IMG/VR virus record: IMGVR_UViG_3300028832_000095
Location: 32,001 to 96,000 of that record
Source: a virus
Taxonomy: Duplodnaviria; Caudoviricetes
DNA length: 64,000 nt
Direction: 5' to 3' (one strand)
Shown: positions 1-64,000 of the stretch, in pieces
Position numbering within the stretch: position 1 is the stretch's first letter
How the letters are laid out: every line of letters starts with the position of its first letter
Notes under the pieces: generated by a model
Told to the model about the DNA's origin: nothing
The model's input: the letters and a program-made list of their open reading frames with translations, nothing else
Databases searched by the model: none
Made by a program: the position numbers and the translations under genes

Positions 1-678
1 CAACCCCCTTATTCTGCAAGACCTTATGATATGTTCGGAGCTGGTGGAGTTATAAAGGTTCCGCAGGTATATTCCGGTGGAGAGACATTTGAAAACACAG
101 GAAAACAAAACAATAAACAAAAGTATCTTCAAAAACCTAGTAGTAAAAAATCAAGTTCCGATACTATAAGACCAATAGTACAATTAGGAAACGCTGTTCA
201 ACGGAAATGTTGGATAAAGGTCAACGAAACGACTTTATGTTTTCCATGTTTTCCTGAAAGTTATACAGATTCACATACGGCATCTGTAACACCTATGAAT
301 ATATTAGGACGATCCGAACCGTTTCAAATCTATCAAAATTCAGGTCCTAGAACTGTGAGTGTTTCATTTAGAATGGACAGAGAAATGAACAGAACGTGTA
401 ATATTCAGAATATCATTGCACTTGTTCAAAGTGCTTGCTACCCAATACATACATATCCAATTATTCCAAGATGCACTCTTGTTATTGGAGCTAATTGTTC
501 TATCACGGGAATTATAACTGATGTTTCTACTGATTGGGGAGAAACCTTATTATCTGTTACAGATAGCTCTGGAAATCAAAATTTTGTATATTCGGTTGCA
601 ACACTTCAATTTTCTGTAACAGAATGTACTGGAAGTCCTAAATGGCAACCTCAAGTAGCATCGAGTGGAGGTGTTTGA
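1..678 (+). CDS. Tail tube initiator/baseplate-associated protein (P2 gpU/CIS-like), 5' end probably outside the window
   Basis: Frame is open from base 1; motif ILGRSEPFQIYQNSGPRTVSVSF...GIITDVSTDW; lies upstream of LysM-like, hub and spike genes. Confidence 0.6.
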   Translation, partial: QPPYSARPYDMFGAGGVIKVPQVYSGGETFENTGKQNNKQKYLQKPSSKKSSSDTIRPIVQLGNAVQRKCWIKVNETTLCFPCFPESYTDSHTASVTPMNILGRSEPFQIYQNSGPRTVSVSFRMDREMNRTCNIQNIIALVQSACYPIHTYPIIPRCTLVIGANCSITGIITDVSTDWGETLLSVTDSSGNQNFVYSVATLQFSVTECTGSPKWQPQVASSGGV

Positions 679-683
679 TTAAA

Positions 684-1019
684 ATGAGATATGCAATGCC
701 AAGAAAATATAAAAATATTTCAAGATACAGTATTTACAGACAAATACTTGATGATGATAAAGAACTATATCTTGAAACAGTAAATCAAACTCCTGTTGAT
801 GATTCTGAGCTTGATAGATATCATAAAGTATTGAAAGAGGAAGAAAACAGATTAGATATTATCTCAAATAAGTATTATGGAACACCTGAGTATTATTGGG
901 TTATCGCACTAGGTAACAATTTGATTGATCCTATGGTTGTAAGACCGGGTGAAATTTTAAGAATTCCAAACTTTACTTCTTTGAAGAATTGGAAAGGTGC
1001 TTTGTGTAATAGACTATAA
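684..1019 (+). CDS. Baseplate LysM-like protein (P2 gpX / T4 gp53-like)
   Basis: RLDIISNKYYGTPEYYWVIALGN...PGEILRIP signature; GGAGG before ATG at 684. Confidence 0.8.
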   Translation: MRYAMPRKYKNISRYSIYRQILDDDKELYLETVNQTPVDDSELDRYHKVLKEEENRLDIISNKYYGTPEYYWVIALGNNLIDPMVVRPGEILRIPNFTSLKNWKGALCNRL

Positions 1020-1040
1020 AGATAGGGGGATACATTAAAG

Positions 1041-2540
1041 GTGAATTCAATATTGAAAGAAGGTTTTGTATCCCCGTGGATACGTTTTGAATTTGAAAGT
1101 GGGGATGCATTAGATAATTATATTGATACAATTCCTCCAAGATACTTTGTAAGTTTCAATCAAGTTAGAACTGTAAAAGAAGCGTGTTCATTTACATTGA
1201 CAATTATGTATGCACCAGGTAATTTCGGGGAATCTACTGCTTCTTTAATGCATCAATTATTATTATCTAATGCGAATACAAGAGTTAAATATGAATATGG
1301 ATATAAGATACCGGGTGGAGAACATATACCTCAAGGACAAACATATGTTGGTATCTTTACAAAATATACAGAAACAATAAATGAAGGTTATCTTACTTAT
1401 ACAATAACAGGTATTTCAAGAGCCGTTGATATCTCAACACCGGAAGTATCTGTTTCTGAATATTTTGCAGATTTAATAAGAACAAGAGGTGCAGATGGAA
1501 CAAGAAAACCAAGCACTGTTATTTGTTCATTATTAAGAGGTGGAGGAGATCCGAAAATTAAAGAATTCTTCAATGGATTTGATTGGTCTGACATAGATTG
1601 TTCCGATGAGGAAATAACAAATTCTTCTTTCCAACACTTTGTAAATCAACAGAACATTTCGATTCATGATCTTATTATGGGTCAATCTAAGGCAGACGGA
1701 ACACAAATAGTAACAGGAATTGCAAATTTAGGATATAAAAACTATACTCCAAATCAAGCTATCAGTGCTGGTTTAATATCATCCTCAAATGTGAATATGA
1801 GAATGTTAAATCAGTATTTTCTAAAAACACGTTATGGTATATCAAGTCAAATAACGGCACAAGAACAATCAGCTTACAACACTTATGAAAATGTTGCTAA
1901 GATGAAATATATAGCATTTTTTGATAATCTAGCTAATATGGAAGGTAAATACGGTTCGTTTCACTATGTTCCTCAATCTGGAAGGGATACGAATAATATC
2001 TTTGTTTATAATTATGGAAACAACTTTATAGACAGTGATGTTATCAGTTTCAGTTGTGACGTAGATTGGACTGCGGCATTAGCATCATATCCGGCAGTTG
2101 CAAATACAAGAGTTTGTATTGATGCAAAAGGTAATAATGTCGGTTCAAACTATGTAACAGATGTTATACCAGGTTTTAATAAAACAGTATTTAATACTCC
2201 GTCAGGATTTGATACATCTGCTTTTATAACAGAAACGACACTTGCAAGAGCATTGAATTTTCCATTTAGTGCAACAATGACAGTTGTTGGTCAAACAGAT
2301 TGTAATCAACTAATGGATAAAATAACTGTAAATGTTTTTGTAAATGGTTTAGAACACCTCGGTCTTTCCGGACAATATGTAATAATGGGAATTGAAGATG
2401 ATTTATCTGATAGTGGGTTTACAACAAAATTTGATTTAACGAAACTTGTATCAAAACAAACTCCTTCACTTCCGGGTGTTTATAAAGCTGGATCTTCTGA
2501 AACAGAGATTGCAATGCAAAATGATTATGCAAGGACATAA
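1041..2540 (+). CDS. Baseplate hub protein (gp27/gpD-like)
   Basis: Position between LysM and spike genes; C-terminal LSGQYVIMGIEDDLSDSGFTTKFDL is typical of hub proteins. Confidence 0.65.
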   Translation: MNSILKEGFVSPWIRFEFESGDALDNYIDTIPPRYFVSFNQVRTVKEACSFTLTIMYAPGNFGESTASLMHQLLLSNANTRVKYEYGYKIPGGEHIPQGQTYVGIFTKYTETINEGYLTYTITGISRAVDISTPEVSVSEYFADLIRTRGADGTRKPSTVICSLLRGGGDPKIKEFFNGFDWSDIDCSDEEITNSSFQHFVNQQNISIHDLIMGQSKADGTQIVTGIANLGYKNYTPNQAISAGLISSSNVNMRMLNQYFLKTRYGISSQITAQEQSAYNTYENVAKMKYIAFFDNLANMEGKYGSFHYVPQSGRDTNNIFVYNYGNNFIDSDVISFSCDVDWTAALASYPAVANTRVCIDAKGNNVGSNYVTDVIPGFNKTVFNTPSGFDTSAFITETTLARALNFPFSATMTVVGQTDCNQLMDKITVNVFVNGLEHLGLSGQYVIMGIEDDLSDSGFTTKFDLTKLVSKQTPSLPGVYKAGSSETEIAMQNDYART

Positions 2541-2561
2541 TTATAAAAGGAGGATTTAATT

Positions 2562-2924
2562 ATGGGCTTATATAAAATGTCTGGAATATGCAAAGGAATT
2601 GTGATTGATACAAACGATCCAGCCGGATTTAATAGAATTCGTGTTCGTATTCCAGAACTGCATGGTCCTGTTGATCCTACTATATTTAATAACATGGATC
2701 AAGCAAGCATAGGTGGAACTATTTCGCAAACATACTGGATTCCTGATGAAGATATACCTTGGGCAGAAGTAAATTATCCTTTTGGTTCTACTACACTGCC
2801 AGAAGTAAATCAAGTTGTAACGGTAGGATTTTTTAGTGGTGAAACATCTCAACCAGTTGTTCTAGGTTGGTTAGGATATGATTATACAGACTCAGAACAA
2901 CCTTTTTTAAGGAAGTGGGGTTGA
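2562..2924 (+). CDS. Baseplate spike OB-fold protein (gp5/gpV N-terminal domain)
   Basis: GIVIDTNDP..NRIRVRIP..PWA..LPEVNQVVTVGF..QPVVLG motif. Confidence 0.8.
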   Translation: MGLYKMSGICKGIVIDTNDPAGFNRIRVRIPELHGPVDPTIFNNMDQASIGGTISQTYWIPDEDIPWAEVNYPFGSTTLPEVNQVVTVGFFSGETSQPVVLGWLGYDYTDSEQPFLRKWG

Positions 2925-2931
2925 TTCATAA

Positions 2932-3336
2932 ATGATATTTACGACTTCAATAAAATATCCAATAACATTTGATTATATATCCGGAAAGACAAATCTGGAT
3001 GATTATGTAATATCTATAAATAGATGCATTGCCTTGACACTAACTTCCGCAAAGATGGAGTTATTAGGTGATCCTGATTTTGGTTCCCGATTATATGAGA
3101 TGTTATTCGATCAGTATTCAGATTCATTACAATACCTGATTAAACAAGAAATCGTTGAATGTGTAACGAAATTTGAGTCCAGAATAACTATAACAGAAGA
3201 GGACATAGATATCATTAAAAAAGAAGATGGAAATAGAAATTCTTTTTTGATTCATATAAAATATACGATTTCAAGAACAGACGAATCTTATGAAACCGAA
3301 GTTTTATTAGAGGAGGATACGCCAAATGCCGAATGA
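2932..3336 (+). CDS. Baseplate wedge protein (gp25/gpW family)
   Basis: PDFGSRLYEMLFD...FESRI signature. Confidence 0.85.
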   Translation: MIFTTSIKYPITFDYISGKTNLDDYVISINRCIALTLTSAKMELLGDPDFGSRLYEMLFDQYSDSLQYLIKQEIVECVTKFESRITITEEDIDIIKKEDGNRNSFLIHIKYTISRTDESYETEVLLEEDTPNAE

Positions 3337-5653
3337 TATTTTACAGTACACAAGTAGAGATTATAACTCTATAAAAACAGACCTTATAAACTCAATATCC
3401 TCTTTAACAAATCTTTGGACAAGTAGAGAGGACGGAGATCCGGGTATTGTTTTAGTTAAACTCATGTCTGCATTAGGAGATATGCTTTCTTTTAATTTTG
3501 ATAAACAAGCCCTTGAATATTACGGTCCTACGGTAACACAAAGAAAAAATGCATCAAGATTATTTGAACTGATTGGATATAAGATGCATTGGTATAAAGC
3601 TGCCGTGACAAATGTTTCACTGACATATAAACCAAGTGTTCCGGATTTTATTAGTTTTTATAAACGTATTGTAGACGGAGAAAATGCCGTTGATGTTTAC
3701 TATGATTATAGAGACTATTATGTTTGTGATTTTGACAGTACCACAACTTCATATAAGATATCACTCCCGCCAATCACAAATGGGTCTGGACAAATACCGT
3801 TGATTGATGGAATGAATGAAAGAGATACAATCTTAAATATTCAAAATGAAATATCAGATTGGCAACAAGGTCAAGATGTTAGAGTTACACCCTCAGTTAA
3901 AGAAAATGATACATTTATAGCAAATGCAAATACATTTGCCGGATATGCAAAAGAAGTATATTCCCTTTGGCAAAAAGCAAATAGAATAGGAATTCACACA
4001 TACATTGAAGATCCTCAAATATCTTTACTTTTATATTCTTCGACATATGCAGAACCCGCATATTCCCTTATTCCTGTTGAAGAAGCATCAATTGATTCTA
4101 CAACCGGAACATATATGCCAACATTATACCTACTGCCTTACGAGACAACACAACAAAAAGCAATTCAAGGTTCGATGTGTTCTGTGAACTTTACATCAAG
4201 ACAATTAAAGAAAAATTGCTTTTATTTACCGGATTCAAACGTAGACCAAGATTATCTGTTCTTAGGATATAAGACATCAAATTCAAATATCACAGATCAA
4301 CCTACAATCTTTATAGATAAAGTAGATAATCTATTAACGGAATCTGATGGAAAACTTCATTTTCAGTTCGGTGTTGATGAATTTGATTATCCATACATAG
4401 AGCTTTCAAGTTATTGGGTTGATACATTAGGAGATCAAGCTGTTACATTTACACTATATTATTTCAGAACGCAAGGAAAGTTCGGAAACATAACAGAGAA
4501 CTATCTTAAAAGATTAAATGGTACTCAATCTGGTAATATTGATGTTACAAATATGGAAAATACAGACTATCATGTAGATAACTTTGGAAATACGATTTGT
4601 GCTCCCGGTTATAATCCTGAAACAGCACCGGAAGCATACAAGAATTCGTTAAACTATGTCATGACATATGATACAATTGTAACGATATATGACTTCATGC
4701 GATTTACAAAAAGACAAGATGGTATATCAAATGCCTTTGCTTGTGACGGACAGTATGCAAAAGACCTAAATGATAAACAATTAGAACTATGTCAATCTTA
4801 TACAAGAGAACAACTTATCAATATTCTAGGAACAGATGTTGGTGGAGCTACAACAGATCAATTAGCTCAATATCTATTCAATATAAGAAAGATAATGCCT
4901 AATTACAAAAATAATATAGTGACGATTAGTCAGGCACAAACTCCTCCGTCAGTTCCAGATTTTATCAATTACAGCATAAACATTTATCCAATTGTAAATG
5001 ACTATGATACCTCGCAAGATAATGAACAAGGTATTTCATTTGAAATTGCTAAATTCTCAAATGATCCGGGTGTTGGCTTGGAATATCCATATAAAGTATA
5101 TAGAATAATAACAAGTGAAGATGATGGAATGACACCGGATAACTATAAAATTGAAACTCAACTTGACGAAGCATTTGAGGAAGTTCATGTTGCAAATGTA
5201 AAACCTTTTTATAATGGTTGTAGAGTTTTTGATTGGCGTGTTTGTGGAACATTACATCTCAAAAAAGCAGTCACTCCGGAAGAAGCAGATGATATTATAA
5301 GAACTGTTATAAATACGATTGCATCTGTTTATAGTGTTGGAAATGTTCAGTTTGGAGAAAAAGTGAATTATATGGAACTGATTGATGTGATTGTGTCGAG
5401 CCACAACAATATTAGATACTTTGATGCTGGTATGGGAAATAAGAAACTTATTGAATTTGAAAATCCTGTTGATCCAGAACATAGGAATGAATACTTTATA
5501 CCGGAAGCATATTTTAATGATGAAAGTATTATGAGATATGCACAGTCAGCAGATGAATGTTTAGGTGATCCAACAAGCAATTATTATAAATATATAACAA
5601 TTGACCCAACATATATCATAAAATCAAATGATCCTAGTAATACAAATACATGA
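3326..5653 (+). CDS. Baseplate wedge protein (T4 gp6 / gpJ-like)
   Basis: YTSRDYNSIKTDL...DPGIVLVKLMSALGDMLSFNFD...LIGYK N-terminus; IVTIYDF motif. Confidence 0.8.
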   Translation: MPNDILQYTSRDYNSIKTDLINSISSLTNLWTSREDGDPGIVLVKLMSALGDMLSFNFDKQALEYYGPTVTQRKNASRLFELIGYKMHWYKAAVTNVSLTYKPSVPDFISFYKRIVDGENAVDVYYDYRDYYVCDFDSTTTSYKISLPPITNGSGQIPLIDGMNERDTILNIQNEISDWQQGQDVRVTPSVKENDTFIANANTFAGYAKEVYSLWQKANRIGIHTYIEDPQISLLLYSSTYAEPAYSLIPVEEASIDSTTGTYMPTLYLLPYETTQQKAIQGSMCSVNFTSRQLKKNCFYLPDSNVDQDYLFLGYKTSNSNITDQPTIFIDKVDNLLTESDGKLHFQFGVDEFDYPYIELSSYWVDTLGDQAVTFTLYYFRTQGKFGNITENYLKRLNGTQSGNIDVTNMENTDYHVDNFGNTICAPGYNPETAPEAYKNSLNYVMTYDTIVTIYDFMRFTKRQDGISNAFACDGQYAKDLNDKQLELCQSYTREQLINILGTDVGGATTDQLAQYLFNIRKIMPNYKNNIVTISQAQTPPSVPDFINYSINIYPIVNDYDTSQDNEQGISFEIAKFSNDPGVGLEYPYKVYRIITSEDDGMTPDNYKIETQLDEAFEEVHVANVKPFYNGCRVFDWRVCGTLHLKKAVTPEEADDIIRTVINTIASVYSVGNVQFGEKVNYMELIDVIVSSHNNIRYFDAGMGNKKLIEFENPVDPEHRNEYFIPEAYFNDESIMRYAQSADECLGDPTSNYYKYITIDPTYIIKSNDPSNTNT

Positions 5654-5668
5654 TTGGTGGTGTGTTAA

Positions 5669-6361
5669 ATGTTAATGCAGACAAATAAATACATACCACA
5701 AGTATATGCAAAAGAGAGAACGATTCAGGTTTTCACAAAGTTGTTAGATATCATACTTACTGCGTGTAAGTATGATATTGACAATATTGGTAATGTTTAT
5801 GATGCTTATCAATGTCCGGAAAATCTACTTCCTTTACTTGCATATACACTAAATTATGATTATAATTTTCGTGACACTGTTTCTACCAACAGAGCCGTTA
5901 TAGATAGTTTTGCTATTATGGAAAGGTGGAAAGGTAGTAAACGTGGAATGAAAATGGCTACTGCTTTAAGTCTAACTTCTTTGGATATATCACAAAACAA
6001 TGCAGAACTTCTTTCTGTGTCTACTGATTACCTAACTGCTTTATCTCAAATCCATGTTGTGTACGATTATGAACACGCAAAAATAATTATTGACTATCCA
6101 AATGTATATACTCTTGTTAGTTATCTACTAGATTATGTAAGACCAGTTGGAATGTGGTTAGAGCTTAGAAGCATTGTTGGACACAATATTAATTCTGATG
6201 TTATGTTATTATTTGGAAATGCTCAAACAAATGTTCATGAGTATAATCCGGATGTTGATTCAAAAGTAAATAGATCTTTTGTAAACTTTTCCACTCCGAT
6301 TGATTATGAATGGCTTGACAATATTTCCAATAATGATACATTTACAGTGATAGGAGAGTGA
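5669..6361 (+). CDS. Baseplate/tail protein (P2 gpI-like)
   Basis: CPENLLPLLAYTLNY, WKGS and DYVRPVG motifs; synteny after gp6/gpJ. Confidence 0.7.
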   Translation: MLMQTNKYIPQVYAKERTIQVFTKLLDIILTACKYDIDNIGNVYDAYQCPENLLPLLAYTLNYDYNFRDTVSTNRAVIDSFAIMERWKGSKRGMKMATALSLTSLDISQNNAELLSVSTDYLTALSQIHVVYDYEHAKIIIDYPNVYTLVSYLLDYVRPVGMWLELRSIVGHNINSDVMLLFGNAQTNVHEYNPDVDSKVNRSFVNFSTPIDYEWLDNISNNDTFTVIGE

Positions 6362-6365
6362 TTAT

Positions 6366-7196
6366 ATGGCAATAGATAAATCACCATTAGCATTCTACAT
6401 TACGAATAATGTCTACATAACAGTTTTAGATAAATTCGGAAACATAAAAAAGGAAATAGAAACTCATAATAAATGTAATCGAACAATGGTGACTGGAATA
6501 CTTAGATTCTTGTGTGGACATTTTACAGATACAAACTGCAATGAAAATCCTCCTTATAATACGGCTAAAAATTATATTCCTTGTTATTTTGGTGTTGGTG
6601 ATGGTGGTGTTGAATTAGATACAACAGACGCACAAAATCCATTTCCAAAATCAAAACCGGGACATCCAAATATTCCAAAATTAGTTAGTGAGTGGAATCA
6701 AGAAGTAAATTACTTAGACACATCACTCGAAAGAGAATTTTTTGTTTTAGCTGATGGAACAACTACAAACAGTCGAACAAAATTTCAAGATGTAACGACA
6801 ACAATTCTTCAACCTTCCGTTGCATCAATGGACAGCATTTATTTTTATTGTCAAATACCTCCTGCAAAACTAAATGAATTCTACGGTAATAGGAATGTGT
6901 TTGTTACTGAACTTGGTTTATTTTCTGGAAATGTTTGTGGTACACATGATTTATTAGCAAAAGTAAAATTAGCTAACTATAAAGAAAATAAAGAAAATGA
7001 AGAAAATGAAGAGGAGCAAACAAATGCACTTTATGTAAGACCACAAGATACAGTTGTGGTTAGATGGATAGTATCAATTGCATCAATTGGTATTGATGAT
7101 ATGTTTGAATCTCCGGTAGAAAATGAATACGGAGACAGAATAAAAACTGATGTAACCCCTGTAACCGGAGAAATGGAATTTGAGATACTTAATTAA
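6366..7196 (+). CDS. Tail fiber attachment/collar-type structural protein
   Basis: YFGVGDG...LEREFF...VTELGLF motifs; synteny. Confidence 0.55.
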   Translation: MAIDKSPLAFYITNNVYITVLDKFGNIKKEIETHNKCNRTMVTGILRFLCGHFTDTNCNENPPYNTAKNYIPCYFGVGDGGVELDTTDAQNPFPKSKPGHPNIPKLVSEWNQEVNYLDTSLEREFFVLADGTTTNSRTKFQDVTTTILQPSVASMDSIYFYCQIPPAKLNEFYGNRNVFVTELGLFSGNVCGTHDLLAKVKLANYKENKENEENEEEQTNALYVRPQDTVVVRWIVSIASIGIDDMFESPVENEYGDRIKTDVTPVTGEMEFEILN

Positions 7197-7210
7197 AGGA
7201 GGATATACAT

Positions 7211-10200
7211 ATGCCAAATACAAGTAATTTTTTTCCAGAAGTAAATGATTCAATTATGGAAAGTTTACCTGTAAGTAATGTTAAAGCAAGTCCATCAATA
7301 AATTCAGCAAATGATGGATCTTTTAACTCAGAAGAAAATTTAAAGTGGTCGAATAGAAAGTTAGCACAAAAACCATTTATTGTTGGGGAGACATCTGAAG
7401 ATATTCGGAAATCTTTTGCTTTTATTCAAAATGATGGTGATAACATTAGAATTTCTCCCGGTATGTTGAGTGCAGACGGATATCTTTTTAAGATATCGGA
7501 TACAGAAAATATATCTTATGATCAAGACCCGTCCGAGAATTTTAGTTTAGATGTAACAACAAAGTATATGACAAAGTTTATTCAAGGTTTAACAAAACAA
7601 ACTGACGAAGAAACAAAAATATCTACCAATATAAATGATTTTGTTTTTAGCGAGTATAGAACAAATGATCCTGAAAATGCTGAGTTTCAAACTAATTGGT
7701 TTGAAGCCTCTGCAAATGAAGGAACGCTTGTGGGTTATATTGTAAACACCTATGGTGGTATAAGTCCTGACGAATATTTTAACTCACTTGAAATCGGGGA
7801 TACAACAGACGAGGATGTTCCAGATTATGTAACATTTTCAACAAATTCTATTGTAATTGCAAATTCAAATAATTCTAATATTATGGGTTCTTTAACAGAG
7901 ATAACTGATATAGATGATATAAAGCAATTTAATGAGAATGAGTTTTTTAAGATAGGAGATCCATTTGCATTATACACTGACGGTGAGAACAAGATCATAA
8001 TATACTATCCTGTAAAGATAACATATAAGAATATTTTTAATAAAGAAACAGGGAAATATGAAAACAAATTTATGCTTGCATATACTAATATTTTTGGTTT
8101 ATTTAATTACTTCGATACTCCAATTATTGAAAGTAGAACATACCCAAATACATTTTCTTCAATGTGTACTATGAAAATAAATCATCCTCTTGATGATATT
8201 GGATTTGCTGATTGTAATAAACTAACATGGGCTAAAACAATGTATGACTTAGATATGTTTTATAGTGATAGTTATCAGAGGTATAAGAAGGAAGATTTTA
8301 ACTTATTACCACCCCCATCTTTTAATGTTCATGGAATTGCCGTTGACGGTCAAACATCTGGAATATCAACATATGATAAAATATTAAATGACATTTTTGA
8401 AAGAGAAACCGCATTATCAGTAGCAAATAAATACATACCGGAAAACTCTGATATACAATATCACGAAGGAATATTTGATTACCTTTGTATTAAAGACATA
8501 TCTAACGAATGGAAACAACAAGTTACAGTTGGAGGTGTCACAAAATATGTTCCTGTTTGCTTTATGACAGAGGACGGAATTCTTTGTCCTTATGGATTCA
8601 CATATGGAGATGATAATAGTCATGTCACGAATGATTATCCAGTTGAAGGATATTTACATTTTATAAAAAGACTATACTGCCAATACAAGTTACAAATAAC
8701 TCCTACCGAACAGGATATAAAAAATGTCACTGCAAAACAACTTACTGGATGGACTTCCGGAACACCTAATTTTTACTCCTTATATAAGAAGATCATGCCA
8801 TATATAGGATTTTATATGCAACTTTGTTATTCTTCAAACATTGATAATGTTTTATTTATCAACGAAAACACAGATTACAAGAATATGAATTTTAATGGTT
8901 GTGGTGTAGCTCTGGCAGAAGCAATATCAGAAGATCCAGAAAGTAATGATTTTTATACATACATGACAGTTACAACAAATAATGGAGCCATACAAAAAGG
9001 GGGAAGTCAGTTTACAGTCACAAGTGCCAATACTACTCAAAAATATCAAAAGGATATAAGTTCCGATAAATATAGAATAGTGAATAGAATTGATGCCTTA
9101 AATAACGGACAAACACTTGTTCCAGGTCAAATCACAGAAGATAATACAGAAAATATAAATTCTTCTGTTTATGATTATTACTCTTCCCCAGAAAAAACAG
9201 TTAATGGAACAAATGTTGAACTAATTGGAATTGAAGATCCAATCAGTTACATTAGAAGATGTTATTTTGTTTGGGACTACAATGTTTCCATAAAATCAAA
9301 AAGAGACACTTATGCCTATCTAAGAAAGAAGGATGACAATTTTACATTTACCTTATATCAACTATATTATGATGAAAACGAAGATAAATTTATACTAACT
9401 CCTGTTGATACAGATATAATGTGTAAAAATGTTCCACATTATTCCTCAAACAATCCTTCTGGAAATATCGTTATAGATGAATATCTAATGCCAAGAAAAC
9501 TGCCGAAAGAGGATTGTCCTGAATATATATATACTCCGGATGATGCTGGTTCCATAAGTAATTCTGAACCAATTTTATTTGAAGATTCTTATGATGCGTG
9601 GTTTGAAACAAAAATGCAATATAATAACACAACCCAAGAAGAATATTCAACAATTGCTAATGGTATGAACTTGTGTTGGAGACAATATTCTTGGAAAACT
9701 GCTGTACCTTATGTGGTAGAAACTCAATATGATGCATTGGGATATCTTAGAGGAAGCGATATTGAAAGTATATCTAATTATAAAGGATTAAAGATGTATT
9801 ATAAATTCCCAGAAGAAATAGAATCAGATGATCTTGTAATCTTTAATGTGTTATTTTCAAATATTGCAAGTAATGCTAATTTTGATGTTGATTCTAATAA
9901 TATTGATTTGGATACAGATTGGGAAGATTCTAATTCCAAAAGAGAAACATATATTAGTGCAAACAAAATATATGGTATGTCTAATAATATTATAAACAAT
10001 GTTACAAATATCACAAATGTAATAGGAGATCAATCAACTGACAATGTTATTCAAGCATTACCTTTCGCTGAAGTGGTATATCTAACAAGTTTTATTTCGG
10101 GTTTTGACGATTTAAGTGATGAATGGACACAACTAAGAGAAATACTTAATGATCCTACATTATCACCTAATAGTTCAAGGTTCCGTTACACTGACAAATC

Positions 10201-10840
10201 TCAACTCATTACTATTCCTTTGAGAACATATAAAAATGACTATTGTTTTGGATTAGTTACAGTAAGATCATTTGAAGACCCAATAGAACTTAAAGGAAAA
10301 GAAGACTATACACAAACAGACTTGCTTCATGTAACACTTAACAAATATCCAGTTCTTGCAAATACAGTTGATATAAATAATAATACTTACATTGATAATG
10401 ATCCAAGAACTATTGGCGGGGTATACAAAGGCGATATTATTGAAAAATCAACAAATAACATAGTTGGTACTATTTACTATAATACAGGAGAGATTGAATT
10501 TGATTCTGACATAGAAGTTACCGGAGTTTCATATTCAATGAGTGTTACATTTTCCACAGACCCTATGAATATAGACATGCAACAATATGTTGATACAAAC
10601 GGCATTAAGGAAATTCATTTTAATATTCACAACACACAATTTCATAAAACATTTGAACATAAAGTTCTTATACAAGATGATGGTATGGCTGAACCACAAG
10701 CTGTAAATATACAAGTACCATACACACCTCCTTTTGGTTATAAATATTTTACAGTTATGTTACTTCGTGTAAATGCAGAAAAATTAAAATCTTATGGTGT
10801 AAATATAGGTATTGACTCATCTATATCTGCTGATTATTAA
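7211..10840 (+). CDS. Large virion structural protein (putative tail fiber/baseplate appendage)
   Basis: 1209 aa, acidic and N/T-rich; last gene of the tail module; strong RBS. Confidence 0.5.
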   Translation: MPNTSNFFPEVNDSIMESLPVSNVKASPSINSANDGSFNSEENLKWSNRKLAQKPFIVGETSEDIRKSFAFIQNDGDNIRISPGMLSADGYLFKISDTENISYDQDPSENFSLDVTTKYMTKFIQGLTKQTDEETKISTNINDFVFSEYRTNDPENAEFQTNWFEASANEGTLVGYIVNTYGGISPDEYFNSLEIGDTTDEDVPDYVTFSTNSIVIANSNNSNIMGSLTEITDIDDIKQFNENEFFKIGDPFALYTDGENKIIIYYPVKITYKNIFNKETGKYENKFMLAYTNIFGLFNYFDTPIIESRTYPNTFSSMCTMKINHPLDDIGFADCNKLTWAKTMYDLDMFYSDSYQRYKKEDFNLLPPPSFNVHGIAVDGQTSGISTYDKILNDIFERETALSVANKYIPENSDIQYHEGIFDYLCIKDISNEWKQQVTVGGVTKYVPVCFMTEDGILCPYGFTYGDDNSHVTNDYPVEGYLHFIKRLYCQYKLQITPTEQDIKNVTAKQLTGWTSGTPNFYSLYKKIMPYIGFYMQLCYSSNIDNVLFINENTDYKNMNFNGCGVALAEAISEDPESNDFYTYMTVTTNNGAIQKGGSQFTVTSANTTQKYQKDISSDKYRIVNRIDALNNGQTLVPGQITEDNTENINSSVYDYYSSPEKTVNGTNVELIGIEDPISYIRRCYFVWDYNVSIKSKRDTYAYLRKKDDNFTFTLYQLYYDENEDKFILTPVDTDIMCKNVPHYSSNNPSGNIVIDEYLMPRKLPKEDCPEYIYTPDDAGSISNSEPILFEDSYDAWFETKMQYNNTTQEEYSTIANGMNLCWRQYSWKTAVPYVVETQYDALGYLRGSDIESISNYKGLKMYYKFPEEIESDDLVIFNVLFSNIASNANFDVDSNNIDLDTDWEDSNSKRETYISANKIYGMSNNIINNVTNITNVIGDQSTDNVIQALPFAEVVYLTSFISGFDDLSDEWTQLREILNDPTLSPNSSRFRYTDKSQLITIPLRTYKNDYCFGLVTVRSFEDPIELKGKEDYTQTDLLHVTLNKYPVLANTVDINNNTYIDNDPRTIGGVYKGDIIEKSTNNIVGTIYYNTGEIEFDSDIEVTGVSYSMSVTFSTDPMNIDMQQYVDTNGIKEIHFNIHNTQFHKTFEHKVLIQDDGMAEPQAVNIQVPYTPPFGYKYFTVMLLRVNAEKLKSYGVNIGIDSSISADY

Positions 10841-10846
10841 AAACAT

Positions 10847-10882
10847 AAAACACTCTCTGAGAAATCAGGGAGTGTTTTTTTT
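10847..10882 (+). terminator. Rho-independent terminator ending the structural module
   Basis: aaaacactctctga-gaaa-tcagggagtgtttt followed by a T run. Confidence 0.85.
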
Positions 10883-10921
10883 ACAATTAGTAGATATCGT
10901 TAAAAAATATACAGACAAAGA

Positions 10922-11176
10922 GTTACAAATCTTAACCCTTGTAGAGCCGATCATAGTGTTAAGATTTGTAACATAAAATATTTATTATATACTACAAAAA
11001 CAAACACAAAAATCAATAATAAAACAATTTGTAATAATCATAATACAATAAAACATATAGTAATATAAGATATACTATATATAATACTTTTAGTTGTTTG
11101 TTCTTTTGTTTTTTAATTATAAGGCACACGGTTACAGACCAATTACAGAATAGTTACAAAATAGTTACAGTTGCAA
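10922..11176. repeat. Inverted repeat plus helically phased RTTACA repeats in an AT-rich intergenic region (origin or protein-binding array candidate)
   Basis: Perfect 15-bp IR gttacaaatcttaac (10922-10936) / gttaagatttgtaac (10958-10972); RTTACAR at 11131, 11142, 11153, 11164 (11-bp period). Confidence 0.75.
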
Positions 11177-11183
11177 AAAACAC

Positions 11184-11212
11184 TTGACTTTTGAAAGATA
11201 ATGTGTTATACT
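11184..11212 (+). promoter_or_regulatory. Sigma-A-type promoter
   Basis: TTGACT-17bp-TATACT with extended -10 TG. Confidence 0.85.
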
Positions 11213-11269
11213 ATATTTACAAGGTTAGATAACCTAAGTCAAACAAAAAACTTTATGGAGGTAACTATT

Positions 11270-12160
11270 ATGAGAACAGCTACATGGTCTACTATCGGAA
11301 CGAAGGTTGATACTTGTGCGGATATTGCACAGGTACTTGAAAAGTCTGGACTGAACTACAAGGTTAGCAAATCCAAGATTCAGTTGCCGAACGGAATTGA
11401 GATTCCGGATCGTATGGCAACAGTAAAGGAAGACGGTTCTTATATCGGTGTTGTATCTAACGGATATGAGATTTGTCAGAACGAAGATGCCTTTGATTTT
11501 GCTAATAACATTGAGGGCATTGAATTTGAGAAAGCCGGAGAAACCGGAACTGGAATGGTCTACATTATCGGTAAACTTCCGGATGTTACAGTTCTTGGTG
11601 ATACCTTTACACCGCACCTGATTCTCCAGAACAGCCACAACGGAAGATATACTCTCAAAGCTACAATTTGTCCTCTTAGATTTGTATGTCAGAACCAGTT
11701 TTCCATTAGCTTCCGTAACATGAAAAACTCTGTGACAATCAGACATAGCAGACAGCTTGCATCTAAGATTGCACAGGCAAAACAGCTTCTTAACCAGACA
11801 GCATCGTATATGTCCGAATTCAAAGGAACTGCGGAAGATCTGGCAAGAATTAAAGTTTCTGACACTAATCTGTATCACATTGTAGATAAGTTCTTTGATA
11901 TGGCAAATGAGGAAATGACAGAAAGACAGCGGCGCGAAGTTGAAGAAAGAAGAAGTGCTTTCTTTAAGTGTTACAATGCCGACGATAATCAGAACTTCCT
12001 CGGAACAGGTTGGGGTATTGCAAATGCAATGTCCGATTATGTAACTCACAGAAACCGGAAACAGACAGCAGGAGTTAATGACACAAGATTTCTTGATGTT
12101 ACATTCGATAATATGATTATGCCGAAACTGATTCAGGCTGTCAAGGAGGTAGCCAGATGA
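11270..12160 (+). CDS. DUF932/DUF945-family phage protein
   Basis: SGLNYKV, IGVVSNGYEICQNEDAFDF, NSHNG, PLRFVCQNQ and GTGWGIANAMSDYVTH motifs; GGAGG RBS. Confidence 0.8.
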   Translation: MRTATWSTIGTKVDTCADIAQVLEKSGLNYKVSKSKIQLPNGIEIPDRMATVKEDGSYIGVVSNGYEICQNEDAFDFANNIEGIEFEKAGETGTGMVYIIGKLPDVTVLGDTFTPHLILQNSHNGRYTLKATICPLRFVCQNQFSISFRNMKNSVTIRHSRQLASKIAQAKQLLNQTASYMSEFKGTAEDLARIKVSDTNLYHIVDKFFDMANEEMTERQRREVEERRSAFFKCYNADDNQNFLGTGWGIANAMSDYVTHRNRKQTAGVNDTRFLDVTFDNMIMPKLIQAVKEVAR

Positions 12161-12193
12161 GTTAGTTAAAAAATAAAAATTATCAAAACCCTC

Positions 12194-12222
12194 TTGACAA
12201 ATTATCAATTATATGTTATACT
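12194..12222 (+). promoter_or_regulatory. Sigma-A-type promoter
   Basis: TTGACA-17bp-TATACT with TG. Confidence 0.85.
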
Positions 12223-12267
12223 ATAATCAAAATAGGAAACATATAATATTTGTCAGGAGGGTTATGG

Positions 12268-14166
12268 TTGGTAGATATCAGAGTTAAAGATCATACTTTA
12301 TATGTTAAATCGGAGTATAATCAAAATATCGTTAAATTTATGCGATCAAGACCAGTTCGTAAATGGAACATAAATACTAGGCAATGGGAAATTCCGGAAC
12401 AAGAATTAGAAAATTTAATTCCGATATTAAATGGATTGGAGTATAAGATAAAATACGAGGAAGCTCCAAATCCAATAAAGGAAATACCAGAAACATATAA
12501 CTTCAAAACAAAGCCATTTGAACATCAAAAGGAAGCAATAGCTTATGGGTTAAAGCATAACAAGTTTCTTCTTGCTGATGAGCAAGGATGTGTTGACGGC
12601 GATATGGAAATATCATATAATCTGTCTGGATCATCACAAAAAGTTAAGCTGTCTGAATTTTACAAAACTTATCAGAAATCAAGAGTAAAAGATAAGTTTA
12701 AGGTCAGATGCCTGAAGAATAATATCTTTGGTCTGAATTCTGTTAAGAATGTTGTGTTTTCTGGAATCAAGGATGTTTACAGACTGTCAACTAATGATGG
12801 AAAATCCGTAAATGTAACATTCGATCATGAAATACTAACTGATAAAGGATTCAAGAGTTTATGTGATATTTCTGTTGGTGATACAATAATTACAAATGGC
12901 GAGGTCTTAACTTGTCCTATTTGCGGAACAACTGAAAACATTGTCACATACCCATATGCTAAGTTTTATGGATACTGCAAATCCTGTATGTACTCCCAAA
13001 GAGATGGAAAAAAGTATAATGGTGATGAGATTGGTCGTGTTGTTGGAAAAGACGGATATATCTTCCTATATGGTAAAAAATACAGAAAACATCCTAGATA
13101 CACTCCGAATGGGATACCAGAACACGTTGTTGTGGCAGAAGAGAAGATTGGTAGAATGTTAAGAGATGATGAAGTTGTGCATCATATAAATAGATGTGTT
13201 TCTGATAAATCACCAGATAATCTAATGGTTCTAACAAAACAAGAACATTATCTAATACATGATCCAGAAACGCACTTTCATAGAGATTATGTTCATTCTT
13301 CTGGTTCAACAGTTGTTGTTATTCCAAAAAAATCTACTGTATCTTCTATTGAGTATATTGGAAAAAAGGAAACATATGATATAGTCATGGAAGATCCGTA
13401 TCGTAATTTTGTTGCGAATAAGATAGTTGTTCATAATTGCGGAAAATCAAAAACAGTTCTCGATCTTGCTTGTATATTCAAACAGGAAAGAAAGTATAAG
13501 CACGTTTTAATCATCACTTGTGTAAACTCAATTAAATATAATTGGCGAAATGAAGTTCAAAAACATACAAATGAAAACGGATATATTTTAGGAACAAAGA
13601 TAACTAAAAAAGGAACAGAGTATATAGGTTCTAACGAAGATAGATTGGCAGATATACAAAGGATTGAAACAAATCCAAATTATTTCATAATTACTAATAT
13701 TGAAACTCTTAGATATAACAAGAAGATAGAAATACCCTGTAAAACAAAGAAAAATGGGGTTCAGAGGTATAAGAAAAAGACAATATTTCCAATTGTTGAG
13801 GAGTTGCAGAAGCAGTTAAAAAATGGAAATATCTCAATGATTATCGTTGATGAAATCCATCGGTGTTTGGCTCCGGAAACAAAAATAAAGACGGATAGTG
13901 GATATGTTGAAATCCAAGAAATTTTTAACAATAGAAATTATATGGTTGCTACACTGTGTTCTGATGGGGATATTGAATATGTAAAACCTAGTAACTATTT
14001 TGTAAATCCTGTTTTTGATAATATGATAAGATTATCATTTTTAACAGACGAAGGAGAAGAAAAAGAAATTGTATGTACCAAAGATCATAGATTTTTAACT
14101 AAAAATAGAGGTTATGTGTCTGCGGAAGATATAACAGAACAAGATGAGGTGGTTTGTCTTGATTAA
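12268..14166 (+). CDS. SNF2-family helicase, N-terminal half (cis intein inside; ends in an N-split intein)
   Basis: HARP-like N-terminus, PFEHQKEA Q motif, Walker A ADEQG|CGKS, Walker B IVDEIHR; AGGAGG then TTG at 12268. Confidence 0.85.
   Translation: MVDIRVKDHTLYVKSEYNQNIVKFMRSRPVRKWNINTRQWEIPEQELENLIPILNGLEYKIKYEEAPNPIKEIPETYNFKTKPFEHQKEAIAYGLKHNKFLLADEQGCVDGDMEISYNLSGSSQKVKLSEFYKTYQKSRVKDKFKVRCLKNNIFGLNSVKNVVFSGIKDVYRLSTNDGKSVNVTFDHEILTDKGFKSLCDISVGDTIITNGEVLTCPICGTTENIVTYPYAKFYGYCKSCMYSQRDGKKYNGDEIGRVVGKDGYIFLYGKKYRKHPRYTPNGIPEHVVVAEEKIGRMLRDDEVVHHINRCVSDKSPDNLMVLTKQEHYLIHDPETHFHRDYVHSSGSTVVVIPKKSTVSSIEYIGKKETYDIVMEDPYRNFVANKIVVHNCGKSKTVLDLACIFKQERKYKHVLIITCVNSIKYNWRNEVQKHTNENGYILGTKITKKGTEYIGSNEDRLADIQRIETNPNYFIITNIETLRYNKKIEIPCKTKKNGVQRYKKKTIFPIVEELQKQLKNGNISMIIVDEIHRCLAPETKIKTDSGYVEIQEIFNNRNYMVATLCSDGDIEYVKPSNYFVNPVFDNMIRLSFLTDEGEEKEIVCTKDHRFLTKNRGYVSAEDITEQDEVVCLD
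12589..13437 (+). mobile_element. Cis-splicing intein (283 aa) with HNH homing endonuclease, inserted in the helicase Walker A
   Basis: Starts CVDGD, block B VTFDHEILT, ends VVHN followed by Cys; internal EHVVVAEEKIGR..EVVHHIN..DNL HNH motif. Confidence 0.9.
13864..14163 (+). mobile_element. N-terminal half of a split intein (100 aa)
   Basis: CLAPETKIKT block A immediately after DEIHR; CTKDHRFLT block B; then stop TAA. Confidence 0.85.
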
Positions 14167-14335
14167 GATATGTAAGCATTGTGGAAATGAATTTATGTCT
14201 GATACAGATAGGATGTATTGTAGTGCAAAATGTCAACATAAGTCTATGGAAACACATCCGGATTGTTACAATAAAAAATGCTTGTTTTGCGGAAAACCAA
14301 TATCTTATAGGAGGGCATCTTGTGGTAGAATCTAA
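14144..14335 (+). pseudogene. Small Cys-rich zinc-finger ORF between the split-intein halves, probably a homing-endonuclease remnant
   Basis: CKHC..YCSAKC..CLFC motifs; overlaps the N-intein stop; no nuclease domain visible. Confidence 0.55.
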
Positions 14336-14370
14336 AGAACAATTCTTTGTTTGTTGGAGGAATGATAGAA

Positions 14371-15462
14371 ATGAAATTAATAAAAAAAGAGGTAATTGAA
14401 TCAACAGGAATTGCATATGATATTGAGATACCTGAAACACATAATTATATTGTTGATGGAGGAATAGTATCACATAATTGTAAAGACCCAAACAGTCTTC
14501 AAGGCAGATCATTACTAGCATTAGACTGTGATAATAAAATAGCAATGACAGGAACTCCTGTTATGAATAATCCAATAGATTTGTATGAAATTCTATATTG
14601 GCTTGGTTATGAAAATCACAGCTTGTTTGCTTTTAGAAACCATTATTGTATTATGGGAGGTTTTGGAGATCATCAAATAGTAGGATATAAAAATCTACCG
14701 GAGTTACAGTCTGTTGTAGATAAGTGTATGCTTAGACGATTAAAAGAGGATGTATTGGATCTCCCTGAAAAAATCTATATTGACGATTTTGTTGAAATGA
14801 CAAAACCTCAAATAAAGATATATGAAGAAGTTCTCGATAGTATTATGTCTGAAATAGACAGAATAAAATTAAGTCCTAATCCATTAACAATGCTTATAAG
14901 ACTTAGACAAGTTACAGGAAATCCTTCATTACTTAGTTCTAAAATAAAGGATAATCCAAAACTTGATAGATTATTGGAAATCGTAGAAGATGTGGTAGGG
15001 AGTGGGGAAAAATGTATAGTATTTAGCAACTGGACTAATGTTATCAATCCAGCTTATGAATTACTTAAATCAAAAGGATTTGATCCTGCATTATATACAG
15101 GTGAAAATAGTAAAGATAGAGAGGCAGAAAAACAAAGGTTTAAGACGGACACAAAATGTAAAGTTATTCTTGGAACCATAGATGCTATGGGAACAGGCTT
15201 AACTCTAACAGAAGCCACAACTTGTATATTCCTAGATGAACCTTGGAACAGGGCAAAAAAAGATCAATGTGAAGACAGAATACATAGAATCGGAACAAAG
15301 AAAAAACCAAACATAATAACGCTAATGTGCAAAGGAACCATAGATGAAAAAATACATAACATCGTATACAGAAAAGGGAAGATAGCGGATATTATAATAG
15401 ATAGGGAAGAAGATATTTTTAAGAATCCTAAATTACTAAATTATCTATTATCACAAACTTAA
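14371..15462 (+). CDS. SNF2-family helicase, C-terminal half, starting with a 36-aa C-split intein
   Basis: GGAGG at 14356-14360, ATG 14371; MKLIKK..YDIEIPETHNYIV..SHN|CKD; then MTGTPVMN, LRRLKEDVLDLPEK, GTGLTL and QCEDRIHRIG motifs. Confidence 0.85.
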   Translation: MKLIKKEVIESTGIAYDIEIPETHNYIVDGGIVSHNCKDPNSLQGRSLLALDCDNKIAMTGTPVMNNPIDLYEILYWLGYENHSLFAFRNHYCIMGGFGDHQIVGYKNLPELQSVVDKCMLRRLKEDVLDLPEKIYIDDFVEMTKPQIKIYEEVLDSIMSEIDRIKLSPNPLTMLIRLRQVTGNPSLLSSKIKDNPKLDRLLEIVEDVVGSGEKCIVFSNWTNVINPAYELLKSKGFDPALYTGENSKDREAEKQRFKTDTKCKVILGTIDAMGTGLTLTEATTCIFLDEPWNRAKKDQCEDRIHRIGTKKKPNIITLMCKGTIDEKIHNIVYRKGKIADIIIDREEDIFKNPKLLNYLLSQT

Positions 15463-15483
15463 TTAAAAATGGAGGAATAAAGA

Positions 15484-15789
15484 ATGAGTAAAAATGAGAA
15501 GAATCTAACAGCATACCAGGTATGCAATGAATTGAATGTGAGTGTCAAAACATTAACAAATTGGTATAAATGGTATAATGATCCGTCTTTTGAAAAACCA
15601 AATAATATGCCAGCTCTACCGAAGTATGAGCAATCACATGAAAAAGGACCTAGATATTGGAGTAAAGAAGATATTAAAACTCTAAAAGTATTTAAGGAAT
15701 CACTTCCAAGAGGTAGAAATGGTATTATGGGAGAATTCAATAAGCGTTATTGGTCTACAAAGGAAAAGGAGAATAACAATGAAGGATGA
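15484..15789 (+). CDS. MerR-like HTH DNA-binding protein
   Basis: LTAYQVCNELNVSVKTLTNWYK...RYWSKEDI. Confidence 0.7.
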   Translation: MSKNEKNLTAYQVCNELNVSVKTLTNWYKWYNDPSFEKPNNMPALPKYEQSHEKGPRYWSKEDIKTLKVFKESLPRGRNGIMGEFNKRYWSTKEKENNNEG

Positions 15790-16198
15790 GATTATTCTTA
15801 CACAAGAAGAAAAAGAAAATCTTGAATCTCTGTGTGAGGACTATAATGTAGCGTGTGAGGAAGCATCTTCTTACGATAATAAGAAGAAAGCCCTAAACGG
15901 TTATATCAAACAAACAATGGCGGATTATGGAATTGATCAGTTTGTTTCTTCTACAGGTCTTAGTCTGAGTATTTCAACAAGACCAAATGTTAGTTGGAAT
16001 GAGGATGCTCTAACCGTGTATTGTGAAACACTTAATCATCCTGATCTTGTAAAGACAAAAAAGTATGTAGACTTTGATGTATTAGAAGCACTTATATATA
16101 ATGGAATTGTAAAACCGGAAGATTTAAAACCGTTCAGACAGGAAAAACCTGATATTGTTACATTAAAATGCACACAAAAGAAAATCCTAAAAGAATGA
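15779..16198 (+). CDS. Hypothetical phage protein
   Basis: AGGAG RBS; overlaps the upstream stop. Confidence 0.6.
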   Translation: MKDEIILTQEEKENLESLCEDYNVACEEASSYDNKKKALNGYIKQTMADYGIDQFVSSTGLSLSISTRPNVSWNEDALTVYCETLNHPDLVKTKKYVDFDVLEALIYNGIVKPEDLKPFRQEKPDIVTLKCTQKKILKE

Positions 16199-16234
16199 TT
16201 GTTTTGTAAAAAACATAGAACCATAAAATACCTA

Positions 16235-16263
16235 TTGACTTTTTATTAGATTTGTGCTATACT
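16235..16263 (+). promoter_or_regulatory. Sigma-A-type promoter
   Basis: TTGACT-17bp-TATACT with TG. Confidence 0.8.
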
Positions 16264-16276
16264 AATAACAACAAGG

Positions 16277-16420
16277 AAACAGTATGTCGGGCGGATATAC
16301 TACTTCTTGATATAAGTTAGCATTCAGATGCTGCCATCTGTTTACTATACAATTATACATTATCACCCTGTAAGGTGCCGCCCGCCCTTATAGGGTGATT
16401 TTGTATACAATTTTGGAGGT
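16277..16420 (+). promoter_or_regulatory. Structured 5' leader of the replication operon (hairpin plus loop-complementary upstream box)
   Basis: Stem atcaccctgtaagg/ccttatagggtgat; loop ccgcccg is complementary to cgggcgg at 16288-16294. Confidence 0.6.
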
Positions 16421-16427
16421 TCAATGT

Positions 16428-16958
16428 ATGACACCAACTGAATATGAAATTATTGAAGATAAAAATGTAAGTATTACTAAAAAGAAACAAATCATTGATA
16501 AATATAAAAGTAAAGCAGATAAGCTGGATCAGAAAATTAGTGAAGAAATTCTACAAGGTGCTACGGATGAATTTCGTAAAAACTATGTTCCATTTCCGAT
16601 AAATAAAATTCCTTCACCAGTAAGAATCCCTTGTTGGATGTTCAAGGAATTCAAGTATGATCCTGATTTTCAGTTATCGGATATTGAGAAGGTAACATTG
16701 GCTCATGTTATTCATTTCACAAGACCTGATAATCCAACTGGATATATGGAATGTTCTGGGGATATTGAAAATTGGTGTAAGGTATCCCCATCTGTTGTCC
16801 ATGAAACACTTATGAATCTTGTGAAGAAGAATTTGATATTTGAAAAAGAAGCACCGGAAGAGATGAGAATGGGTCATGAAAGAAAAAGTTGCTACACTGT
16901 AAACGTAGATTATATGCATACAATATTATCTACCTATAATACAGATATTTGGATTTGA
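16428..16958 (+). CDS. Winged-HTH protein of the replication module
   Basis: IENWCKVSPSVVHETLMNLVKKNLI wHTH-like segment; GGAGG RBS. Confidence 0.55.
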   Translation: MTPTEYEIIEDKNVSITKKKQIIDKYKSKADKLDQKISEEILQGATDEFRKNYVPFPINKIPSPVRIPCWMFKEFKYDPDFQLSDIEKVTLAHVIHFTRPDNPTGYMECSGDIENWCKVSPSVVHETLMNLVKKNLIFEKEAPEEMRMGHERKSCYTVNVDYMHTILSTYNTDIWI

Positions 16959-16989
16959 TGTAAATTATAAGTTTTGGAGGCGGTGTTTT

Positions 16990-18582
16990 GTGCAAACGAA
17001 AAGTAAAAATCCAATGCCAAACATTATTGTATGGTCTTGGATGCGTACTGTTCTAGGATTAGCAGGAACAGAGATTCTTATATTTTCATATATTTATTCA
17101 CAGTCTTTTGATTCCGTTCATAAGTGTTATACTCCGTTGAATGAGATGGAGGATTGGTTTGGAATTACAAGACAAACAATATCAAGGAATATTGAAAGAC
17201 TGGAATCAAAAAAATATCTGATTAAGAACACATTTCCAGATAAACATAATAAAATGATCAAACATAATTCATATGGAGTTGATATGGCTACGGTAAGTGA
17301 TTTGTGTGAAAAGTCAGATTATGATAGTTATAAGAATTTCATAGAAAGCTATTCCTATGTTCTGAAAAATAAGTTTCCGGCACAAAGCATTGAAATTGAC
17401 AGCTATTTAGAAAACCTTTTAAGATGGCATCAAACAAAGGATATCACTATAAAAGTGACTTTGAATGAGTTAGCAGAAGTTTTACAGAGTGATAAAAAAG
17501 ACTATACGCTAACAGAACTTCTTTCAGGTTTAACATCAAAACAAATAAAGAAAACAGTAAAGGAAGTTACAAAGAAACCTGAAAAAACAGACAAGCTGTT
17601 CGGTGAAACAAAGAAAAAGTCTACACGAGCTACTAAGAATGAGTGGTTAGCTACAAAACAGGAGATTAGCAAAGAGTTTGTATTTCTCAAAGCAGGAGGA
17701 AATCTTGATCTATTAAATGCCCTTTGTGATTTTCTTGGAACTAAAAATGGTATGAGTTATACTCCTGTTCAGTGGCAGAATCAACTTGATAATCTGTATA
17801 AGTATGGAAGAACCGTAGAACGAATGATTGAAGGTGTTCGTACCTCATTTATGAATAATTATCGTTCTCTTTATATAGTAGACAAATCAGAAGTTGACAT
17901 TGATAAAAAACTGTCTGAGATTGACAAGTATGTTTCAGAGCAGTGTGAAAATAACGAGGAACTTAAAAAATGGTTGTGTTTGTATGTGACAGAAGTTCCG
18001 AAAGGAAAATCTAGCACGATCACACAATTCACACTGATGCTTGAAAATCTTTCCGATATATGTAAAACTACACAATCTAAAATAGACAGTGTTAAACTTT
18101 CGTATACAAATTCTTATTCAGCACTTGCATATAAAAATACATCCTCTACTGGAACAGATACAGAGATTGAAATTGAGGAAAAGGAAGCTATTGTTCATAA
18201 GTTCGTTACAGATGGGTATTATCAACTCTGTGATAATCTTGAACAATCACTGTTAGATTATATACACACAACTTCAAATGGAAAATCAATGGACGCAAAA
18301 TCATTTGATGTTATTTTATGTAATTTAAGATTGTTCTGTTTGGACGATACTGAAAAAGTATCTAAGGTTATGATGGCAACACAAGCAAATCGAACATATT
18401 TTGCAACTGAGGATTTTGCTGAAACAAAACAGTTGCATTCACGACTTGAAACAAGAGAATCTATGGCAAATAGCATGGACAGATCAAGACGATTGAGAGT
18501 AGAGCAGGAAAAAAGAAAACATCCAAATGATCCAAGATTAAAGGATATAGTCTTACCACAGGTAAAAAAGAATTTTGTTTGA
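16990..18582 (+). CDS. Replication initiator/replisome organizer (N-terminal wHTH, three C-terminal helical repeats)
   Basis: LGLAGTEILIFSYIYS...WFGITRQTISRNIERLESKKYL; directly upstream of DnaC and DnaB. Confidence 0.65.
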   Translation: MQTKSKNPMPNIIVWSWMRTVLGLAGTEILIFSYIYSQSFDSVHKCYTPLNEMEDWFGITRQTISRNIERLESKKYLIKNTFPDKHNKMIKHNSYGVDMATVSDLCEKSDYDSYKNFIESYSYVLKNKFPAQSIEIDSYLENLLRWHQTKDITIKVTLNELAEVLQSDKKDYTLTELLSGLTSKQIKKTVKEVTKKPEKTDKLFGETKKKSTRATKNEWLATKQEISKEFVFLKAGGNLDLLNALCDFLGTKNGMSYTPVQWQNQLDNLYKYGRTVERMIEGVRTSFMNNYRSLYIVDKSEVDIDKKLSEIDKYVSEQCENNEELKKWLCLYVTEVPKGKSSTITQFTLMLENLSDICKTTQSKIDSVKLSYTNSYSALAYKNTSSTGTDTEIEIEEKEAIVHKFVTDGYYQLCDNLEQSLLDYIHTTSNGKSMDAKSFDVILCNLRLFCLDDTEKVSKVMMATQANRTYFATEDFAETKQLHSRLETRESMANSMDRSRRLRVEQEKRKHPNDPRLKDIVLPQVKKNFV

Positions 18583-18596
18583 TCTGAGGTGATGAG

Positions 18597-19352
18597 ATGC
18601 GAGATGAAAATTATGTGCGAAAATCTGATGTTTCAAACTGTTGGTATAAAGATATGTGTAATAACTATGATACCGATATGTGTAAAGAAACGTGTAAGAA
18701 ATTCACACAAACAGATTATTTATTTCAAATGAGTAATCTACCAAAAAGCTGTTGGAAAGCACAAAGACTTGATGATTCTTGTTTAGATGATGCCGTAAAA
18801 GAAGTCTTAAATACAATCGTTGCAGACTGTGAATTCTTTGTCAAGAAAGGGTTCAATCTGTATTTATATGGAGAAACAGGTTGTGGAAAAACAAGTTGGG
18901 CAATTAAAATAATGAATAATTATTTTGCAAGTATTGCAGAATATAATGATTTCACGACAAGAGGGCTGTATATAAATGTAGCAAGTTTCTTACGAGATGC
19001 AAAACTTAATATGACATATAAATCAGAAAACTATTATCAGCTTCTTGAAACCATAAAACAATGTGATATTGTTATCTGGGATGACATCGGACAAACAGAT
19101 CCGACAAATTATGAATCACAGTGGATGTATTCTTTTATAAATGAAAGATTATTAGCAAAGAAGTGTAACATATATACAAGTAATCTATCACCACAGCAAC
19201 TAGAAAAAGTAGATAAGAGATTAGAATCCCGTATATGTAAAGGATCAGACTGTTTAGAAATAACAGGTTTAGACATGAGATCGAATAATACATATACAGC
19301 ATTCATGAACAGTTCGGAGGTTGAGTATGGTTCAAGCACAGATTATAAGTAA
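18597..19352 (+). CDS. dnaC: DnaC/IstB-like helicase loader ATPase
   Basis: LYLYGETGCGKT, IVIWDDIG, INER, YTSNL, RLESRI. Confidence 0.85.
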   Translation: MRDENYVRKSDVSNCWYKDMCNNYDTDMCKETCKKFTQTDYLFQMSNLPKSCWKAQRLDDSCLDDAVKEVLNTIVADCEFFVKKGFNLYLYGETGCGKTSWAIKIMNNYFASIAEYNDFTTRGLYINVASFLRDAKLNMTYKSENYYQLLETIKQCDIVIWDDIGQTDPTNYESQWMYSFINERLLAKKCNIYTSNLSPQQLEKVDKRLESRICKGSDCLEITGLDMRSNNTYTAFMNSSEVEYGSSTDYK

Positions 19353-20646
19353 GATACTGAAATCAAAATCTCTGGACATTGTTTTTGATAATGATCTAAC
19401 CGAAGCACATTTTGGAGATTACTCTCCGGAATACAATTTTATATATAATCACTATAAGCAGTATGGTAATGTTCCGGACAATGAAACATTTTTAGATAAT
19501 TTTGAGGACTTCAAAATCCTTGATGTAGAAGAAAGTGACAGTTATCTAATAGATAAAATAAATGAAGACTACCAATACAGAGTTCTTGTTCCGGTTATCA
19601 ACAAAGCTGCGGAACTGACAAAAACAGATTCCATTGAAGCCGTGGATTATCTTAAATCAATGTTAGCTCAGATTCAAATTCTTAATGCCACAGAAGGAGT
19701 AGATATTATTTCTCAGGCAGAATTAAGACTTGAAATGTATATAAAGAAAAGAAACTCCAAAGAACCTTGGATGCGTCCAACAGGTTTCAAGGAACTTGAT
19801 GAAGCTATCGGAGGATTAAGTCCGGGTGAAGAATTCCTTGTTATCGTAGCTAGAACTAATAATGGTAAATCTTGGATTCTTACAAAAATTCTGGAACATA
19901 ACTGGAAGATCGGAGGTAATGTAGGATATATAAGTCCTGAAATGAGTGCCGAATCTGTTGGATACAGATTCGATTCACTGAATGAGCATTTCTCTAATTT
20001 TGCTTTGTATGCTGGTAGGGAAGTTGAAAATTATGAACAATATATTAAAGATTTAAAAGAAAAGTCAAAAAACAAATTCATAGTAGCAACACCTCTTGAC
20101 TTCAATAAGAAAATAACTGTATCAAAACTAAGAAAATTCTGTTTGCGTAATAAATTGGATATTCTTGGTATTGACGGTATCACATACCTTACGGATGAAA
20201 GATATCACAAAGGGGATAATAAAACAACATCACTAACAAATATCAGTGAGGACTTAATGAGTCTTAGTTGTGAATTAAAAATACCTATTATTGCAGTTGT
20301 TCAGGCAAACAGATCTGGTGTTGAGGAAGATGGCAGTGTTCCGTCTTTGGAGAGTATTCGTGATTCAGATGGTATCTCACATAATGCATCAAAAGTTTTG
20401 TCTATAAGACAACAGAATAATAAACTTAAAATGGAAGTCACAAAAGCTAGAAACTGTAAGGTAGGAACAAAACTTTGCTATGATTGGACTATTGATACAG
20501 GTGAATTTTCATATAACGCTAGTCCGGAAGAGTATTCAGAATCATCAAAAACTGAATCTAGGTATTCAAGACATAACAATAATGAGGAAGTTGAAAATAA
20601 ACAACCTATAATGCCAAGACGAGGTGGATCACAGACACCATTCTAA
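19327..20646 (+). CDS. dnaB: Replicative DnaB-like helicase
   Basis: PTGFKELDEAIGG, ARTNNGKS, SPEMS, IDGITYL, QANR, KARN. Confidence 0.9.
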   Translation: MVQAQIISKILKSKSLDIVFDNDLTEAHFGDYSPEYNFIYNHYKQYGNVPDNETFLDNFEDFKILDVEESDSYLIDKINEDYQYRVLVPVINKAAELTKTDSIEAVDYLKSMLAQIQILNATEGVDIISQAELRLEMYIKKRNSKEPWMRPTGFKELDEAIGGLSPGEEFLVIVARTNNGKSWILTKILEHNWKIGGNVGYISPEMSAESVGYRFDSLNEHFSNFALYAGREVENYEQYIKDLKEKSKNKFIVATPLDFNKKITVSKLRKFCLRNKLDILGIDGITYLTDERYHKGDNKTTSLTNISEDLMSLSCELKIPIIAVVQANRSGVEEDGSVPSLESIRDSDGISHNASKVLSIRQQNNKLKMEVTKARNCKVGTKLCYDWTIDTGEFSYNASPEEYSESSKTESRYSRHNNNEEVENKQPIMPRRGGSQTPF

Positions 20647-20662
20647 CTATTGGAGGATTATT

Positions 20663-20935
20663 ATGAAGGGCGTTAAAATAGTACCAAAGAAATTTTCAAA
20701 GCAGTACCTTAAAGATCACAGCAATATGATTTTCAAAAATCGTGAATTGATTGTTGAAGAAGAAAAAGGAACAGATAAAGATTCCACAGTTCTTCGGTTT
20801 AAGATCGGTGATGGTGTAACACCTTATTACTCCTTAAAGTATGCATCTTCTTTATATGCTCTGTTCCCTGAAATTGTTTTCTACGATGAAGGTTATGATA
20901 ATTACATTGCAGTTGATTTTGGTGGTGAGAAGTAA
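20663..20935 (+). CDS. Hypothetical protein
   Basis: GGAGG RBS; inside the operon. Confidence 0.6.
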   Translation: MKGVKIVPKKFSKQYLKDHSNMIFKNRELIVEEEKGTDKDSTVLRFKIGDGVTPYYSLKYASSLYALFPEIVFYDEGYDNYIAVDFGGEK

Positions 20936-21952
20936 GTGTTTACAGCTTTTGGTCAACCAATATTAGCGGATGAAATGGATGTCTTGATTGAACTGAGAGA
21001 TCAGTTAAATCTAAATGGGATTGACAGACTTCGATATATGAGGAGACTTCCAAACAGTATTCAAGTGTCGTGCCCATTTCATAAAGGTGGTCAAGAAACA
21101 AATCCGTCATGTGGAATAACAACCACTGATATTAAAAAAGGTGATAGAATAGTCAAAGCAGGTTCCGTTCATTGCTTTACTTGTGGATATATTTCTACAC
21201 TTGAAGAAATGATTAGTAGGATGTTTGGTCGGGAGGATTTTGGAGCTTTTGGAGCGCAGTGGTTAAGAAAGAATTTTTTAACTGTTGAATATGAATCAAG
21301 ACCGGATATTACATTAGATATGTCAAGATCATCGAAAAGCACAAAAGAAGAAATAAAATATGTCTCAGAAGAAGAATTAGATAAATATAGATACACTCAC
21401 CCTTATATGTATAAGAGAAAACTAACAGATGAAGTTATTGATATGTTTGATGTTGGATACGATTCTGACTTTGAGTTGAAAACGAAGAACGGAGTTAGGA
21501 ATATCAAGTGTGTTACATTTCCGGTAAGAGATGAAACTGGTGAAACCTTGTTTGTAGCTAGAAGATCCGTTGAAGGTAAATTCTTTAATTATCCTAGTGG
21601 GGTTCTAAAACCTATTTATGGTATATACGAGCTTTCAAAATTAGATACTTTTCCGGATGAGATTATTATATGCGAATCTATATTCAATTGTCTAACGTGT
21701 TGGGTATATGGTAAATATGCAGTAGCATTAAATGGAACAGGATCTTCCACTCAATATGAACAGTTATTGAAAATGCCAAATCGAAAATTTATTCTCGGTC
21801 TTGATCCAGATAAGGCAGGAAATTCAGGAAGAAGGAAGTTACACGATCATTTAGGCAAAACAAAAGTTATCACAGATTTAATAATACCTAACGGAAAGGA
21901 TATCAATGATTTAAGCAAGGAAGAATTTGAAAATTTAGAAGAAATTTTTTGA
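20936..21952 (+). CDS. dnaG: DNA primase (CHC2 zinc finger + TOPRIM)
   Basis: CPFH...HCFTCG, IICES, LDPDKAG, KDINDL. Confidence 0.9.
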   Translation: MFTAFGQPILADEMDVLIELRDQLNLNGIDRLRYMRRLPNSIQVSCPFHKGGQETNPSCGITTTDIKKGDRIVKAGSVHCFTCGYISTLEEMISRMFGREDFGAFGAQWLRKNFLTVEYESRPDITLDMSRSSKSTKEEIKYVSEEELDKYRYTHPYMYKRKLTDEVIDMFDVGYDSDFELKTKNGVRNIKCVTFPVRDETGETLFVARRSVEGKFFNYPSGVLKPIYGIYELSKLDTFPDEIIICESIFNCLTCWVYGKYAVALNGTGSSTQYEQLLKMPNRKFILGLDPDKAGNSGRRKLHDHLGKTKVITDLIIPNGKDINDLSKEEFENLEEIF

Positions 21953-21970
21953 AAAATTTTCAAAAAACAC

Positions 21971-21999
21971 TTGACAAATCAAAAAAAGTATGTTATAAT
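21971..21999 (+). promoter_or_regulatory. Sigma-A-type promoter
   Basis: TTGACA-17bp-TATAAT with TG. Confidence 0.9.
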
Positions 22000-22061
22000 A
22001 TATTTACAGTAAAACACAGAAACCAAAAACCATAAAACCATAAAACAGGAGGAAAACGAAA

Positions 22062-22376
22062 ATGACTAACACAAAGACTTCCAATCAGGTAATCACCATT
22101 ACTGATACTGAACTTCTTAAAGTAGTTGAGGAGTATCAGTCCTACAAGAATCTCATTGACGAAGCTACGGCAATTGTCAAGGAACTTGGTGCTAAGATCA
22201 CCGAAGCCGTAGAAAACAGTGGAACAAATACAATCAATGTCGGATGCCACAAGGTATCGCTTTCTAAGTATACCAGAGAGAGTGTTTCGGCAAAGGATGT
22301 TAAAGCACTTGTTTCCGCAGAAGTCTTTGAGAAGTTAGTTTCAAGAACTATGACCACAAGGCTTACTGTGAAATAA
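22062..22376 (+). CDS. Hypothetical early protein
   Basis: Consensus promoter, AAACC-repeat leader, AGGAGG RBS. Confidence 0.7.
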   Translation: MTNTKTSNQVITITDTELLKVVEEYQSYKNLIDEATAIVKELGAKITEAVENSGTNTINVGCHKVSLSKYTRESVSAKDVKALVSAEVFEKLVSRTMTTRLTVK

Positions 22377-22460
22377 CAGTAAGCCTTTTTTCATTGGTAT
22401 ATTCTGCTTAAGCAGTTTATATAAATCAAAACATTAAAAATTAGAAAGGGCGTATGAAAC

Positions 22461-23153
22461 ATGAAGTTCAATGCAAAAAACGATTTGGAGAAGTATGCAC
22501 CGGATCAAACTGGTTATTTCTCCCTGAAGGATGACGGAGACTCTTGCAGAGTTCGTTTCCTTTATGAATCTCTTGATGATGTGGAAGGATATTGTGTTCA
22601 CAGAGTCAAAGATAAGTATGGCAATTTCAAGTATGTGAATTGCATTAGAGATTACAGCGATCCACTTGATGTTTGTCCATGCTGTTCTTCTACAGAAGAT
22701 GCTGACAGAAAGACAATTACAAAGTTCTGGATCCCTCTTTACAAAGTAGACGAACACGAAGCGGTTCTTTGGGATCGTGGTAAGGCAATGTATAAACAGC
22801 TTGCAACCCTTATGGTTGAAAAAGGTGGAGCACCGTTCTGTGGTCACATATTTACTATTGAAAGACATGGAAAAGCAGGTGATTTTGATACAACATACGA
22901 GATCATTGATGAGGGTGTAGATGAAACTGTTTTGGATGATATTCTCGAAGAAATTGAATCTATTCCAACACCGGAAGGTTCTCTTCTTATGGATATTGAT
23001 TATGATGCAATGAAGAAGTTTGTGGAAACTCGTAGCTTTGCTTCAAATTCTGATTCTAGTGATGTGCCGGAAGATATTCCAATTCGGCGTAGAGAAAGAT
23101 CCACAAATGACGATATTCCAAGACGGCGCGGAATTCAAAGACCTGATACCTAA
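22461..23153 (+). CDS. Single-stranded DNA-binding protein (gp32-like)
   Basis: YFSLKDDGDSCRVRFL..H..C...CPCC zinc motif; IERHG..DTTYEI; charged low-complexity tail; upstream of the polymerase. Confidence 0.7.
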   Translation: MKFNAKNDLEKYAPDQTGYFSLKDDGDSCRVRFLYESLDDVEGYCVHRVKDKYGNFKYVNCIRDYSDPLDVCPCCSSTEDADRKTITKFWIPLYKVDEHEAVLWDRGKAMYKQLATLMVEKGGAPFCGHIFTIERHGKAGDFDTTYEIIDEGVDETVLDDILEEIESIPTPEGSLLMDIDYDAMKKFVETRSFASNSDSSDVPEDIPIRRRERSTNDDIPRRRGIQRPDT

Positions 23154-23165
23154 TGGTGAACTATT

Positions 23166-25538
23166 ATGGCAGGGTTCTTTGGTTTAAGCTCTGCAAGGTC
23201 TACAAAGAAACGTGATCAGAAGTTAGCAAAATCAGCTTCTAAAACAGTACAGAGTTCCACTGCCGTTAAAATAAAGGGCAGTGGAACACTATTAGATAAA
23301 ATACAAGCAATCAAATCACTTGTAAAGTCTAAGTTTGAGGGTAAAGAGGATGAATTAAAACTAATCGTCACGGAAGCAGATCTTAAAGAGTATATTGATA
23401 AAAGTATAGAAAATGGAGTAATAAGTATAGATACTGAAACAACAGGTCTTGATCCAATACTAGATCAACTTGTAGGTATTTGCATTTATACTCCAGGTCT
23501 TAAAGCAGCATATATCCCGGTAAACCATATAAGTTATATCACACAAATCAAGTGTGAGAATCAACTTCCAGTTGAAATACTCACAAAGTATTTTCAGATG
23601 CTTGTTGATGAAAATGTCAAAACTATATGGTTTAATGCACCCTTTGATATTCGATTTTTAGGAAATCATATCAATGTTTGGTTCACGGCATATTTCGATA
23701 CTTCTATAGCATCTAAATGTTTGAACAGTGCCGAACCAGAAGGTTCTAGAACACTCAAAGCCCTACACAAGAAATATTGCTGGGGAAACAGAGGAGAAGC
23801 CTTAACATTCGGAAAACTGTTTGAGAATATTCCATTCAATCTAGTTCCAATAGATGTTGCATATTTATATGCGGCAAGTGATGCTATTTATACATATGAA
23901 TTGTATGAATTTCAGGCACAGTATCTGGAACCAGATGGAATATATTATGAATCTCATAATATGCAAAGACTTTCTTCTTTGTTCTTTAATGTAGAGATGA
24001 AGTCTATGGTAACATTTATATCTATGGAGCAACAAGGTGTTTGTTTTGATTATGATCATGCAAAGAAACTTTCTGAGCAATATCATGAATTAGCCGATAA
24101 GGTAGAACAGAACCTCAATACTGTTTGTGAACCATATATGAATAAGATAAATGATTATCGTAGGACACATCCTAATTGTAAACTAACAGATCCAATCAAT
24201 TTTGGTAGCCCAACACAATTAGCAATAATTCTGTATGATATCTTAGGAATGAAATCTCCGGATGTTAAAAACCCAAGAGGAACAGGTGTTGACATACTAG
24301 AACAGATGGATCATCCTTTGTGTAAGGCAGTTTTGGATAATAGAGCCTTTTCCAAAGTTCTTAGCACTTATATTGATAAACTTCCAGAGGAAGCATCAAA
24401 GTATCCGGATAAACGAATACATTGTAAGTTTAATCAGTATGGTGCAGATACTGGTCGTGTTTCTTCCAATTCACCTAATCTACAGAATATCCCTAGTAAT
24501 CCTTTTGTTCTTAGTGATGGAACAAAGATTGATTCGGGTCACGATGTAAGACAGTTGTTTACCGCAACCCCTGGTTATGTTTTACTTTCTTGTGACTATT
24601 CTGGACAGGAAGTAAGAGTTACCGCACATCTAAGTAATGACCAAAAAATGATAAAGGCATACCAAGATGGTAAAGATGTTTATTCTGAAATAGCAGCGCT
24701 TGCATTTAATACCACCTACGAAGAGTGTTGTGAGTACAGACCTGATGGAACTGCTAATCCAGACGGAAAAAAACGTAGAGGAGAATCGAAGAAAATTGTT
24801 CTTGGAATTCTTTATGGACGTGGTATTCCTTCTATTGCAGAACAATTAGGAAAGTCTGTTCAGGATGCACAAAAAATCTATGATAAAGTTCTTTCAAAAT
24901 TTGAAGGTCTTGCTAAGTTTATTTCTGATTCCGAAGATATGGCCAGGGAACTAGGTTATGTTGAAACCGTATGGGGTAGAAGGCGTCAACTCCCAGATAT
25001 GCAATTACCTTATTATGAGTTTTCTTATAAGAGTGGGTATAATCCAGACTTTGATCCTCTTAATGACGATGTTGAAATGTCTTCGGAAGTTCCAGAAGAT
25101 GTTGTAAGAACATTAACTAAAAAACTCTTGAATTGTCGGAGTTGGAAACAAAGGGAATCGTTAAAAGAGCAAATCAGAAATCAGGGTATTAACATAAAGG
25201 ATAATAGCTCTTTTATAGCTCAGGCACAAAGGCAGTGTGTTAATGCAAGAGTTCAGGGGTCTAGTGCAGATTTGACAAAACTAGCACAGATAGAACTTTA
25301 CAATAATCAAGAACTTAAAGATCTTGGTTTTCGAATGTTAATTCCAGTACACGATGAAATCATCGCTGAGTGTCCTGTTGAAAATGTAAAAAGATGTTCT
25401 GAGTTAATGAGTTATTGTATGGTTCACGCAGGAAAGGATCTTTGTGTTCCCCTTAAATGTGATGTGGCACTATTTAAGAGTTGGTACGGAAAAGAATTAA
25501 GTGTTGAAGAAGTTCTGGAACAGTTGGGGAGTGATTAA
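23166..25538 (+). CDS. polA: DNA polymerase, family A, with 3'-5' exonuclease
   Basis: IDTETTGLD, YAASDA, TGRVSSNSPNLQNIP, DYSGQEVR, K..VLGILYG, VHDEI. Confidence 0.95.
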   Translation: MAGFFGLSSARSTKKRDQKLAKSASKTVQSSTAVKIKGSGTLLDKIQAIKSLVKSKFEGKEDELKLIVTEADLKEYIDKSIENGVISIDTETTGLDPILDQLVGICIYTPGLKAAYIPVNHISYITQIKCENQLPVEILTKYFQMLVDENVKTIWFNAPFDIRFLGNHINVWFTAYFDTSIASKCLNSAEPEGSRTLKALHKKYCWGNRGEALTFGKLFENIPFNLVPIDVAYLYAASDAIYTYELYEFQAQYLEPDGIYYESHNMQRLSSLFFNVEMKSMVTFISMEQQGVCFDYDHAKKLSEQYHELADKVEQNLNTVCEPYMNKINDYRRTHPNCKLTDPINFGSPTQLAIILYDILGMKSPDVKNPRGTGVDILEQMDHPLCKAVLDNRAFSKVLSTYIDKLPEEASKYPDKRIHCKFNQYGADTGRVSSNSPNLQNIPSNPFVLSDGTKIDSGHDVRQLFTATPGYVLLSCDYSGQEVRVTAHLSNDQKMIKAYQDGKDVYSEIAALAFNTTYEECCEYRPDGTANPDGKKRRGESKKIVLGILYGRGIPSIAEQLGKSVQDAQKIYDKVLSKFEGLAKFISDSEDMARELGYVETVWGRRRQLPDMQLPYYEFSYKSGYNPDFDPLNDDVEMSSEVPEDVVRTLTKKLLNCRSWKQRESLKEQIRNQGINIKDNSSFIAQAQRQCVNARVQGSSADLTKLAQIELYNNQELKDLGFRMLIPVHDEIIAECPVENVKRCSELMSYCMVHAGKDLCVPLKCDVALFKSWYGKELSVEEVLEQLGSD

Positions 25539-26423
25539 GTGGGATTTGACATTTATTTTGCTGGAAGTCAAAATAAACTTGCCGAAGATTATATGATGAA
25601 TAATGGTTGTAATAGACTTCTTTCCTATTACAGTGATAAATCTATTATTAAATCTTGGGTGGATTTCAAAAAGTCTACCCAAGATACCACAAACAAGTTA
25701 TTTATAGACTGTGGTGCCTATACGGCATTTACTCAAGGTGTTACAATAGATATAGATAATTATATTCAGTATATAAATAATATTATTGATTATATTGATA
25801 TATTTGCGAGTTTGGATATTATTGGGGGTGGGGATGTTCAGGACTCGGATAAGAAAAGTTACGACAACTATTTATACATAAAAGAACATTGTAAAGGTAA
25901 GCATAAATTACTTCCCACATATCACCAGGGGGATGATATTCAATATTTGTATAAGTATTTAGAGGATGATGATATTGATTATATTGCTCTGGGAGGTTTA
26001 GTAGGAAGTACAAAAGGTGTTCTTGATAACTTTTTTCAAACTTGTTATAAAGTTATACAAAAAGTAAGACCCGGAATTAAGGTTCATGCATTTGGTATGA
26101 CTTCAAAACCTCTTTTAAAATCCTACCCATTTAAAAGTGCTGATTCCACAGCGTGGATTATGACAAGTGCCAATGGAGGTATAATGTCACCTTGGGGAGT
26201 TATCAATATTAGTGAAAAACAAGATCATTTGGTAAAAAATTATGCCAATATGCGGAAAGAGGAACAAGAACAGGTTCAACAGTATTTACAGTCTCTTGGT
26301 TTTACTGTTCAACAATGTATGGAAGATTATAAAATAAGGTGTCTCGTTAATATTATGTATTTACAACAATTCGCAGATAACCATGAACGTAAATTAAAGG
26401 GTTTAAAAAAATCCTTATTTTGA
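25539..26423 (+). CDS. dpdA: TGT-fold DNA 7-deazaguanine transglycosylase (DpdA-like)
   Basis: FIDCGAYT, LDIIG, PTYH, IALGGLV, VHAFG, SADST motifs; adjacent to preQ0 synthesis genes and the polymerase. Confidence 0.75.
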   Translation: MGFDIYFAGSQNKLAEDYMMNNGCNRLLSYYSDKSIIKSWVDFKKSTQDTTNKLFIDCGAYTAFTQGVTIDIDNYIQYINNIIDYIDIFASLDIIGGGDVQDSDKKSYDNYLYIKEHCKGKHKLLPTYHQGDDIQYLYKYLEDDDIDYIALGGLVGSTKGVLDNFFQTCYKVIQKVRPGIKVHAFGMTSKPLLKSYPFKSADSTAWIMTSANGGIMSPWGVINISEKQDHLVKNYANMRKEEQEQVQQYLQSLGFTVQQCMEDYKIRCLVNIMYLQQFADNHERKLKGLKKSLF

Positions 26424-26435
26424 AAGGAGCTTTTT

Positions 26436-27692
26436 ATGTGTACTATTTGTGGTGGAACTGCCCTAAATGAAAACTTTCTTCCTATATTTCAAACATCCCT
26501 AGATCGCGGCCGAGATTATAGTAATGTTTTTTATAGAAAAGGAAGTTGGATTTGTAACCACCGGGCAGTTCCTACAACTGAAGTTGAGAACGCAGAATTT
26601 AACCAACCTTTCGGAACTGATTATAAAATAGTGCATAATGGAACTATTAGCAACGATAAAGAATTAGGTAACCCGGACGGTATGATTGATAGTTATATTT
26701 TTAGTAAAGTTCTTGACTTTACAAATATCCATTCACTTAGGGATAGTTTATATAAAGTGGTGGGAGCCTATGCCCTTGGAATTCTAAGACCAGATGGAAA
26801 TTTTTATTTGGCCTGTAATTATAAACCCATTTTTTATACATACGATAAACAAGGAAGTTTTTATTTTAGTTCCTACGAACATCATCTAAGCTCCGTTGGG
26901 GACGTTAAGAGAGTTCCTCCCTATTCAGTAATGGATTCTAAAACAGGGGAGATCGTAAGTATTAAAAGGGATATTCAGGATAGGGCCATTGTTATCGCCT
27001 CTGCCGGTTTGGATAGTACCGCGGTAGCGGCGTATGCCTGTGCCACACATAAAGAAGTGACTTTATTGCACTATAATTATGGTTGTTTGGCGGAAACACC
27101 TGAATTGATTCGAATTAAAAAGATTCAGGAATCCCTCAACCACACATATGGAAATTGTTCTTTATATGTAATGGATTTGGACCTACATTTTATGGCTCAT
27201 GCTAGTACAATTTTAGACGGTAAAGAAAACATTGCAGAAAGTGTTTCTGGAAGTGAATATGCCCATGAGTGGGTTCCTGCCCGTAACCTTATTATGATGT
27301 CAATGGCCGTGGGGTATGCGGAAGCAAATAATTTTAGTTATATTTACCTTGGTACAAACCTCGAGGAGTCCGGGGCATACCCAGACAATGAGGAACAGTT
27401 CATTAAAGACTTTAATAGATGCTTGTATGGGGCTGTTCAGAATGGTAAATATGTTGAAATTAGAACTCCTGTGGGTAATTTAATGAAACATGAAATTATT
27501 CCATTTGGTCTTAAATATAAGGCACCTTTTGAGCATACCTGGTCTTGTTATAGAAACGGGGATAAAGCCTGTGGACATTGTGGACCTTGTTTTATGAGAC
27601 AGAAAGCATTCTTCCGAAACGGTTTAGTAGATCCTATTGAATATGAAGAGCGTTTAGATTTTGAGGATAAGGAAAAAGATTATGCTAAATGA
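26436..27692 (+). CDS. queC: Gat-QueC fusion (class II glutamine amidotransferase + 7-cyano-7-deazaguanine synthase)
   Basis: N-terminal MCTICG, HRAVPT, VHNGTI, DS (Ntn-GAT); SAGLDST, VPARNLI, YPD, TWSCY..CGHCGPC (QueC). Confidence 0.9.
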   Translation: MCTICGGTALNENFLPIFQTSLDRGRDYSNVFYRKGSWICNHRAVPTTEVENAEFNQPFGTDYKIVHNGTISNDKELGNPDGMIDSYIFSKVLDFTNIHSLRDSLYKVVGAYALGILRPDGNFYLACNYKPIFYTYDKQGSFYFSSYEHHLSSVGDVKRVPPYSVMDSKTGEIVSIKRDIQDRAIVIASAGLDSTAVAAYACATHKEVTLLHYNYGCLAETPELIRIKKIQESLNHTYGNCSLYVMDLDLHFMAHASTILDGKENIAESVSGSEYAHEWVPARNLIMMSMAVGYAEANNFSYIYLGTNLEESGAYPDNEEQFIKDFNRCLYGAVQNGKYVEIRTPVGNLMKHEIIPFGLKYKAPFEHTWSCYRNGDKACGHCGPCFMRQKAFFRNGLVDPIEYEERLDFEDKEKDYAK

Positions 27693-28068
27693 TAGGGATA
27701 AAAAAGATATAACTCCAGAAAAGGTATATGTAACATGGGATGATGTTGAAGAGTTCATAACTTGTGCATCTTCTTATCTAGGATTAGAAGCATTTTCTAA
27801 ATCCTATACAGGTGTATATGGACCTGCCCGAGGAGGACTTATATTTGCAGTTATACTTTCTAATAGGTTTAATCTTCCTTTTCTTGGGGCACCTCAGGTG
27901 GGTTGCATTTGTGTTGATGACATCTGTGATACAGGAGATACAGCCTTAGCATGGAGAAATAAGGGATATACTATTGCCACTATGTTTTATAAGAAAGGTG
28001 CTAAGGTTACTCCTGATTATTGGGCGAAAGAAAAAGAAGATAAGTGGATTGTATTCCCTTGGGAGTGA
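27682..28068 (+). CDS. Type I phosphoribosyltransferase, Gpt (xanthine-guanine PRT)-like
   Basis: VTWDDV, RGGL, VDDICDTGDT (PRPP-binding) and WIVFPWE. Confidence 0.8.
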   Translation: MLNDRDKKDITPEKVYVTWDDVEEFITCASSYLGLEAFSKSYTGVYGPARGGLIFAVILSNRFNLPFLGAPQVGCICVDDICDTGDTALAWRNKGYTIATMFYKKGAKVTPDYWAKEKEDKWIVFPWE

Positions 28069-28074
28069 ATTATT

Positions 28075-28554
28075 ATGTATAATGATAATATTATGAAGAC
28101 TACATCTAAGCATGCTTTGCTTGGATGTAGTCACAATAAAGGTGGACCTTTTGGTGCTTGTGTGGTAAAGGACGGAAATATTGTTTCACTTGATTATAAT
28201 TCTGTTTTAGTAGATAAAGATCCAACGGCTCATGCTGAGGTGAATGCAATAAGAAATGCTTCTAAAAAACTAGAAACATACGATCTTTCCGACTGTGAAT
28301 TATATGCAACAGGTTATCCTTGTCCAATGTGTTTAGGAGCTATAATGTGGGCAGGTATTAAGAAAGTATATGTTAGTGGATTACTTGAAGATGCCGAAAA
28401 GATTGGGTTTAAAGATAAAATTATATACGAGACTATTGACAATCTGAAAGATTTATGTTATAATACAAATAACTTAGAGCTAGAGTTTGTTGATAGAAGC
28501 ATAGCACAAACTCTATACGATAAGTACGAAAAACAAAAAGGAATTATTTATTAA
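28075..28554 (+). CDS. guaD: Guanine deaminase (GuaD, cytidine-deaminase fold)
   Basis: GGPFGA, DPTAHAEVNAIR, PCPMCLGAIMWA, GFKD..IY and C-terminal Tyr, as in B. subtilis GuaD. Confidence 0.8.
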   Translation: MYNDNIMKTTSKHALLGCSHNKGGPFGACVVKDGNIVSLDYNSVLVDKDPTAHAEVNAIRNASKKLETYDLSDCELYATGYPCPMCLGAIMWAGIKKVYVSGLLEDAEKIGFKDKIIYETIDNLKDLCYNTNNLELEFVDRSIAQTLYDKYEKQKGIIY

Positions 28555-28565
28555 GGAGGTTTACC

Positions 28566-29024
28566 ATGAGTCGAATTAGTGTTTGTAGACACGTTGACTT
28601 CGAAGCAGCCCATATGTTAGAGGGGTATGTTGGTGGGTGCGGTTCCTGCCATGGACACTCGTATGGATTGGAAATTATTATTTCCTGTCCAGAATCTTCC
28701 AGAAAGGAAGGAAGATTTGGGTTTGTTTTAGACTTTAAGGAACTTGACAAAGTAATCAAAGAAAATGTTCCAGATCATATGTTTATGTTTAACGAAAATT
28801 GTAAAGAAGGTTCTGTCGAATATCAGATTGTTCAGATTCTTAAATCAAACAATCTCAGAACATGGGGATTTACTGATGTTCCATCTGCCGAGAATATGGT
28901 AGAGGAATTAGCATTTAACTTCCAAAGAGTGTTTGACTTATTTTATCCAGACTTACAAATCACGGTGGATGAACTTAGACTTTGGGAAACTAAGAACTCA
29001 CACGCTATATGGAAGAGGGGATAA
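28566..29024 (+). CDS. queD: 6-carboxy-5,6,7,8-tetrahydropterin synthase
   Basis: FEAAH, C..CHGHSY, LDF, DH, SAEN, LWET. Confidence 0.9.
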   Translation: MSRISVCRHVDFEAAHMLEGYVGGCGSCHGHSYGLEIIISCPESSRKEGRFGFVLDFKELDKVIKENVPDHMFMFNENCKEGSVEYQIVQILKSNNLRTWGFTDVPSAENMVEELAFNFQRVFDLFYPDLQITVDELRLWETKNSHAIWKRG

Positions 29025-29027
29025 CAC

Positions 29028-29729
29028 ATGAAAATAACAGAGTTATTCAAATCAATCGAAGGGGAAGGTATTAGAACTGGAAGAGTGTGTACTTTTGTCA
29101 GGAGTTTTGGATGTCCCCTCCGTTGCATCTACTGTGATTCTATGTACTCTAATGAAATAACTCCCGATCAAATCATACTGGATATGAGTGTTGAGGAGAT
29201 TGTAAACGAGTGTAAAAGAATGAAAACCCCTTATGTAACACTCACCGGTGGAGAGCCCTTAATTCAACCTGAAATAAATGAACTTATAGAATCCTTATTG
29301 GAAAATGGCTTTGAAGTTAATATAGAAACAAGTGGAGCTTGCGATATATCGACAGTACACGAATATCTTGCAAAAAAGAAAAAACATCCTCTTATGGATA
29401 AACTCATATTTACAGTAGATTATAAATCTTATTCCAGCAAATGTACTGGTATGATGATCATTGATAATTTCCTGAAACATATCCGGCCAACAGATGTTGT
29501 TAAATTTGTAGTAGGTTCTAAACAGGATCTGGATCAAATGAAGCACGTCGTAGAACTTATACAGGATTCTAAAAAGGAGTTTCAACCACATTTTTATGTA
29601 AGTCCTATTTTTGGAATGATTGAGCCTAAGGAGATTGTAGAGTACCTAAAAGAAAACGATCTTTTTGATGTTCAAGCTCAATTGCAAATTCATAAATTCA
29701 TTTGGGATAAAAATATGAAAGGAGTTTGA
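29028..29729 (+). CDS. queE: 7-carboxy-7-deazaguanine synthase (radical SAM)
   Basis: [34 protein letters not shown]. Confidence 0.92.
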
Positions 29730-30325
29730 TTGTTTTGGAGAAGAAAAAGAAGATCAATAAAAAACTTATTGAAAAGAGTGTAAGAAACATCCTTCTTGCA
29801 CTCGGGGACGATCCGGATAGAGAAGGACTTCTGGAAACTCCAAAAAGAGTAGCAAAGATGTATGAAGAAGTATTTGAAGGAATGCTTTATACAAATGATG
29901 AGATTGCTACTATGTTTGATAAGTGTTTTGAAGACACCACTATGGGGGATTTGGTAATTGTAGACGATATTCCTATTTTTAGTTATTGTGAACATCATAT
30001 TGCGTTGATGTACGATCTTTCAGTAGCAGTAGCATATATTCCAAAGGGTCGTGTTATTGGGCTTTCCAAAGTAGCCCGTATTGCTGATATGGTAGGTAAG
30101 CGTTTACAGCTTCAGGAACGTATTGGTAGTGATATAATGGAAATTATGCAAAAGATTCTTAAAACAGATGATGTTGCTGTTATTATTCAAGGTCGTCATA
30201 GTTGTATGGCGGCAAGAGGAATTAAGAAACCTAGCATTACAAGGACTTGTGCATTGGGTGGAGAGTTTAGAAACAATGCAGCTCTTCGTCAAGAACTGTA
30301 TTCAAATCTTAACCATAAAAATTAA
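29726..30325 (+). CDS. folE: GTP cyclohydrolase I
   Basis: [38 protein letters not shown]. Confidence 0.95.
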
Positions 30326-30340
30326 GGAGGAAAATAAACA

Positions 30341-31429
30341 ATGGGATCTTTAACAATCAAAACTGGTGTTCTGCAAAACCTTATGTCGAAGGCAGTAAAG
30401 GGAGCATCAAACAGTAAATTCAATGTTCTTACAAGTCTGATGCACGTTAAACTGGAAAACGGGATTCTGTCTATGACAACGACTGACAGTGATAATTATC
30501 TTACACTTAAACAGAAGGACGTAACAGGTGATAACCTTTCATTTACTGTAAATGTAAATACATTCAGTAAACTTGTGTTTAAGACAAGCTCCGAAAATAT
30601 CAAGATCTCTGTTACAGATGATACGATTTCTGTTTCAGGAAACGGTACTTATAAAATTCCAATTCAACTGGATGTTGACGGATCTGAGATTAAGTATCCA
30701 ACTCATGAAATCAATAATCCTGAATATTCCGGAACAGTTAAGACATCTGTTCTTAAAACAATCGTTCAGTATAATAAACCGTCTCTTGCACTGACAATGG
30801 AGAAACCGTATCTCACTCGTTATATGTGTGCCGATGATTGTGTTATTTCTGGTGATGAGTATAATATTTGTAGAAATAATGTATCTACTTTTGGAACAAA
30901 AATTTTAGTATCCCCGGTTGTAATGGAACTTCTTTGTATGTGTGAGGAAGAGGATATTTCTTATAAGATTTATCAGAATAATGCATTGTTTGAAACAGAA
31001 TCTATGAAGCTGTTTGCAATGCTATCTGATGGAGTTGAAGAATATCCAGTAGACCTTATTAAAGGGATCACGGAAGCGGAATACCCATCTGATTGTGTGA
31101 TTCCAAAAACAACTATGATCAATGTCATTGATAGACTTTCAATCTTCATTAACGACGATGATCAGAATGGACTTTACATGACATTTACAAAGGACGGCAT
31201 TAAGATGGAGTCTATGAAGAATGACGGAGTGGAGTCTGTTCCATATCAAGGAAGTAATAACTTTAAGGACTTCACTTGCTGCGTTGGTGTTGATTCATTT
31301 AGAAAGCAGCTCGCATCAAGAACAGGAGAATCTGTCCATATCTATTATGGTGACGATTCTACACTCACTCTCAAAGAAGGAAATATTATTCAGGTAATTT
31401 CTTTACAGGAAGATCCTAGAATGGAATGA
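30341..31429 (+). CDS. dnaN: Sliding clamp, DNA polymerase III beta-like
   Basis: 362 aa; LSMTTTDSD, KYP and EEYP linkers; three-domain beta-clamp pattern. Confidence 0.75.
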   Translation: MGSLTIKTGVLQNLMSKAVKGASNSKFNVLTSLMHVKLENGILSMTTTDSDNYLTLKQKDVTGDNLSFTVNVNTFSKLVFKTSSENIKISVTDDTISVSGNGTYKIPIQLDVDGSEIKYPTHEINNPEYSGTVKTSVLKTIVQYNKPSLALTMEKPYLTRYMCADDCVISGDEYNICRNNVSTFGTKILVSPVVMELLCMCEEEDISYKIYQNNALFETESMKLFAMLSDGVEEYPVDLIKGITEAEYPSDCVIPKTTMINVIDRLSIFINDDDQNGLYMTFTKDGIKMESMKNDGVESVPYQGSNNFKDFTCCVGVDSFRKQLASRTGESVHIYYGDDSTLTLKEGNIIQVISLQEDPRME

Positions 31430-31440
31430 GGTAAATAAAT

Positions 31441-32406
31441 ATGCCCAAGATGAAATCACTTTTTAATGTGGATCGTCTTGTAAGTGGAAAGGATACCCCG
31501 ATTGAGGTATCCTTTCTACAAGATTTCGATTTCACACAAAGAAAGATGAATGAGTATGTTCCTCACTATTACTTTAAGAAAATAACACTCTCTGACTATC
31601 ATTCGGAAGACAAGATGACAAACATTGTTTGTTTAGATGTACTTCCAGAAGAATGTAAACCAGAAATGGTATATGAAACAAGTGATATTATATATCATAC
31701 AAATGATAATAATTATTATATTGGATGTTATTCTGATGGTAAACCTTCAAGAAGATATAAACCATCATTACTTCATTGTATCCGTCAAATGTATTATCAG
31801 ATAACTGGTGCGAATATGGATAAACAAAGTTCCAAGACAGGAGAGTTTTTATCCATATGTGAGTCCGGAACAGATAGGCATAAACGTATTCAAGAAGTTA
31901 TTTGTAATATGAAGAAACATGGCATTGATTGTGAGTATATTGATGTAGCAGATTATATTAAACAAAATAATTTGAATCTGGAAGTTGTAAGCAAAACAGA
32001 TTATGAAACAAAAGTCTATGACAAAGAACATAACATTATATTCCTTTGTGATGGCATTATAAAGTATAAGAACAGGCTTTTTGTGTTTGAGTGTAAAACA
32101 GAATCTTCTTTTAAAGCTATGGGAAGATCGGGTGTAGATGATTCTCATAAGTATCAAGCCTATACATACGCCCTTGAATTTGGAATTGATGATGTGTTGT
32201 TTGTATATGAGAATAGAGATATTTGCACCAAGAAAAGTTATATTTTACACGTTACAGATGAGAATAAACAGTTTATTTTAGATAGGATTAGTAGTTGTGA
32301 TGATTATGTAAAAATGAATATTGTTCCTCCAAAAGAGGAAACAGTGGATAAGAAGATTTGTCAGTATTGTGAATATAAAACACAATGTAAGGTGGATAAA
32401 GCATGA
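31441..32406 (+). CDS. Cas4/AddB-like PD-(D/E)XK exonuclease with Fe-S cysteines
   Basis: PSLLHCIRQMYY, GTDRH, DG..ECKT, Q..Y, CQYCEYKTQC. Confidence 0.8.
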   Translation: MPKMKSLFNVDRLVSGKDTPIEVSFLQDFDFTQRKMNEYVPHYYFKKITLSDYHSEDKMTNIVCLDVLPEECKPEMVYETSDIIYHTNDNNYYIGCYSDGKPSRRYKPSLLHCIRQMYYQITGANMDKQSSKTGEFLSICESGTDRHKRIQEVICNMKKHGIDCEYIDVADYIKQNNLNLEVVSKTDYETKVYDKEHNIIFLCDGIIKYKNRLFVFECKTESSFKAMGRSGVDDSHKYQAYTYALEFGIDDVLFVYENRDICTKKSYILHVTDENKQFILDRISSCDDYVKMNIVPPKEETVDKKICQYCEYKTQCKVDKA

Positions 32407-32915
32407 GAGCCGTAAATAGAGGAAAGGATTTTGAAAAAGCCATAAAGGAATGTTTTGAATCTGTTGAGAATGTTTCTTTTGACAGACTTCCTGATCCAAT
32501 GGCAGGTTATTCAGGAGTTCGCAATATTTGTGACTTCTCTATGTATCATTATCCTAATATGTTTTATCTGGAATGTAAATGCTTATATGGAAATACTCTT
32601 AACTATGCCGGAGCCATTACAAAGAATCAATGGGAAGGTATGTACGAAAAGAGTAAAATATTTGGTTGTGTTGCAGGAGTATGTGTTTGGTTTATTGACT
32701 ATGATCTAACGGTATTTGTAAATATCAAGGATCTATGGGAACATAGAAACTCAGGAGCTAAATCATTGAACATTCAGGATATTACTGGAGAGAACAGTGT
32801 TCCTCATTTCATTATAGACGGAGTTAAGAAAAAGGTAATGTTTAGATATTTCGGTGAGAGTGCTTTGAACAAACTTCATACAATAGCAAAAGAAACATGG
32901 GGTGATTCTAAATGA
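32403..32915 (+). CDS. recU: RecU-like Holliday junction resolvase
   Basis: NRGKDFE, CDF, LECK, NQW. Confidence 0.75.
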   Translation: MRAVNRGKDFEKAIKECFESVENVSFDRLPDPMAGYSGVRNICDFSMYHYPNMFYLECKCLYGNTLNYAGAITKNQWEGMYEKSKIFGCVAGVCVWFIDYDLTVFVNIKDLWEHRNSGAKSLNIQDITGENSVPHFIIDGVKKKVMFRYFGESALNKLHTIAKETWGDSK

Positions 32916-33433
32916 GTTGGAAAGACAGCTTGAACGAATATTTAGATAAAAGTGAATCCGATGCTGAGTATATTGATGATATTGTTTTTGCTATAACGAC
33001 CGATATCTGTAAAAAACTTGACGGATATGTTTCTTATGTTTCTCAGATTCTAAAAGATACCTCACACGCAATAACAGACGAAGAATTAGATGATATTATA
33101 ATGACAATACCAACATTAGTTTACTTTGTCAGTGAAGCACAGGAACGTATGGGAATCAGACAGGATGTGTCAGAAACTAATTACAAGAATCTATATAATA
33201 AGTATTATACACAAGCAGAAGGTACTGCTCAAATAAGAAAGTCTTATTGTGAGGGGTTATTAGAAAATGAAGCATTGGTATCCATAGTTTATAAGAAAGC
33301 GTATGATATTATTAAACAGAAAGTATCTATTGCGATTGAGTTGCTTCAATCTTCTAAAAAAGTTCTTTCTCGGAGGATGTCTGCAGCTGAACTTGAAAGA
33401 TCTGCACCGAATAAAGATAGGAGTGTGTTTTAA
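32912..33433 (+). CDS. Helical protein, possible UvsY-like recombination mediator
   Basis: Coiled-coil character; directly upstream of recA. Confidence 0.4.
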   Translation: MSWKDSLNEYLDKSESDAEYIDDIVFAITTDICKKLDGYVSYVSQILKDTSHAITDEELDDIIMTIPTLVYFVSEAQERMGIRQDVSETNYKNLYNKYYTQAEGTAQIRKSYCEGLLENEALVSIVYKKAYDIIKQKVSIAIELLQSSKKVLSRRMSAAELERSAPNKDRSVF

Positions 33434-34587
33434 TGTCTAAAACAGAGACACTGTTCAAAGAGTTTAATAAAAAGTGTAAAGCCGAATTATTCACAGTTGG
33501 TACAGCGGTACATAATTGTGAAAGAATACCTTTTAGTAGCCCTAGGGCAAACTATATGCTTTATGGAGGTATTCCAAGAGGTCGTATTACAGAATTTTCC
33601 GGAGAGGAAGGCTCGGGAAAAACAACTTCATCTATTGATATAGCCGCAAATGCACAAAAGATGTTCGAAACATCTTGGCAAGAAAAAATCAATAAGTATG
33701 AATCAATGGATAAGCTAACAAAAGAACAATCAACAGAATTATTAGAACTTCGTGATCGTGGTCCTCTTAAAGTGTTTTGGGTAGATTGTGAAAATACATT
33801 TGATGAAGAATGGGCAAGAGTTTTAGGACTTGATGTATCTAAAATATATTATATGTCTCCAGAATCACAAAGTGCAGAAGAAATATTTGAAATGGTAACA
33901 CAAATCATAGATACCGGGGAAATCGGTCTTTGTATCATTGATAGTCTTGGTATGATGGTATCACAACAGGAAATGGATAAGACCATTGAAGATTCCACAT
34001 ATGGTGGTATTTCAAGAGCTTTGACAAAATTCTCAAAGAAAGTTGAAACAGTTTGTGCCAGAACTAATTGTGCCTTAATTGGAATCAACCAAGTAAGAGA
34101 TAATCTTAATGCCGGATATGGTGGACCCACAACAGTCACTCCTGGTGGAAGATGTTGGAAGCACGTCTGTTCAGTTCGCTTACAGTTTAGACAAGGTACT
34201 CCATTTGATGAGAACTTTAAGGATGTTAAAAAAAGTGCAGAGAATCCATATGGACATAGAGTTCAGATTCATGTAGTAAAAACAAAGGTATGCAAACCAG
34301 ATAGGAAATTAGGTTTTTATACTCTTACTTATGATAAAGGAATAGTTCCTCTTGTAGATATTATTGATATTGCAATTTCTAGAGATGTTATTCATCAAGC
34401 CGGACCTTGGTTTACGTTTATTGATATTGATTCCGGAGAAATTCTTTGTAAAGAAGAAGATGGAAAACAAATTGAAATAAAGGTACAAGGTCAGGCAAAT
34501 CTAATACCCTTTTTACAAAAAGAGGAAAATGCTTATATTCTGGATATGATTCAGAGGTATGTAGACAAATTTACATATAATAAGTGA
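33433..34587 (+). CDS. recA: RecA/UvsX recombinase
   Basis: GGIPRGRITEFSGEEGSGKTT, IIDS, INQVR, TPGG..WKH, KTKV. Confidence 0.93.
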   Translation: MSKTETLFKEFNKKCKAELFTVGTAVHNCERIPFSSPRANYMLYGGIPRGRITEFSGEEGSGKTTSSIDIAANAQKMFETSWQEKINKYESMDKLTKEQSTELLELRDRGPLKVFWVDCENTFDEEWARVLGLDVSKIYYMSPESQSAEEIFEMVTQIIDTGEIGLCIIDSLGMMVSQQEMDKTIEDSTYGGISRALTKFSKKVETVCARTNCALIGINQVRDNLNAGYGGPTTVTPGGRCWKHVCSVRLQFRQGTPFDENFKDVKKSAENPYGHRVQIHVVKTKVCKPDRKLGFYTLTYDKGIVPLVDIIDIAISRDVIHQAGPWFTFIDIDSGEILCKEEDGKQIEIKVQGQANLIPFLQKEENAYILDMIQRYVDKFTYNK

Positions 34588-34597
34588 GGATTATGTT

Positions 34598-34972
34598 ATG
34601 ACAAATAAGGAACAACAATATTTGAAATCCCTTAAAGATTTAGAAAGCACTGCATCTGAAGGCGTACTAGAAAAATTATCTAAAGAAGAACGTGAAATAG
34701 TTTTAATATATAACGAAGCAGAAGGTTTCTGGGTAGCAGAAACAAGTATTCCAAAGTATTGGAGAAAATTAGAAAATAAGAATTGGATCTGCACAGGTAC
34801 TCAATACTATAAAGATGGAACCATATGCAGCAAAACCTTTAAGGGCAGCAAAAAAGGTGTGTCTGTTACAGATCCTTTCAAGGTTAGGGAAGTATCGGAA
34901 GAGAATCGTCAAAAAGCCCGAGAAAGGTTTATGAAAAGGAAATCGGAGGACACAGAGGATGAAGCTGAGTAA
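34598..34972 (+). CDS. Hypothetical phage protein
   Basis: ORF with RBS inside the operon. Confidence 0.6.
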   Translation: MTNKEQQYLKSLKDLESTASEGVLEKLSKEEREIVLIYNEAEGFWVAETSIPKYWRKLENKNWICTGTQYYKDGTICSKTFKGSKKGVSVTDPFKVREVSEENRQKARERFMKRKSEDTEDEAE

Positions 34973-36224
34973 ACAGCAACAAGAAATAGTTGACAGTACA
35001 TCTAAAAATATAATTGTAGATGCCGGATCCGGTTCTGGTAAGACTAGAACCTTAACTGAAAAAGTTAGGAAGATTCTAAATGACGGTGTTAATCCAAAAT
35101 CAATTGTAGTGATTACATTTACAAATCTAGCTGCTGATGAATTGAGAAGAAGAATATCTGACATTCCAAAATCAGATAAATGTTTTATTGGAACAATCCA
35201 TTCCTATGCAAATAAGCTACTCAAAAAGACAGGATACGAATACGACATATTCTCAGAATTCCACCAAACGGAGTTTATGAAAGCCCTTATACCAAAATAT
35301 GCAAGATATTGCACAATGGACGATTACTGTTTATTTGTAAAATACAGAAATAAGGTTCAAAGAGGAACAATGTCTGAATCTGAAATGCCGTATAAGTTTA
35401 CAGACATAAAGGTATATAAAGAAATACGTTATCTTCTTGGTGAGGAATCTAATTATAATTATACTGAAACTGTTAAAACATTATGTGAGTTAAACCACAT
35501 AATAACATTTGACGAGTTACTAAGACTTAGCACTTCCTATTTCGAGGATTCAAAAACAGTGTTAGAATATCTTTTTGTAGATGAATTACAAGACATCGGT
35601 TGGCTTGAATATGATTTTCTTAAAGGGTTAAATGCAACTCATAATTTCTGGATAGGAGATGACTTCCAATCAATATATGGGTTTAAGGGAGGGGATGTTA
35701 AGATATTCCTTTCTATTATGAATAATCCTGACTGGAAAACATACTATCTAACAGAGAATTATAGAACCCCAAAACTTGTTATGAACTATGCCAATATAAT
35801 CGTATCTAATGCCAAGAGTATAATAAAGAAAGATTGTATTTGTATGAGTAAGGTTAAGGGAGAGTTAAAGTTCAACTCAAAGAGTCAAATTGAGTCCTTT
35901 ATAGCATCTTTAGATAAAAATGAAAACTGGACATTCTTAACCAGAACAAATAAAGAATTATATGAGTTAGAAGGTAAATTCAAAAAACTAAAAGTACCAT
36001 ATTATTCTTTACAGCAACCAATAGAGTCAGAAGAAAAACGAAATCAGATTATGTCCGATAACAAAATAAAGTTAATGACAGTTCATAAGTCAAAAGGTTT
36101 GGAAGATGATAATATAGCCATATATGGAAAGTTTCCGATTAAGCCCACAAAGGATGAGGATGAGTATAAGGTATTCTATGTGGGGATAACAAGAACAAAA
36201 AATAAGTGTATTATTTTTGTGTGA
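34959..36224 (+). CDS. UvrD/Rep (SF1) helicase
   Basis: AGSGSGKT, ITFTN, GTIHS, VDELQD, GDDFQSIYGF, ENYR, TVHKSKGLE, YVGITR. Confidence 0.92.
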   Translation: MKLSKQQQEIVDSTSKNIIVDAGSGSGKTRTLTEKVRKILNDGVNPKSIVVITFTNLAADELRRRISDIPKSDKCFIGTIHSYANKLLKKTGYEYDIFSEFHQTEFMKALIPKYARYCTMDDYCLFVKYRNKVQRGTMSESEMPYKFTDIKVYKEIRYLLGEESNYNYTETVKTLCELNHIITFDELLRLSTSYFEDSKTVLEYLFVDELQDIGWLEYDFLKGLNATHNFWIGDDFQSIYGFKGGDVKIFLSIMNNPDWKTYYLTENYRTPKLVMNYANIIVSNAKSIIKKDCICMSKVKGELKFNSKSQIESFIASLDKNENWTFLTRTNKELYELEGKFKKLKVPYYSLQQPIESEEKRNQIMSDNKIKLMTVHKSKGLEDDNIAIYGKFPIKPTKDEDEYKVFYVGITRTKNKCIIFV

Positions 36225-36236
36225 TGGAGGTTTATT

Positions 36237-36833
36237 ATGTCAGATTTAAGAAAAGAGTTTATTGATCTTGTTGTTGACAATATTAACAGGGAGGGCATTG
36301 ATAACTTGCTTCGGTACCTTGACGAAAGTGGTTTTTATACATCTCCGGCAAGTACGAGGTATCATGGTTCTTATGAAGGTGGTCTTGTTGAACACAGCAT
36401 CAATGTCTACTATTCTCTCAAAGATATGTTAAAGTATATCTTTGCAGATACTCCAATTCCATATTCAGATGAAACTATTGCTATTGTATCACTATTCCAC
36501 GATCTGTGTAAGATTGGTAAATATAGAAAAGGTTTTAAAAATGTTAAAAATTCTGAAACTGGACAATGGGAGAAAGTAGAGTGTTTTGAGTACAATACAG
36601 AACACGATCCATTAGGACACGGTCCAGCATCTGTGTATAAAATTCAGAACTATATTAAGCTAACAGTAGAAGAGCAGCAAGCTATCCATTGGCATATGGG
36701 AGGATTTGATCTATCACAATATAATACAGTCGGAGATATGGGTAATACATATGAAAAGAATACACTAGCATTTGCTTTACATATAGCAGATATGATGTCA
36801 ACTTATGTCGTGGAGAATAAAAACTTACAATAA
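36237..36833 (+). CDS. HD-domain phosphohydrolase
   Basis: PASTRYH..GGLVEHS, LFHDLCK, GHG, WHM, HIAD. Confidence 0.85.
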   Translation: MSDLRKEFIDLVVDNINREGIDNLLRYLDESGFYTSPASTRYHGSYEGGLVEHSINVYYSLKDMLKYIFADTPIPYSDETIAIVSLFHDLCKIGKYRKGFKNVKNSETGQWEKVECFEYNTEHDPLGHGPASVYKIQNYIKLTVEEQQAIHWHMGGFDLSQYNTVGDMGNTYEKNTLAFALHIADMMSTYVVENKNLQ

Positions 36834-36849
36834 TTTGTATACTTTATAC

Positions 36850-36881
36850 AAAAATCCTCCTAGATAATAGGAGGATTTTTT
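36850..36881 (+). terminator. Rho-independent terminator
   Basis: aaaaatcctccta-gataa-taggaggattttt. Confidence 0.85.
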
Positions 36882-36903
36882 ATTTCCAATTTCAAAAATC
36901 TAC

Positions 36904-36932
36904 TTGACTTTTTTGAAGATATGTGTTATACT
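36904..36932 (+). promoter_or_regulatory. Sigma-A-type promoter
   Basis: TTGACT-17bp-TATACT; near-identical to the promoters at 11184 and 57440. Confidence 0.85.
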
Positions 36933-36988
36933 ATATTTACAAGTTAAACACTTGTATATCTTTATAAAATCTAGAGGAGGATTTCAAA

Positions 36989-37525
36989 ATGGCTTACAAT
37001 TTTAATAAACAGGGTTATTCATTACAGGAAGTATCCCAAATTCTTCATTGTAGTTACAGTACCACTCTTAGGCTGGTAGACAGTGGGAATCTCAACGCTC
37101 TTATTCAGGACGAGCTTACTGAAGGTGGTAGACGTAGAATAAGAATTACTCGTGATCAGTTGATAGATTATATGAGAAGAAATAGGAATAAAATTGCTCC
37201 TGAAACATTGGAAGCATTTAATGCACTCGACACGGCTGCTGAGAATTCTAATAAGGAACAAAGCACATCTAATTGTTTTATAAAGGGAGCCACAACAGAA
37301 CCTTGTGGTGTTTGGGCATCCCTTTATAAAAAGGAGTCTAAAACAGAGGAACCAAAAACAGAGAAAACAAATACAATCAAGGATAAGAAAACGTGTTCAA
37401 TCCTTGTTAATGGGAGAATTTGTGTATCTAACATTCTTCCGGAAACAGCAAGGACTATTATGGATGCCTTATTGCAGGACACGAATATTTCAATGAATTC
37501 TTTAACAATCGAATTCAAATATTGA
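36989..37525 (+). CDS. Excisionase-like HTH_17 DNA-binding protein
   Basis: YSLQEVSQILHCSYSTTLRLVDSGNL..RIRITRDQLIDYM. Confidence 0.75.
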   Translation: MAYNFNKQGYSLQEVSQILHCSYSTTLRLVDSGNLNALIQDELTEGGRRRIRITRDQLIDYMRRNRNKIAPETLEAFNALDTAAENSNKEQSTSNCFIKGATTEPCGVWASLYKKESKTEEPKTEKTNTIKDKKTCSILVNGRICVSNILPETARTIMDALLQDTNISMNSLTIEFKY

Positions 37526-37585
37526 TTTGTATACTTTGTATAAAAACTCAATTAAAAATCTTTTCTATTTTTACATATATACATC

Positions 37586-37614
37586 TTGACAAAACAAAGA
37601 AAATATGTTATACT
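37586..37614 (+). promoter_or_regulatory. Sigma-A-type promoter
   Basis: TTGACA-17bp-TATACT. Confidence 0.85.
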
Positions 37615-37669
37615 ATATATGTAAGTTAAAGGAAATAAAAAACCTTATAAATACTGAGGAGGGTATAGT

Positions 37670-37843
37670 ATGCATCAGGATAATAGAGACTACTTCGACT
37701 CCAAAACTTATAAAGTGGATAACATAAAGAGTGAATTAATTTCCTTATCCTACGATCTTGAGGAACATGGTTTTGTCCGTAAAGCCAAAAGTCTCAGAAC
37801 TATCGTAGAGAAGTTGGAACAGTGGGAACATACAAAAAAGTGA
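37670..37843 (+). CDS. Small 57-aa protein (absent from the ORF track)
   Basis: Own promoter; GAGGAGG RBS; MHQDNRDYFDSK...EQWEHTKK. Confidence 0.65.
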   Translation: MHQDNRDYFDSKTYKVDNIKSELISLSYDLEEHGFVRKAKSLRTIVEKLEQWEHTKK

Positions 37844-37906
37844 TGTGTGGTCTTTTTGTAGATTGTTTTGTGTAACAAATAGAAATAAAAAAATTTCAAA
37901 AACTAC

Positions 37907-37935
37907 TTGACAAAAATGAAATAATATGTTATAAT
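37907..37935 (+). promoter_or_regulatory. Sigma-A-type promoter of the tRNA/ncRNA island
   Basis: TTGACA-17bp-TATAAT. Confidence 0.9.
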
Positions 37936-38054
37936 ACAATTACACTAAGATGTGAATTGTACTTCTTATAGGGTATGGAGAGGGAAGAAAAAACCTTAAC
38001 ACTCAGGTTTTTCTAAATCATATGTTTGGATTTAGTTTTTTGAGAGTGTATTGA

Positions 38055-38127
38055 GTACCAGTAGCTCAGTTGGTAGAGCATATCCCTTTTAAGGATAGGG
38101 TCAAGGGTTCAAACCCCTTCTGGTACA
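38055..38127 (+). tRNA. tRNA-Lys(UUU)
   Basis: Acceptor gtaccag/ctggtac; anticodon arm tatcc-ctTTTaa-ggata; TTC loop. Confidence 0.92.
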
Positions 38128-38134
38128 TTTTGAT

Positions 38135-38222
38135 GGATCCTTAGCTCAACAGGTTAGAGCCAGCGTCTTATAAACACTAGGCCCTTACAAGGTATATCTG
38201 GGTTCGAGTCCCAGAGGATCCA
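38135..38222 (+). tRNA. tRNA with UAU anticodon (Ile by anticodon) and a long variable region
   Basis: ggatcct/aggatcc; agcgt-ctTATaa-acact; 19-nt variable region; ctggg-ttcgagt-cccag. Confidence 0.8.
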
Positions 38223-38229
38223 CTCAAAT

Positions 38230-38302
38230 TACTCCGTGGTGAAGTGGTAAACACATACGGCTTTGACCCGTACATTCGTTGGTTCAAATCCAACCGGAGT
38301 AA
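38230..38302 (+). tRNA. tRNA-Gln(UUG)
   Basis: tactccg/cggagta; tacgg-ctTTGac-ccgta. Confidence 0.9.
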
Positions 38303-38309
38303 TTCTTTT

Positions 38310-38384
38310 CGGAATGTAGATCAGTTTGGCTAGATCGCCACATTTGGGATGTGGAAGTCGCAGGTTCAAATCCTGTCATTCCGA
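38310..38384 (+). tRNA. tRNA-Pro(UGG)
   Basis: cggaatg/cattccg; ccaca-ttTGGga-tgtgg. Confidence 0.92.
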
Positions 38385-38386
38385 TT

Positions 38387-38527
38387 ATGTAATATAAGTG
38401 CTCCGGTTTTATACTACCTTGACGCTAGATAGAGGTGGAGGAAGGTGTAACAGAGTTACTTAAAGCTATTGCCTTTGAAAATCCAAGCAGGAGTTAAATG
38501 GAGTTTGATGAACAGCTTATATTATAT
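38387..38527 (+). ncRNA. Putative structured ncRNA between tRNA-Pro and tRNA-Leu
   Basis: 13-bp closing stem atgtaatataagt/gcttatattatat; internal ctcc/ggag and ctacct/aggtgg helices. Confidence 0.45.
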
Positions 38528-38529
38528 AT

Positions 38530-38615
38530 GCTACTGTGATGGAATGGCAGACATGAAAGACTTAAAATCTTTTGCCGGATACGGTGTGCGGGTTCAAGTC
38601 CCGCCAGTAGCACCA
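38530..38615 (+). tRNA. tRNA-Leu(UAA)
   Basis: gctactg/cagtagc plus ACCA; aaaga-ctTAAaa-tcttt; variable arm. Confidence 0.92.
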
Positions 38616-38685
38616 ATCCTCAAATTGTTGAGGATTATGTCATTTTCGTTTTGTTGTCTCCTTTTTTACTAATCTTATCTTTTTA

Positions 38686-38874
38686 TTGTGGGAAAGTCAG
38701 CAGTACAAGAAACTATGTTTTAAAAAGAGTGCATTCTTCTTTTACATAGTTTATGATTTCTCCTGTTTCCGGATCAATCATACTCTTGTAAATTGAATAT
38801 TTATAAGTCGGATTTCCTGTCTCCATTAAAATCTATTGATTTTTAATATTCACGAAATACTGACTTTCCCGCAA
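38686..38874 (+). ncRNA. Putative multibranched ncRNA with two CCUGUYUCC loops
   Basis: 15-bp closing stem ttgtgggaaagtcag/ctgactttcccgcaa; inner helices tacaaga/tcttgta, aaactatgt/acatagttt, atgatt/aatcat, gaatatt/aatattc. Confidence 0.6.
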
Positions 38875-38890
38875 ACCTTATTTTCAGAAA

Positions 38891-39316
38891 GTGGTGTTGA
38901 AAGTGATACAACAAGAATCGTTACAAATTCCATGTGAAGGAATATTTTGGGTAATAGATAATTGCTTAGTCTATTTTGCAGATAAGGTAAATCCAAAAGA
39001 TCCTTATGATTCAACAGATCTTCTACATAAAGATACATGGAGAGAAATAAAAGACGAATATCTTGTAGACGGAAAACAGGTTTCCTTTGATTATTTTCCT
39101 CGTGGAAGAGTTGAAACATTAGTAATTCAAGATACTGACGGAACCTTAGATCACTATGAAGCGACTATATATTTAGATAAATGTATCAACAATAAAGAAT
39201 TGATCTCGGAGGTTATAGATACGTTTAGACTATACCTTCCAAATGTGAAGGTTGAAAATGGAGGTCAGTTATTTATAGATGGTAGTCACTATACTTGTAA
39301 TAAGTGTAGAAAATGA
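38891..39316 (+). CDS. Hypothetical phage protein within the tRNA island
   Basis: GIFW..H..TW..YFPRGRV..HY.C..C pattern. Confidence 0.65.
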   Translation: MVLKVIQQESLQIPCEGIFWVIDNCLVYFADKVNPKDPYDSTDLLHKDTWREIKDEYLVDGKQVSFDYFPRGRVETLVIQDTDGTLDHYEATIYLDKCINNKELISEVIDTFRLYLPNVKVENGGQLFIDGSHYTCNKCRK

Positions 39317-39319
39317 TAG

Positions 39320-39437
39320 GGAATCTTCGTTTAAAAGTGATTAGCAACCAAAAAGAAAGACTGAATTATCAGTTTAGTTAATCCGAAGACAGTTCCTGAT
39401 CAGAACTATGTAAGGTACAAACTTACAGATTCCACCA
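39320..39437 (+). ncRNA. tRNA-like RNA (118 nt) with CCA end and greatly enlarged D-arm region
   Basis: ggaatct/agattcc-A-CCA acceptor; gtaag-gtacaaa-cttac T-like arm; agttc-ctGATca-gaact anticodon-like arm. Confidence 0.7.
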
Positions 39438-39443
39438 ATATTT

Positions 39444-39516
39444 GCCGTGGTAGCATAAATGGATATGCAACATCCTTCTAAGATGTCAGATACGGGTTCG
39501 AGTCCTGTCCACGGTA
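39444..39516 (+). tRNA. tRNA-Arg(UCU)
   Basis: gccgtgg/ccacggt; acatc-ctTCTaa-gatgt. Confidence 0.88.
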
Positions 39517-39522
39517 TGTTAT

Positions 39523-39676
39523 GTAGGAGTGGCGCAAGAGGTAAGACACACCGGATATAGAATCCGGTGGAAGAATTAAACATTGGTGAGTTCGACTATA
39601 ACCTAGGATGATGTCAGAACAAAATGTCCCTTGTTTATGATATCCTGTGTAGGTTCGAATCCTACCTCCTACACCA
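39523..39676 (+). tRNA. tRNA-Leu(UAG)-like RNA with an 81-nt variable-region insert (154 nt)
   Basis: gtaggag/ctcctac-A-CCA; ccgga-taTAGaa-tccgg; gtagg-ttcgaat-cctac; insert at 39568-39648. Confidence 0.7.
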
Positions 39677-39804
39677 ATAAGTCCAGACCCAAACTCCGTA
39701 GAACAATATGGGGTTTAAACGGGGAAAAATAAGTGATTAGCTTATGGAGAAAGGTGGACGCACTTGATGACGGTTTGCAAGGGCTTTACGTCATCCACAA
39801 ATAT

Positions 39805-39877
39805 TCCCTGTTAGATCAATCGGTAGATCAACTGACTGTTAATCAGTGGGTTGCTGGTTCAAGTCCAGCACAGGGAG
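39805..39877 (+). tRNA. tRNA-Asn(GUU)
   Basis: tccctgt/acaggga; actga-ctGTTaa-tcagt. Confidence 0.92.
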
Positions 39878-39883
39878 TTCAGA

Positions 39884-40089
39884 TAAGAGTGTTTAGGTTT
39901 GTTGATTTAGACGTTCATTCTTATCACCTGTAAAAGTATCTTTTGGTTTTTCGGTTTGCGTTTCCATTGGTAGCCATGCAGGTGCCTCCTTTCTTAAAAA
40001 TCAACTGAGGAAACAACACCTTTGGTGAATGGTGTGAAATACACCAGGCTCTGTGAAAACATTTACCTCACTTTCTGTTTTCACAGAGC
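39884..40089 (+). ncRNA. Series of hairpins with anti-Shine-Dalgarno segments downstream of tRNA-Asn
   Basis: gataagagtg/cattcttatc; cat-N7-cctcctttc; perfect 14-bp stem gctctgtgaaaaca/tgttttcacagagc with loop tttacctcactttc. Confidence 0.5.
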
Positions 40090-40126
40090 TTTCCTAAATT
40101 ATATCAATATTTCGGAGATGATAGAT

Positions 40127-40615
40127 ATGCGTGAAGATCTTATTCTAAGACTTAATGATAACATAGAATATTTAGAGGAATTAAAAAAGGTGTTACAGGA
40201 ATCTAAACCATCTAATATCGTTTTAGATTATTATGAAACATCTTATGTCGATACAATTGCAGATCACATCTACAAACCTAGGGCAGTATTTGATATACCA
40301 GAACCTTGTGAGAAGTGTAATGGAACAGGCGTTATTCAAGTATCTTCCGATAAAGATATTCACTATAAAATGTGTGATTGTTTCTATTCAACAAGGAAGT
40401 ATGTTGTAGAACCCCTTGCAGTAAGATCCATTGTAGATGCCGAAACACCTTATTATATGTGTTTTGACGGACTTGATATTATTTGTATTCCAATTCAAAG
40501 CGTAAAGAATTCTTTTTGTGTTGAAGATGTATATAATGAATATTATTATAAGAATAAAGAGGACTGTGAGAAAGCCTGTGATTGCTTGAATGGGGGTTGT
40601 ATAAATGACAAATAA
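40127..40615 (+). CDS. Hypothetical protein with CxxC zinc motif
   Basis: CEKCNGTG..CDC. Confidence 0.6.
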   Translation: MREDLILRLNDNIEYLEELKKVLQESKPSNIVLDYYETSYVDTIADHIYKPRAVFDIPEPCEKCNGTGVIQVSSDKDIHYKMCDCFYSTRKYVVEPLAVRSIVDAETPYYMCFDGLDIICIPIQSVKNSFCVEDVYNEYYYKNKEDCEKACDCLNGGCINDK

Positions 40616-40946
40616 TAAAAACTCAACACGTTATTATAGTGACAGACATGAAAAAAGAACTGCTAAGAATATCGGCGCAAAGGTTCAAACAAGCAGCGGA
40701 TCAAGTTCTTTTCTAAAAGGTGATGTTATTTCTGCAAAATGTCTTATCGAGTGTAAAACAAGCACATCCGAGAAGAAATCATTTTCAATCAAAAAAGAAT
40801 GGTTGGAGAAGTTGGAAGAACAGTGTTTTGCAATGGGAAAGAAACATCCGATATTAGTGTTTGACTTTGGTGACGGTAATAATTACTACATTCTAAACGA
40901 ACAGATGATAAGGAAGTTTGTTGAATTTTTAGATGGTGAAGAATAA
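40605..40946 (+). CDS. PD-(D/E)XK endonuclease, Holliday-junction-resolvase-like
   Basis: HE..A, SGS...KGDV, LIECKT, SFSIKKEWL. Confidence 0.7.
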   Translation: MTNNKNSTRYYSDRHEKRTAKNIGAKVQTSSGSSSFLKGDVISAKCLIECKTSTSEKKSFSIKKEWLEKLEEQCFAMGKKHPILVFDFGDGNNYYILNEQMIRKFVEFLDGEE

Positions 40947-40952
40947 GAAAAT

Positions 40953-40982
40953 AAACCTTGCTAATTTTTAGCAAGGTTTTTC
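40953..40982 (+). terminator. Rho-independent terminator
   Basis: aaaccttgctaa-ttt-ttagcaaggttttt. Confidence 0.8.
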
Positions 40983-41002
40983 ATTTATTTTTTATAAAAC
41001 AC

Positions 41003-41031
41003 TTGACTTTTTTGTGTAAATGTGTTATACT
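41003..41031 (+). promoter_or_regulatory. Sigma-A-type promoter
   Basis: TTGACT-17bp-TATACT with TG. Confidence 0.85.
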
Positions 41032-41071
41032 GTAATTACAGATTTTTAGTTTACAGGAGGTATATTATTGT

Positions 41072-43309
41072 ATGGAAACATTGGCAGTAAAGTATAGACC
41101 TAAGACATTTGATGATATGGTAGAACAAAGTGTTGTAAAAGACATTTTGATGAATCATATTAAGGAGAAGAAAGTAAGAAATGGTTATCTGTTTAGCGGA
41201 AGCGCTGGCTGCGGAAAAGCACAACCTTTGTATAGCAAGGTACTAACTCCTAAAGGTTACATTGCTATGGGTGAGGTTTCTGAAGGAACAGAAGTTATAA
41301 CACATACGGGATCAGTTGCATCCGTTTCGGAAGTATTTCCACAGGGAGAACGTGACATTTATGAGATACAGTTTAGTGATAGAACAAGTATTCGTGTGGC
41401 AGATAATCACCTAAATGTTGTATATAGGTACAATCAAAATAAGAAAATGAGAGAAGATTTTGTATTAACAACAATGGAGCTTATAGAACTATTAAAAAAA
41501 TCTAAAGATAAGATTAGAGTTGACCTTCCTGTGGTTGACTTTGATAAGACGGATGTTCCAATTGATCCATATCTATTAGGTTGCTTAATAGGTGACGGAT
41601 CACTCCATAATAATTTTGGTTTTTCTAATTCAGAAAAAGATGTTATTGATAAAGTATCCGGTATAGTTAGTAAGTATGATTGTTGCTTAGTACACAAATC
41701 TGGTTGTGATTATGCTATAAGTAGAACAACAGATTCTTTTAAAAATTACTATGTTTTTGAAGGAATTACTTATAAAGGACCTTATAAATTGATTGATAGA
41801 CTTGTTGAATTGGGTTATCCGAAATTTGATTCTGAAACAATTTTACAATTATCTTGCAATAAGGCGAAGATTATAGTTTCTAGGTATCCTGAACTCATCG
41901 GTAAAATAACCAAGATAACCAATGAAAATTATAATCAGCAAAATAAACTTTTAACACTCATAAAGAATATGGGTCTTGACGTTGGATCTAAGGACAAATT
42001 TATACCGAAAGAATATCTTATAAATGATGCCAATACAAGACTTCAAATTTTACGAGGTCTTTATGATACCGATGGATATACATCGTCTGGTGGGGAAACA
42101 AGTTTCTCCACATCTAGTAAAAAACTGTCCGATGATTTTGCTTTTTTAGTTAGATCTTTGGGTTGTCGTGATACGGTTATTGTTAAAAAATGTGGATACA
42201 GAAATCCAAATGGTGATTATGTAGAGTGTAGCAATAGTTATGAGCACTATATTAAATTTCCAAATAATTTAGTATATTGTTCTTCTGAAAAACATTTAGC
42301 TAGACGTAAAGAAAGACAACACGATCCAATCAAGAGTATTGTAGATATTAAATATGTAGGAAAAGAATTTTGTCAGTGTATTTATGTAGATCATGAAGAT
42401 CATACATACATTTCGGATGATTTTATTCCTACACATAATACAACCTCGGCACGTTGTTTCGCAAAGAGTCTTAATAGTTCTATAACAGAGCTTGACGCAG
42501 CTTCCCATAGTAGTGTGGATGATGTAAGGGATCTTATTAAAGATTCAAGACTGAAACCGATGGGAACTGATTATAGAGTATACATCATAGATGAAGCGCA
42601 TTCGCTTAGTAATCAGGCTTGGCAAGCTCTACTCAAGACATTGGAAGAGCCAACACCAACAAGCATTTTTATTTTTGCTACAACAGATCCTCAAAAAATT
42701 CCAAATACAATTTTATCCAGAATTCAAAGGTATAACTTCAAAAGAATTTCACATAAAGGAATTGTAAACAGATTAAAATACATACTTGATTCTGAAAATA
42801 AGAATGGTTGTAACTATACATATACCGAAGATGCCATTGATTATATCGCAAAATTATCTGAGGGTGGTATGAGAGATTCCATAACACTTATGGAGAAGTC
42901 ATTAGGTTATTCTGATAATCTTACAATGGAATCTGTAACAAAGGCTCTCGGAACTGTTGACTATGAAACAATGTTCACACTCACGGACAGCATTTATAAT
43001 ATGGACAGAAAATGTGTTATTTCGTGTATTGAGGAAACACATAGGGAAGGTCTTGATCTAAAACAGTTTATCAAGAATTATAGCTTTTTTGTTCTTGACC
43101 TTTGTAAATATGATGTATTTAGGTCTTTTGAGTATCTTCAGATGCCGAATACATATGAAGATAGGATGAAGAAGTATACACCAGATCACTATAAGTTCTT
43201 TACAGACTTACTCAATACAGTAATGCAACTCAATACAGATATTAAATGGGAATCTACTCCGAAGCCACTTATTGAATCAACACTTGTTCTTCTTTGTTCG
43301 GAGGGGTGA
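41072..43309 (+). CDS. dnaX: Clamp loader gamma/tau subunit with intein
   Basis: LAVKYRPKTF, GCGK|TTSAR, ELDAAS, IIDEAH, LLKTLEEP, TILSR, GGMRD. Confidence 0.93.
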   Translation: METLAVKYRPKTFDDMVEQSVVKDILMNHIKEKKVRNGYLFSGSAGCGKAQPLYSKVLTPKGYIAMGEVSEGTEVITHTGSVASVSEVFPQGERDIYEIQFSDRTSIRVADNHLNVVYRYNQNKKMREDFVLTTMELIELLKKSKDKIRVDLPVVDFDKTDVPIDPYLLGCLIGDGSLHNNFGFSNSEKDVIDKVSGIVSKYDCCLVHKSGCDYAISRTTDSFKNYYVFEGITYKGPYKLIDRLVELGYPKFDSETILQLSCNKAKIIVSRYPELIGKITKITNENYNQQNKLLTLIKNMGLDVGSKDKFIPKEYLINDANTRLQILRGLYDTDGYTSSGGETSFSTSSKKLSDDFAFLVRSLGCRDTVIVKKCGYRNPNGDYVECSNSYEHYIKFPNNLVYCSSEKHLARRKERQHDPIKSIVDIKYVGKEFCQCIYVDHEDHTYISDDFIPTHNTTSARCFAKSLNSSITELDAASHSSVDDVRDLIKDSRLKPMGTDYRVYIIDEAHSLSNQAWQALLKTLEEPTPTSIFIFATTDPQKIPNTILSRIQRYNFKRISHKGIVNRLKYILDSENKNGCNYTYTEDAIDYIAKLSEGGMRDSITLMEKSLGYSDNLTMESVTKALGTVDYETMFTLTDSIYNMDRKCVISCIEETHREGLDLKQFIKNYSFFVLDLCKYDVFRSFEYLQMPNTYEDRMKKYTPDHYKFFTDLLNTVMQLNTDIKWESTPKPLIESTLVLLCSEG
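41219..42439 (+). mobile_element. Ala1 intein (407 aa) with LAGLIDADG endonuclease in the DnaX Walker A
   Basis: Starts AQPLYSKVLTP, ends CQCIYV...PTHN followed by Thr; YLLGCLIGDG and LRGLYDTDG motifs. Confidence 0.9.
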
Positions 43310-43311
43310 TT

Positions 43312-44160
43312 ATGTATATCTGTGGACAAAAAGAATTATTAAGTAGGATTGATTCTTTAATAGGTAGAAATAGATTTCCAAGATTTTGTATTTTAGTTGC
43401 ACCGGAAGGATATGGAAAAAAGGTATTATCTGAGTATATTGCAAACGAGCTTGAATGTACTTTTGTTCCATGTGAAACAAAAGTAGAGAGTGTTAGAGAA
43501 ACAATCTATAATTCTTATAACATATCATCTAAGATGCTTTATATGTTTTTCGATTGTGATGATATGTCTGTAAACTCTAAGAATGCGTTATTGAAAGTAA
43601 CGGAGGAACCACCAAATAATGCTTATTTCATAATGACAGTACAGAATCTATCTACTGTGCTACCAACGATCATAAGTAGAGCAACAATATTCAATCTTGA
43701 AAATTATTCTATTTCCGAACTGGAAGAATATGTAAAACAAAATAAGTATGAATTTGATAAGGAAACAAAAAAGATCATATATCAAGTATCAACTTGTCCG
43801 AAGGACATAACCACATATACAGAGGTTAATTTGAAAGAAGTATATAGTCTTGCGGATAAGTTCATACAGTATATCGGTTCTGTATCACTGTATAATGAGT
43901 TTAAGATAGGGTATTCGTTGAACATAAAAACAGAAACAGATAAGGTTGATCCTGTTCTGTTTATGCGGTGTATTATGTTCGTGTGTATGGATTATATTGA
44001 ACGTGGTTGTGAAAAAGAAGATTATAAAATATTCAATACAATAATAAAGCAAACAAGCAAATACCTTTCAGAGCTATGTCAAAAAGGAAGCAGTAAGCAA
44101 ATCGTTATTGACAACTGGATATTAAACACTCACCTTGAAATATCCGGAGGTGCATTATGA
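43312..44160 (+). CDS. holB: Clamp loader delta-prime subunit
   Basis: GYGKK, MSVNSKNALLKVTEEPP, VLPTIISRA. Confidence 0.85.
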   Translation: MYICGQKELLSRIDSLIGRNRFPRFCILVAPEGYGKKVLSEYIANELECTFVPCETKVESVRETIYNSYNISSKMLYMFFDCDDMSVNSKNALLKVTEEPPNNAYFIMTVQNLSTVLPTIISRATIFNLENYSISELEEYVKQNKYEFDKETKKIIYQVSTCPKDITTYTEVNLKEVYSLADKFIQYIGSVSLYNEFKIGYSLNIKTETDKVDPVLFMRCIMFVCMDYIERGCEKEDYKIFNTIIKQTSKYLSELCQKGSSKQIVIDNWILNTHLEISGGAL

Positions 44161-45098
44161 ATTTAATGGAATTGAAATCAAGTATGGCAAACAAAGATAT
44201 ACACAATTTGTATATTTTTTATGGCGCGGAATATGCCATACTTGAAATATATATCAAGAAACTGAAAGATATTGTAGGTGGTCAGTATGTTCAATATGAT
44301 GATGTAGCATCATTATACAGAACACTAGACAAGAAAGATATGTTTGGATCCCAAAAGAAGTTTGTTCTTATTAGGGAGGACAAAGATTTTTTAACATCTG
44401 AATCTATGTGGAAAGACTTTGAATCTAAACTAAGTAAGAAGGATATAACACTTGTATTGAAATATTCCAGTATAGACCAACGATCTAAGTTCTCAAAAGC
44501 ATTTTCTGACAGGATGACTGAGTTTACATACCTCTCAAAAGAAGTTCTTACAAAGTATATCAAAAAAGAAATTGATATTACTGATTCTTGCTGTCAGTAT
44601 TTGTGTGATATTACACATAATGATTATGGTAGGATTCTTTTAGAAGTAGACAAAGTAAAAAGTTATGCACAGATAAAGAATATTTCCGATATGGATGCAT
44701 TCAAACAGTGTTATAGTGAGAATGTATTTCATTGTGATGTTGAAGGTGAAGTATACGATCTTGTAAATGCCATAATGATTCGCAGTATAAAGGATATTCA
44801 TTATCTGTTACAGGAATCGAAAGAACGTAAAGATAATCCAATCATGGTATTAGCAATTCTCCATAATAATGTAAGAACTCTTTTACAGTTACAGTTAGCC
44901 GGAGATGTAAAGGATCTGGCAGATCGAACAGGACTTACTGGTTTTCAGATAAAGAATGGAAAACAGTTTGTAGGTGTTTATGACAATAAAGAACTTGTGA
45001 GATTTATGAAGTATATTAGATACTGTGAAAAAGGAATAAAAAATGGACTGTTGAATTCGGACAATGCCATTGATTATTTACTGATAAATGTTCTGTGA
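44157..45098 (+). CDS. holA: Clamp loader delta subunit
   Basis: YIFYGAE, DMFG, IDQRSKFSK, LEVDKV, VYDLVNAI, IKNG. Confidence 0.8.
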   Translation: MNLMELKSSMANKDIHNLYIFYGAEYAILEIYIKKLKDIVGGQYVQYDDVASLYRTLDKKDMFGSQKKFVLIREDKDFLTSESMWKDFESKLSKKDITLVLKYSSIDQRSKFSKAFSDRMTEFTYLSKEVLTKYIKKEIDITDSCCQYLCDITHNDYGRILLEVDKVKSYAQIKNISDMDAFKQCYSENVFHCDVEGEVYDLVNAIMIRSIKDIHYLLQESKERKDNPIMVLAILHNNVRTLLQLQLAGDVKDLADRTGLTGFQIKNGKQFVGVYDNKELVRFMKYIRYCEKGIKNGLLNSDNAIDYLLINVL

Positions 45099-45109
45099 GG
45101 TGTTATATA

Positions 45110-45292
45110 ATGAGTTCTGAGAATAGCAATATAGATGATAAAGTTATTTATTGTAGAAGATGTGGAAGACCACTAAAAGGTTTTTCAAGTCGTGAACTTG
45201 GTTTCGGTCCTAGATGTTATTCGTTATGGAAAAAGGAACGGAACCAACAGATGCCATTATTTGACAGTAAGGAGATAGACAAGAATGAATGA
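45110..45292 (+). CDS. Small zinc-ribbon protein (DUF6011-like)
   Basis: CRRCGRPL...S..LGFGPRC; C-terminal QMPLF. Confidence 0.7.
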   Translation: MSSENSNIDDKVIYCRRCGRPLKGFSSRELGFGPRCYSLWKKERNQQMPLFDSKEIDKNE

Positions 45293-46031
45293 TAGTGGAA
45301 TAGAGAAAGGGAAACAAAGAAGCAAGGGAGTTATGGAGATCGAACATAGATTAACGTGGCTTGCAGAAAATGACCCTTATAATGAAGAAATGTATAAGCT
45401 ATTAAAATCATTAGCCGGGATATTCATAAATCAAAATAAATTTGTATATGGATATAGTGGTGTTGATGATGTTTGTCATGATGTAGCAGCGGATGTGTGG
45501 ATGAGTGTTCTGAATGGTAAAAAGATAAACGCTTGGATATATTATATCGGAAAGATGATAAAACTAACCTATGTCACAAGACAAAAAAAGATTGAGCATG
45601 AAATTATAAATGTTGAACATGATCCTCACCTGAGAGAAAATGTCAAAAAGATGTGTGCCAGTTCATCTATGTCATGTGTTAAAGAATTTGATGATATGGA
45701 ACGTAGACTGATGCTTGAAAATGTTCCTGCAATGATACAGCGAACAATGTCACATACAAAGTTCACACAAGGTACAAAAGAGTGGCTTGGTGTTTATACA
45801 AATGTCTGTCTTAATCTTCTTAAAGACATTGAACGTAAGCCCAGAAAGTATTTTAGAATTGATGACTCTTTAATACCTTATGTGGATATTATCATCGAGC
45901 AGTTTAAGAAAGATTTTAGAGTATCCGGTTTTAATTCATCAATTATGGATAATGTAGAAACGGATCTTGAAATGACACTTCTTGCAGACGAATCCTTTAT
46001 GAAAGAGAATGGGGGTCACTACAATGTCTGA
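45285..46031 (+). CDS. Hypothetical protein (possible sigma-like factor)
   Basis: Helical; DDVCHDVAADVW weakly resembles sigma region 2. Confidence 0.45.
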   Translation: MNDSGIEKGKQRSKGVMEIEHRLTWLAENDPYNEEMYKLLKSLAGIFINQNKFVYGYSGVDDVCHDVAADVWMSVLNGKKINAWIYYIGKMIKLTYVTRQKKIEHEIINVEHDPHLRENVKKMCASSSMSCVKEFDDMERRLMLENVPAMIQRTMSHTKFTQGTKEWLGVYTNVCLNLLKDIERKPRKYFRIDDSLIPYVDIIIEQFKKDFRVSGFNSSIMDNVETDLEMTLLADESFMKENGGHYNV

Positions 46032-46407
46032 GAACGCTAATGAGATTATTGGCAGATTAAAGGACAGGGATGTATATTCTATTCTGTGTAGTCTTCTTTT
46101 TGATATTAGACATATTCCTCAGTATTCAACATTATCTGAATTATGTTATATTTTGGATGTTGATTCGTTCTTAAATCTTATTCAGTATATGGAGGGTAAG
46201 ACAATCACGATTCCTACAAAAAAAGAATTCGCAGATTGCATTCAAACACTTAGACTGTTTCAGTATTCTGAGATTGAAAAAAGACCTTGGAAAGATTGTG
46301 TGTTGTTGGCGGGTTTCAAACCGGGTGAGGGAAAACTTGCTAAATGTAAGCTCAACAGACTTTTGCAAACACTTGAAGAAACAAATATTGGTAACAGAGA
46401 ATATTAA
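46024..46407 (+). CDS. Hypothetical protein (Mor-like HTH possible)
   Basis: FLNLIQYMEGKTITIPT pattern. Confidence 0.5.
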   Translation: MSENANEIIGRLKDRDVYSILCSLLFDIRHIPQYSTLSELCYILDVDSFLNLIQYMEGKTITIPTKKEFADCIQTLRLFQYSEIEKRPWKDCVLLAGFKPGEGKLAKCKLNRLLQTLEETNIGNREY

Positions 46408-46412
46408 GGTGG

Positions 46413-46694
46413 TTGCATATGACAAATGGTATAATATTGGATTGCTGTGAAACGCTTGAAAATAGATTAAATAGTAATATGTCAAAAGAGGATTTCTTCA
46501 TATCTTGTGTGAAAGAGAAAATGAATAAGATATACAATCGAGAAAATGAAGATTATGACACATTGCTGCGGAAATTAGAAGTGTATATTGATTATAACGA
46601 TCCACAAGGGGTTAAACAGTGCGTAGTTAAAATATTAAAACTTCTATCAAAGAATAGAAAAGTATTATTACATACATTAAAGGAGTTGAGTTAA
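46413..46694 (+). CDS. Hypothetical protein
   Basis: ORF in a tightly packed operon. Confidence 0.55.
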   Translation: MHMTNGIILDCCETLENRLNSNMSKEDFFISCVKEKMNKIYNRENEDYDTLLRKLEVYIDYNDPQGVKQCVVKILKLLSKNRKVLLHTLKELS

Positions 46695-46695
46695 A

Positions 46696-47127
46696 TTGGC
46701 AAGGTTAAAAGGCAGTGTTTCTTCAAAAGAAGCTAAGACAATCTCACAGGAAATAGAGCAAATACAAGGAAGTTCATATAGATACAATTTTGATTTTCTT
46801 AGGCTTATCGAACTTCTGATATCTTATAAAATAGCTGAATCTGTTGCAGAATATAAGAAAGATACTCCATTAGATGAAATGTCCGTCACAGTAGAAATAC
46901 CACTTATAGGGGAACTTGAAATAGTTCCAAGGTATTTTCATGAAAAACATAGACTGACAGACGAACCCTCTTTACATTTTGATTTTAATTTCACTCCGAC
47001 AAGTGCTTTCAAATCTGATGTTATGAGGGCTTTTACAGTAAAGGATTGTGATCTAAAAGATGTAGCTGCTTCTATATACTCAGATAGATTACAGGAGCTA
47101 TATAAGAGATTTCAGAATGGAGAATAA
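46696..47127 (+). CDS. Hypothetical protein
   Basis: AGGAG RBS; tightly packed. Confidence 0.6.
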   Translation: MARLKGSVSSKEAKTISQEIEQIQGSSYRYNFDFLRLIELLISYKIAESVAEYKKDTPLDEMSVTVEIPLIGELEIVPRYFHEKHRLTDEPSLHFDFNFTPTSAFKSDVMRAFTVKDCDLKDVAASIYSDRLQELYKRFQNGE

Positions 47128-47129
47128 AT

Positions 47130-47672
47130 ATGGAAGAGAATGTTCTTAAATTAAAGGAACCGGAAGCATCATCAAAAGCACTTATGAAGCAGTTGGCAGA
47201 CAATGATCCAGAATTACTTGTTGACATAAACGGTGAACAACTTGTAGCACGAACAAAACTGTTTGTTATTGCACAAGCAAGAAACAATCTAAATAGAATA
47301 ATCAAACTTACTAACTTCTTGGAAAAACTGGAAGATAAGTTTATAGAAGCTGTTAGCAACAGACTTGAAAACGAACCTGAAAGTATTTCTATGATCTCCC
47401 TTGCAATGGAAACAATAAGCAAGTGTTTAGCGGATGCAAATGAAACAGTTACACAAGTATTGAAGGATGACAGACTACAAAACATAGTTATCAATACTAC
47501 AAATATTATAACACCTGATGGACAGTCTGCAACCGTTGTTGATGCTGATTCCAGAGATGCAATTAGAAACCTTGCCGGAAGTTTGTTATCTCAATTGTCT
47601 AAACTATCTGATGAAACAGAACAGCAGGTAGTTGATGTAGAATATAAGGAAGAGGGCAGTAAAGATGTTTGA
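47130..47672 (+). CDS. Hypothetical helical protein
   Basis: Coiled-coil ORF with RBS. Confidence 0.6.
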   Translation: MEENVLKLKEPEASSKALMKQLADNDPELLVDINGEQLVARTKLFVIAQARNNLNRIIKLTNFLEKLEDKFIEAVSNRLENEPESISMISLAMETISKCLADANETVTQVLKDDRLQNIVINTTNIITPDGQSATVVDADSRDAIRNLAGSLLSQLSKLSDETEQQVVDVEYKEEGSKDV

Positions 47673-48177
47673 TGAATTTAGGGAACTACATGATAACAGA
47701 GAAAGTGACAGTATTCAATATTTCTCTTTTTATGATATAGAAGGTAGTCTAATCCGAGGAGATTCAATTTCCGTATCAATAGATGAAAACGGGCAGTTTA
47801 ATGAACTTTCCGTAACGGTTGACAATATCACAACCACATATGAAAGAAATCTATATACTTATACAACTGAATGCTTATATGTTCTCGGTATAGGTTTTCT
47901 ACTTCCAGGTGACATTGTTAAATTAAAAATAGATTATTGTAAAGAATATGAGCTTAACTATGGTTGGCATACAAATGTATCAGGTCAAACTATATATTCT
48001 TGGTATCTTGTTCCACATCCTGTAAAAGATTATTTCAAAGAAGATAGACAAGGACTTTTTCACAATGTAGATCCAAATATAACAAATACTGGAATTCTAA
48101 CATTTTATAAGGAATATTTAGATACAATAGAAGTTGTGGAGTTTAGAAAGGACAGAAACTCATTCAGCATTATTTGA
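47665..48177 (+). CDS. Hypothetical protein
   Basis: Overlapping start/stop. Confidence 0.6.
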   Translation: MFDEFRELHDNRESDSIQYFSFYDIEGSLIRGDSISVSIDENGQFNELSVTVDNITTTYERNLYTYTTECLYVLGIGFLLPGDIVKLKIDYCKEYELNYGWHTNVSGQTIYSWYLVPHPVKDYFKEDRQGLFHNVDPNITNTGILTFYKEYLDTIEVVEFRKDRNSFSII

Positions 48178-48187
48178 GGTGATATGA

Positions 48188-49516
48188 ATGGCGTATGCGG
48201 TTAGCACATCATACCCGAATGTTATTAGAAGCGGTGATCCACTTCTAATTAGACTTAATGAATATGCTTTATTAGCTGGAAATAATAATTTCTGGGCTAA
48301 GTTTAAGTTCGGTATACAATTCAAAGGATATCTCATCTATGTTTCTGGAATTAGTATGCCTATAATGGAAATTAAATTTGAAGAGAATCAACTCAACGGA
48401 ACAGGTGGAACAAAAAGAAGTGATGCATTTCAACTTGACATTATACACAGATCGGCAAAAGAATGGTTTGATGATCTAGAAGAACAGTTAGCAAATAAAC
48501 CAAATGACGATTCCTTAAAGAAAGCTATTGATAGGTTTTGTTGGCAGATGCACTATGACATTACAGAATCTCCGACCAATTTTGCAACTACATTTGCTGA
48601 AGATGATTTCTCCAATGTTCGTATTGATACAAAAACAATATCTACATTCAACACACTCCCTGATACAGTTGAAGATGGATGTGTTCTTGTTAGAGATTCT
48701 ATTAAAGGAACTTCTGATGGTACATTATCTTATGCTATGAATAAGGTGGCTGAGAACCTTAGAGGAACAGGTGAATACACTATATCTAAGGCATTGCGTG
48801 ACAGTGATGATTCTACTGCTTATGGTGGAACTGTAAGATCTGTTTCATGTTCTGTAAAATTACAGACCGATGTTGAAGAAGCAAATTTTAATGAAATCAG
48901 CGTAAATCAATTAGGTGCATTTGGCGTTACAAATAGTCATAGAACATTATACGATACTGTTGGTTCTTATGCAGCTTCTGGAAATGATACACTTTCAGGA
49001 ACATTAAATACAGTTGATACAAAGATTGGAACAAATAGTGATTCTTCCTCAACCACCGTTTTTGGTGGAGTAAATAAAACTCTTGACAGAATCGGTCAAT
49101 TCAAAGACAATGCGTATCCGGGAGGAGTTTCAGATAGTTCTGTAACATTGTTTGGTTTGATCGGAGATAGTGATAGAGATGGTAAAAATCTACCTAGTGA
49201 CAATTATAAGACAGTTATGTATAATATTCTTAGAAGATCCGGTTCAAGAGACATGAATGGTGCATTGTTACAGTCTAACTCTGTCGCACAGAAGATAATT
49301 GATGGTGCCGGTTCTGGATCAACATCTACGATCAATACAATAGACACAAATGTTAGTACGATTATGTCAAGACTTGGTACACCTTCTTCCGGCAACACTA
49401 TTTGGAGTGGTATTGATTGGATTAGTGGATCCGTTGTTAATCAGAATGTAAACGGTGCAACATTTAGAGTTTCAAGATCAACATTACCTGTAAATTATGA
49501 ATCAAATTTGTGGTGA
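48188..49516 (+). CDS. Hypothetical G/S/T-rich protein (possibly virion-associated)
   Basis: Repeated KIG/RIG..D..TLFG units typical of fibrous virion proteins. Confidence 0.5.
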   Translation: MAYAVSTSYPNVIRSGDPLLIRLNEYALLAGNNNFWAKFKFGIQFKGYLIYVSGISMPIMEIKFEENQLNGTGGTKRSDAFQLDIIHRSAKEWFDDLEEQLANKPNDDSLKKAIDRFCWQMHYDITESPTNFATTFAEDDFSNVRIDTKTISTFNTLPDTVEDGCVLVRDSIKGTSDGTLSYAMNKVAENLRGTGEYTISKALRDSDDSTAYGGTVRSVSCSVKLQTDVEEANFNEISVNQLGAFGVTNSHRTLYDTVGSYAASGNDTLSGTLNTVDTKIGTNSDSSSTTVFGGVNKTLDRIGQFKDNAYPGGVSDSSVTLFGLIGDSDRDGKNLPSDNYKTVMYNILRRSGSRDMNGALLQSNSVAQKIIDGAGSGSTSTINTIDTNVSTIMSRLGTPSSGNTIWSGIDWISGSVVNQNVNGATFRVSRSTLPVNYESNLW

Positions 49517-49522
49517 TATTAA

Positions 49523-50113
49523 ATGAATACAATATTAGAAATATCTAATTGGAATCAATTAGTAAAAGCAAGATCAGAAAACTATCCTAATCTGAGAATA
49601 GTTGTAACACAATATAACTCAGAAGAATTAGTTGGAACAAAAATATCTGTTGTAGACTATAACACTAATGATATTTATTTCTCGGCGTTTGCCACAGATA
49701 TGTCTTCCACTATTATTCCGGAAACCGGAACAATGTGGAACGATGATATAATGAAAGTTCTAAATGATTTTGAGTTTAACGTGAAGTTCTCAGAGCCAAT
49801 TGCTGTATCTCAAAATGTTATGACAATTCTGGAAGGACTGTATGCCGGAGGATATCGTTATATTTATAAGCATTATATTCCCTGTATTGGGTATGTAAGC
49901 CCTGAAAAATACGGTTATGATTTCAAGAAGTATGTAAAGCGTGAAATGGATATTTATGCTTCTGTGAACATCAACAACGATGGGGAGAATATTCCTGTAT
50001 CTAAAATTCCGGAATTTCATAGGGATGAATGGGAATGGGTTAAAGCATTTACATCATACCCAATAAAAGATATAATTGATACAGGAACAGTACCAAATGG
50101 ACAACCTATATAA
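49523..50113 (+). CDS. Hypothetical protein
   Basis: ORF. Confidence 0.6.
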   Translation: MNTILEISNWNQLVKARSENYPNLRIVVTQYNSEELVGTKISVVDYNTNDIYFSAFATDMSSTIIPETGTMWNDDIMKVLNDFEFNVKFSEPIAVSQNVMTILEGLYAGGYRYIYKHYIPCIGYVSPEKYGYDFKKYVKREMDIYASVNINNDGENIPVSKIPEFHRDEWEWVKAFTSYPIKDIIDTGTVPNGQPI

Positions 50114-50462
50114 TCAAAATTTAGAAATACCAATAGATAACAAATTATCCTCTTATTACATTGTTGACAGTGATCTTAGATATCTATCTACTGTGAAAGA
50201 AGAATACTATTATTTATTTTATGTAGATTCAGGTGTTTTAGGGGAGTTGATTAGTGAAACAGTCAATGAATATGAATTTGATTGTTTTGTAATAACTAAT
50301 CATACACCAATACTTTCTGCGGTATGTGAGATAAAAAAGGATGTTCGTTATGTAACTATAAAGACACAATCGGGAAACTTTAAGCATAAGAAGTCCAGAA
50401 AATCACAAGAGGATAATGTGTTATCACGGTATACAAATAAAAATAAAACTAAACTATTCTAA
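50097..50462 (+). CDS. Hypothetical protein
   Basis: ORF overlapping the upstream stop. Confidence 0.55.
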   Translation: MDNLYNQNLEIPIDNKLSSYYIVDSDLRYLSTVKEEYYYLFYVDSGVLGELISETVNEYEFDCFVITNHTPILSAVCEIKKDVRYVTIKTQSGNFKHKKSRKSQEDNVLSRYTNKNKTKLF

Positions 50463-50465
50463 GGA

Positions 50466-51185
50466 GTGATCTTATTGGCACGACCGAAGAAAGTTGAAAC
50501 TTGTAAAGATGTACCACAAACTCTTCAAGAACATCCTTTTTATGGATTTCAACTAGACGATGATCAGAGAAATTTCAGAGATTGTATCTGGGATGAAAAG
50601 AAACGTATTGTCTTCTGCAACGCCAAGGCGGGATCTGGGAAGAGCCTTATGGCATTTGCAACAGCAAATCTACTTTATGAATATGGATTATATGACGGAA
50701 TTATATATGTCGTAAGTCCATACGGTGAAGGTAAACAAGGTTATTTACCGGGAGATATTACAGAAAAGTCAGAGGTTTATTTTGAACCAATATATCAAGC
50801 AATGATAAAGTGTAATATCTTTCCACCAAAAGCCGTATATAGTGAATCCCTTGCAACTTCTAATAAAGAATCAACAGGATATGTTAAATGTCTAACACAT
50901 ACATACTTGAGAGGAACTAACTTTGAGAATAAGGTAGTTATCATTGATGAAGCACAAAATGTAGGATTTCCGGACTTAAAGAAAATCTTGACCCGTGTAA
51001 ACGATAATTGTAAAGTCATTGTGATAGGACACAATTTGCAGAAGGATATTGCTGATCCGAAAGACTCCTTTGTGCGATATATGAATTATTTTGAAAGCCT
51101 TAATGATGACCGTGTTGCTATATGTAAGTTGACAAAGAATTATCGTGGATGGATCAGTCAAACAGCAGATTCATTTGAACTATGA
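50466..51185 (+). CDS. phoH: PhoH-family ATPase
   Basis: AGSGKS, GYLPG, YLRGTNF, IIDEAQN, LTRV, GH..Q.D. Confidence 0.92.
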   Translation: MILLARPKKVETCKDVPQTLQEHPFYGFQLDDDQRNFRDCIWDEKKRIVFCNAKAGSGKSLMAFATANLLYEYGLYDGIIYVVSPYGEGKQGYLPGDITEKSEVYFEPIYQAMIKCNIFPPKAVYSESLATSNKESTGYVKCLTHTYLRGTNFENKVVIIDEAQNVGFPDLKKILTRVNDNCKVIVIGHNLQKDIADPKDSFVRYMNYFESLNDDRVAICKLTKNYRGWISQTADSFEL

Positions 51186-51189
51186 TAAT

Positions 51190-51233
51190 ATATTGGTGTG
51201 TTTATATTTAATGAACACACCAATATTTTTTTT
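51190..51233 (+). terminator. Rho-independent terminator
   Basis: atattggtgtgtttat/atgaacacaccaatat followed by a T run. Confidence 0.85.
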
Positions 51234-51243
51234 GAATTATAAC

Positions 51244-51272
51244 TTGACTTTTTATTACTATTGTGTTATAAT
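51244..51272 (+). promoter_or_regulatory. Sigma-A-type promoter
   Basis: TTGACT-17bp-TATAAT. Confidence 0.85.
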
Positions 51273-51295
51273 ATAAAAGAAAGAGGTGTTGAACG

Positions 51296-51556
51296 GTGTT
51301 AGATGCTGTTTTTAGTAAAACATTTTATCTTAATATGATTAGAGCTAAGCAGTCGGAAATTCAAAAAGATGTAGATTCTTTATATAAGGAAGTTGATATT
51401 CTTTCAGCAAGAATGGCAACTGTATCAAAAATAGACAAAGAAAAGCATACACAATTAAGCAAAGAAAGAAGACATTTATATTATCTTATAAACAGGGGTA
51501 ATAAAAAAATAGCTAAACTGGAACAGGATTATAAAAGGTTTGATAGAATGATGTAA
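51296..51556 (+). CDS. Small coiled-coil protein
   Basis: GAGGTG RBS; heptad pattern. Confidence 0.6.
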   Translation: MLDAVFSKTFYLNMIRAKQSEIQKDVDSLYKEVDILSARMATVSKIDKEKHTQLSKERRHLYYLINRGNKKIAKLEQDYKRFDRMM

Positions 51557-51563
51557 CCGTTAG

Positions 51564-53762
51564 GTGGTGTGTATACAATTGGAAGAGAGATATGTGAAGT
51601 TTTTTGATCTACTACCAAAAACAGCACAATTATCATTACGAATGCTTGTGCCGAATAAGTATGAAAAACTAGACACGGAAATATTATCATGTGTTTGTAT
51701 TCAGCAAGGAATTCTAAAAAAGACAGTAATAGATAATCTAAAAGAAACAGCAGATCGTGTTGTCAACAATATAGCAAAACAGGATTCTTCATGTAAGAAA
51801 GAAATCAAGGAGTTTTCAGATCTTGAAATAACTGATGAATTTGCGGAGTTCCTTGATAACTATTTATTCTTCACAAGCGTATACGGCGATAAATTAAATT
51901 CAAACCTTATAACATACTATGTCACATATCTTCTGGTTTCAAATAAACATTTGAAAAGTCATACATTCTTTGACGCACATCTATATGTAAAATATAAGTC
52001 AAAAGTAGAATCGGAACTAATGCAAGTGATACTTTCAAGCATAGGAATAGTATTATCCGAAGAACTTATCAAATATGGTGATTATATAACGAATCCTCTT
52101 ATGTTAAATCAGTATCCATGTTTTGGAAGGGATACCGAGGTAAAACAATGTGTAGATACTTTATGTAGATTTAAGAAGTCGAATGTAATTCTTGTTGGAC
52201 AACCGGGAGTTGGAAAGACAAGTATCGTATACGGTTTGTGCAATTATCTTCAATCTCCGCATTGTCCAAAACAACTTAAAGGAAAAAGTATATTTTCCCT
52301 AAACGTGAATAGACTTATTAGCGGAACCACATACAGGGGTGATCTTGAAAAAAGAATTTCCGATGTTATAAAGGAACTTGAATCAAATAGAAACATAATT
52401 CTATTCATAGATGAGATACATACATTATTCAATAAACCTACCGGAGATGACACATCTGCATCAATACAGAATGTTTTTAAGCCGTATCTTGCGGAAAATT
52501 CTATGGTAGTTGGATGCACAACTGAGAAAGAGTATAAGATCATAGAATCTGATAGAGCCTTTGAAAGAAGATTTCAGAAAATTCAGGTAAAGGAAACAGG
52601 TGTTGAACAAACAGTTAAGATCATTATGTCCGTGAAAGATAAATATGAGAAATTTCATGGAGTATCCATACCAGATAGCATTTGTAATTATATTGTGAAT
52701 CAATGTGATACCAGAATTCGTAATAAGTTCTTTCCAGATAAAGCCTTTGATATATTGGATAAGAGCTGCGTTATGTGTAAGAATAAAGAAGTAGATATTT
52801 CAACTGATATTATTGACAACAGTATATCCGATTATATGAATATAAACGGATCGGATTCAGTTGATGTTGAAAGCATAAGAAGTCGTATAAAATCAAAAAT
52901 ACTCGGTCAGGATGAAGCAGTAGATACTGTTTTTAGATATATCCAAAAATATCTATTTGGAATAGTATCTGATAAAAAGCCATTAGGTTCTTTTTTGTTT
53001 GTAGGACCAACAGGAGTTGGAAAAACAGAATTGTGCCGTCAATTGGCATCTGAATTATTCTCCCCAGAAAGTTTTATAAGATTAGATATGTCTGAATTCA
53101 TGGAAGCACATTCTGTTTCTAAACTTATAGGATCTCCACCGGGATATGTTGGTTTTTATTCAGGTGGAAGTCTTACAGAAAAAGTAAAGAACAATGCTCA
53201 CGCTGTAATACTTGTAGACGAAGTAGAAAAAGCACATAAGGATGTTTTGAATATATTTCTTCAAATAATGGATGATGGTAGACTAACTGATTCAAGTGGA
53301 ACAACTATTGATTTCAGAAATACATTCATAATAATGACTTCAAATATAGGATGTAAGGAATATCTGGAACATAAGAATATTGGGTTTAACTCTGTTTCGG
53401 AAGATACTGATATCCTGAAAAAGAGTGTTGAACAATACTTCTCCCCTGAGTTTTTGAATAGACTGGATGAAGTTATATACTTTAATTCGATCACCGAGGA
53501 ATCATGTAAAGATATCACAAATATAATTATTGATAATAGGATAACTATGTATGATAAAAAAATGTCATTAGGTATATCTGTTTCAGATAAGGCAAGGATC
53601 AGGATAGCAGAAATGAGTTATAATAAAAAATATGGCGCAAGGTATACTGAACGAAAAGTAAATGATATTCTTGATGATGTTATTCTATTTAACAATAATG
53701 AATGTTTTATATTAGATAAGAATAATGATATTTGGTCTGTGGAGGTTAAAGATGAAAAGTAA
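51564..53762 (+). CDS. ClpA/ClpC-type double AAA+ ATPase
   Basis: GQPGVGKT, LFIDEIH, AFERRF, FPDKAFD, GPTGVGKT, RLDMSEF, LIGSPPGYVG, DEVEKAH, IGF loop. Confidence 0.9.
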   Translation: MVCIQLEERYVKFFDLLPKTAQLSLRMLVPNKYEKLDTEILSCVCIQQGILKKTVIDNLKETADRVVNNIAKQDSSCKKEIKEFSDLEITDEFAEFLDNYLFFTSVYGDKLNSNLITYYVTYLLVSNKHLKSHTFFDAHLYVKYKSKVESELMQVILSSIGIVLSEELIKYGDYITNPLMLNQYPCFGRDTEVKQCVDTLCRFKKSNVILVGQPGVGKTSIVYGLCNYLQSPHCPKQLKGKSIFSLNVNRLISGTTYRGDLEKRISDVIKELESNRNIILFIDEIHTLFNKPTGDDTSASIQNVFKPYLAENSMVVGCTTEKEYKIIESDRAFERRFQKIQVKETGVEQTVKIIMSVKDKYEKFHGVSIPDSICNYIVNQCDTRIRNKFFPDKAFDILDKSCVMCKNKEVDISTDIIDNSISDYMNINGSDSVDVESIRSRIKSKILGQDEAVDTVFRYIQKYLFGIVSDKKPLGSFLFVGPTGVGKTELCRQLASELFSPESFIRLDMSEFMEAHSVSKLIGSPPGYVGFYSGGSLTEKVKNNAHAVILVDEVEKAHKDVLNIFLQIMDDGRLTDSSGTTIDFRNTFIIMTSNIGCKEYLEHKNIGFNSVSEDTDILKKSVEQYFSPEFLNRLDEVIYFNSITEESCKDITNIIIDNRITMYDKKMSLGISVSDKARIRIAEMSYNKKYGARYTERKVNDILDDVILFNNNECFILDKNNDIWSVEVKDEK

Positions 53763-54066
53763 TATCAAAAGAGCTATTGCTAAGAAAGCGTCACAATCAC
53801 TTCTTACATTTGATAATATTGGACATGGGTTGAAAGTTGCACATCTCAGTTATCTTGGAAAATCCGCTGTTGAATCAAAACTCAATTCTGTACTAACCAT
53901 AAAGAAATGGGTATATGACGAAGAATCTTCTTTGTGGTTTGCCCATGTTACAACTCTTGGAGGAACTGAGTTTGATGTGGAAGCGTCCTCTATGGAAGAA
54001 GTTATTGAGGAATGCAATAACTATTATGAAGAAATTTCTAAAAAGTCCTTGACAAATGAGCAATAA
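53752..54066 (+). CDS. Hypothetical protein
   Basis: GGAGG RBS. Confidence 0.6.
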   Translation: MKSNIKRAIAKKASQSLLTFDNIGHGLKVAHLSYLGKSAVESKLNSVLTIKKWVYDEESSLWFAHVTTLGGTEFDVEASSMEEVIEECNNYYEEISKKSLTNEQ

Positions 54067-54077
54067 TGTGTTATACT
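54049..54077 (+). promoter_or_regulatory. Sigma-A-type promoter
   Basis: TTGACA-17bp-TATACT. Confidence 0.8.
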
Positions 54078-54096
54078 ATAATTGTAGATTGTGTAG

Positions 54097-54510
54097 GTGA
54101 CATATATGGACTTCAAGGAACTATATAAAGAAGTATTTGATACTGTTCTGGATTCTGATATACTGAGGAATTCAACAGTTCTAATGCTTGGAAAAGATCT
54201 AACCGAATCAGATAGGCTTGAAATCTTGGAACATTTATCTTTAAGACTTCAAGTTGAGTTTGGAAAAACAGTTCGATTCATTTCATCATATGGGGATAAA
54301 AGTGACATTCTAATACAAAAAGGATACGATTCAAGTTACCTTCCAACAGAATTCAATCCCCAAGAAACAGCATTCATAGCGAATGTATATGTAGGTAATT
54401 TCAATAGGTTAAACAGTTGGGAAGTTGATATGCTATCTCAATTAGCTTACTATAAATTTCCTGTATACGGTTTTAGTTCATACCAGTCAATTAAGGTTTA
54501 CGAACCTTAA
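54097..54510 (+). CDS. Hypothetical protein
   Basis: ORF after promoter. Confidence 0.55.
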   Translation: MTYMDFKELYKEVFDTVLDSDILRNSTVLMLGKDLTESDRLEILEHLSLRLQVEFGKTVRFISSYGDKSDILIQKGYDSSYLPTEFNPQETAFIANVYVGNFNRLNSWEVDMLSQLAYYKFPVYGFSSYQSIKVYEP

Positions 54511-54538
54511 AAATAAATAACATTGGAGGTTTTCCACC

Positions 54539-54736
54539 ATGACTAACAAGCCTATTGTTCACGGTTGTTTTGATCCGACTGAGGTTCCTTATTGGTGCAG
54601 AAGGTGCATTCATTATAAGAGTGGGAAAGGTTTACCGTTTCCTGTTTGTGATAAAAGGGAAGATGGAAAGTTTAAGCCCGAAATGGGTAATACTTGTCTG
54701 AGATTAAGACCCGTAAAGGAGGAACCTAAAGAATGA
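54539..54736 (+). CDS. Small Cys-rich protein
   Basis: GGAGG RBS; CRRC..C..C. Confidence 0.6.
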   Translation: MTNKPIVHGCFDPTEVPYWCRRCIHYKSGKGLPFPVCDKREDGKFKPEMGNTCLRLRPVKEEPKE

Positions 54737-55098
54737 TTGAATGTGAAGGATATATTGCCTATCACGGTGATATGGAAATAACTCCAATGAATCCAGATAT
54801 TGAACCATTTACTATTTATAATAAAGATTTTCTGTATAAGCCTGATACCGGATGTTGGTATGGAAACGGAAGAAGTTTTCCAAAAGAAATCGTATCTGGA
54901 ACATTTGAGTATATAGAAAAACAAGATAAGAAATGTGGCAATAGTTTCACGGTATCTGATGGTGTGGATGAAGTAGATCCATGTCTTTATGATGTTATTG
55001 AAACTCATAGAAATGTGACCGTTGAAGTTTTGAAGTGCTGCAACTGTGGTCACATTGAAGTATCTTGGCATGAAGATTGGGGAGATCAGGAGGTTTGA
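54733..55098 (+). CDS. Hypothetical protein with zinc-ribbon C-terminus
   Basis: CCNCGH. Confidence 0.6.
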   Translation: MIECEGYIAYHGDMEITPMNPDIEPFTIYNKDFLYKPDTGCWYGNGRSFPKEIVSGTFEYIEKQDKKCGNSFTVSDGVDEVDPCLYDVIETHRNVTVEVLKCCNCGHIEVSWHEDWGDQEV

Positions 55099-55103
55099 AA
55101 TAA

Positions 55104-55676
55104 ATGAAAAAGTTAAAGATAAACATAGATATTGATAATACTGTAAATGACTTTATTGAAAAGTTTGTTCACTTCTGCAATGGAATGCGACCAATTGAAA
55201 ATCAATTCTATGTAGATGCTATGGTGGAATACTCTCTTGAAAAGGATACAAATATAAATGATTCTGTGCTATCAACGCTGTTCTTTAAGAATCCGTCTTT
55301 TTACAAACAGTTAAAACCTCTTAAAGATGCCGAATGGGTAATTGAAAATCTAAATAAAGAACATATAGTAAAATTTGTAACTTCTATTGACTATGATGTT
55401 ATTGATGCCAGAATACAGTTTATAAATAGATACTTCCCGTCAGTGGATATCGGAAAGCAACTTCTTGTTACAAACGATAAACATTCTATTTATGCTGATA
55501 TTGTTATTGATGATTATATCAAACATATGAATAACGTGAATCCAAACTGCAAATTCCTACTATATGATCAGCCGTGGAATAGAAATTTCAATGAGAGGAT
55601 TGCAAGAACAGATGTAAAACGTGTTTTCTCTTGGGAAGAAGTATATAAATATATAACCGAGATTACTTATTTTTGA
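55104..55676 (+). CDS. 5'(3')-deoxyribonucleotidase (NT5C, HAD family)
   Basis: IDIDNTV, FVTS, K..I..DIVIDD, QPWNR. Confidence 0.85.
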   Translation: MKKLKINIDIDNTVNDFIEKFVHFCNGMRPIENQFYVDAMVEYSLEKDTNINDSVLSTLFFKNPSFYKQLKPLKDAEWVIENLNKEHIVKFVTSIDYDVIDARIQFINRYFPSVDIGKQLLVTNDKHSIYADIVIDDYIKHMNNVNPNCKFLLYDQPWNRNFNERIARTDVKRVFSWEEVYKYITEITYF

Positions 55677-56104
55677 GGAATTTGTTAAATATGACTAATA
55701 AACTGTTAAACAGTCTTTGTAGAATGTATGATTACATATATACTGATAAGCCCTATAAACATACAAAGACCGTTTCCTTTCTTATCTATAAAGGAAAAGT
55801 GGTTAGCTTTGGGATAAATTCAGATAAGACTTCACCTCTACAAAATAAGTATAGGCTTACCACGAAGTTAAGATATGTTGAAAATTTTGTTGATAAGGAA
55901 CATTCCGAGATCAACTGTCTTGGAAAAGTTCATCCAAAATTCAGTTTTAGTAAATGTGAAATAGTTATTATATCTAAAAAACGTGATGGAGAATTTAGAC
56001 TTGCAAGACCATGTGATGTGTGTATGGCTTGTATAAAGGATCTTGGAATTAAAAAAATATACTATACAAACAGGAATCAAACATTTAGCTTTGAAAAGGT
56101 GTGA
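55673..56104 (+). CDS. Zn-dependent deaminase (CMP/dCMP-deaminase fold)
   Basis: HSEINCL ... ARPCDVC ... GIKKIYYT. Confidence 0.75.
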   Translation: MRNLLNMTNKLLNSLCRMYDYIYTDKPYKHTKTVSFLIYKGKVVSFGINSDKTSPLQNKYRLTTKLRYVENFVDKEHSEINCLGKVHPKFSFSKCEIVIISKKRDGEFRLARPCDVCMACIKDLGIKKIYYTNRNQTFSFEKV

Positions 56105-56110
56105 TGTGTT

Positions 56111-56671
56111 TTGGAAACGATTGAGCGACTAAGAGGCTATGGATTTACATATAATCAAACTCTTAATCAACTGATAAAAAATGACACAGACTGTAAGCAT
56201 ATATTCTGGACAATTATTGATCTAACAGAAAGCACATTTCAGTTTATTTTATATAGTCATGAACGGTTTGAGAATTCTGTATATGGTTCGGTGTTATATA
56301 GAATACCGGATTACAGATCCAGAAAGTTGTATATTGATGTTGAAAATTTGGATCATGATAAAATAGTAGAGTTGTCAGACAGATGTTTCCGAGAGTATCT
56401 AAGTAAATATATTAGAAAGAATATCAAAGTCGGGGATGTAGTAAGACATTTCAAATCGAATCCGGAAATCGGAGATCACATTTATAGGATTATAGCAATC
56501 TCACTTGATTGTGTATATGAATCCAAAGAACCACTTGTCACATATCAAGATATAAATAATAATGAAAATTCGTATGTTCGTAAATATTTTGAGTTTATGA
56601 GTTTTGTAGATTTCGACAAATATCCGGATGCCAGACAGGATTATAGATTTGAGATTATTGAACAAAGGTGA
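56111..56671 (+). CDS. Protein with C-terminal DUF1653-like domain
   Basis: GDVVRHFK..Y..LVTYQ..YVR..EFMSFVD..KYPDARQDYRF. Confidence 0.7.
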   Translation: METIERLRGYGFTYNQTLNQLIKNDTDCKHIFWTIIDLTESTFQFILYSHERFENSVYGSVLYRIPDYRSRKLYIDVENLDHDKIVELSDRCFREYLSKYIRKNIKVGDVVRHFKSNPEIGDHIYRIIAISLDCVYESKEPLVTYQDINNNENSYVRKYFEFMSFVDFDKYPDARQDYRFEIIEQR

Positions 56672-56678
56672 GGGAGAA

Positions 56679-57095
56679 ATGAGAATAACTGAGCGTGTAT
56701 ACGATTATAATAAACATACGTTCTGGAATGACTGTTATAGTCCAGATATTGAAAATCTGACAATAAAGGAGAAAGCCATCTCTTTTATTCCTAGCTTCGT
56801 GCAATTATATGATGTTATATATGATAAGAAAAGTTATGTGGTTGTTGAATATCAGTATGAGGATACTGAAAAGCTGCTTCTTATAAATATGTCAGATCCA
56901 ATGTTCAATGTTGAGGATATTTATAACTCCGGAGCATTATTTATTGAAATGGCTATCAAAAAAGACACGATTGATCTTTTTAGATATGAGGGTAAAAAGA
57001 ACACGGCATACAAAGTTATAACCCAAAATGGATTCTCTCAATACTACCACTTAAAACAATTTTCCGAAGAATTGAGAGAGGTGAATAATAAATGA
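56679..57095 (+). CDS. Hypothetical protein
   Basis: ORF with RBS. Confidence 0.55.
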   Translation: MRITERVYDYNKHTFWNDCYSPDIENLTIKEKAISFIPSFVQLYDVIYDKKSYVVVEYQYEDTEKLLLINMSDPMFNVEDIYNSGALFIEMAIKKDTIDLFRYEGKKNTAYKVITQNGFSQYYHLKQFSEELREVNNK

Positions 57096-57376
57096 CAGAA
57101 GAAGATCGGAAATATTGGAATGACTTTTGGAATAAAATAGCACAGCATGAATATGAATTCCTTGATTCAAAGGATCTACTACCTTACATAGACAAGGATA
57201 AAGATATCTATGATATTATGTGTGATATTGAGAATGCCTTTGAAGATGAATATTTATCGAAACATGAAAATGATGAATGTTTGTTTAACATGATTTCATC
57301 TGATGAATTTGTCAATTATATTTGCAATAGATATAAATTAAAGACCAGAGAGGAAACAAAACTGTTCTTTTGTTGA
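57092..57376 (+). CDS. Hypothetical acidic protein
   Basis: GAGGTG RBS. Confidence 0.6.
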   Translation: MTEEDRKYWNDFWNKIAQHEYEFLDSKDLLPYIDKDKDIYDIMCDIENAFEDEYLSKHENDECLFNMISSDEFVNYICNRYKLKTREETKLFFC

Positions 57377-57384
57377 ATATATAC

Positions 57385-57416
57385 AAAAATCCACACAAAT
57401 ACTGTGTGGATTTTTT
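57385..57416 (+). terminator. Rho-independent terminator
   Basis: aaaaatccacaca-aatac-tgtgtggattttt. Confidence 0.85.
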
Positions 57417-57439
57417 ATTCTTATTTTTTCAAAAACAAC

Positions 57440-57468
57440 TTGACATTTCTTGAAATATGTGTTATACT
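57440..57468 (+). promoter_or_regulatory. Sigma-A-type promoter
   Basis: TTGACA-17bp-TATACT followed by the conserved ATATTTACAAGG. Confidence 0.85.
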
Positions 57469-57518
57469 ATATTTACAAGGTTAAGCAATACGAATAGGAA
57501 TTTAGGAGGTATATAAAG

Positions 57519-58361
57519 ATGAAAGCATATAAGGCATTTAATAAGGATATGACTTGTAGAGGATTTCAGTTTGAAGAAGGAAAAGAGTATGAGGAACAGA
57601 GTGCTGTTCTTTGTAAATCTGGTTTTCATGCTTGTGAAAATCCTCTTGACTGTTGGAACTATTACGATATGCTTAATAGTGATATTCACGAAGTAGAACT
57701 TGATGGTGTATCTGATGAACGCAATATGGATACAAAAGTCTGTGCGAAGAAGATCAAGATTGGTGTTAAGATGTCCTTGTTTGACATTGTAAAGGCATCT
57801 ATTGATTATGTCAAGGAATCCATAACTAAGGAAGATAATAGGTCTGATAATGTTGACTTTGCTCAACTCGCAAACTCCGGCAATTGGGCAAAACTCGCAA
57901 ACTCCGGTGACTCGGCAAAACTCGCAAACTCCGGTTACTCGGCAAAACTCGCAAACTCCGGTGACTCGGCAAAACTCGCAAACTCCGGTTACTCGGCACA
58001 ACTTGCAAACTCCGGTGACTCGGCAAAACTTGCAAACTCCGGTGACTCGGCACAACTTGCAAACTCCGGCAATTGGGCACAGCTTGCAAACTCCGGCAAT
58101 CGGGCACAACTTGCAAACTCCGGTGATTGTGTAACTATTAGATCAACTGGAAAGAATTCAGTCCTTGTTTGTTCTGGCTATCATAATAAAGTAAGTGCTA
58201 TGAAAGGATCTTGGATCACACTTTCGGAGTGGAAACAGGACGAGGAAGGACATTGGATTCCTGTTTGTGTAAAAACAGAACAGGTTGATGGAGTAAGAAT
58301 TAAAGAAAATGTTTTGTATTCAATTAAAAACGGTGAGTTTGTTGAAGTTGGGGAGGACTGA
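57519..58361 (+). CDS. Phage protein with KAYK..CRGFQF..GFHACE.PLD N-domain (DUF7666-like) and 9-aa repeat solenoid
   Basis: Recognisable N-terminal motif; 10 x A(K/Q)LANSGxx; C-terminal VDG.RIK..Y. Confidence 0.8.
   Translation: MKAYKAFNKDMTCRGFQFEEGKEYEEQSAVLCKSGFHACENPLDCWNYYDMLNSDIHEVELDGVSDERNMDTKVCAKKIKIGVKMSLFDIVKASIDYVKESITKEDNRSDNVDFAQLANSGNWAKLANSGDSAKLANSGYSAKLANSGDSAKLANSGYSAQLANSGDSAKLANSGDSAQLANSGNWAQLANSGNRAQLANSGDCVTIRSTGKNSVLVCSGYHNKVSAMKGSWITLSEWKQDEEGHWIPVCVKTEQVDGVRIKENVLYSIKNGEFVEVGED
57861..58130 (+). repeat. 10 tandem 27-bp coding repeats
   Basis: gcaaaactcgcaaactccggtgactcg variants. Confidence 0.95.
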
Positions 58362-58364
58362 ATT

Positions 58365-58637
58365 ATGAAGATCACAAAGGAAATTGTGGAAACATTGAAC
58401 ACAAAACTTGAAAAACTAGGTTGTAATTTCTGTTATGAGATGATGGAAACAAATGATTATGTTCCTACAATTCGTAGAACGATGAAGGATACTATTGGTT
58501 TTGTTGACAGTGCAACGATTAACTGCACAGCTAAATTCTACGATTGGTTAAATTCTTTCTTTGCAGAGTATGGTATCAAGCTCCAATATAATAATACTAT
58601 GGAGATATGTTGGAGCAAAGATTATTCGATGTTTTAA
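58365..58637 (+). CDS. Hypothetical protein
   Basis: GGAGG RBS. Confidence 0.6.
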   Translation: MKITKEIVETLNTKLEKLGCNFCYEMMETNDYVPTIRRTMKDTIGFVDSATINCTAKFYDWLNSFFAEYGIKLQYNNTMEICWSKDYSMF

Positions 58638-58655
58638 GATAGGAGGATAATTAAA

Positions 58656-59086
58656 ATGATGCTTTTGAAAGATGTTCTTAAAATGTTTGAAAGGGATCAG
58701 ATTTTAGATTTTTACGATATGGATGGAAAGATCATCTGTGATACAATGGTTATTACCGTTGAACGTGACGGTGCAACAAACTTTGGAATATCTGAAAATA
58801 CAAATGTTCACAGAGTTGAGTTTGGGATAATGTTATTAAGGTGTTTGTTGATAATGTTAGAATCCTCGAAAAAGGTAAGGAATATTATTTTCAGGTTATT
58901 CAGGCAGCAGAAGGATATTCTTACGGCTATGTTAAGATGACATCTGAACAAGCAAGATTTGTCAACTATGTTACAAATCAAAATAATTGGAAATTGTCAG
59001 AGTTGGATAGCTATGACGGTTCATTTATTGTTAATCTTAACGATTGGAAAACAGTAGAAGAGGTAGAAGGGGATGATTCGGCATGA
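58656..59086 (+). pseudogene. Frameshifted gene (ORFs 58656-58940 + 58841-59086), paralog of 59694-60173
   Basis: Second ORF matches the C-terminal half of the 59694 protein; a -1 shift near 58820 joins the two ORFs. Confidence 0.6.
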
Positions 59087-59391
59087 TTATTCCAGAGGTA
59101 ATGAAAAATTTAAATAAGGATATTAAAGAATTTTGTGATAGATTGTATTTCAAATATAGTCCATTTTCAGACATGGATATTATTGCAAATATTGTTTATA
59201 GTGGGATGTTGACATATAGTAGTGACTTGAGAATGAAAGAAGAGTTTGACAGGATAGATAAATGTAAATATAGAAATCTTGCAATTGAAGTCGAGAAGAA
59301 AGTACAAAAAGAAGTTGAACAAGAGATAAAAAGTTATTTATCTGATAGATTTGGAGGATATTGTAATGCCGTACAAAGCGGAAAAGATTAA
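59083..59391 (+). CDS. Hypothetical protein
   Basis: ORF. Confidence 0.55.
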   Translation: MIIPEVMKNLNKDIKEFCDRLYFKYSPFSDMDIIANIVYSGMLTYSSDLRMKEEFDRIDKCKYRNLAIEVEKKVQKEVEQEIKSYLSDRFGGYCNAVQSGKD

Positions 59392-59704
59392 ACTTCCTGA
59401 ACAGTATGACAGAAGAAGAAAACTGACAGAATCTCAAAAAAGTGAAATTAAAAGTAAATACGAAACAGGTTTTTACAGTCTTAACGGTCTTGCCAGAGAA
59501 TATACAGTGAGTAAGAAAACAATTCTTCTTATTGTAAATCCCGAATCTAAGAGAAAGAACGACCAACATATCAAAGATCATTGGAAAGACTATGTAAGAC
59601 CTAAACAGGAAAGAAATGAGATTATAAAAGAACATAGACATTATAAGCAAGAATTATATAAGAGTGGCAAGATTAAAATGGAGGAACTGAATAATGACTC
59701 TTAA
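59366..59704 (+). CDS. HTH DNA-binding protein
   Basis: KLTESQKSEIKSKY..SLNGLAREYTVSKKTILLIV. Confidence 0.7.
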   Translation: MPYKAEKIKLPEQYDRRRKLTESQKSEIKSKYETGFYSLNGLAREYTVSKKTILLIVNPESKRKNDQHIKDHWKDYVRPKQERNEIIKEHRHYKQELYKSGKIKMEELNNDS

Positions 59705-60173
59705 AAATTTCATTGAAAAGAAACTTCCAAAATGTACTAACGGAGTTATCTCATTTAAGGTTTTTGAGAAAGTTGGTAATGAAGTTATTGATAGTCCATT
59801 GTTCACTAACAAGGAATGGGATGCTGAAACTTTTGATAAAAAATGGTTAAAAGCTGAAGTTGTGCATTATAGCATCGGTTATGGAATTTGTAATGATTTT
59901 ACTGAGGTTTGCTACATTTATGTTTATGATCCAGATAAGCCAGTAGAAGGAAGACCTTATTACTTCTATATGGATTCTTGTGGAGATGGTGTTTCTACTG
60001 GATCCGGTTGGGTAAAACTTACTCCGGAACAAGCTAGATGGGTTGCATTTGCTTTGGATAAAAGTAATTGGAAAGATTGGGTTCCCGGAGTTCCAATGGT
60101 TGACGGCGATACAAGAATTCATCTTGATAAGTGGAAAACAGTTAGTCAGGTTGAGAAAGGAAAGAAAAAATGA
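59694..60173 (+). CDS. Hypothetical protein (paralog of 58656-59086)
   Basis: GGAGG RBS; shared YYF..G.VK.T.EQAR.V....NWK..L..WKTV motif. Confidence 0.65.
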   Translation: MTLKNFIEKKLPKCTNGVISFKVFEKVGNEVIDSPLFTNKEWDAETFDKKWLKAEVVHYSIGYGICNDFTEVCYIYVYDPDKPVEGRPYYFYMDSCGDGVSTGSGWVKLTPEQARWVAFALDKSNWKDWVPGVPMVDGDTRIHLDKWKTVSQVEKGKKK

Positions 60174-60427
60174 AAGTATATGCAGTAGAAAGATATGTAA
60201 GGGATGGACTCTTGAAATCTTTTACCGCCACTCTTTTAGATATTTTTGAAACTCGTGAAGCCGGATTGGAATTCTGCAAAGAGTTTGTAAGGAAAAGTGA
60301 TATGAATTCTAAGAAAGATGGAATTAGCTTAGTAGAAACACAAAAAGACGGAGCAGATTTGATCTGTAATTCTCATGTTGGAAGATTTGAATTCTTAAAA
60401 GGTTACTGGAAGGAGGTTAAAAAATGA
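60170..60427 (+). CDS. Hypothetical protein
   Basis: Overlapping ATGA. Confidence 0.6.
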   Translation: MKVYAVERYVRDGLLKSFTATLLDIFETREAGLEFCKEFVRKSDMNSKKDGISLVETQKDGADLICNSHVGRFEFLKGYWKEVKK

Positions 60428-60792
60428 GTATAATCGAAAATGCAAAGATCAAGGATGTTTCTATTTCTATGGCAGATCACGGAGTTCTTACTTTTACTAT
60501 TTTTGTTGAGGGTTCCGGATGGTGCTGTGGTATTGGGCAGTATGTAAATGGCGTTGGTTATCTTGGCGCAGATTACTGGAAAGGTAATGGCTCTGCTATT
60601 GTGGCAATGATGAAAATTATGGACACAGTTGGAGTTGAAAAGTGGGAAAACTTACAGGGCAAATATATCCGTATAGAGTCTAAAGGTTGGGGTTCTTCTA
60701 TTCATAAGATCGGAAATATAATTGAAGATAAATGGTTTGATCTTAAAGAGTTTTTTGAAAACACCGACGGAAAGCCCTTATATTTTAGATGA
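60424..60792 (+). CDS. Conserved hypothetical phage protein
   Basis: NAKI..DHG.LT..IMDTVGVEKWE.L.GKYIR..IGNII...WF. Confidence 0.7.
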   Translation: MSIIENAKIKDVSISMADHGVLTFTIFVEGSGWCCGIGQYVNGVGYLGADYWKGNGSAIVAMMKIMDTVGVEKWENLQGKYIRIESKGWGSSIHKIGNIIEDKWFDLKEFFENTDGKPLYFR

Positions 60793-60806
60793 GAGGGTAG
60801 GAAAAA

Positions 60807-61289
60807 ATGAATGAATATCTAAAAGATATAAAGATTAACAACTATACATTAAATATATCGAAACTTAATTTAACACAAAAAGACTTTGAAATCGCAAAAG
60901 AAGAATATGAACGGAATAGAATTATCTATAACTTAGCACATGATCTGGAACAGCATTTATATGATTTCAATAACAAAGTTTATCTTGTAATAGACAAACT
61001 TGTATTTGACACCTTTCGAGATATAGGTGGATGTTATAATCCAGAAACAATTCTTCAAGCAATGACAGATTTATCACTTCTTCAAAGAGTTATCAAATCT
61101 GTGAATGAACAAATAAAAATGCTTGATGTATATGAAGCAACACTCACACAAACCGAACAAGGAACATGGCAATATAATCCTATACATGGATATCAATTAG
61201 CTGTTCCAAAAGAACCGTTCAAACCAACAGAAGAATTGTTTACATCTATTAAAAATAGGTGGGAGGAGATTTATGGAAAGTACATATGA
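60807..61289 (+). CDS. Hypothetical protein
   Basis: ORF. Confidence 0.55.
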   Translation: MNEYLKDIKINNYTLNISKLNLTQKDFEIAKEEYERNRIIYNLAHDLEQHLYDFNNKVYLVIDKLVFDTFRDIGGCYNPETILQAMTDLSLLQRVIKSVNEQIKMLDVYEATLTQTEQGTWQYNPIHGYQLAVPKEPFKPTEELFTSIKNRWEEIYGKYI

Positions 61290-61551
61290 AACACTAATAG
61301 AATTATGTAATATAAAATCACAATTGGATGACTCACTCAATAAAACGGATAATGAAATTTTGCAAAAACTTGTCTTTCAGCAAAAACTAAATGAGCTGGT
61401 TCAAACAATAATGGATGATACATCTGTTATTAAACCTCCGGTGGAAATACCAAATCCTCCATTACCACCACTTAAACATGACGAAGTTGATCATGAAAAA
61501 TTAGATTGGATAATTCCACCAATTTCAGTAAGAAAGGATAATGAAAAATGA
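61273..61551 (+). CDS. Hypothetical Pro-rich protein
   Basis: GGAGG RBS. Confidence 0.55.
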   Translation: MESTYETLIELCNIKSQLDDSLNKTDNEILQKLVFQQKLNELVQTIMDDTSVIKPPVEIPNPPLPPLKHDEVDHEKLDWIIPPISVRKDNEK

Positions 61552-61763
61552 ATTTTACAATGGAAGAATTGATGATGCTTTATGCATCTGTTGGATGTTT
61601 TCATGAAAGAGCTGCCAGACAATTCGCAGATTCATTGGCAGATAAAACAGAAGAAGATAAAACAATAAGCCCAGAAGAATTCTCAGAAACAAATGAAGCA
61701 ATTATGAAACTATATGATAAACTTGAAAATGAAATAAAAAGAATTGCGGAAGAAAATAATTAA
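61548..61763 (+). CDS. Hypothetical protein
   Basis: Overlapping ATGA. Confidence 0.55.
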   Translation: MNFTMEELMMLYASVGCFHERAARQFADSLADKTEEDKTISPEEFSETNEAIMKLYDKLENEIKRIAEENN

Positions 61764-61778
61764 AAACAAATAACAAAT

Positions 61779-61827
61779 AAAAGAACAATAGATGGAATAT
61801 AGAAAAAACATCTATCGTTCTTTCTTT
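61779..61827 (+). terminator. Probable terminator hairpin
   Basis: aaagaacaatagatg / catctatcgttcttt followed by a T-rich tail. Confidence 0.55.
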
Positions 61828-61888
61828 ATATGCGAAAAAAGAAACAATATAAGTAGAATTTTTATCCCTTAAAGGAGTTGATCTATTT

Positions 61889-62857
61889 ATGGCATATACA
61901 GGAACAGGAACACAAGCAGATCCTTTTATTCCAACGACAATAACAAGTTTATATGACGTTTTAGATATATGTAATAATGATGAAAGTTCATTTGGTGTGG
62001 CTGGTTATTATATTAAGTTGACATCCAATCTTGATTGCGCGAGTGATACTGATTATGTCGGATACTCTAATACGCCTATAACACTAACTTCATATGTTAA
62101 TAAACTATATTCTGATAACGGATATAAGATTATCGGTCTGTGCGTAAAAGCACAGTATTTCATAAATGCTTTTGCTACAGCAAATAATTATGTTATAGAT
62201 AACATTGGATTTGAGAATTGTTTTTGGAAACCACCAGCAGCAGGAGTTTGTTTCTATTTAACAAGTAGTGGTAGTTCTACTGATGCTGTAAAGCATATGT
62301 ATAGAGTTTCATCAAGTATTTATGTAGCTGCTTCGGATAATGATACACAGTTTATATCTTTTCAATATGGCTCTATGCCTTTTTCAACAATAGAGGAAAG
62401 TTCTCTTTATTTTGATTTTAGCAATTCTGTTAATATTGATTGTAGTCAACAAAATCTTATGTTCTCTCACTTTATAAATACAAATATAATTATAACAAAT
62501 GCATATTTGTATGGTATTGGAGGAACACCTTATATTATTACGGCTTACTTAAATCACCATTCCCCATATAATAGCTTTATTTTTAAGAATTGTACTATAC
62601 GTGCAGGTAATAATGGAGATTTTAATCTAATTGCAAATCTTGATTATAGTTACGCGGCTTTTATTGATTGTACGTTTAGTGCAAATACTTTATCAGGTGT
62701 TGGCACAGCAAATAAATATGATTGTTCTCATTGCGTTGTAGCATCCGATAATTATACTAATGTTAATCACACTGATGACCCAACTTATGTGAATTATTTA
62801 ACAATACAGGAACTACAAGATAATCAAAAGTTAATTGATATAGGATTTTTACCATAA
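61889..62857 (+). CDS. Putative beta-helical virion/receptor-binding protein
   Basis: GTGTQADPF N-terminus, YIKLTSNLD..NGYKI.GL; N/S/T/Y-rich; ends L.DIGFLP. Confidence 0.5.
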   Translation: MAYTGTGTQADPFIPTTITSLYDVLDICNNDESSFGVAGYYIKLTSNLDCASDTDYVGYSNTPITLTSYVNKLYSDNGYKIIGLCVKAQYFINAFATANNYVIDNIGFENCFWKPPAAGVCFYLTSSGSSTDAVKHMYRVSSSIYVAASDNDTQFISFQYGSMPFSTIEESSLYFDFSNSVNIDCSQQNLMFSHFINTNIIITNAYLYGIGGTPYIITAYLNHHSPYNSFIFKNCTIRAGNNGDFNLIANLDYSYAAFIDCTFSANTLSGVGTANKYDCSHCVVASDNYTNVNHTDDPTYVNYLTIQELQDNQKLIDIGFLP

Positions 62858-62875
62858 TTAGGTTAGGGTGATATT

Positions 62876-63628
62876 ATGTCTTGGTCAAGTACAAATTGGA
62901 AGTTATTGGACGGTTCAAATTTTAGTCTACCATATCCATCTGTATTAACACAAATCGTAGATACGATTGATAACTCTAATATAAAATTTTGCTTCTATAA
63001 ATATGGAGTTGAAAATTATGGTCTGCCGAAATCAATTCCATATAATATAAATATACCGGGAGCTTGCAAAGGATTAAGTAATTTAACATCTGTGACAATA
63101 CCTGATTCTGTAAAATATATAGATCATTATGCATTTTGGGATACTGGATTGACTTCTGTAACACTATCATATAAAACAAAATATCAAAGTACATCATTTC
63201 CCCAAAACTGTACTATAAATATAATAGATGACAGACCGTTTTCATGTGATTCTGAATATTATATAGACACAGAAGTTGAATACGTTATAAATGGAAATTA
63301 TTATTATAAGTATAATGACGAACCATCAGTAGGTATGATAGTAATAATAAATGCAGGTGGCATATATTATACAACAGGTTTATTTATATCTCCTTACTCA
63401 GAAAGTGCTGTAACCTATAAAACGCAATATGGTTATGTGTGTACTTCGGTTGGAAGCATAATATATGATGGGGTTACATGGTGGTATTCTTCCGCTGATT
63501 ATGCTATTGGAGGTCAGTATCAGGGCAGCGGTATGGAAAATTATTCAGATATAGTAAATTTCCCATACACTCAACAAATTTTAACAAATATTTTACAATC
63601 AATACACGCATCTATGAATAATAATTAA
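62876..63628 (+). CDS. Protein with BspA-type leucine-rich repeats
   Basis: GACKGLSNLTSVTIPDSVKYIDHYAFWDTGLTSVTL. Confidence 0.7.
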   Translation: MSWSSTNWKLLDGSNFSLPYPSVLTQIVDTIDNSNIKFCFYKYGVENYGLPKSIPYNINIPGACKGLSNLTSVTIPDSVKYIDHYAFWDTGLTSVTLSYKTKYQSTSFPQNCTINIIDDRPFSCDSEYYIDTEVEYVINGNYYYKYNDEPSVGMIVIINAGGIYYTTGLFISPYSESAVTYKTQYGYVCTSVGSIIYDGVTWWYSSADYAIGGQYQGSGMENYSDIVNFPYTQQILTNILQSIHASMNNN

Positions 63629-63643
63629 AACAAATATTTATTT

Positions 63644-63682
63644 ACAAACCACTTGACAAAATCAGGTGGTTTGTGTTATAAT
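63644..63682 (+). promoter_or_regulatory. Promoter embedded in a 13-bp inverted repeat
   Basis: TTGACA (63653)-18bp-TATAAT; IR acaaaccacttga/tcaggtggtttgt. Confidence 0.65.
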
Positions 63683-63718
63683 ATATTTAAGAGTAATCAC
63701 AAAGGAGGAAATGTAATA

Positions 63719-63889
63719 ATGCCAGAAAAAGAATTATCAGAAAAAGAAATAGAACAACAGATAAAAAATCTACTTATAGATAATGTAAATATAAAAGAAC
63801 TAATGGATCTGGGAAAACAAGTCTCAGAAAAATATGATGTAGATCCAGAACTATATGAATTTTTCCATAGAGAAGTGGTAGAAGTTTAA
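63719..63889 (+). CDS. Small hypothetical protein
   Basis: AAGGAGG RBS; MPEKELSEKE. Confidence 0.6.
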   Translation: MPEKELSEKEIEQQIKNLLIDNVNIKELMDLGKQVSEKYDVDPELYEFFHREVVEV

Positions 63890-64000
63890 GTATATAAAAA
63901 AACAAATAATTAAACTATAAACAAAACAATCTAGAACTATAAACGATGTAACTCGTTATAGGACGGGACATTATGTGAAAAGGGGATGGTCTTATGGTAA

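Follow-up and report, generated by a model that had tools for sequence, protein, structure and literature searches.

A split intein predicted to rejoin the halves of a fractured SNF2 helicase in a bovine-gut phage

Split inteins and fractured genes

The cyanobacterial DnaE intein (Npu, Ssp) is a naturally split class-1 intein with cysteines at its first position (Cys1) and directly after its last (Cys+1), which rebuilds an essential DNA enzyme by trans-splicing and whose halves carry strong opposite charges. NrdJ-1 is also naturally split, at about residue 105. An SNF2-family protein hosts the Snf2 intein of Deinococcus radiodurans, on which Brace and colleagues are said to have worked in 2010 and which is reportedly contiguous and of class 3; the intein described here has the class-1 residues and is split. 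Fifteen bacterial HepA/SNF2 inteins have been counted, none of them described as split in the accessible text of Novikova et al. (2016; PMC4760082).

The fractured genes named in the accessible part of Dassa et al. (2009; Dassa, London, Stoddard, Schueler-Furman and Pietrokovski, NAR 37:2560, PMC2677866) are gp41, IMPDH, DnaE, NrdA, NrdJ, ligase and terminase. The locus described here resembles them in that a phage DNA-metabolism gene is affected and in that the endonuclease, here a remnant, would belong to the Vsr-like family predicted there, and in the model of these authors the cassette provides a stop codon for the upstream half and a Met codon for the downstream half, an arrangement also seen at the present locus. 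The gp41-7 locus also has no endonuclease, and the DnaE halves, unlike those described here, lie at separate loci without one (Dassa et al. 2009, PMC2677866). Unlike the hosts named in that text, the present gene encodes an SNF2 helicase, carries its insertion directly after the DExH box and retains a half-deleted endonuclease; a further difference is that contiguous, split-with-endonuclease and intein-less alleles all occur in the close phage lineage. By its sequence the gene nevertheless fits the fractured-gene type that Dassa et al. (2009) defined. The original prediction, made from the DNA alone, had suggested SNF2 as a new host for a split intein; SNF2 is absent from the hosts in the available part of Dassa et al. 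(2009), and literature searches turned up no split SNF2 intein. The fractured-gene layout has been known since 2009, and as far as these searches and that text reach, the SNF2 host gene and the site after DExH would be new. The reading developed below, which is considered likely to be correct, is that the fractured SNF2 helicase is rejoined by a trans-splicing split intein whose endonuclease was later deleted.

The divided helicase gene

The window, a stretch of 64,000 nucleotides, is part of a bovine-gut phage genome of roughly 202 kb (a 201,895-bp record with an estimated completeness of 84%), and all features described here lie on its plus strand. ORF1 (12250..14166) is the N-terminal half gene; it ends with a TAA at 14164-14166, and its start codon is uncertain because relatives begin six codons later. 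It comprises extein 1 (aa 1-113), intein 1 (aa 114-397), extein 2 (aa 398-538) and the N-intein (aa 539-638). The final five residues of the N-extein form helicase motif II, DEIHR (13849..13863), where DEIH occupies residues 534-537 and R538 is the -1 residue. The C-extein in ORF2 (14479..15462) opens with the +1 Cys (14479-14481) and continues through the remaining SNF2 domain and Helicase_C to the stop codon (Pfam SNF2-rel_dom E 2.8e-16, Helicase_C E 2.9e-16). SNF2-rel_dom was matched in both halves and Helicase_C in ORF2, and motifs I and II are present, which places the protein among the SNF2-family helicases.

ORF1 and ORF2 share a reading frame and are separated by ten in-frame stop codons of all three kinds, so that no single codon reassignment could join them, and no suppressor tRNA was found among the seven tRNAs in the window. 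The N- and C-intein are carried on separate ORFs at a common locus and in a common orientation, each fused in frame to a part of the host protein. Co-transcription of the two halves is assumed, as a scan for promoters and terminators did no better than on shuffled sequences.

The helicase gene also holds a second intein, with an HNH endonuclease domain and located in the P-loop, that was absent from the original account. This contiguous intein 1 (12589..13440) lies inside Walker A, flanked by the Gly of ...DEQG and by a Cys standing in for the Leu of GLGKT, and matches Pfam Intein_splicing (E 3.4e-16, residues 128-396) and HNH_3 (E 2.6e-8, residues 292-333). A BLASTP alignment with the unbroken helicase gp33 of phage phiCTP1 breaks at ORF1 residues 126/127, at intein 1, and the near-identical relative P0279 is without the insertion and reads GLGKSK. 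Intein 1 would have to cis-splice from the N-half for a working helicase to form and, as the gene carries two inteins, an active enzyme would need two successful splicing events.

The residues flanking the split can be compared with helicases that are not interrupted. gp33 of phiCTP1 reads DEIHK followed by CKNP across the insertion site, with a native Cys at that position; it is colinear with ORF1 as far as DEIH(R/K)C and with ORF2 from H-N-C-K, with nothing missing, and its residues 247-569 are 48% identical to the C-extein. This agrees with the expectation that joining the halves would restore DEIHR-CKDPNS. The 120 best relatives of ORF2 include unbroken orthologues of 543-616 aa, most of which read DE.H(K/R) and then CK(D/N). 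Identity to ORF2 reaches 86% among such orthologues (P0153, 583 aa), and they have the native +1 Cys.

The two intein halves

The predicted boundaries of the split intein, 13864-14481, proved exact: the Cys1 codon (ORF1 residue 539) starts at 13864, and the codon for the +1 Cys in ORF2 finishes at 14481. The 100-aa N-intein (13864..14163; Cys1 at 13864-13866) closes ORF1 after DEIHR, as had been proposed, and scores 49.5 bits with TIGR01445 (intein_Nterm; cut-off 24.5, E 6.2e-13), the best-matching part being residues 539-617. Its block B reads T72-K-D-H75, with Thr72 at 14077-14079 and His75 at 14086-14088, and Cys1 and the block B T..H are retained in at least 90% of a set of 26 related N-inteins, one per 50%-identity cluster.

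ORF2 likewise opens as foreseen, with a GGAGG ribosome-binding site of its own (14356..14360; 10 nt before the ATG at 14371) and a 36-aa C-intein (14371..14478) followed by Cys. The C-intein scores 31.4 bits with TIGR01443 (intein_Cterm; cut-off 15.6, E 1.5e-7) over residues 15-37, and with Pfam Intein_splicing it stays below threshold (17.6 against 35.8 bits). Solved mini-inteins align with it in blocks F and G, among them the Pho RadA mini-intein with its C-terminal 30 residues (E 2.4e-4); the C-intein has Asp17 and His24 in block F and His35 and Asn36 (14476-14478) in block G. In 19 split C-halves that are 53-70% identical, Y16, D17, E19, N25, Y26, H35, N36 and C37 are invariant (19/19) and H24 is retained in at least 90%. 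The class-1 set is thereby complete (Cys1, T72..H75, D17, H24, H35, N36 and C+1), and the sequence evidence supports a naturally split class-1 intein that would interrupt the SNF2 helicase right after motif II.

The nearest solved chain to the N-intein is NrdJ-1 (PDB 8ubs, 9omb), a distant similarity and the single PDB match at E <= 0.01 (8ubs, E 2.6e-7, query 15-98 against chain 22-106). The N-intein ends within a few residues of the aligned NrdJ-1 chain position ~108. According to the accessible text of Dassa et al. (2009), NrdJ-1 too is a natural split intein of a fractured gene, with an acidic N-half; it differs in its host, a ribonucleotide reductase, and in a positive C-half, compared with a net charge of -3 in the window.

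The halves had been described as an acidic N-half and a Lys-rich start of the C-half, in analogy to DnaE and gp41. The first part holds, as the N-intein has a net charge of -10 and a pI of 4.4. The second does not extend beyond the first six residues, to which the Lys-richness of the C-intein (net -3, pI 5.0) is confined. The analogy itself is weak: the N-inteins of gp41-1 and gp41-8 are positive, that is of the opposite polarity, in the available part of Dassa et al. (2009, PMC2677866), and the charge complementarity that drives association in the DnaE type is absent from the window halves. With net charges of -10 and -3 the halves could be suspected of not splicing at all, the intein pieces serving as a non-covalent clasp of a two-piece helicase or the helicase being inactive. 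This is unlikely, since a mere clasp would not need the class-1 residues, all of which are present and have been kept over the 19 C-halves and 26 N-inteins despite their low identity. Moreover, the near-identical contiguous P0279 can yield a helicase only by cis-splicing with the same residues, and the record contains no SNF2 gene apart from the one in the window. Selection on helicase function is plausible because the sole SNF2-domain matches across the 201,895 bp are the two halves of this gene, although a second helicase gene may lie outside a record that is about 84% complete.

Remnant of a homing endonuclease

Between the halves lies the short out-of-frame Cys-rich ORF that the original prediction had noted, a stub of 63 aa with 8 Cys (14144..14335) which is in another frame and has its ATG within the final codons of the N-intein. 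At 90% identity it clusters with two intact proteins, P0284 and P0285 (296 and 301 aa), and over the N-terminal 58 aa of the L008 endonuclease it shows 43% identity (E 7e-10). Read in one frame, 14144-14365 gives the equivalent of P0285 residues 1-63, a TAA (14333) and then the final nine residues; the translation of 14336-14365 matches the C-terminus of P0284 and P0285. The segment 14336..14365 is the surviving 3' end of the deleted endonuclease gene, nine codons plus the TGA that share the frame of the stub, and it carries the ribosome-binding site of the C-half. The earlier suggestion of a decayed endonuclease can in this way be specified as a 228-codon in-frame deletion.

P0285 contains a DUF559 domain (E 2.5e-12), a family that we take to be equivalent to the Vsr-like family. 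PF04480, the DUF559 nuclease domain, is present in the relatives P0285, L008, L016 and L078, with no match in the stub and none across the 201,895-bp record; the stub has no curated family above cut-off and only sub-threshold matches to Pfam zinc ribbons. Judged by these comparisons, the Cys-rich ORF is the remnant of a DUF559/Vsr-like homing endonuclease and no longer itself belongs to that family.

In the stub the ATG and one full CxxC...CSxxC ribbon are preserved, and the single difference that contig X3 (described below) has within it, 14281 C>T, reads as synonymous. On these grounds the stub might have been retained as a small protein that binds DNA or RNA, perhaps to recognise the homing site or to tune C-half translation, a role compatible with the splicing account. 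Such retention is quite improbable, given that the junction stop halves the second ribbon, that no curated family is matched above cut-off and that the last nine codons of the old gene are still in frame, as in a fresh deletion. The stub furthermore differs from the first 63 residues of the intact P0285 at only 5 positions, which leaves no time for selection on it. A remnant left by an evolutionarily recent deletion is what the sequences indicate and, the deletion being recent, the split allele of the window would have been little tested by selection.

Alleles of the insertion site in related phages

In 80 related viral loci the site is without an intein in 72, holds a contiguous mini-intein in two, and in the remaining six has an ORF of 224-336 aa between the halves, with zinc ribbons and DUF559 (E 3e-13 to 1e-8). 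P0279 matches ORF2 at 98.9% identity over 360 aa, and in it the N- and C-intein sequences of the window are joined by an 8-residue linker into a single contiguous mini-intein; in the independent contig X4 (24,211 nt) position 14146 is joined to 14393 via 24 other letters; the N- and C-intein accordingly read as halves of one intein. Split alleles with an intact endonuclease are represented by P0275 (N-half), P0284 (endonuclease) and P0280 (C-half), whose location on one contig was deduced from the equal length of 12,138 nt.

Since contiguous alleles exist in public data (P0279 and the X4 contig), the genome could in reality have one contiguous intein ORF, with stop, stub and restart produced by mis-assembly or as a strain chimera; the best match to the window, X1 (133,835 nt, identical), may moreover be its own source. 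The comparison with four runs, all of them assembled contigs, makes such an artefact extremely improbable. X4 has 11 and 13 further differences from the window on the two flanks and hence stems from a different strain, so that the contiguous allele, which the original prediction had singled out as the outcome to check for, does exist but in another strain. X3, which comes from a different sample and a different study, runs through the deletion junction and the restart (14226-14556) and shows 2 differences, and an identical 63-aa stub is found on another JGI contig. N-halves from Logan, JGI and ENA assemblies, with an N-intein that is ~93% identical, share one stop position, and the split point is unchanged in diverged relatives. 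The stretch was found in no RNA run.

Closely related phages thus present four states of the site: intein-less, contiguous mini-intein, split with intact endonuclease, and split with freshly deleted endonuclease. As to its mobility, on a tree of 111 C-exteins the presence of the intein changes at least 13 times, 10 of these changes being forced by starred branches. The family to which the split intein belongs is common and widespread in metagenomic phages, and the present case is no isolated one. The four states illustrate directly the 2009 model, in which an endonuclease gene invades and breaks an intein, brings the stop, the ribosome-binding site and the start with it, and later decays to leave a stable split gene.

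Proposed origin and splicing mechanism

The comparison of alleles suggests that a mini-intein first occupied the DEIHR|C site, immediately behind helicase motif II. Its loop would then have been invaded by a free-standing DUF559/Vsr-like homing endonuclease gene, whose cassette would have brought the stop codon of the upstream half together with the GGAGG and Met codon of the downstream half. In the window phage the endonuclease would later have lost 228 codons in frame, leaving a 63-codon zinc-ribbon stub that ends at the junction TAA, and with this loss the copy in the window can presumably no longer home.

The splicing steps are deduced from the conserved residues. HINT is the fold common to inteins, and after separate translation of the two half proteins the 100-aa N-intein and the 36-aa C-intein would associate into one such domain. 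In the canonical class-1 reaction, with its four steps, an N-S acyl shift at Cys1 would be followed by trans-thioesterification to the +1 Cys, and cyclisation of Asn36 and an S-N shift would then create the DEIHR-CKDPNS peptide bond. The ligated product would be a helicase of 581 aa (113 + 141 + 327 aa), comparable to unbroken orthologues of 576-587 aa.

Significance

Split inteins are the main tools for the joining of proteins in cells and only a limited natural set has been characterised. The sizeable family to which the present intein belongs is still uncharacterised and could supply orthogonal pairs. A bolder and rather doubtful proposition is that the four alleles, including a split one with an active endonuclease, circulate in related ruminant-gut phages and that the split pair is fast, efficient and orthogonal to NrdJ-1, gp41-1 and DnaE. 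Were it true, the pair would be a new ligation tool, and P0279 would be a natural cis-splicing twin differing only by the 8-residue linker, a rare matched system for the cost of splitting. The locus adds a new host protein and a new insertion site, directly after the DExH box of an SNF2 helicase. Should splicing fail, the phage would be without a working SNF2 helicase, and for this reason the locus may serve as a test of how far a phage can depend on a domesticated selfish element.

The split helicase gene

The N-terminal half of the SNF2 helicase gene, ORF1 (12250-14166, plus strand), encodes 638 aa and ends in an N-intein (residues 539-638) that starts with CLAPET, contains TKDH, is closed by a TAA at 14164 and matches TIGR01445 with 49.5 bits (cut-off 24.5). 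The C-terminal half, ORF2, on the same strand, is open from stop to stop from 14347 and encodes 363 aa from its best start, the ATG at 14371; residues 1-36 form a C-intein (TIGR01443, 31.4 bits, cut-off 15.6) that ends in HN and is followed by Cys. A GGAGG ribosome-binding site (14356-14360, plus strand) lies 10 nt before this ATG. An alternative ATG at 14362 is just 1 nt from the GGAGG, and 14371 is the likely start because relatives open with a similar M-(A)-K-L-I-S-K-K. In these elements, from the GGAGG to CLAPET, TKDH and the C-intein with its Cys, the locus agrees with the original prediction of an intein-split SNF2 helicase.

ORF1 and ORF2 share a frame, yet they are separated by ten in-frame stops, with all three stop codons represented. 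Joining of the halves by read-through or an alternative genetic code was rejected on account of these stops and because no suppressor is found among the seven tRNA genes of the window. Rejoining of the message at the RNA level was rejected as well, since 13600-14700 contains no Rfam match at E <= 1 and the fold of 14140-14400 resembles that of its shuffles (z 0.61). The stops, together with the lack of both a suppressor tRNA and an RNA element, indicate that the split acts at the protein level. A promoter and terminator scan of 12000-15700 was uninformative (promoter-like sites: 22, shuffles 20.0; terminator-like sites: 1, shuffles 1.1) and placed no terminator-like site between the halves.

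The predicted spliced helicase

The unbroken SNF2-type helicase gp33 (570 aa) of Clostridium phage phiCTP1 serves as the reference for the junction. Pairwise BLASTP shows it to be colinear with the halves in three blocks, two on ORF1 (gp33 10-126 with ORF1 10-113, and 125-256 with 395-546) and one on ORF2 (247-569 with 35-360). In gp33 DEIHK is followed by CKNP exactly where the ORF1 extein ends in DEIHR and ORF2 restarts with CKDP. The motif DE.H(K/R)CK(D/N) occurs in most of the unbroken orthologues (543-616 aa) within the top 120 relatives of ORF2; as these have Cys at the junction, it is the host protein itself that supplies the +1 Cys. The exteins sum to 113 + 141 + 327 = 581 aa, and the top unbroken orthologue, the 583-aa metagenomic protein P0153, shares 86% identity with ORF2.

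Intein chemistry

The residues of a class-1 intein are complete: Cys1, T72 and H75 of block B, D17 and H24 of block F, H35-N36 of block G and Cys+1. The Deinococcus Snf2 intein, known as a contiguous element, is reportedly of class 3. Across 19 aligned split C-halves (53-70% identity to ORF2), Y16, D17, E19, N25, Y26, H35, N36 and C37 are invariant, and Cys1 and the T..H of block B are conserved in at least 90% of 26 N-inteins, each representing a 50%-identity cluster. The NrdJ-1 split intein is the only solved chain to match the N-intein at E <= 0.01 (8ubs, E 2.6e-7). The C-intein aligns with the C-terminal 30 residues of the Pho RadA mini-intein (E 2.4e-4). The original prediction had likened the charge pattern to that of DnaE and gp41. 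The N-intein is indeed acidic (net charge -10) and the C-intein starts with the basic MKLIKK, but this is its only basic stretch and its overall net charge is -3. Passages of Dassa et al. (2009; PMC2677866) report both charge polarities among split inteins.

Other inteins of the phage

A second, contiguous intein (intein 1; 12589-13440, plus strand, between ORF1 residues 113 and 398), with an HNH_3 domain and a CxxC...CxxC motif, had gone unmentioned in the original prediction. It is located inside the P-loop of the same helicase, where gp33 has GLGKT. The site is empty in the near-identical protein P0279 and contains a mini-intein without HNH in the more distant viral locus L007, and is thus polymorphic too. 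The record contains four intein N-terminal matches in all. Outside the window, the anaerobic ribonucleotide reductase NrdD of the phage (ATP-cone and NRDD; G000:C1:116282-116500, L004:358-3219) is also intein-bearing, and a 685-aa ORF (G000:C1:8067-8309, L002:127-2181), the end of which is overlapped by the next ORF, has Pfam matches to intein and PT-HINT only, in its C-terminal third.

The endonuclease remnant

Between the halves lies a short Cys-rich ORF, the stub (14144-14335, plus strand), which has no above-cut-off match to curated families. Its exact sequence shares a 90%-identity cluster with P0284 (296 aa) and P0285 (301 aa). P0285 contains a DUF559 nuclease domain (E 2.5e-12) and, along its whole length, has 44% identity with the endonuclease ORF that separates the halves at the viral locus L008. 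We take DUF559 to be the Vsr-like endonuclease family of Dassa-type fractured genes. Read in one frame, 14144-14365 consists of the counterpart of P0285 residues 1-63 (five differences), TAA, the nine C-terminal residues of P0285 and TGA; from this single-frame match to both ends of P0285 it follows that the window has lost 228 codons in frame, or 684 nt if colinear DNA is assumed. The decayed endonuclease that had been proposed between the halves is a remnant of a P0285-type DUF559 gene. The stop of the stub is formed by the deletion junction itself, and the stub lacks the C-terminal half of zinc ribbon 2, the third ribbon, the linker and the entire nuclease domain; a DUF559 domain is found nowhere in the 201,895-bp record. 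The deletion, the homology of each piece, the gene layout and the other alleles are direct observations. The remnant cannot cut DNA, and this copy is therefore stranded.

The terminal part of the former endonuclease gene contains the GGAGG of the C-half, and the endonuclease ATG overlaps the final N-intein codons. This is as predicted by the model in passages of Dassa et al. (2009; PMC2677866), in which an invading cassette brings an upstream stop and a downstream start.

Genome setting and closest alleles

The window spans bases 32001-96000 of the 201,895-bp IMG/VR virus record, the completeness of which is estimated at 84%. Its ORFs are tightly packed, and nearly all of those of at least 100 aa are on the plus strand. 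Seven tRNA genes are clustered at 38055-39878 (Lys-ttt, Ile-tat, Gln-ttg, Pro-tgg, Leu-taa, Arg-tct and Asn-gtt); the anticodons of all seven read A/T-ending codons, which might suit an AT-rich large phage. The DNA of the window occurs in bovine gut metagenome runs and, at smaller shares, in further gut runs, among them runs from sheep and goat; the runs listed for it include no RNA run. Contig depth jumps several-fold over a stretch of about 45 nt within 14537-14598 that encodes the conserved SNF2 TGTP..N motif; many unrelated contigs have loose ends on both sides there, so this short stretch is shared with other helicase genes in the metagenomes.

Among deposited phages, the helicases closest to the C-extein are those of Clostridium phage phiCTP1, Streptococcus phage Dp-1 and Bacillus phage G (48-51% identity). 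A blastn comparison of the locus with 50,697 phage records yielded three matches only, all to Clostridium phages, about 64% identical and within the C-extein. DEIHR plus the N-intein gave two weak tblastn matches in the phage records, both to Vibrio phages, and the one inspected is a contiguous 900-aa ORF; a close relative of the N-intein is therefore absent from deposited phages.

Much closer alleles come from metagenomes. P0279, a 707-aa member of the ORF2 cluster encoded on a contig of 38,186 nt, shares 98.9% identity with ORF2 across 360 aa, has no intein 1 and carries the same N- and C-intein sequences fused by an eight-residue linker into a contiguous mini-intein. In an independent contig of 24,211 nt, from run X4 of another study (2025), the sequence between 14146 and 14393 is replaced by 24 different letters, and the two flanks carry 11 and 13 differences from the window. 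The N-halves P0002 and P0272-P0275 (Logan, JGI, ENA) all have the same stop, P0002 being 93% identical over ORF1 residues 530-638. The N-half P0275, the intact endonuclease P0284 and the C-half P0280 are each recorded on a 12,138-nt contig, probably one and the same. Finally, a contig of run X3, from another sample and study, covers 14226-14556 with two differences and spans both the deletion junction and the restart, so that the deleted-endonuclease allele is real and occurs in at least two samples. The four runs examined are all assembled contigs, not raw reads.

Distribution across metagenomes

The N-intein by itself retrieved no relatives in a pattern search of viral contigs, and a word-index search with ORF1 residues 530-638 returned only the window's own protein and P0002. 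The exhaustive search of representatives with the N-intein gave 234 at E <= 0.001. Among the best 150 of these the N-intein is at the C-terminus in 89, a few of which could be gene calls cut at contig ends, and 23 of the 89 have DExH(x0-2)C directly before it. Judged by eye from flanking sequence, other hosts among the split-looking matches include terminase-like and ribonucleotide reductase-like proteins. In P0008, P0017 and P0021 the N-intein ORF has no stop and continues in frame into zinc-ribbon repeats and, in the latter two, into what by eye looks like a Vsr-like nuclease; these would be N-intein-endonuclease fusions without a C-intein in the same protein.

With ORF2, the word-index search gave 5730 matches among 8000 scored candidates. 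Of the 120 best relatives, 19 are proteins of 359-371 aa with the C-intein at the very start, and in P0164 and P0167 an upstream N-intein tail runs into the C-intein. The DEIHR site is free of an intein at 72 of 80 related viral-contig loci, while two (L007, L015) encode a contiguous mini-intein within a single ORF and six (L008, L016, L017, L037, L076, L078) are split with an endonuclease ORF of 224-336 aa between the halves; all three of the latter ORFs scanned against Pfam contain DUF559. On a FastTree phylogeny of 111 C-exteins, intein presence requires at least 13 changes, ten of them forced by well-supported branches, with P0167, which may be contiguous or truncated, scored as split. The tree omits 11 of the 120 listed relatives that are fragments or have no recognisable junction motif (P0164, P0210, P0217, P0233, P0240, P0242, P0244, P0246, P0247, P0248 and P0249). 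Some split genes are near-identical in their extein to unbroken ones, for example P0169 to P0220 and P0221. The element at the DEIHR site is mobile or frequently lost.

Proposed mechanism and relation to known systems

The two halves would be co-transcribed but translated separately, intein 1 would be removed from the N-half by cis-splicing, and the halves of the split intein would assemble and trans-splice by the class-1 route to give the 581-aa helicase; an active enzyme would require both splicing reactions. Apart from these two halves the 201,895-bp record has no SNF2-domain match, so the phage is probably dependent on the trans-splicing.

The locus belongs to the fractured-gene arrangement in passages of Dassa et al. 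(2009; PMC2677866), and NrdJ-1, an intein of that study, is the nearest in structure space. The present locus differs from those described there in host gene, insertion site and the half-deleted endonuclease. Inteins in SNF2 proteins are known as contiguous elements, as in the 15 bacterial HepA inteins covered in passages of Novikova et al. (2016; PMC4760082). A split intein in an SNF2 helicase is absent from the passages retrieved from PMC4760082, PMC2677866, PMC12350094, PMC7090010, PMC7886860, PMC7824862, PMC7765530 and PMC5874633, and a full-text literature search found no published description; subscription journals and supplementary tables lay outside that search, and the tables of Dassa 2009, Novikova 2016 and Pinto 2020 may name additional hosts. 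Overall, the original observation is confirmed, and its interpretation is supported once the charge argument is weakened and the second intein added.

Within this lineage the site exists in four states: intein-free, contiguous, split with an endonuclease and split with a freshly deleted endonuclease. The three intein-bearing forms fall into the same 90%-identity clusters and the intein-free form is 86% identical. It is this occurrence of four states of one site within a lineage that is the most distinctive point of the system.

Follow-up and report, generated by a model that had tools for sequence, protein, structure and literature searches.

Enterobacteria phage 9g (Nonagvirus) carries a dG+ system made up of FolE, QueD, QueE, Gat-QueC and DpdA, in which Gat-QueC and DpdA are enough for dG+ (PMC6884629). 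In another phage system, DpdA3, QueF and the DpdN formyltransferase replace a DpdA1-like enzyme and Gat-QueC, and a free-standing small phosphoribosyltransferase (mini-PRTase), which goes unmentioned in the paper, is encoded directly upstream of FolE (PMC10516641). We analyzed a stretch of 64,000 nucleotides (the window) from an uncultured phage of ~200 kb and 33% GC. It encodes the same five proteins as 9g, and in both phages the cluster sits among replication genes. The window differs in that its DpdA most resembles the one in phage Dp-1 and in that the cluster includes two further genes, for a PRTase and a deaminase (the helpers), neither of which has a match in 9g. The PRTase is 41% identical to that of the DpdA3 system, which has no GuaD-type deaminase. 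Neither helper is mentioned in the literature searched. The features of the region are as follows.

23166..25538, + strand: polA, family A DNA polymerase with 3'-5' exonuclease (PF00476, 4.9e-87; PF01612, 2.9e-18)
25539..26423, + strand: DpdA-type DNA guanine transglycosylase, DpdA1-like and not DpdA3 (phrog_887, 1.5e-52)
26436..27692, + strand: Gat-QueC, fusion of a class II glutamine amidotransferase and QueC (PF06508, 1.3e-50; PF13537 (GATase_7), 1.2e-5)
27682..28068, + strand: loop-less mini 6-oxopurine PRTase, Gpt/XGPRT-like, 128 aa (NF006613, 4.4e-11, below cut-off)
28075..28554, + strand: CDA-fold guanine deaminase of the B. subtilis GuaD type, 159 aa (PF00383, 5.8e-24)
28436..28464, + strand: perfect sigma-70 consensus, TTGACA-17-TATAAT with TG, within the 3' end of the deaminase gene
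28566..29024, + strand: QueD, 6-carboxytetrahydropterin synthase (PF01242, 3.2e-17; TIGR03367, 5.3e-15; phrog_2389)
29028..29729, + strand: QueE, radical SAM 7-carboxy-7-deazaguanine synthase, with a CPLRCIYC motif (TIGR03963, 7.2e-67; PF04055, 4.9e-16)
29726..30325, + strand: FolE, GTP cyclohydrolase I (PF01227, 5.4e-61; NF006826, 3.8e-66, above cut-off)
30341..31429, + strand: DNA polymerase processivity factor (sliding clamp), the downstream neighbour (phrog_947, 1.7e-25)

The seven genes between polA and the clamp gene, described as one operon in the initial annotation, were all found on the + strand at 25539-30325, and are separated by gaps or overlaps of -11 to +15 nt. No terminator-like site was detected on the + strand between positions 22514 and 32500. 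The operon lies inside the replication module, and the PolA-DpdA synteny is kept in relatives, PolA adjoining DpdA in 76 of 80 DpdA loci. The sigma-70 site is a possible internal promoter for queD-queE-folE and is to be taken as a lead only; promoter-like sites overall were not more numerous than in shuffled sequence.

The window DpdA has no Pfam match. In tblastn comparisons it was similar to DpdA of Streptococcus phage Dp-1 over the full length (36.5% identity), to that of 9g (E 4e-23) and to the Iggy 'DpdA' (E 5e-20); it is 29% identical to a Stenotrophomonas phage DpdA (E 9e-30), and no similarity to the DpdA3 of immuto was found. Across 50,697 phage records, 176 contain a DpdA of this type. 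Gat-QueC shares 41.5% identity with its 9g counterpart over 92% and starts with MC, which places the Ntn catalytic cysteine at position 2. QueF is absent from the phage genome. Judged from its sequence, the core of the operon belongs to an established type of 7-deazaguanine DNA modification in phages. Gat-QueC is the predicted preQ0/archaeosine-base synthase, with archaeosine base as the most likely product, and its identity to the 9g protein makes dG+ the likely final base in the DNA.

The closest solved relative of the deaminase is B. subtilis guanine deaminase (PDB 1wkq, 9e-31); AtGSDA (7dbf) matched at 1e-25. Foldseek matched the AF2 model (pLDDT 87) to 7dbf, the best hit, and to 1wkq (48% core identity). 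All eight phage homologues compared have N42, H53, E55, C83, C86, D114 and the C-terminal Y159, and the zinc site is intact. The name GuaD given initially holds for the type of enzyme, while either guanine or (deoxy)guanosine could be the substrate. In AtGSDA, the C-terminal tyrosine forms a hydrogen bond with N7 and caps the pocket, and larger analogues are excluded (PMC9739398).

For the PRTase the likelier start is the ATG at 27682, which follows an AAGGA and gives an 11-nt overlap with the queC stop; a TTG at 27661 is the alternative. Sequence matches in PDB were 1vdm and 1a95. The AF2 model (pLDDT 91.4) resembles XGPRT and HGXPRT, and the top Foldseek matches are all 6-oxopurine PRTases (TM 0.72-0.77). 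The protein is thus Gpt-like, as had been proposed, but it is without the ~22-residue flexible loop of Gpt (Gpt 60-81 region) and scores under the curated Pfam and NCBIfam cut-offs (PF00156, 24.0 versus 26.3 bits; NF006613, 42.6 versus 138). In 31 sequences of free and fused forms, R50, G51, G52, D79, D80, D83, G85 and W122 do not vary, nor do T87 and K104 in an eight-sequence alignment; the PRPP motif, the PPi loop, K104 (Gpt K115) and W122 (Gpt W134) are all kept. D83 is the last of three acidic residues in the PRPP motif, and its HGPRT counterpart contacts N7. Since this residue is kept with the rest of the 6-oxopurine signature and a 7-deazapurine has no N7, a deazapurine substrate is disfavoured. 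Given the lost loop and the sub-threshold scores, the PRTase could turn over slowly, act on a different substrate, or serve as a domain for binding or regulation.

Deaminase relatives were found on 191 viral contigs. Among the best 80 loci, DpdA was present in the flank of 49 and some deazaguanine gene in that of 61, although many sampled viral loci, here and below, are kin to one another and such counts overstate independent events. DpdA was encoded elsewhere in nine of ten sampled deaminase genomes that had none in the flank. DpdA thus flanks 61% of deaminase loci, compared with its presence in ~0.35% of phage records. Of the 53 DpdA loci flanked on each side by 6 kb or more, 22 carry the deaminase, and a quick DpdA tree required at least five gains or losses of it. 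On this tree DpdAs that have a deaminase nearby are mixed among those that do not, the window DpdA being sister to one without, so there is no sign of altered base specificity. One genome (G003, 96% complete) has the deaminase with DpdA but without FolE. A fusion of the deaminase to a YhhQ-type (preQ0-type) transporter lies beside DpdA in phages without synthesis genes in the flank.

PRTase relatives were found on 357 viral contigs. FolE lies within 8 kb in 69 of the best 80 loci (median start-to-start distance 614 nt), that is in 86%, compared with ~0.8% of phage records (405 of 50,697). These 80 loci show about 20 gene orders and include both DpdA1-like and DpdA3 systems; DpdA was seen in 40, more than half of these loci running off the contig end. 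The PRTase profile also matches 549 longer proteins; of the best 120, 119 are fusions of PRTase and FolE, including 34 cultured-phage records in which the gene is annotated as GTP cyclohydrolase. Because two kinase steps separate GMP from the substrate of FolE, this fusion cannot mean substrate channelling. Two QueC-PRTase fusions (P0121 and P0419) lie within or beside deazaguanine clusters, and one MazG-PRTase fusion was found (P0485). Outside deazaguanine contexts, a PRTase relative occurs in a T4-like structural region (P0379) and another in a complete 192-kb genome without QueC (L081); bacterial PRTase-GuaD fusions are found in housekeeping contexts (L260).

A survey of guaD with dpdA had been suggested in the initial annotation; both helpers prove to accompany the pathway in many phages besides this one. 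The helpers accompany plain QueC, Gat-QueC and QueF systems alike. The deaminase was present in only 10 of the 80 PRTase loci and the PRTase in only 11 of the 80 deaminase loci, so the two mostly occur apart, each of them strongly and independently tied to phage DpdA/preQ0 clusters. Many phages that are well studied and have high substitution (9g, CAjan, CP220, phiST) gave no match to either helper at the thresholds used, so neither is required.

The best explanation, to which we give somewhat better than even chances, is that the helpers handle guanine released by DpdA in a post-replicative 7-deazaguanine operon. FolE, QueD and QueE would convert GTP to CDG, Gat-QueC would make preQ0 and most likely take it on to archaeosine base, and DpdA would exchange this base for guanine in phage DNA. 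It is known that DpdA catalyzes exchange of [14C]guanine into DNA (PMC10164549), so free guanine competes for re-insertion. The deaminase would turn free guanine into xanthine, and the PRTase would combine guanine, probably also xanthine, with PRPP to give GMP or XMP, returning the purine towards GTP, the FolE substrate. Both reactions would lower the concentration of this competitor of deazaguanine. The PRTase would, in addition, close a stoichiometric loop, one GTP being used and one guanine released per modified site. Both helpers keep residues contacting purine N7, from which we infer that their substrate is most likely free guanine and not a deazapurine; as a sink and recycling route, they would benefit modification. 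Against this, the PRTase-QueC and deaminase-importer fusions would suit preQ0-acting enzymes equally well. The initial annotation had suggested such a scheme with GuaD and Gpt acting in series through xanthine. Its essentials fit best, given the cluster association, the N7-recognizing residues and the competition by guanine for DpdA, but an obligatory two-step chain does not: the helpers are seldom together, and the deaminase also occurs with DpdA in the absence of FolE and fused to the importer. The helpers would rather act independently.

It is unlikely that the helpers are instead ordinary purine-pool genes, boosting GTP/dGTP or evading host salvage control such as (p)ppGpp inhibition, or that the loop-less PRTase regulates FolE as a domain that senses purine or PRPP, in either form with no specific tie to DpdA-released guanine. 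Such roles would be compatible with the lost loop and sub-threshold scores, with the relatives outside deazaguanine contexts and the bacterial housekeeping fusions, and with the other nucleotide genes of this phage, among them one for a guanylate-kinase family protein. Against them stand the enrichment beside FolE and DpdA, which is far above background, the fact that no residue binding PRPP or purine varies in either the free or the fused forms, and the association of the deaminase with DpdA even where the genome has no FolE.

We also consider it improbable that the mini-PRTase ribosylates preQ0, CDG or G+ base with PRPP, like TubE/ToyH, the nucleotide so made serving pre-replicative incorporation by the phage PolA or another use; the initial annotation had proposed this for preQ0. 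TubE, which belongs to the purine-PRTase type and is proven to be specific for CDG, does accept a 7-deazaguanine (PMC6112128), and this point stands, as do the QueC-PRTase fusions; the overlap of the PRTase gene with the queC end, the PolA adjoining the cluster and the MazG-PRTase fusion point the same way. On the other hand, DpdA uses the free base and is present in the window as well as in half of the 80 PRTase loci, and a NAR 2023 study concluded that all phages known to have 7-deazaguanine in DNA encode DpdA, which points to post-replicative insertion. The PRTase family also keeps its 6-oxopurine signature, including D83, and is fused far more often to FolE, the GTP consumer, than to QueC.

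A further model, in which the deaminase strips the 2-amino group from preQ0, G+ base or an imported precursor so that DpdA would insert a 7-substituted 7-deazaxanthine, an undescribed DNA base, is very unlikely: the enzyme is embedded in the pathway and the YhhQ-deaminase fusion suits action on an imported base, but the invariant C-terminal tyrosine and closed pocket read N7 and bar larger analogues in AtGSDA, N42 and D114 match guanine deaminase, the gene accompanies plain QueC, Gat-QueC and other variants with their several end products, the tree does not separate DpdAs that have it nearby from those that do not, and TGT-family enzymes read the 2-amino group.

B. subtilis GuaD/YknA (1WKQ, 1TIY) and Arabidopsis guanosine deaminase (7DBF) have in common with the window deaminase the HAE and PCPMC zinc motifs, N42, D114, the C-terminal tyrosine and the length class; cellular enzymes of this type serve purine catabolism, whereas the window deaminase is phage-encoded in a DNA-modification operon. 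E. coli/Yersinia Gpt (1A95, 4JLS, 6KP5) and the P. horikoshii purine PRTase (1VDM) have the same fold as the mini-PRTase. Gpt shares with it DDxxDTGxT, the RGG pyrophosphate loop, the K115/W134 purine-pocket residues and a C-terminal WIxxPWE, but has 152 aa instead of 128. TubE and ToyH of tubercidin and toyocamycin synthesis, compared by description only, are likewise PRPP-dependent purine-type PRTases encoded beside FolE/QueD/QueE(/QueC), but in Streptomyces secondary-metabolite clusters without DpdA, and TubE has 194 aa (PMC6112128). The PRTase-FolE fusions of Stenotrophomonas, Pseudomonas (NP1, PaMx25, JG054), Vibrio (VpKK5) and Xanthomonas phages, annotated as 'GTP cyclohydrolase I', share the loop-less domain and its invariant residues with the window, and lie in clusters of the order QueE-QueC-QueD-[PRT-FolE]-DpdA-clamp-PolA. 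In these phages the two domains form one polypeptide of ~297 aa, whereas the window encodes PRTase and FolE in separate genes, three others intervening.

The region 25539-30325 was found to contain seven ORFs on the + strand, spaced at -11 to +15 nt and with no terminator-like sites found among them. The initial annotation had placed here a seven-gene 7-deazaguanine cluster between polA and the clamp, and this was correct, as family matches and the neighbouring genes confirm. The cluster and the genes that follow the clamp are as follows:

25539-30325, + strand: operon with the gene order DpdA-type transglycosylase, Gat-QueC, small PRTase (27682-28068), CDA-fold deaminase (28075-28554), QueD, QueE, FolE
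31441-32406, + strand: Cas4-domain exonuclease-like gene (phrog_1706, 4.4e-32), the next gene after the clamp
32403-32915: Holliday junction resolvase, downstream of the Cas4-like gene
33433-34587: UvsX-like recombinase, downstream of the Holliday junction resolvase

PolA is encoded immediately upstream of the operon and a processivity factor immediately downstream, and the surroundings of the three include helicase, primase, SSB, Cas4-like nuclease, resolvase and UvsX-like recombinase genes. The window has a GC content of 33% and carries nearly all of its genes on the + strand; its source record is 201,895 bp long. Near-identical phage DNA was sought by Megablast with the cluster as query in 50,697 phage records, and none was detected. 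A site at 28436-28464 (+), located within the 3′-terminal part of the deaminase gene ~100 nt upstream of queD, matches the sigma-70 consensus in 12 of 12 positions and has a TG extension; it may be an internal promoter. Promoter-like sites across the region show no excess over shuffled sequence.

Across the 201,895-bp record no genes for PRPP synthetase or QueF were found. A guanylate-kinase family ORF lies outside the window (L170:1453-2121 in a locus retrieved from the record, ~156655-157323 in the record itself, G000; PF00625, 3.6e-15), with an HD-domain ORF ~800 nt upstream of it, one gene away. Two further PF00156 proteins of 304 and 266 aa are also encoded outside the window, in the retrieved loci L168 (739-1653) and L169 (847-1647), the latter gene coming after that of a BRCT/HhH protein. 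Both carry the PRTase PRPP motif at their end (PF00156 3e-8 and 6e-6) and are unrelated to the deazaguanine cluster; they may be ComF-like.

The transglycosylase belongs to the DpdA family, which predicts a DpdA-dependent DNA modification system in this phage. It matches phrog_887 (1.5e-52), and tblastn gave 36.5% identity to DpdA of Streptococcus phage Dp-1 and E values of 4e-23 for phage 9g and 5e-20 for the Iggy 'DpdA'. The protein has no Pfam match and no PDB sequence match, and a search of solved TGT/DpdA structures with the DpdA profile A4, intended for mapping of the base-binding residues, gave no significant PDB match. One viral contig carries a tandem pair of DpdA genes (L131:2264-4078), 38% and 37% identical to the window DpdA. 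All preQ0 genes (FolE, QueD, QueE and QueC) are present in the genome according to Pfam, NCBIfam and PHROG matches. QueC (PF06508, 1.3e-50) is fused to a class II amidotransferase domain (PF13537) in which Cys2 is present, and the fusion is 41.5% identical to Gat-QueC of phage 9g over 92% of its length. This predicts an active glutamine amidotransferase domain and the dG+ subtype. By analogy dG+ would be the expected product in the window phage, because Gat-QueC and DpdA are enough for dG+ in phage 9g (PMC6884629).

The two remaining proteins of the operon, hereafter the helpers, were analyzed separately. The PRTase is likely to start at 27682, where an ATG is preceded by AAGGA, and is then 128 aa long. 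Three motifs of E. coli Gpt (1A95) are conserved in it: the RGG pyrophosphate loop, the PRPP motif DDxxDTGxT and, at the C-terminus, WIxxPWE; K104 corresponds to Gpt K115 and W122-I123 to W134-I135. The residues of 6-oxopurine PRTases that serve PRPP, pyrophosphate and the purine pocket are all present (R50 G51 G52, D79 D80, D83, G85, T87, K104, W122). The flexible catalytic loop between core strands 2 and 3 (~22 residues, Gpt 60-81) is missing in the window PRTase and in most of the family; a Brevundimonas phage homologue keeps it. The protein scores below curated cut-offs, with 24.0 vs 26.3 bits for PF00156 and 42.6 vs 138 for NF006613. Its AlphaFold2 model (31 homologues, pLDDT 91.4) has a predicted type I PRTase core fold, and the top PDB matches found by Foldseek are all 6-oxopurine PRTases, namely 1VDM, Yersinia and E. 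coli XGPRT and Sulfolobus HGXPRT (TM 0.72-0.77). The family comprises 5,388 cluster representatives at E <= 1e-10; the top scorers are mostly 112-150 aa long, and canonical Gpt is probably included among the lower-scoring ones.

Among solved structures, the best sequence match of the deaminase is B. subtilis guanine deaminase (9e-31), followed by Arabidopsis guanosine deaminase (1e-25), with TadA and cytosine deaminases scoring far lower. The deaminase model (pLDDT 87) matches 7DBF and 1WKQ, with a core identity to 1WKQ of 48%, and its best structural match is AtGSDA; the substrate may thus be free guanine or else guanosine or deoxyguanosine. H53, E55, C83 and C86 of the zinc site (H-A-E ... 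P-C-x-x-C) are invariant in eight phage homologues, as are N42, D114 and the C-terminal Tyr, which align with 1WKQ. N42 and D114, which we take to be substrate residues of bGD, and the pocket-closing Tyr suggest a substrate site of the bGD/GuaD type. In AtGSDA the terminal Tyr forms a hydrogen bond to purine N7 and caps a size-restricted pocket (PMC9739398). We also considered the positive residue before D114 (GF[R/K]D) as a phage adaptation to a 7-carboxylate or nitrile and rejected this, since R occurs just as often in the homologues from cells.

Relatives of the deaminase are encoded by 191 viral contigs. The initial annotation had proposed a survey of guaD and dpdA co-occurrence, and the two genes proved to be linked: window-type DpdA is present in the flank of 49 of the best 80 deaminase loci, vs a background of 176 in 50,697 phage records. 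At least one deazaguanine gene accompanies 61 of these 80 loci, in ~18 gene orders. Ten genomes without DpdA at the deaminase locus were sampled, and DpdA was found elsewhere in nine, including all five complete genomes. Conversely, 53 of the DpdA loci extend for 6 kb or more to both sides, and of these 22 contain the deaminase, six the PRTase and three both. On a quick-search DpdA tree the deaminase label has to change five times or more, and the nearest relative of the window's pair is without deaminase. A 64.6-kb phage (96% complete) has DpdA, QueC and the deaminase with FolE absent.

Fusions of the deaminase are mostly eukaryotic or bacterial housekeeping proteins and uninformative; only those with YhhQ and PRTase bear on the question. 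In another phage group, a YhhQ/Vut_1 transporter-deaminase fusion fills the slot between the clamp and a DpdA that is 35% identical to the window's:

L261:8001-9257 (also in the loci L262 and L263): YhhQ/Vut_1-GuaD-like deaminase fusion P0313, 418 aa, between DpdA and the beta clamp

No preQ0 synthesis genes were found in the flank of the L261 fusion gene in the phage contig. In this contig a GNAT acetyltransferase gene is located between PolA and DpdA. The PRTase-GuaD fusion P0359 (342 aa, L260:8001-9029) is bacterial (MAG GCA_024694125.1) and is encoded in housekeeping surroundings, with a guanylate kinase gene three genes upstream.

The PRTase is linked to FolE. Its relatives are encoded by 357 IMG/VR contigs, and FolE is found in the flank at 69 of the 80 best loci, where the median distance is 614 nt and the gene order varies (~20 arrangements); FolE occurs in 405 of 50,697 phage records. 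The transglycosylases at these 80 loci are DpdA3 in 27 and DpdA1-like in 13. Loci with FolE and PRTase only were checked for DpdA in five contigs, which are 15-33% complete fragments where the controls gave no signal. Flavobacterium phage immuto encodes a 41% identical homologue immediately before FolE, within a cluster that includes DpdA3, QueF and DpdN, and in Brevundimonas phages the PRTase adjoins FolE with QueC at another genome position. In 42-kb Stenotrophomonas and Pseudomonas phages the match falls inside a gene for 'GTP cyclohydrolase I', whose 297-aa product is a fusion of PRTase (residues 1 to ~115) and FolE (118-296). A search for longer proteins returned 549 matches, and 119 of the 120 best are such fusions with an N-terminal PRTase and a C-terminal FolE. 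Among cultured phages, 34 records (NP1, PaMx25, JG054, VpKK5, DoCa3, MMDA13 and others) carry the fusion domain, in a gene that is annotated as GTP cyclohydrolase.

Some PRTase relatives were found beyond deazaguanine contexts. Other arrangements include a MazG-PRTase fusion (P0485), tandem duplication of the PRTase domain (P0361 and P0363) and a PRTase with a C-terminal domain of ~210 aa (P0369, P0379, P0384 and P0403), for which no Pfam or PDB match was found. The P0379 gene is located in a T4-like structural region.

Both helpers mostly accompany plain QueC, and are also found with Gat-QueC and QueF systems; they therefore serve a shared step and not one end product. Two features are shared by all systems: FolE, which the PRTase tracks, consumes GTP, and DpdA, which the deaminase tracks, releases guanine. 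DpdA acts by double displacement and readily reinserts [14C]guanine into DNA (PMC10164549), therefore free guanine competes with the deazaguanine. By our own rough arithmetic, a 200-kb genome at 33% GC would hold ~66,000 G, and if one quarter of these were replaced in each of 100 genome copies, ~1.6 million guanines would be set free. For a cell of 1 fL this would be a millimolar concentration, far beyond guanine solubility, and a guanine sink is therefore plausible. The residues that read N7 of a normal purine are kept in both helpers: in the deaminase this is the terminal Tyr, and in the PRTase the third acidic residue of its PRPP motif, at the position of HGPRT Asp137. The helpers would remove the guanine freed by DpdA and recycle it; guanine would be converted to GMP and then GDP, and the guanylate-kinase family protein of the phage would fit such a route. 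In one of its three models the initial annotation had joined the two enzymes in one pathway, with the deaminase destroying the released guanine and the PRTase salvaging the xanthine. Guanine removal and recycling is retained from that model as the best reading and is on balance probable, but the helpers are largely independent of each other: the deaminase is present in 10 of the best 80 PRTase loci and the PRTase in 11 of the best 80 deaminase loci.

A PRTase of the TubE/ToyH kind, acting on CDG or preQ0, has a precedent (PMC6112128). It would also fit the QueC-PRTase fusions, which we found in two separate metagenome proteins, P0121 and P0419, the latter in a locus with the order ParB-QueD-?-FolE-[QueC-PRT]. 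However, it leaves the frequent company of DpdA unexplained, since DpdA requires the free base only, and we regard it as unlikely. DpdA was present in every phage known to have 7-deazaguanine in a 2023 study (PMC10516641). An equally low probability is assigned to a generic or regulatory role of the helpers, which the loss of the PRTase loop makes conceivable but which fits poorly with the enrichment and the invariant catalytic residues. More broadly, it is rather improbable that the helpers act on a deazapurine, either with the deaminase giving a 2-oxo (7-deazaxanthine-type) DNA base or with the PRTase opening a nucleotide-level route parallel to DpdA; if true, this would add to the natural DNA bases or to the hypermodification routes known so far. 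Production of a 7-deazaxanthine base by the deaminase, for which the fusion with an importer (YhhQ) is the sole hint, is very improbable considering that the N7-reading cap is conserved and DpdA shows no divergence.

The 7-deazaguanine DNA of phages is under active study as an anti-restriction system. The papers from 2016, 2019 and 2023 that describe deazaguanine systems of phages mention neither helper, nor does the other literature searched; in none of it are phage DpdA clusters connected with a PRTase or a guanine deaminase. Gat-QueC combined with both helpers, as in the window, is unusual: among 80 DpdA loci it is shared only with the window's 91%-identical relative L171. If guanine removal and recycling is the true role of the helpers, it would explain why the FolE gene has an unannotated domain in no fewer than 34 records of cultured phages and in hundreds of protein clusters from metagenomes, and the helpers would be simple handles to raise modification levels in engineered DNA. 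The core modification system is already known; to this the helpers would add a missing metabolic layer, namely product removal and a closed loop from guanine to GTP to deazaguanine.

Follow-up and report, generated by a model that had tools for sequence, protein, structure and literature searches.

Bacteriophage T4 carries within its tRNA cluster two extra stable RNAs, RNAC and RNAD (species 1 and 2), the functions of which are still unknown (PMC3014915, PMC9697503). By analogy, these can be taken as the closest precedent for the locus described here, a tRNA gene cluster, or island, of an uncultured gut or rumen phage of approximately 200 kb that also codes for at least four conserved folded RNAs which are not ordinary tRNAs. 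The island was studied within a 64,000-nucleotide stretch of IMG/VR record IMGVR_UViG_3300028832_000095 (positions 32,001 to 96,000), hereafter the window. Like the units of the island, RNAC and RNAD are approximately 120–140 nt in length, lie in a phage tRNA array, in the orientation of the tRNA genes, and adjoin an embedded protein gene; rnaC further shares with units D and E a canonical T arm and paired ends. The T4 RNAs differ in that units D and E encode CCA and possess one giant arm, while unit A is not tRNA-like at all, and in the host, which is E. coli for T4 and probably a member of the Firmicutes here. Homology to the T4 RNAs was not detected: run without filters on the T4 tRNA region, the model of unit D (R2) reached only 3.3 bits over rnaC and did not match rnaD. 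An earlier note on this DNA had put the island forward as a candidate for an undescribed system, but a system of this kind has long been described, in the form of RNAC and RNAD among the tRNAs of T4 (PMC3014915).

Other described RNAs resemble single parts of the island. YrlA-type RNAs occur in phages, and bacterial YrlA binds Ro60 (PMC4201824). YrlA (RF02553), which is handled by tRNA enzymes, combines a tRNA-like module with a long protein-binding stem, and units D and E likewise join a tRNA-like part to one long arm; in D and E, however, the 5' and 3' termini pair as a genuine acceptor stem ending in CCA, whereas in YrlA they form the stem bound by Ro. The large or mid-sized RNAs ROOL, GOLLD and drum, of phages and prophages, are also structured and found near phage tRNA arrays, but units A, D and E are far smaller (118–154 nt), and none of the three families has a match inside the window. 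In the leaders of T4 genes e, soc, 49 and I-TevI an upstream pyrimidine tract pairs with the Shine-Dalgarno (SD) sequence, making translation dependent on the fold (PMC3014915). Riboswitch expression platforms work in a comparable way. Pairing of this type is predicted by most minimum-energy folds of the trailer of the island and its homologues, but there a conserved four-way junction, with an 18-nt block invariant in most copies, separates the putative anti-SD from the SD, which suggests a bound factor or ligand. Finally, class II tRNA-Leu shares with unit E the acceptor stem, a Leu-type D arm, the anticodon stem and the T arm. Class II tRNAs possess a variable arm of roughly 10–25 nt, as against approximately 81 nt in unit E, in which the anticodon loop varies and U33 is lacking.

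The Infernal/Rfam search proposed in the earlier note was performed with cmscan against Rfam 15 (matches up to E = 10). Unit A, unit D, a 189-nt element and the trailer gave only chance-level snoRNA, lncRNA and CRISPR-repeat matches, far under the cut-offs, and match no Rfam family. Four RNA families absent from Rfam have comparative support: units A, D and E, and the trailer.

Layout of the tRNA island

All features lie on the + strand unless stated otherwise. The consensus promoter claimed for the start of the island is present: a sigma-70 promoter (TTGACA-17-TATAAT; nucleotides 37907–37935) with 12 of 12 hexamer matches and a TG extension. Comparable promoter blocks are seen again in relatives. 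Seven canonical tRNAs are found between 38055 and 39878, namely tRNA-Lys(UUU), -Ile(UAU), -Gln(UUG) and -Pro(UGG) (38055–38385; 55–74 bits against Rfam tRNA), tRNA-Leu(UAA) with encoded CCA (38530–38615), tRNA-Arg(UCU) (39443–39517) and tRNA-Asn(GUU) (39804–39878), the final tRNA. The 89-nt tRNA-Ile(UAU) has a long variable arm. The island encloses a single conserved protein gene (38903–39316), in agreement with the single credible gene of the earlier note. Its product is a 137-amino-acid phage protein with no recognisable fold (pLDDT 89.5), the gene for which sits within the tRNA islands of all relatives compared; the family, of 37 clusters, has no Pfam or PHROG match. Relatives vary widely in their tRNA sets and spacer content, and several of their islands contain HNH endonuclease genes.

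The earlier note had almost every long spacer folding with its ends paired. This is so for 38387–38527, which holds unit A, is closed by a stem of 13 bp and is conserved in spite of a z of only −1.65, and for 38686–38874 (14-bp stem; z −6.8; 0 of 200 shuffles). The spacer 39754–39798 does fold (z −2.3), through a 7-bp hairpin inside it. The hairpin, located just 5' of tRNA-Asn (39766–39795), has a 16-nt loop (GUUUGCAAGGGCUUUA); in a comparison limited to two sequences, the relative L046 has the stem wholly swapped for a complementary one and the loop identical. The remaining two spacers do not have paired ends. One of them, 39884–40089, is a row of separate hairpins followed by a four-way junction and not a single fold. 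The other, 38631–38675, does not fold (z +0.8). This 45-nt spacer is merely the U-rich tail of a terminator-like hairpin (38615–38636) with a 9-bp stem containing three GC pairs, the two together (38615–38675) forming a predicted intrinsic terminator that may divide transcription of the island. L004 has a different hairpin, yet the same U-rich tail, 3' of its tRNA-Leu.

The best-folding spacer is the 189-nt element at 38686–38874 (−54.2 kcal/mol), which has two inner domains within its closing stem, CCUCC-bearing loops and 26-nt imperfect terminal inverted repeats. Inverted ends might point to a MITE-like element, but the element is present in single copy in the genome of the phage and has no match in relatives or in GenBank phages; it is probably a lineage-specific insertion. 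Neither it nor 38631–38675 is supported as an RNA, and no conserved counterpart exists for the leader (37940–38054) or for the 45-nt spacer.

Conserved RNAs between the tRNAs

Unit A (38390–38524; model R3, 80 bits, E 4e-15) is a conserved folded RNA on the tRNA strand and belongs to a large unclassified family of phage small RNAs. Its parts are a closing stem (P1), GGUGC, a second helix (P2), an inner domain that varies, the block GUUAAAUGGA, which is conserved, and a hairpin of the form GUUY-GAN-GAAC. In 100 IMG/VR loci the family yielded 125 matches, of which 92 are distinct. Copies usually adjoin tRNAs, the median distance being 27 nt, and some phages bear three of them; ROOL and drum RNAs also occur beside tRNA arrays in loci that bear the family. 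Across the 92 distinct copies 93.3% of P1 and P2 cells are paired (26–48% when the partners are slid), with 252 compensatory cells as against 87.5 in shuffles, in an alignment which, like that of unit D, was fitted to the model and is thereby biased towards the structure. The strand is fixed because of invariant U-G and G-U pairs. No Rfam family covers the motif, either in the window or in eight loci with unit A relatives, and model R2 found nothing in the 100 loci that bear such relatives. A mini-ORF (MEFDEQ...) in unit A, at 38500, was rejected, its apparent SD being a strand of a covarying helix (GGAGU, GGGGU or UGGU).

The two CCA-ended tRNA look-alikes proposed in the earlier note are both borne out. 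The first, unit D (39320–39437; z −3.8), consists of a 7-bp acceptor stem, a giant arm of approximately 69 nt that replaces the D arm and carries an invariant ACCAAAAAGAAA-type loop, a 5-bp anticodon-like arm, a 5-bp T-like arm and A-CCA. Model R2 finds it in eight related phages (E ≤ 1e-13). Compensatory changes are seen at 26 of the 36 pairs, and pairing is kept in 97.6% of cells (again with a model-fitted alignment). G1-C72, A73 and CCA are present in 8/8 copies, and six of the seven acceptor pairs show compensatory changes. Rfam tRNA does not match it and ARAGORN makes no call. An IMG/VR pattern search for unit D produced 89 stretches, none upheld by model R2, and a stricter pattern had zero matches. 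Unit D is a conserved folded RNA in which the acceptor stem and T arm of a tRNA persist, while the anticodon is no longer conserved and a single giant arm has been added.

The same description applies, more weakly, to unit E (39523–39676), a tRNA-Leu-derived RNA with encoded A-CCA. It scores 29.9 bits against Rfam tRNA (RF00005, cut-off 29; model positions 1–71) with a large insertion of approximately 81 nt in the variable arm, and is not called by ARAGORN. Copies were found in three phages only (the window, L004 and L046), with 94% of cells paired and seven compensatory pairs among these three sequences; A73-CCA is encoded in the window and in L046, the copy of L004 being without encoded CCA. 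An IMG/VR pattern search returned three new loci, none a real relative.

The trailer as a leader of the downstream gene

The region following the last tRNA, here called the trailer (39882–40126), serves as the leader of the gene that follows and is conserved and structured. Directly 3' of tRNA-Asn is a hairpin (39882–39925) with a conserved apical GUUUGYWGRUUUAGA; folded sequence by sequence, its stems differ among nine phages yet stay complementary, while RNAalifold on a MAFFT alignment gave no pairs owing to misalignment. There follows a variable hairpin (39925–39989) abutting the pentamer CCUCC (39985–39989), a proposed anti-SD that is invariant in the 11 leaders listed. The third part is a four-way junction (40008–40095) comprising P1, a mini-hairpin (CACC-UUU-GGUG) within the 18-nt block AACAACACCUUUGGUGAA, P2, which is capped by a GAAA-type loop, and P3, which is long. 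The block is invariant in most copies. Of the 27 junction pairs 19 are compensatory, with pairing at 97.7% (0 of 500 shuffles), and an invariant G-U pair fixes the + strand. Model R1 finds the junction in 13 loci, always ahead of the same gene, and once in the genome of the phage itself. The junction has no Rfam match, and no Rfam riboswitch or T-box matches the trailer.

The downstream gene, with its SD at 40114–40117, runs from the ATG at 40127 (SD and gene, 40114–40615) and encodes a 162-amino-acid protein with a coiled coil and four invariant cysteines. It heads a resolvase and clamp-loader module. Minimum-energy folds pair CCUCC with the SD of this gene in 8 of 10 homologues, the leaders of L004 and L043 folding otherwise, without that pairing. 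The predicted helix has only 4 bp in the window, and an SD leaves no room for covariation; as an SD stands before nearly every gene, only the CCUCC side is informative. Since fold searches gave no usable match for either the 137-amino-acid protein (best Z 4.3) or the 162-amino-acid protein, no partner protein can be named for the RNAs; ESM Atlas look-ups also returned no usable match.

A weak sign of expression comes from a library of size-fractionated RNA of the bovine gut, in which one 151-nt contig is identical to 39910–40060, although it could derive from contaminating DNA. Over 37000–41000 the same library otherwise yielded only two tRNA-Asn pieces of other organisms; as its contigs amount to only 31 million letters, the gaps carry no weight. 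A metagenome pattern for the trailer core was too loose, its 120 stretches being chance matches inside coding DNA. A small minus-strand ORF beneath the trailer (GGAGG-N7-ATG, 39995–39924), the SD and ATG of which recur in 8 of 11 relatives, was also considered and rejected as a gene: the peptides, of 7–20 amino acids, bear no relation to one another, and the junction is assigned to the + strand by its G-U pairs.

Interpretation of the island

At somewhat better than even confidence, we read the island as an early tRNA operon of a phage of approximately 200 kb which, as in T4, also codes for small stable non-decoding RNAs, and which carries a cis-acting leader switch. The RNAs of units A, D and E would be cut from the precursor by RNase P and the 3'-end enzymes that mature the neighbouring tRNAs, and would then act as protein-binding tRNA mimics and not as decoders, the giant arms and conserved loops being their functional parts. 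In the trailer, CCUCC would reach across the four-way junction to the SD of the zinc-ribbon gene that follows, the first of the replication module, and by pairing with it would switch translation of that gene in cis. The proposal of the earlier note that non-canonical folded RNAs lie among the tRNAs is upheld by covariation across related phages, in unit A, unit D and the trailer and less strongly in unit E.

Its second proposal, translation-silencing RNAs acting in trans, fares less well. On this view the spacers would be anti-SD sRNAs that silence mRNAs of the host or the phage, with the tRNA look-alikes as decoys against tRNA-targeting defences of the host. In its favour are the invariant CCUCC of the trailer and the 14 nucleotides 38639–38652, which are perfectly complementary to a start region at 22053–22066 (search with one mismatch allowed; shuffles averaged 0.10 matches). 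However, CCUCC lies in the leader of one gene, just 5' of the junction, and in most homologues pairs in cis with the SD of that gene. The 14-nt match falls in the terminator tail and is not kept exactly in the closest relative, the tail and the orthologous start region of L004 sharing only an A/U-rich complementarity in a different register, and for the loops with CCUCC in the 189-nt element there are no relatives with which to compare them. As to decoys, it is known that anticodon nucleases can be countered by tRNAs of phages, but the anticodon-like loops of units D and E, which such nucleases would recognise, are not conserved. Nothing in this evidence supports either decoys or translation-silencing sRNAs acting in trans, and we regard the combined proposal as improbable.

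Doubtful to about the same degree is the possibility that D, E and perhaps A are Y-RNA-like scaffolds, in which a tRNA-like module displays a long arm to a ring-shaped or other RNA-binding protein. Units D and E do combine a tRNA-like top half with one long conserved arm, and YrlA-type RNAs are present in phages (PMC4201824). Against this, the phage record (84% complete) contains no TROVE/Ro60 gene, the only match to Rfam YrlA lies over the canonical tRNAs (22 bits, cut-off 69) and not over A, D or E, and a typical unit A relative is without a YrlA match even at E ≤ 10.

That D and E are unusual but working tRNAs, charged and decoding (E as tRNA-Leu(UAG), D as tRNA-Ile(GAU)), appears less likely again. 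Both have acceptor stems and T-type arms, with A73 and CCA in all D and two of the three E copies; the D arm of E is Leu-like, and its loops hold UAG in the window (UAUAGAA) and CAG in L004 (AGCAGGC), both Leu anticodons. In unit D the loop CUGAUCA is kept in six of eight copies, and model R2 weakly matches tRNA-Ile(UAU) (29.5 bits). On the other hand, the anticodon loop of E is conserved in neither sequence nor length, being of 6 nt in L046 (AAGGGA), and no copy has U33. Unit D has no D arm, position 37 is a pyrimidine, the T-like loop (GUACAAA) is not canonical, and its anticodon-like arm is swapped for another in L185 and L049. Neither unit, moreover, is called by ARAGORN.

We give very little credence to the spacers being neutral debris (decayed tRNA genes, homing-endonuclease scars and chance folds in AT-rich DNA), for although tRNA sets and spacers vary between relatives, HNH genes occur in several islands and three segments are without conserved counterpart, compensatory changes in A, D and the trailer lie far above shuffled and slid controls, so that debris can account only for 37940–38054, 38631–38675 and perhaps 38686–38874.

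An extension of the operon reading, to which we attach a comparably slight probability as a whole, would make the island a coordinated RNA system. Units D and E would be matured and CCA-ended, and their 3' ends, C72-A73-C74-C75 (CACC), would be sensed by the invariant GGUG of the junction leader, which normally pairs with an internal CACC mimic. The result would be a T-box-like control of the SD of the first replication-module gene, the unit A family then being a further, separate class of phage ribonucleoprotein RNA. If this were true, the state of the tRNA-like RNAs of the phage would be tied to the start of DNA replication.

Returning to the reading of a tRNA operon with additional stable RNAs, extra RNAs of this kind have been known in phage tRNA clusters since T4, with their roles unexplained for decades, and the island supplies four families that are absent from Rfam. 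One of these, that of unit A, is abundant: approximately 100 large gut or rumen phage contigs hold at least 92 distinct copies of it. Units D and E represent tRNA genes remodelled into non-decoding RNAs through the growth of a single giant arm, and the trailer is a candidate translational switch ahead of the phage replication module. Together they offer concrete, clonable targets for the roles of non-tRNA RNAs in phage tRNA arrays, a question common to ROOL, GOLLD and the RNAC and RNAD of T4.

Setting and transcription of the tRNA island

The window, bases 32001-96000 of a 201,895-bp phage record whose completeness is estimated at 84%, has all its sizeable ORFs on the + strand. The tRNA island has a gene for an HTH protein on one side. 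On the other is a module that encodes a 162-aa protein, then a Holliday-junction resolvase and a clamp loader containing an intein. Compared by clamp loader, the closest phages in culture have Clostridium, Streptococcus and Bacillus hosts and share only 25-42% identity. The intein, of the LAGLIDADG/Hom_end type, lies inside the clamp-loader gene (41072-43309); among relatives it is present in loci L050 and L051 and absent from L048 and L049. Relatives were collected by protein-anchored searches using the resolvase and the 137-aa protein embedded in the island as queries. These contigs number about 20, belong to one phage clade and come from metagenomes of the rumen or gut type. The island occupies the same place in all of them, its tRNA set varies widely, and the 137-aa gene is embedded in every one.

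Seven canonical tRNAs (38055-39878) were identified concordantly by ARAGORN and Rfam. A permissive Rfam scan added an eighth tRNA-model match of 151 nt (39523-39673; 29.9 bits against a cut-off of 29) and no further credible family in the island. The promoter at 37907-37935 matches the consensus at 12/12 positions with a TG extension, and 38903-39316, specifying the 137-aa protein, is the sole conserved protein gene, so that two observations of the earlier note, a consensus promoter heading the island and a single credible protein gene within it, are upheld. A second near-consensus promoter (37586-37614; TTGACA-17-TATACT, TG) lies 320 bp upstream, and blocks of this type repeat several times in relatives. 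Since a terminator-like hairpin (38615-38636) follows tRNA-Leu, a single 2.1-kb transcript is uncertain.

The tRNA-Ile(UAU) gene (38135-38223; 89 nt) carries a paired variable arm resembling that of class II tRNAs, and its anticodon stem contains a C-A mismatch. Identity is 99% to the L045/L046 genes and 81% to that of L004; the Ile(UAU) genes of other relatives are shorter (76-80 nt). One syntenic slot in three related islands (L005 2937-3009, L006 3055-3127 and L049 1375-1447) holds an ARAGORN tRNA with anticodon ACA, CUA or UCA, the latter two reading stop codons, as if a single scaffold alternated between suppressor anticodons.

Folding and conservation of the spacers

Fold z-scores were computed against dinucleotide shuffles, and each unit of the window was compared with the clade loci by blastn and nhmmer to tell conserved spacers from unconserved ones. 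Five spacers had been said to fold with their ends paired. Four fold better than shuffles, namely 38387-38527 (z -1.65), 38686-38874 (z -6.8), 39754-39798 (z -2.3) and 39884-40089 (z -3.5), the last as a row of hairpins and not as a single paired-end fold; the fifth, 38631-38675, does not (z +0.8). Values for 39320-39440 and 39524-39673 were -3.8 and -2.5. The fifth spacer is the U-rich tail of the hairpin 3' of tRNA-Leu, and L004 has the same tail on a different hairpin. The antisense match proposed for this tail is real in the window, with an exact 14-nt complementarity between 38639-38652 and 22053-22066, but is not kept in L004, where the tail and the orthologous start region share only A/U-rich complementarity in a different register. 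Positions 22053-22066 are the SD-to-start region of a gene that comes first after a further consensus -10 element, at 21993-22000.

The 189-nt element (38686-38874) ends in imperfect 26-nt inverted repeats; searches of the clade, of the phage's own genome and of GenBank phages gave no relative, and its fold, striking as it is, is a prediction from one sequence. The hairpin at 39766-39795 keeps its 16-nt loop in L046 with the stem fully exchanged (two sequences only). Its loop (GUUUGCAAGGGCUUUA) is related to that of the hairpin at 39882-39925 (GUUUGUUGAUUUAGA); the two hairpins lie before and after tRNA-Asn, the last tRNA, and may be two sites for one factor.

Conserved structured RNAs

Unit A (38390-38524) was matched in L047, L048 and L049. 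A 21-nt pattern from its conserved 3' block matched 108 IMG/VR contigs, and the RNA model R3, built on 49 of these, gave 125 matches (92 distinct) in 100 loci, scoring the window copy at 80 bits. In the alignment, which is model-fitted and so favours the structure, 93.3% of cells are paired, against 26-48% with partners slid, and compensatory cells number 252 versus 87.5 in shuffles; covariation of P1 is already evident in a MAFFT alignment. The strand of the RNA is that of the tRNAs, as invariant U-G and G-U pairs show. An apparent Shine-Dalgarno sequence and mini-ORF were rejected because the helix strand concerned covaries (GCUCC/GGAGU, GCCCC/GGGGU, GCCA/UGGU). tRNAs occur in 37 of 44 loci with unit A, the nearest at a median of 27 nt; no Rfam family covered the motif in eight loci examined, and a typical member matched nothing in Rfam at E <= 10. 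Unit A thus belongs to a large family of RNAs in phage tRNA arrays, one that Rfam lacks. At least two copies occur in 15 loci and at least three in 10; some phages among the IMG/VR relatives (L245, L193, L273, L255) carry three diverged copies inside 1-2 kb, and the family thus forms small paralogue arrays. Loci with unit A relatives also carry, beside tRNA arrays, ROOL RNA (three loci), drum RNA, tmRNA and a group I intron (L226 7641-8241; L225 5041-5620; L198 4687-5103 and 4198-4291; L230 12249-12700 and 3037-3355).

Units D (39320-39437) and E (39523-39676) are the two CCA-ended tRNA look-alikes with giant arms described earlier. Unit D starts three bases 3' of the stop codon of the 137-aa gene and forms a cloverleaf with a 7-bp acceptor stem, a long arm bearing an invariant A-rich loop in place of the D-arm, a 5-bp arm closed by the loop CUGAUCA and a T-like arm of 5 bp; no copy departs from G1-C72, A73 and CCA. 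Against L046 all 36 pairs are kept, nine through double changes. Its model, R2, finds it in eight phages (E <= 1e-13) and found no family member outside this clade; across the eight, 26/36 pairs are compensatory and 97.6% of cells paired in a model-fitted alignment. L185 and L049 have a different arm in place of the CUGAUCA arm, which rules the latter out as an anticodon under decoding constraint. A weak match of R2 to tRNA-Ile(UAU) suggests that unit D descended from a tRNA.

Unit E is about 80% identical to its counterparts in L004 and L046; a search for additional relatives found none. Compensatory changes occur in the acceptor and D stems, and 7/45 pairs of the whole unit are compensatory; the D arm is Leu-like, and the best-conserved portion is a variable-arm insertion of about 81 nt. 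Among the three copies the anticodon loop varies in sequence and length and is without U33, and the L004 copy is missing the encoded CCA. Support for unit E as a conserved RNA is real but thin. The tRNA enclosed by units D and E is tRNA-Arg(UCU) (39443-39517) in the window and tRNA-Gly(UCC) (3133-3204) in L046; the flanking non-tRNA RNAs are kept and the tRNA differs.

The trailer (39882-40126) has a layout common to 13 loci, in all of which it precedes the same gene of about 165-180 aa: a hairpin directly after the last tRNA, with a conserved apex (GUUUGYWGRUUUAGA) and freely changing stems, a variable hairpin, CCUCC (in 11/11 leaders examined), a linker rich in A, a four-way junction and, last, AAAA followed by the SD and the gene start. 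The junction is 97.7% paired, with compensatory changes at 19 of its 27 pairs; none of 500 shuffles was as good, and slid partners were 31-46% paired. An 18-nt block within it is identical in most copies, an invariant G-U pair fixes it on the + strand, and it is single-copy in the phage genome. When 10 homologues were folded, the minimum-energy structure had CCUCC paired with the downstream SD, around the junction, in eight. Positions 39910-40060 recur unchanged in one 151-nt contig of a size-fractionated RNA library from bovine gut, which is weak evidence that the trailer is transcribed. A coiled coil and four invariant cysteines mark the protein encoded downstream, for which a fold search gave no recognisable fold.

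Mechanism and relation to known systems

The suspicion that the island holds more than tRNAs is borne out, with conserved structured RNAs that covary across related phages; in the Rfam search of the island, unit A and the four-way junction had no match. The conserved structures lie on the tRNA strand, units D and E have tRNA-type ends, and the junction is fixed before one gene. The mechanism offered in the earlier note, anti-SD sRNAs acting in trans together with tRNA decoys, is not supported. The island RNAs would instead be excised together with the tRNAs by RNase P and 3'-end enzymes, units A, D and E may be protein-binding RNAs rather than decoders, and CCUCC would sequester the SD. Phage T4 provides a precedent for both ideas, extra RNAs in a tRNA cluster and SD sequestration. 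Searches for homology gave none to T4 rnaC/rnaD, with model R2, or to YrlA, and a Ro60 gene is absent from the 84%-complete record. The kind of system is already known; what is new here is four RNA families missing from Rfam, one of them large.

Follow-up and report, generated by a model that had tools for sequence, protein, structure and literature searches.

The DNA analysed here, referred to as the window, is a 64,000-nucleotide stretch that comprises bases 32001–96000 of a 201,895-bp virus record in IMG/VR, whose completeness CheckV estimates at 84%. Its G+C content is about 33%, and its long open reading frames (ORFs) lie nearly all on the + strand. Between positions 38055 and 39878 are seven canonical tRNA genes and, in their midst, a gene for a tRNA-Leu(UAG)-like RNA of 154 nt. 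The protein genes around it form a replication and recombination module that includes RecA/UvsX, a UvrD-type helicase, an intein-bearing clamp loader (window 41072–43309, 745 aa, with a LAGLIDADG domain in the intein) and a Holliday-junction resolvase. A promoter with the full consensus sequence heads the tRNA operon and presumably drives transcription of the 154-nt RNA; a terminator-like hairpin occurs at 38615–38636, between this promoter and the start of the RNA at 39523. The features of the locus are as follows.

37907–37935, + strand: consensus promoter (TTGACA, 17 nt, TG-TATAAT; 12 of 12 matches) at the start of the tRNA operon
39443–39517, + strand: tRNA-Arg(UCU), 5 nt upstream of the 154-nt RNA
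39523–39676, + strand: tRNA-Leu(UAG)-like RNA, whole gene; class II cloverleaf with encoded CCA, 154 nt
39523–39529, + strand: 5′ strand of the acceptor stem, GTAGGAG; 7 bp, pairing with 39666–39672 (CTCCTAC)
39532–39549, + strand: D arm of the leucine type; 3-bp stem, loop with A14, A15, G18G19 and A20a
39551–39567, + strand: anticodon arm; stem CCGGA/TCCGG, unchanged between the two copies of the RNA
39556–39562, + strand: anticodon loop TATAGAA; 7 nt, A33, TAG at positions 34–36
39568–39648, + strand: variable region (giant arm); exactly 81 nt from anticodon stem to T stem, with a basal GGA/TCC stem
39590–39620, + strand: inner helix of the rod model, GTTCGAC / GTC-A-GAAC; closes a 16-nt loop (39597–39612) with the palindrome CCTAGG
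39649–39665, + strand: T arm, GTAGG-TTCGAAT-CCTAC; stem the same in the second copy, loop keeping T54, T55, C56, R57 and A58
39666–39676, + strand: 3′ strand of the acceptor stem, discriminator A (39673) and encoded CCA (39674–39676)
39804–39878, + strand: tRNA-Asn(GUU), the next gene downstream of the 154-nt RNA in both phages that carry it

The acceptor stem, T arm and CCA noted in the original prediction are indeed intact and can be read directly in 39523–39676, as can the anticodon loop UAUAGAA with A33 at 39556–39562. The 81-nt structured insert that was assigned to the variable arm occupies 39568–39648, and the alignment to the Rfam tRNA model RF00005, which runs end to end, likewise places the entire insert in the variable region. 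This match (39523–39673, model positions 1–71, 29.9 bits, E = 2e-4) narrowly reaches the family's gathering score of 29, and it does so only with permissive filters in a 401-nt search. No RF00005 match to the RNA was found in a scan of the whole window with default filters, and ARAGORN makes no call at this position, with introns allowed or not.

Relative to a canonical elongator loop (7 nt, U33, R37), the RNA has the 7-nt length and a purine at position 37 (A or G), and U33 is absent in both known copies. The variable arm of a class II tRNA-Leu spans about 10–24 nt with a stem after position 44/45; here the GGA/TCC stem is correctly placed and the length of 81–82 nt is out of range. Elsewhere in the cloverleaf, pair 11:24 of the D stem is a C-A mismatch in the window copy and C-G in the second copy.

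Outside the window, the same phage record encodes an Rnl1-type RNA ligase (PF09511, 69 bits) and, directly after it, a protein of 318 aa that combines a P-loop kinase domain (AAA_33) with an HD phosphohydrolase domain (both at G000:C1:153811-155840, equivalent to L127:1333-3362). The pair is reminiscent of tRNA or RNA repair systems such as T4 Rnl1 with Pnkp.

An orthologous RNA in a second phage

An ortholog of the same architecture lies at L005:17770-17921, on the 207-kb contig IMGVR_UViG_3300028591_000083, where it is colinear and directly upstream of tRNA-Asn. The 154-nt RNA is thus more than a chance match. The L005 copy was recovered by blastn, by nhmmer (E = 1e-50) and by a purpose-built covariance model, R1 (177.7 bits), and no RF00005 match to it was found at E <= 1 in a 6-kb scan. 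It has the discriminator A and lacks an encoded CCA. The helicases of the two phages are 78% identical, and the proteins encoded nearby range from 41 to 85% identity.

The tRNA body is 81% identical between the two copies (87% without the anticodon loop), and the variable region is also 81% identical, with 5 gap columns; the 16-nt tip loop of the rod model agrees at 14 of 16 positions. Upstream of the gene, 100 nt yield 60 matches as against 57 in shuffled sequence. All four cloverleaf stems are retained in both copies, and acceptor pair 3:70 changes on both sides, from A-U to U-G in L005. By this comparison, the 154-nt RNA is a real RNA gene under selection, with its insert subject to the same purifying selection as the tRNA body. 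Because the insert is conserved like the body while the upstream flank is at the level of shuffled sequence, the RNA does not behave as a pseudogene. The original prediction had named an insert absent from or unconserved in relatives as the sign of one, and the insert is 81% conserved in the close relative L005. Of the origins first proposed for the insert, a giant-arm tRNA with an extra RNA domain fits this pattern.

Related loci (119 from IMG/VR) were collected with the helicase, as a single sequence and as a 26-sequence profile, and the Holliday-junction resolvase as anchors. No third giant-armed copy was found among them by nhmmer or with R1, whose other matches are 71–84 nt long, the size of ordinary tRNAs, except for two weak antisense self-hits. 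Two relatives with 60% helicase identity and 16 tRNAs in the same cluster, L003 and L004, have no 154-nt RNA anywhere in their records. Exact-pattern scans of viral contigs with three conserved segments yielded no contig other than that of L005, apart from a single chance match (L002), and scans of this kind added no member from metagenome and genome contigs; at 80% identity, exact patterns have very low sensitivity. In GenBank phages, a blastn ‘distant’ search detected the flanking tRNA-Asn and nothing else. Closer helicase relatives (P0002–P0008, 66–79% identical) are listed in the protein database.

Several other differences among these related loci were recorded. The UvrD-type helicase is 421 aa long and free of an intein in the window; in L005 (L005:10001-12049) and several database relatives it is 682–711 aa long and includes intein domain PF14890. 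The spacer between the 154-nt RNA and tRNA-Asn (39677–39803) is 127 nt long, and its L005 counterpart has only 6 nt, making it lineage-specific. The tRNA-Ile(UAU) genes of the window (38135–38223) and L005 (L005:14945-15036) carry about 12 extra nucleotides in the variable region, CCCTTACAAGG, which form a small hairpin, so that a tRNA of class I acquires an arm like that of class II; this insertion is absent from the ortholog in L003 (L003:14454-14533). The anticodon loop of tRNA-Ile(UAU), CTTATAA, is canonical and the same in both phages. Variable regions have thus been expanded in two different tRNA genes of the lineage of the window phage and L005.

At L004:14060-14132, ARAGORN reports a tRNA with the anticodon CTA (amber-suppressor type, labelled tRNA-Pyl), and the same position in its close relative (L003:15103-15175) has the anticodon ACA; the anticodon may have switched, or phages of this group may possess a suppressor tRNA. 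A CTA tRNA is also present in L074. A tmRNA at L077:1514-1904 adjoins the tRNA cluster in a related complete phage record of 142 kb.

Fold of the giant arm

The basal stem of the arm (GGA/TCC in the window, GGAA/TTCC in L005) is at the normal site of a class II variable-arm stem, and hence the inserted sequence takes the place of the normal 4-nt loop. Beyond this stem, the two copies prefer different folds. The minimum-energy structure of the window copy consists of two hairpins (−38.0 kcal/mol, compared with −34.8 for a rod), and that of the L005 copy is a long interrupted rod (−40.0 kcal/mol, compared with −36.7 for two hairpins). The energies thus do not favour either model, and neither arm exceeds shuffled sequence in stability (z = −0.7 and −1.1).

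When the models are placed on the alignment, the rod shows compensation at two pairs, C-G to U-A and G-C to A-U, against two broken cells; in L005, a pair of its inner helix is U-A in place of C-G. For the two-hairpin model, the count is five broken cells, two of them in the ATGTCA/TGATAT helix, and no compensatory pair. These pair counts lean towards a modelled rod with CCTAGG in its tip loop, a lean that is not significant with two sequences (61 of 500 shuffles). RNAalifold, also run on the two sequences, gives no clear consensus.

The two hairpins of the original prediction are therefore the minimum-energy fold of the window copy and not of the L005 copy, in which ATGTCA/TGATAT, the middle helix of the second hairpin, is broken twice. 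Similarly, the T-loop-like element described in one of them, AGTTCGACT, is present in the window copy, but the corresponding sequence in L005 is AGTTTGACT, and the element can equally be read as one strand of a helix.

Anticodon loop, ancestry and leucine identity

The anticodon loop is the sole unconserved part of the RNA. It reads UAUAGAA in the window and AGCAGGC in L005, with two of seven bases in common, and position 33 is a purine in both copies (A and G, respectively). Five orthologous pairs of canonical tRNAs from the same two phages (Ile, Gln, Pro, Leu and Asn) served as a control. These pairs share 34 of 35 loop positions (6–7 of 7 in each pair) with U33 in all, at an overall identity of 59–82%, and U33 is present in each of the 12 canonical tRNAs compared in the two phages. 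Were the loop to follow the 81% identity seen elsewhere in the RNA, the binomial probability of at most two matches would be about 0.004. The conservation between orthologs that decoding would impose is thus seen at 34 of 35 positions in the controls and at 2 of 7 here, which is also about the chance expectation. The loop has probably been released from constraint, as judged from one pairwise comparison (n = 2 members) and from a pattern that diversifying selection would be expected to produce as well.

Within the loop, both copies have retained A35 and G36 and, with U or C at position 34, continue to read as Leu-CUN anticodons; position 37 is a purine in each. The non-anticodon positions that differ between the copies number four and include 32 and 38.

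In related phages, the anticodon loop of the tRNA-Leu(UAG) genes is TTTAGGT or TTTAGGA, their anticodon stem is almost that of the 154-nt RNA, and it is to one of these genes that the 5′ half of the RNA is closest. These similarities mark the RNA as a descendant of a tRNA-Leu(UAG). Each copy now differs from the related loop at 3–4 positions, changes that, on this alignment, occurred independently in each lineage after that descent. The name tRNA-Leu(UAG) originally given to the RNA therefore holds for its ancestry, with body and anticodon stem nearest to phage tRNA-Leu(UAG), and is doubtful as a statement of function, given a loop that is unconserved and lacks U33. CUN codons make up 60% of the leucine codons of the phage, and no other CUN reader was found among its own tRNAs.

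According to a review of tRNA identity, leucylation in E. coli requires A73, A15-U48, G18G19, A20a and contacts between the D loop and T loop (PMC9976931). E. coli LeuRS ignores the anticodon as well as the sequence and fold of the variable arm, and constructs lacking both arms are still charged (PMC9976931). Direct reading of both copies of the 154-nt RNA finds the leucine set complete (A73, A15-U48, G18G19, A20a, U8:A14, U54:A58, G18:U55 and G19-C56). The retention of every element that LeuRS requires supports both leucylation and processing, and the RNA is probably leucylatable on these grounds. The two parts that have been altered, the anticodon loop and the variable arm, are exactly those that LeuRS ignores. 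Neither a class Ia (LeuRS-class) synthetase nor a CCA-adding enzyme was found in the phage record, and host enzymes would consequently be needed for processing and charging.

Function of the RNA and comparison with known systems

The explanation that we favour, with moderate confidence, is that the 154-nt RNA derives from tRNA-Leu(UAG), is processed like a tRNA and can probably be charged, no longer decodes, and has the conserved arm as its working part. Its ancestor would have been a phage tRNA-Leu(UAG) whose variable-arm loop was swapped for about 75 extra nucleotides, yielding the arm of 81–82 nt, and whose decoding end was later freed from constraint. The RNA would be transcribed with the tRNA operon and excised by host tRNA-processing enzymes; processing of the host tRNA type is most likely, since the acceptor, D and T elements and the nucleotides of the tertiary contacts are intact. 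We infer that it would then be leucylated by host LeuRS. Codon reading is unlikely, because U33 is absent and the loop differs between the copies as much as unrelated sequence would. The giant arm would act as a handle for a protein or RNA partner on a stable tRNA-shaped body.

Some observations run counter to this explanation. Anticodon positions 34–36 still correspond to Leu-CUN in both copies, as a decoder would show; CUN codons are abundant among the leucine codons of a phage that has no other CUN reader of its own; and the arm is no more stable than shuffled sequence, with the copies preferring different folds.

A more specific form of the explanation, which we regard as possible and put forward tentatively, is a natural ‘aptamer-tagged’ tRNA. 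Its leucine-chargeable body would stay off the ribosome, and its 81-nt arm would dock that body, possibly together with the leucine, on a specific partner. The outcome could be the sequestering of LeuRS or of a tRNA-targeting defence nuclease, or the delivery of Leu-tRNA to a non-ribosomal acceptor. Should the arm turn out to have a synthetase, a transferase or a defence nuclease as its partner, the RNA would represent a weapon or tool of a new kind in the conflict between phage and host over tRNAs.

Searches for a partner covered several candidates. The 154-nt RNA has no match to RF02553 (Y RNA/YrlA), and no Ro60/TROVE gene (PF05731) was found in G000, G003, G001 and G002, which represent both carriers and two relatives in records that are 65–89% complete; a Ro60 partner, if any, may be host-encoded. 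Stretches of 10–11 nt complementary to the RNA, as an antisense target would provide, occur at chance level in the 202-kb phage record. A 197-aa ORF downstream was considered as a co-occurring partner and rejected, as it has homologs also in L003 and L004, both of which lack the RNA.

The strongest alternative, which we nevertheless consider rather unlikely, is that the RNA is a working elongator tRNA-Leu (UAG here, CAG in L005) that decodes CUN although position 33 is a purine, with the arm as tolerated cargo, shield or handle and with the loop changes as an escape from host anticodon nucleases. The anticodon bases and purine 37 kept in both copies would suit a decoder, as would the intact leucine identity elements and L-shape contacts, the location in a tRNA operon with CCA encoded in the window copy, and the codon usage of a phage with no other CUN reader. 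Engineered tRNAs remain active in translation when their variable arms are extended (PMC7590224), phage tRNAs have been proposed to evade nucleases through anticodon-loop changes (PMC10264068), and the phage has the repair-like pair of Rnl1-type ligase and kinase/HD protein. However, neither copy has U33, and the purines that replace it differ, whereas U33 and an almost unchanged loop are found in every canonical tRNA of the two phages. The differences at non-anticodon loop positions, including 32 and 38, and the chance level of the two loop matches also weigh against decoding, as does the C-A mismatch in the D stem of the window copy.

A special case of the favoured explanation, which we judge improbable in its own right, is a decoy or sponge for a tRNA-targeting defence nuclease or for another host factor that binds tRNA, for example LeuRS; the arm would increase affinity or prevent turnover. 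A tRNA shape without decoding constraint would be appropriate for such a role, there is ample documentation of host defences that cleave tRNAs and of the counter-measures of phages (PMC10264068, PMC13056530), and the ligase and kinase pair suggests that conflict of this kind is relevant to the phage. Nevertheless, this reading names no specific nuclease or target and gives no reason for an 81-nt arm. Furthermore, a decoy for an anticodon nuclease should mimic the host loop, yet the two loops are unlike one another and unlike that of tRNA-Leu(UAG).

Removal of all or most of the 81-nt region after transcription, in an intron-like manner or by an RNase III-type enzyme, to leave a normal-sized tRNA-Leu or two half-molecules, is very improbable. 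A removable insert had been among the original proposals, the oversized tRNA genes with conserved ‘enigmatic’ introns in Lak megaphages (PMC6784885) lend it some plausibility, and a long imperfect duplex could in principle serve a double-strand RNase. Yet a search of 39400–39800 gives no Rfam intron or ribozyme match at E <= 10, which led us to reject a group I intron or small ribozyme, and RtcB was not found in the phage record. The insert is also located in the variable-arm loop, away from known bacterial intron sites. The product of removal would still be without U33 and would have an unconserved loop, so that an intron leaves the decayed anticodon loop unexplained, and the selection on the insert (81% identity, 14 of 16 in the tip loop) points to a function of the insert itself. 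Nor does the insert derive visibly from a fused tRNA remnant, another origin first proposed, as no second tRNA match is found in it at E <= 10.

A decaying tRNA-Leu pseudogene broken by an insertion can be dismissed with near certainty: the ARAGORN blank, the D-stem mismatch, the missing U33 and the absence from L003 and L004 might suggest decay, but the RNA is 81% identical over all 154 nt to its L005 ortholog although intergenic DNA is randomised and nearby proteins fall to 41%, its four stems are kept, one of them by a two-sided change, and a pseudogene would not conserve insert and stems while losing only the loop.

The locus offers a history that can be read in the RNA itself, in which the arm that LeuRS ignores has grown about six-fold on a tRNA-Leu(UAG) and is now conserved, and the loop that the ribosome needs has been let go. 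This pattern yields the testable hypothesis that the RNA is charged, does not decode and uses its arm as a handle. Genes of this type are overlooked by standard tRNA finders and default Rfam scans.

The nearest relatives of the RNA are the tRNA-Leu(UAG) genes of related contigs (L046:14967-15051, L060:13779-13862 and L077:4267-4352), which have the same acceptor, D and T architecture. They share with it a D arm of the TGGCG..AA..GG.A.GAC type together with A73, A15 and U48. Its anticodon stem almost matches that of L046, and the variable-arm stem is at the same place. In contrast, the variable region is 81–82 nt long in the 154-nt RNA and 11–14 nt in these genes, position 33 is A or G rather than U, the loop is unconserved between orthologs, and ARAGORN makes no call.

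It has been known for 50 years that phage tRNA clusters hold stable RNAs that are not tRNAs, such as T4 RNAC and RNAD. These RNAs (species 1, 139 nt, and species 2, 119 nt, respectively) are oversized and stable, lie in a tRNA cluster beside tRNA-Arg, as does the 154-nt RNA, and have no known function (PMC3014915, PMC9697503). The T4 cluster ends with tRNA-Arg, RNAD and RNAC, and RNAC has a terminal stem and a T-arm-like GGGTTCGAATCCC hairpin. Rfam has no family for either RNA. Their best tRNA score is 17.5 bits (to tRNA-Sec, not significant), whereas the 154-nt RNA is a complete cloverleaf with one enlarged arm. On reading the T4 sequences, no common motif is apparent, and the likeness is one of position and oversize.

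In Lak megaphages, Devoto et al. (2019, PMC6784885) reported oversized tRNA genes whose introns are highly conserved and were called ‘enigmatic’. Like the 154-nt RNA, these are oversized phage tRNA genes with a conserved insert, a likeness drawn from their description only. The Lak cases were read as introns with eukaryote settings and belong to another phage lineage and host (Prevotella, with an alternative genetic code).

YrlA-type Y RNAs (RF02553, bound by Ro60/Rsr) are comparable in that they join a tRNA-like module to a protein-binding helix and occur in phages. In YrlA, however, it is the anticodon side that is replaced, whereas in the 154-nt RNA it is the variable arm that is expanded.

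A parallel to the proposed arrangement is found among engineered tRNAs with aptamer hairpins on the tip of the variable arm, which fold and function in E. coli and in which the module recruits or sequesters a protein (Mukai 2020, PMC7590224). These tRNAs are synthetic, have an allo-tRNA as their chassis and a functional anticodon loop, and carry modules much shorter than the arm of the 154-nt RNA. They nonetheless provide the working model proposed here for this RNA, in which a tRNA-shaped body would present a conserved variable arm to a partner.
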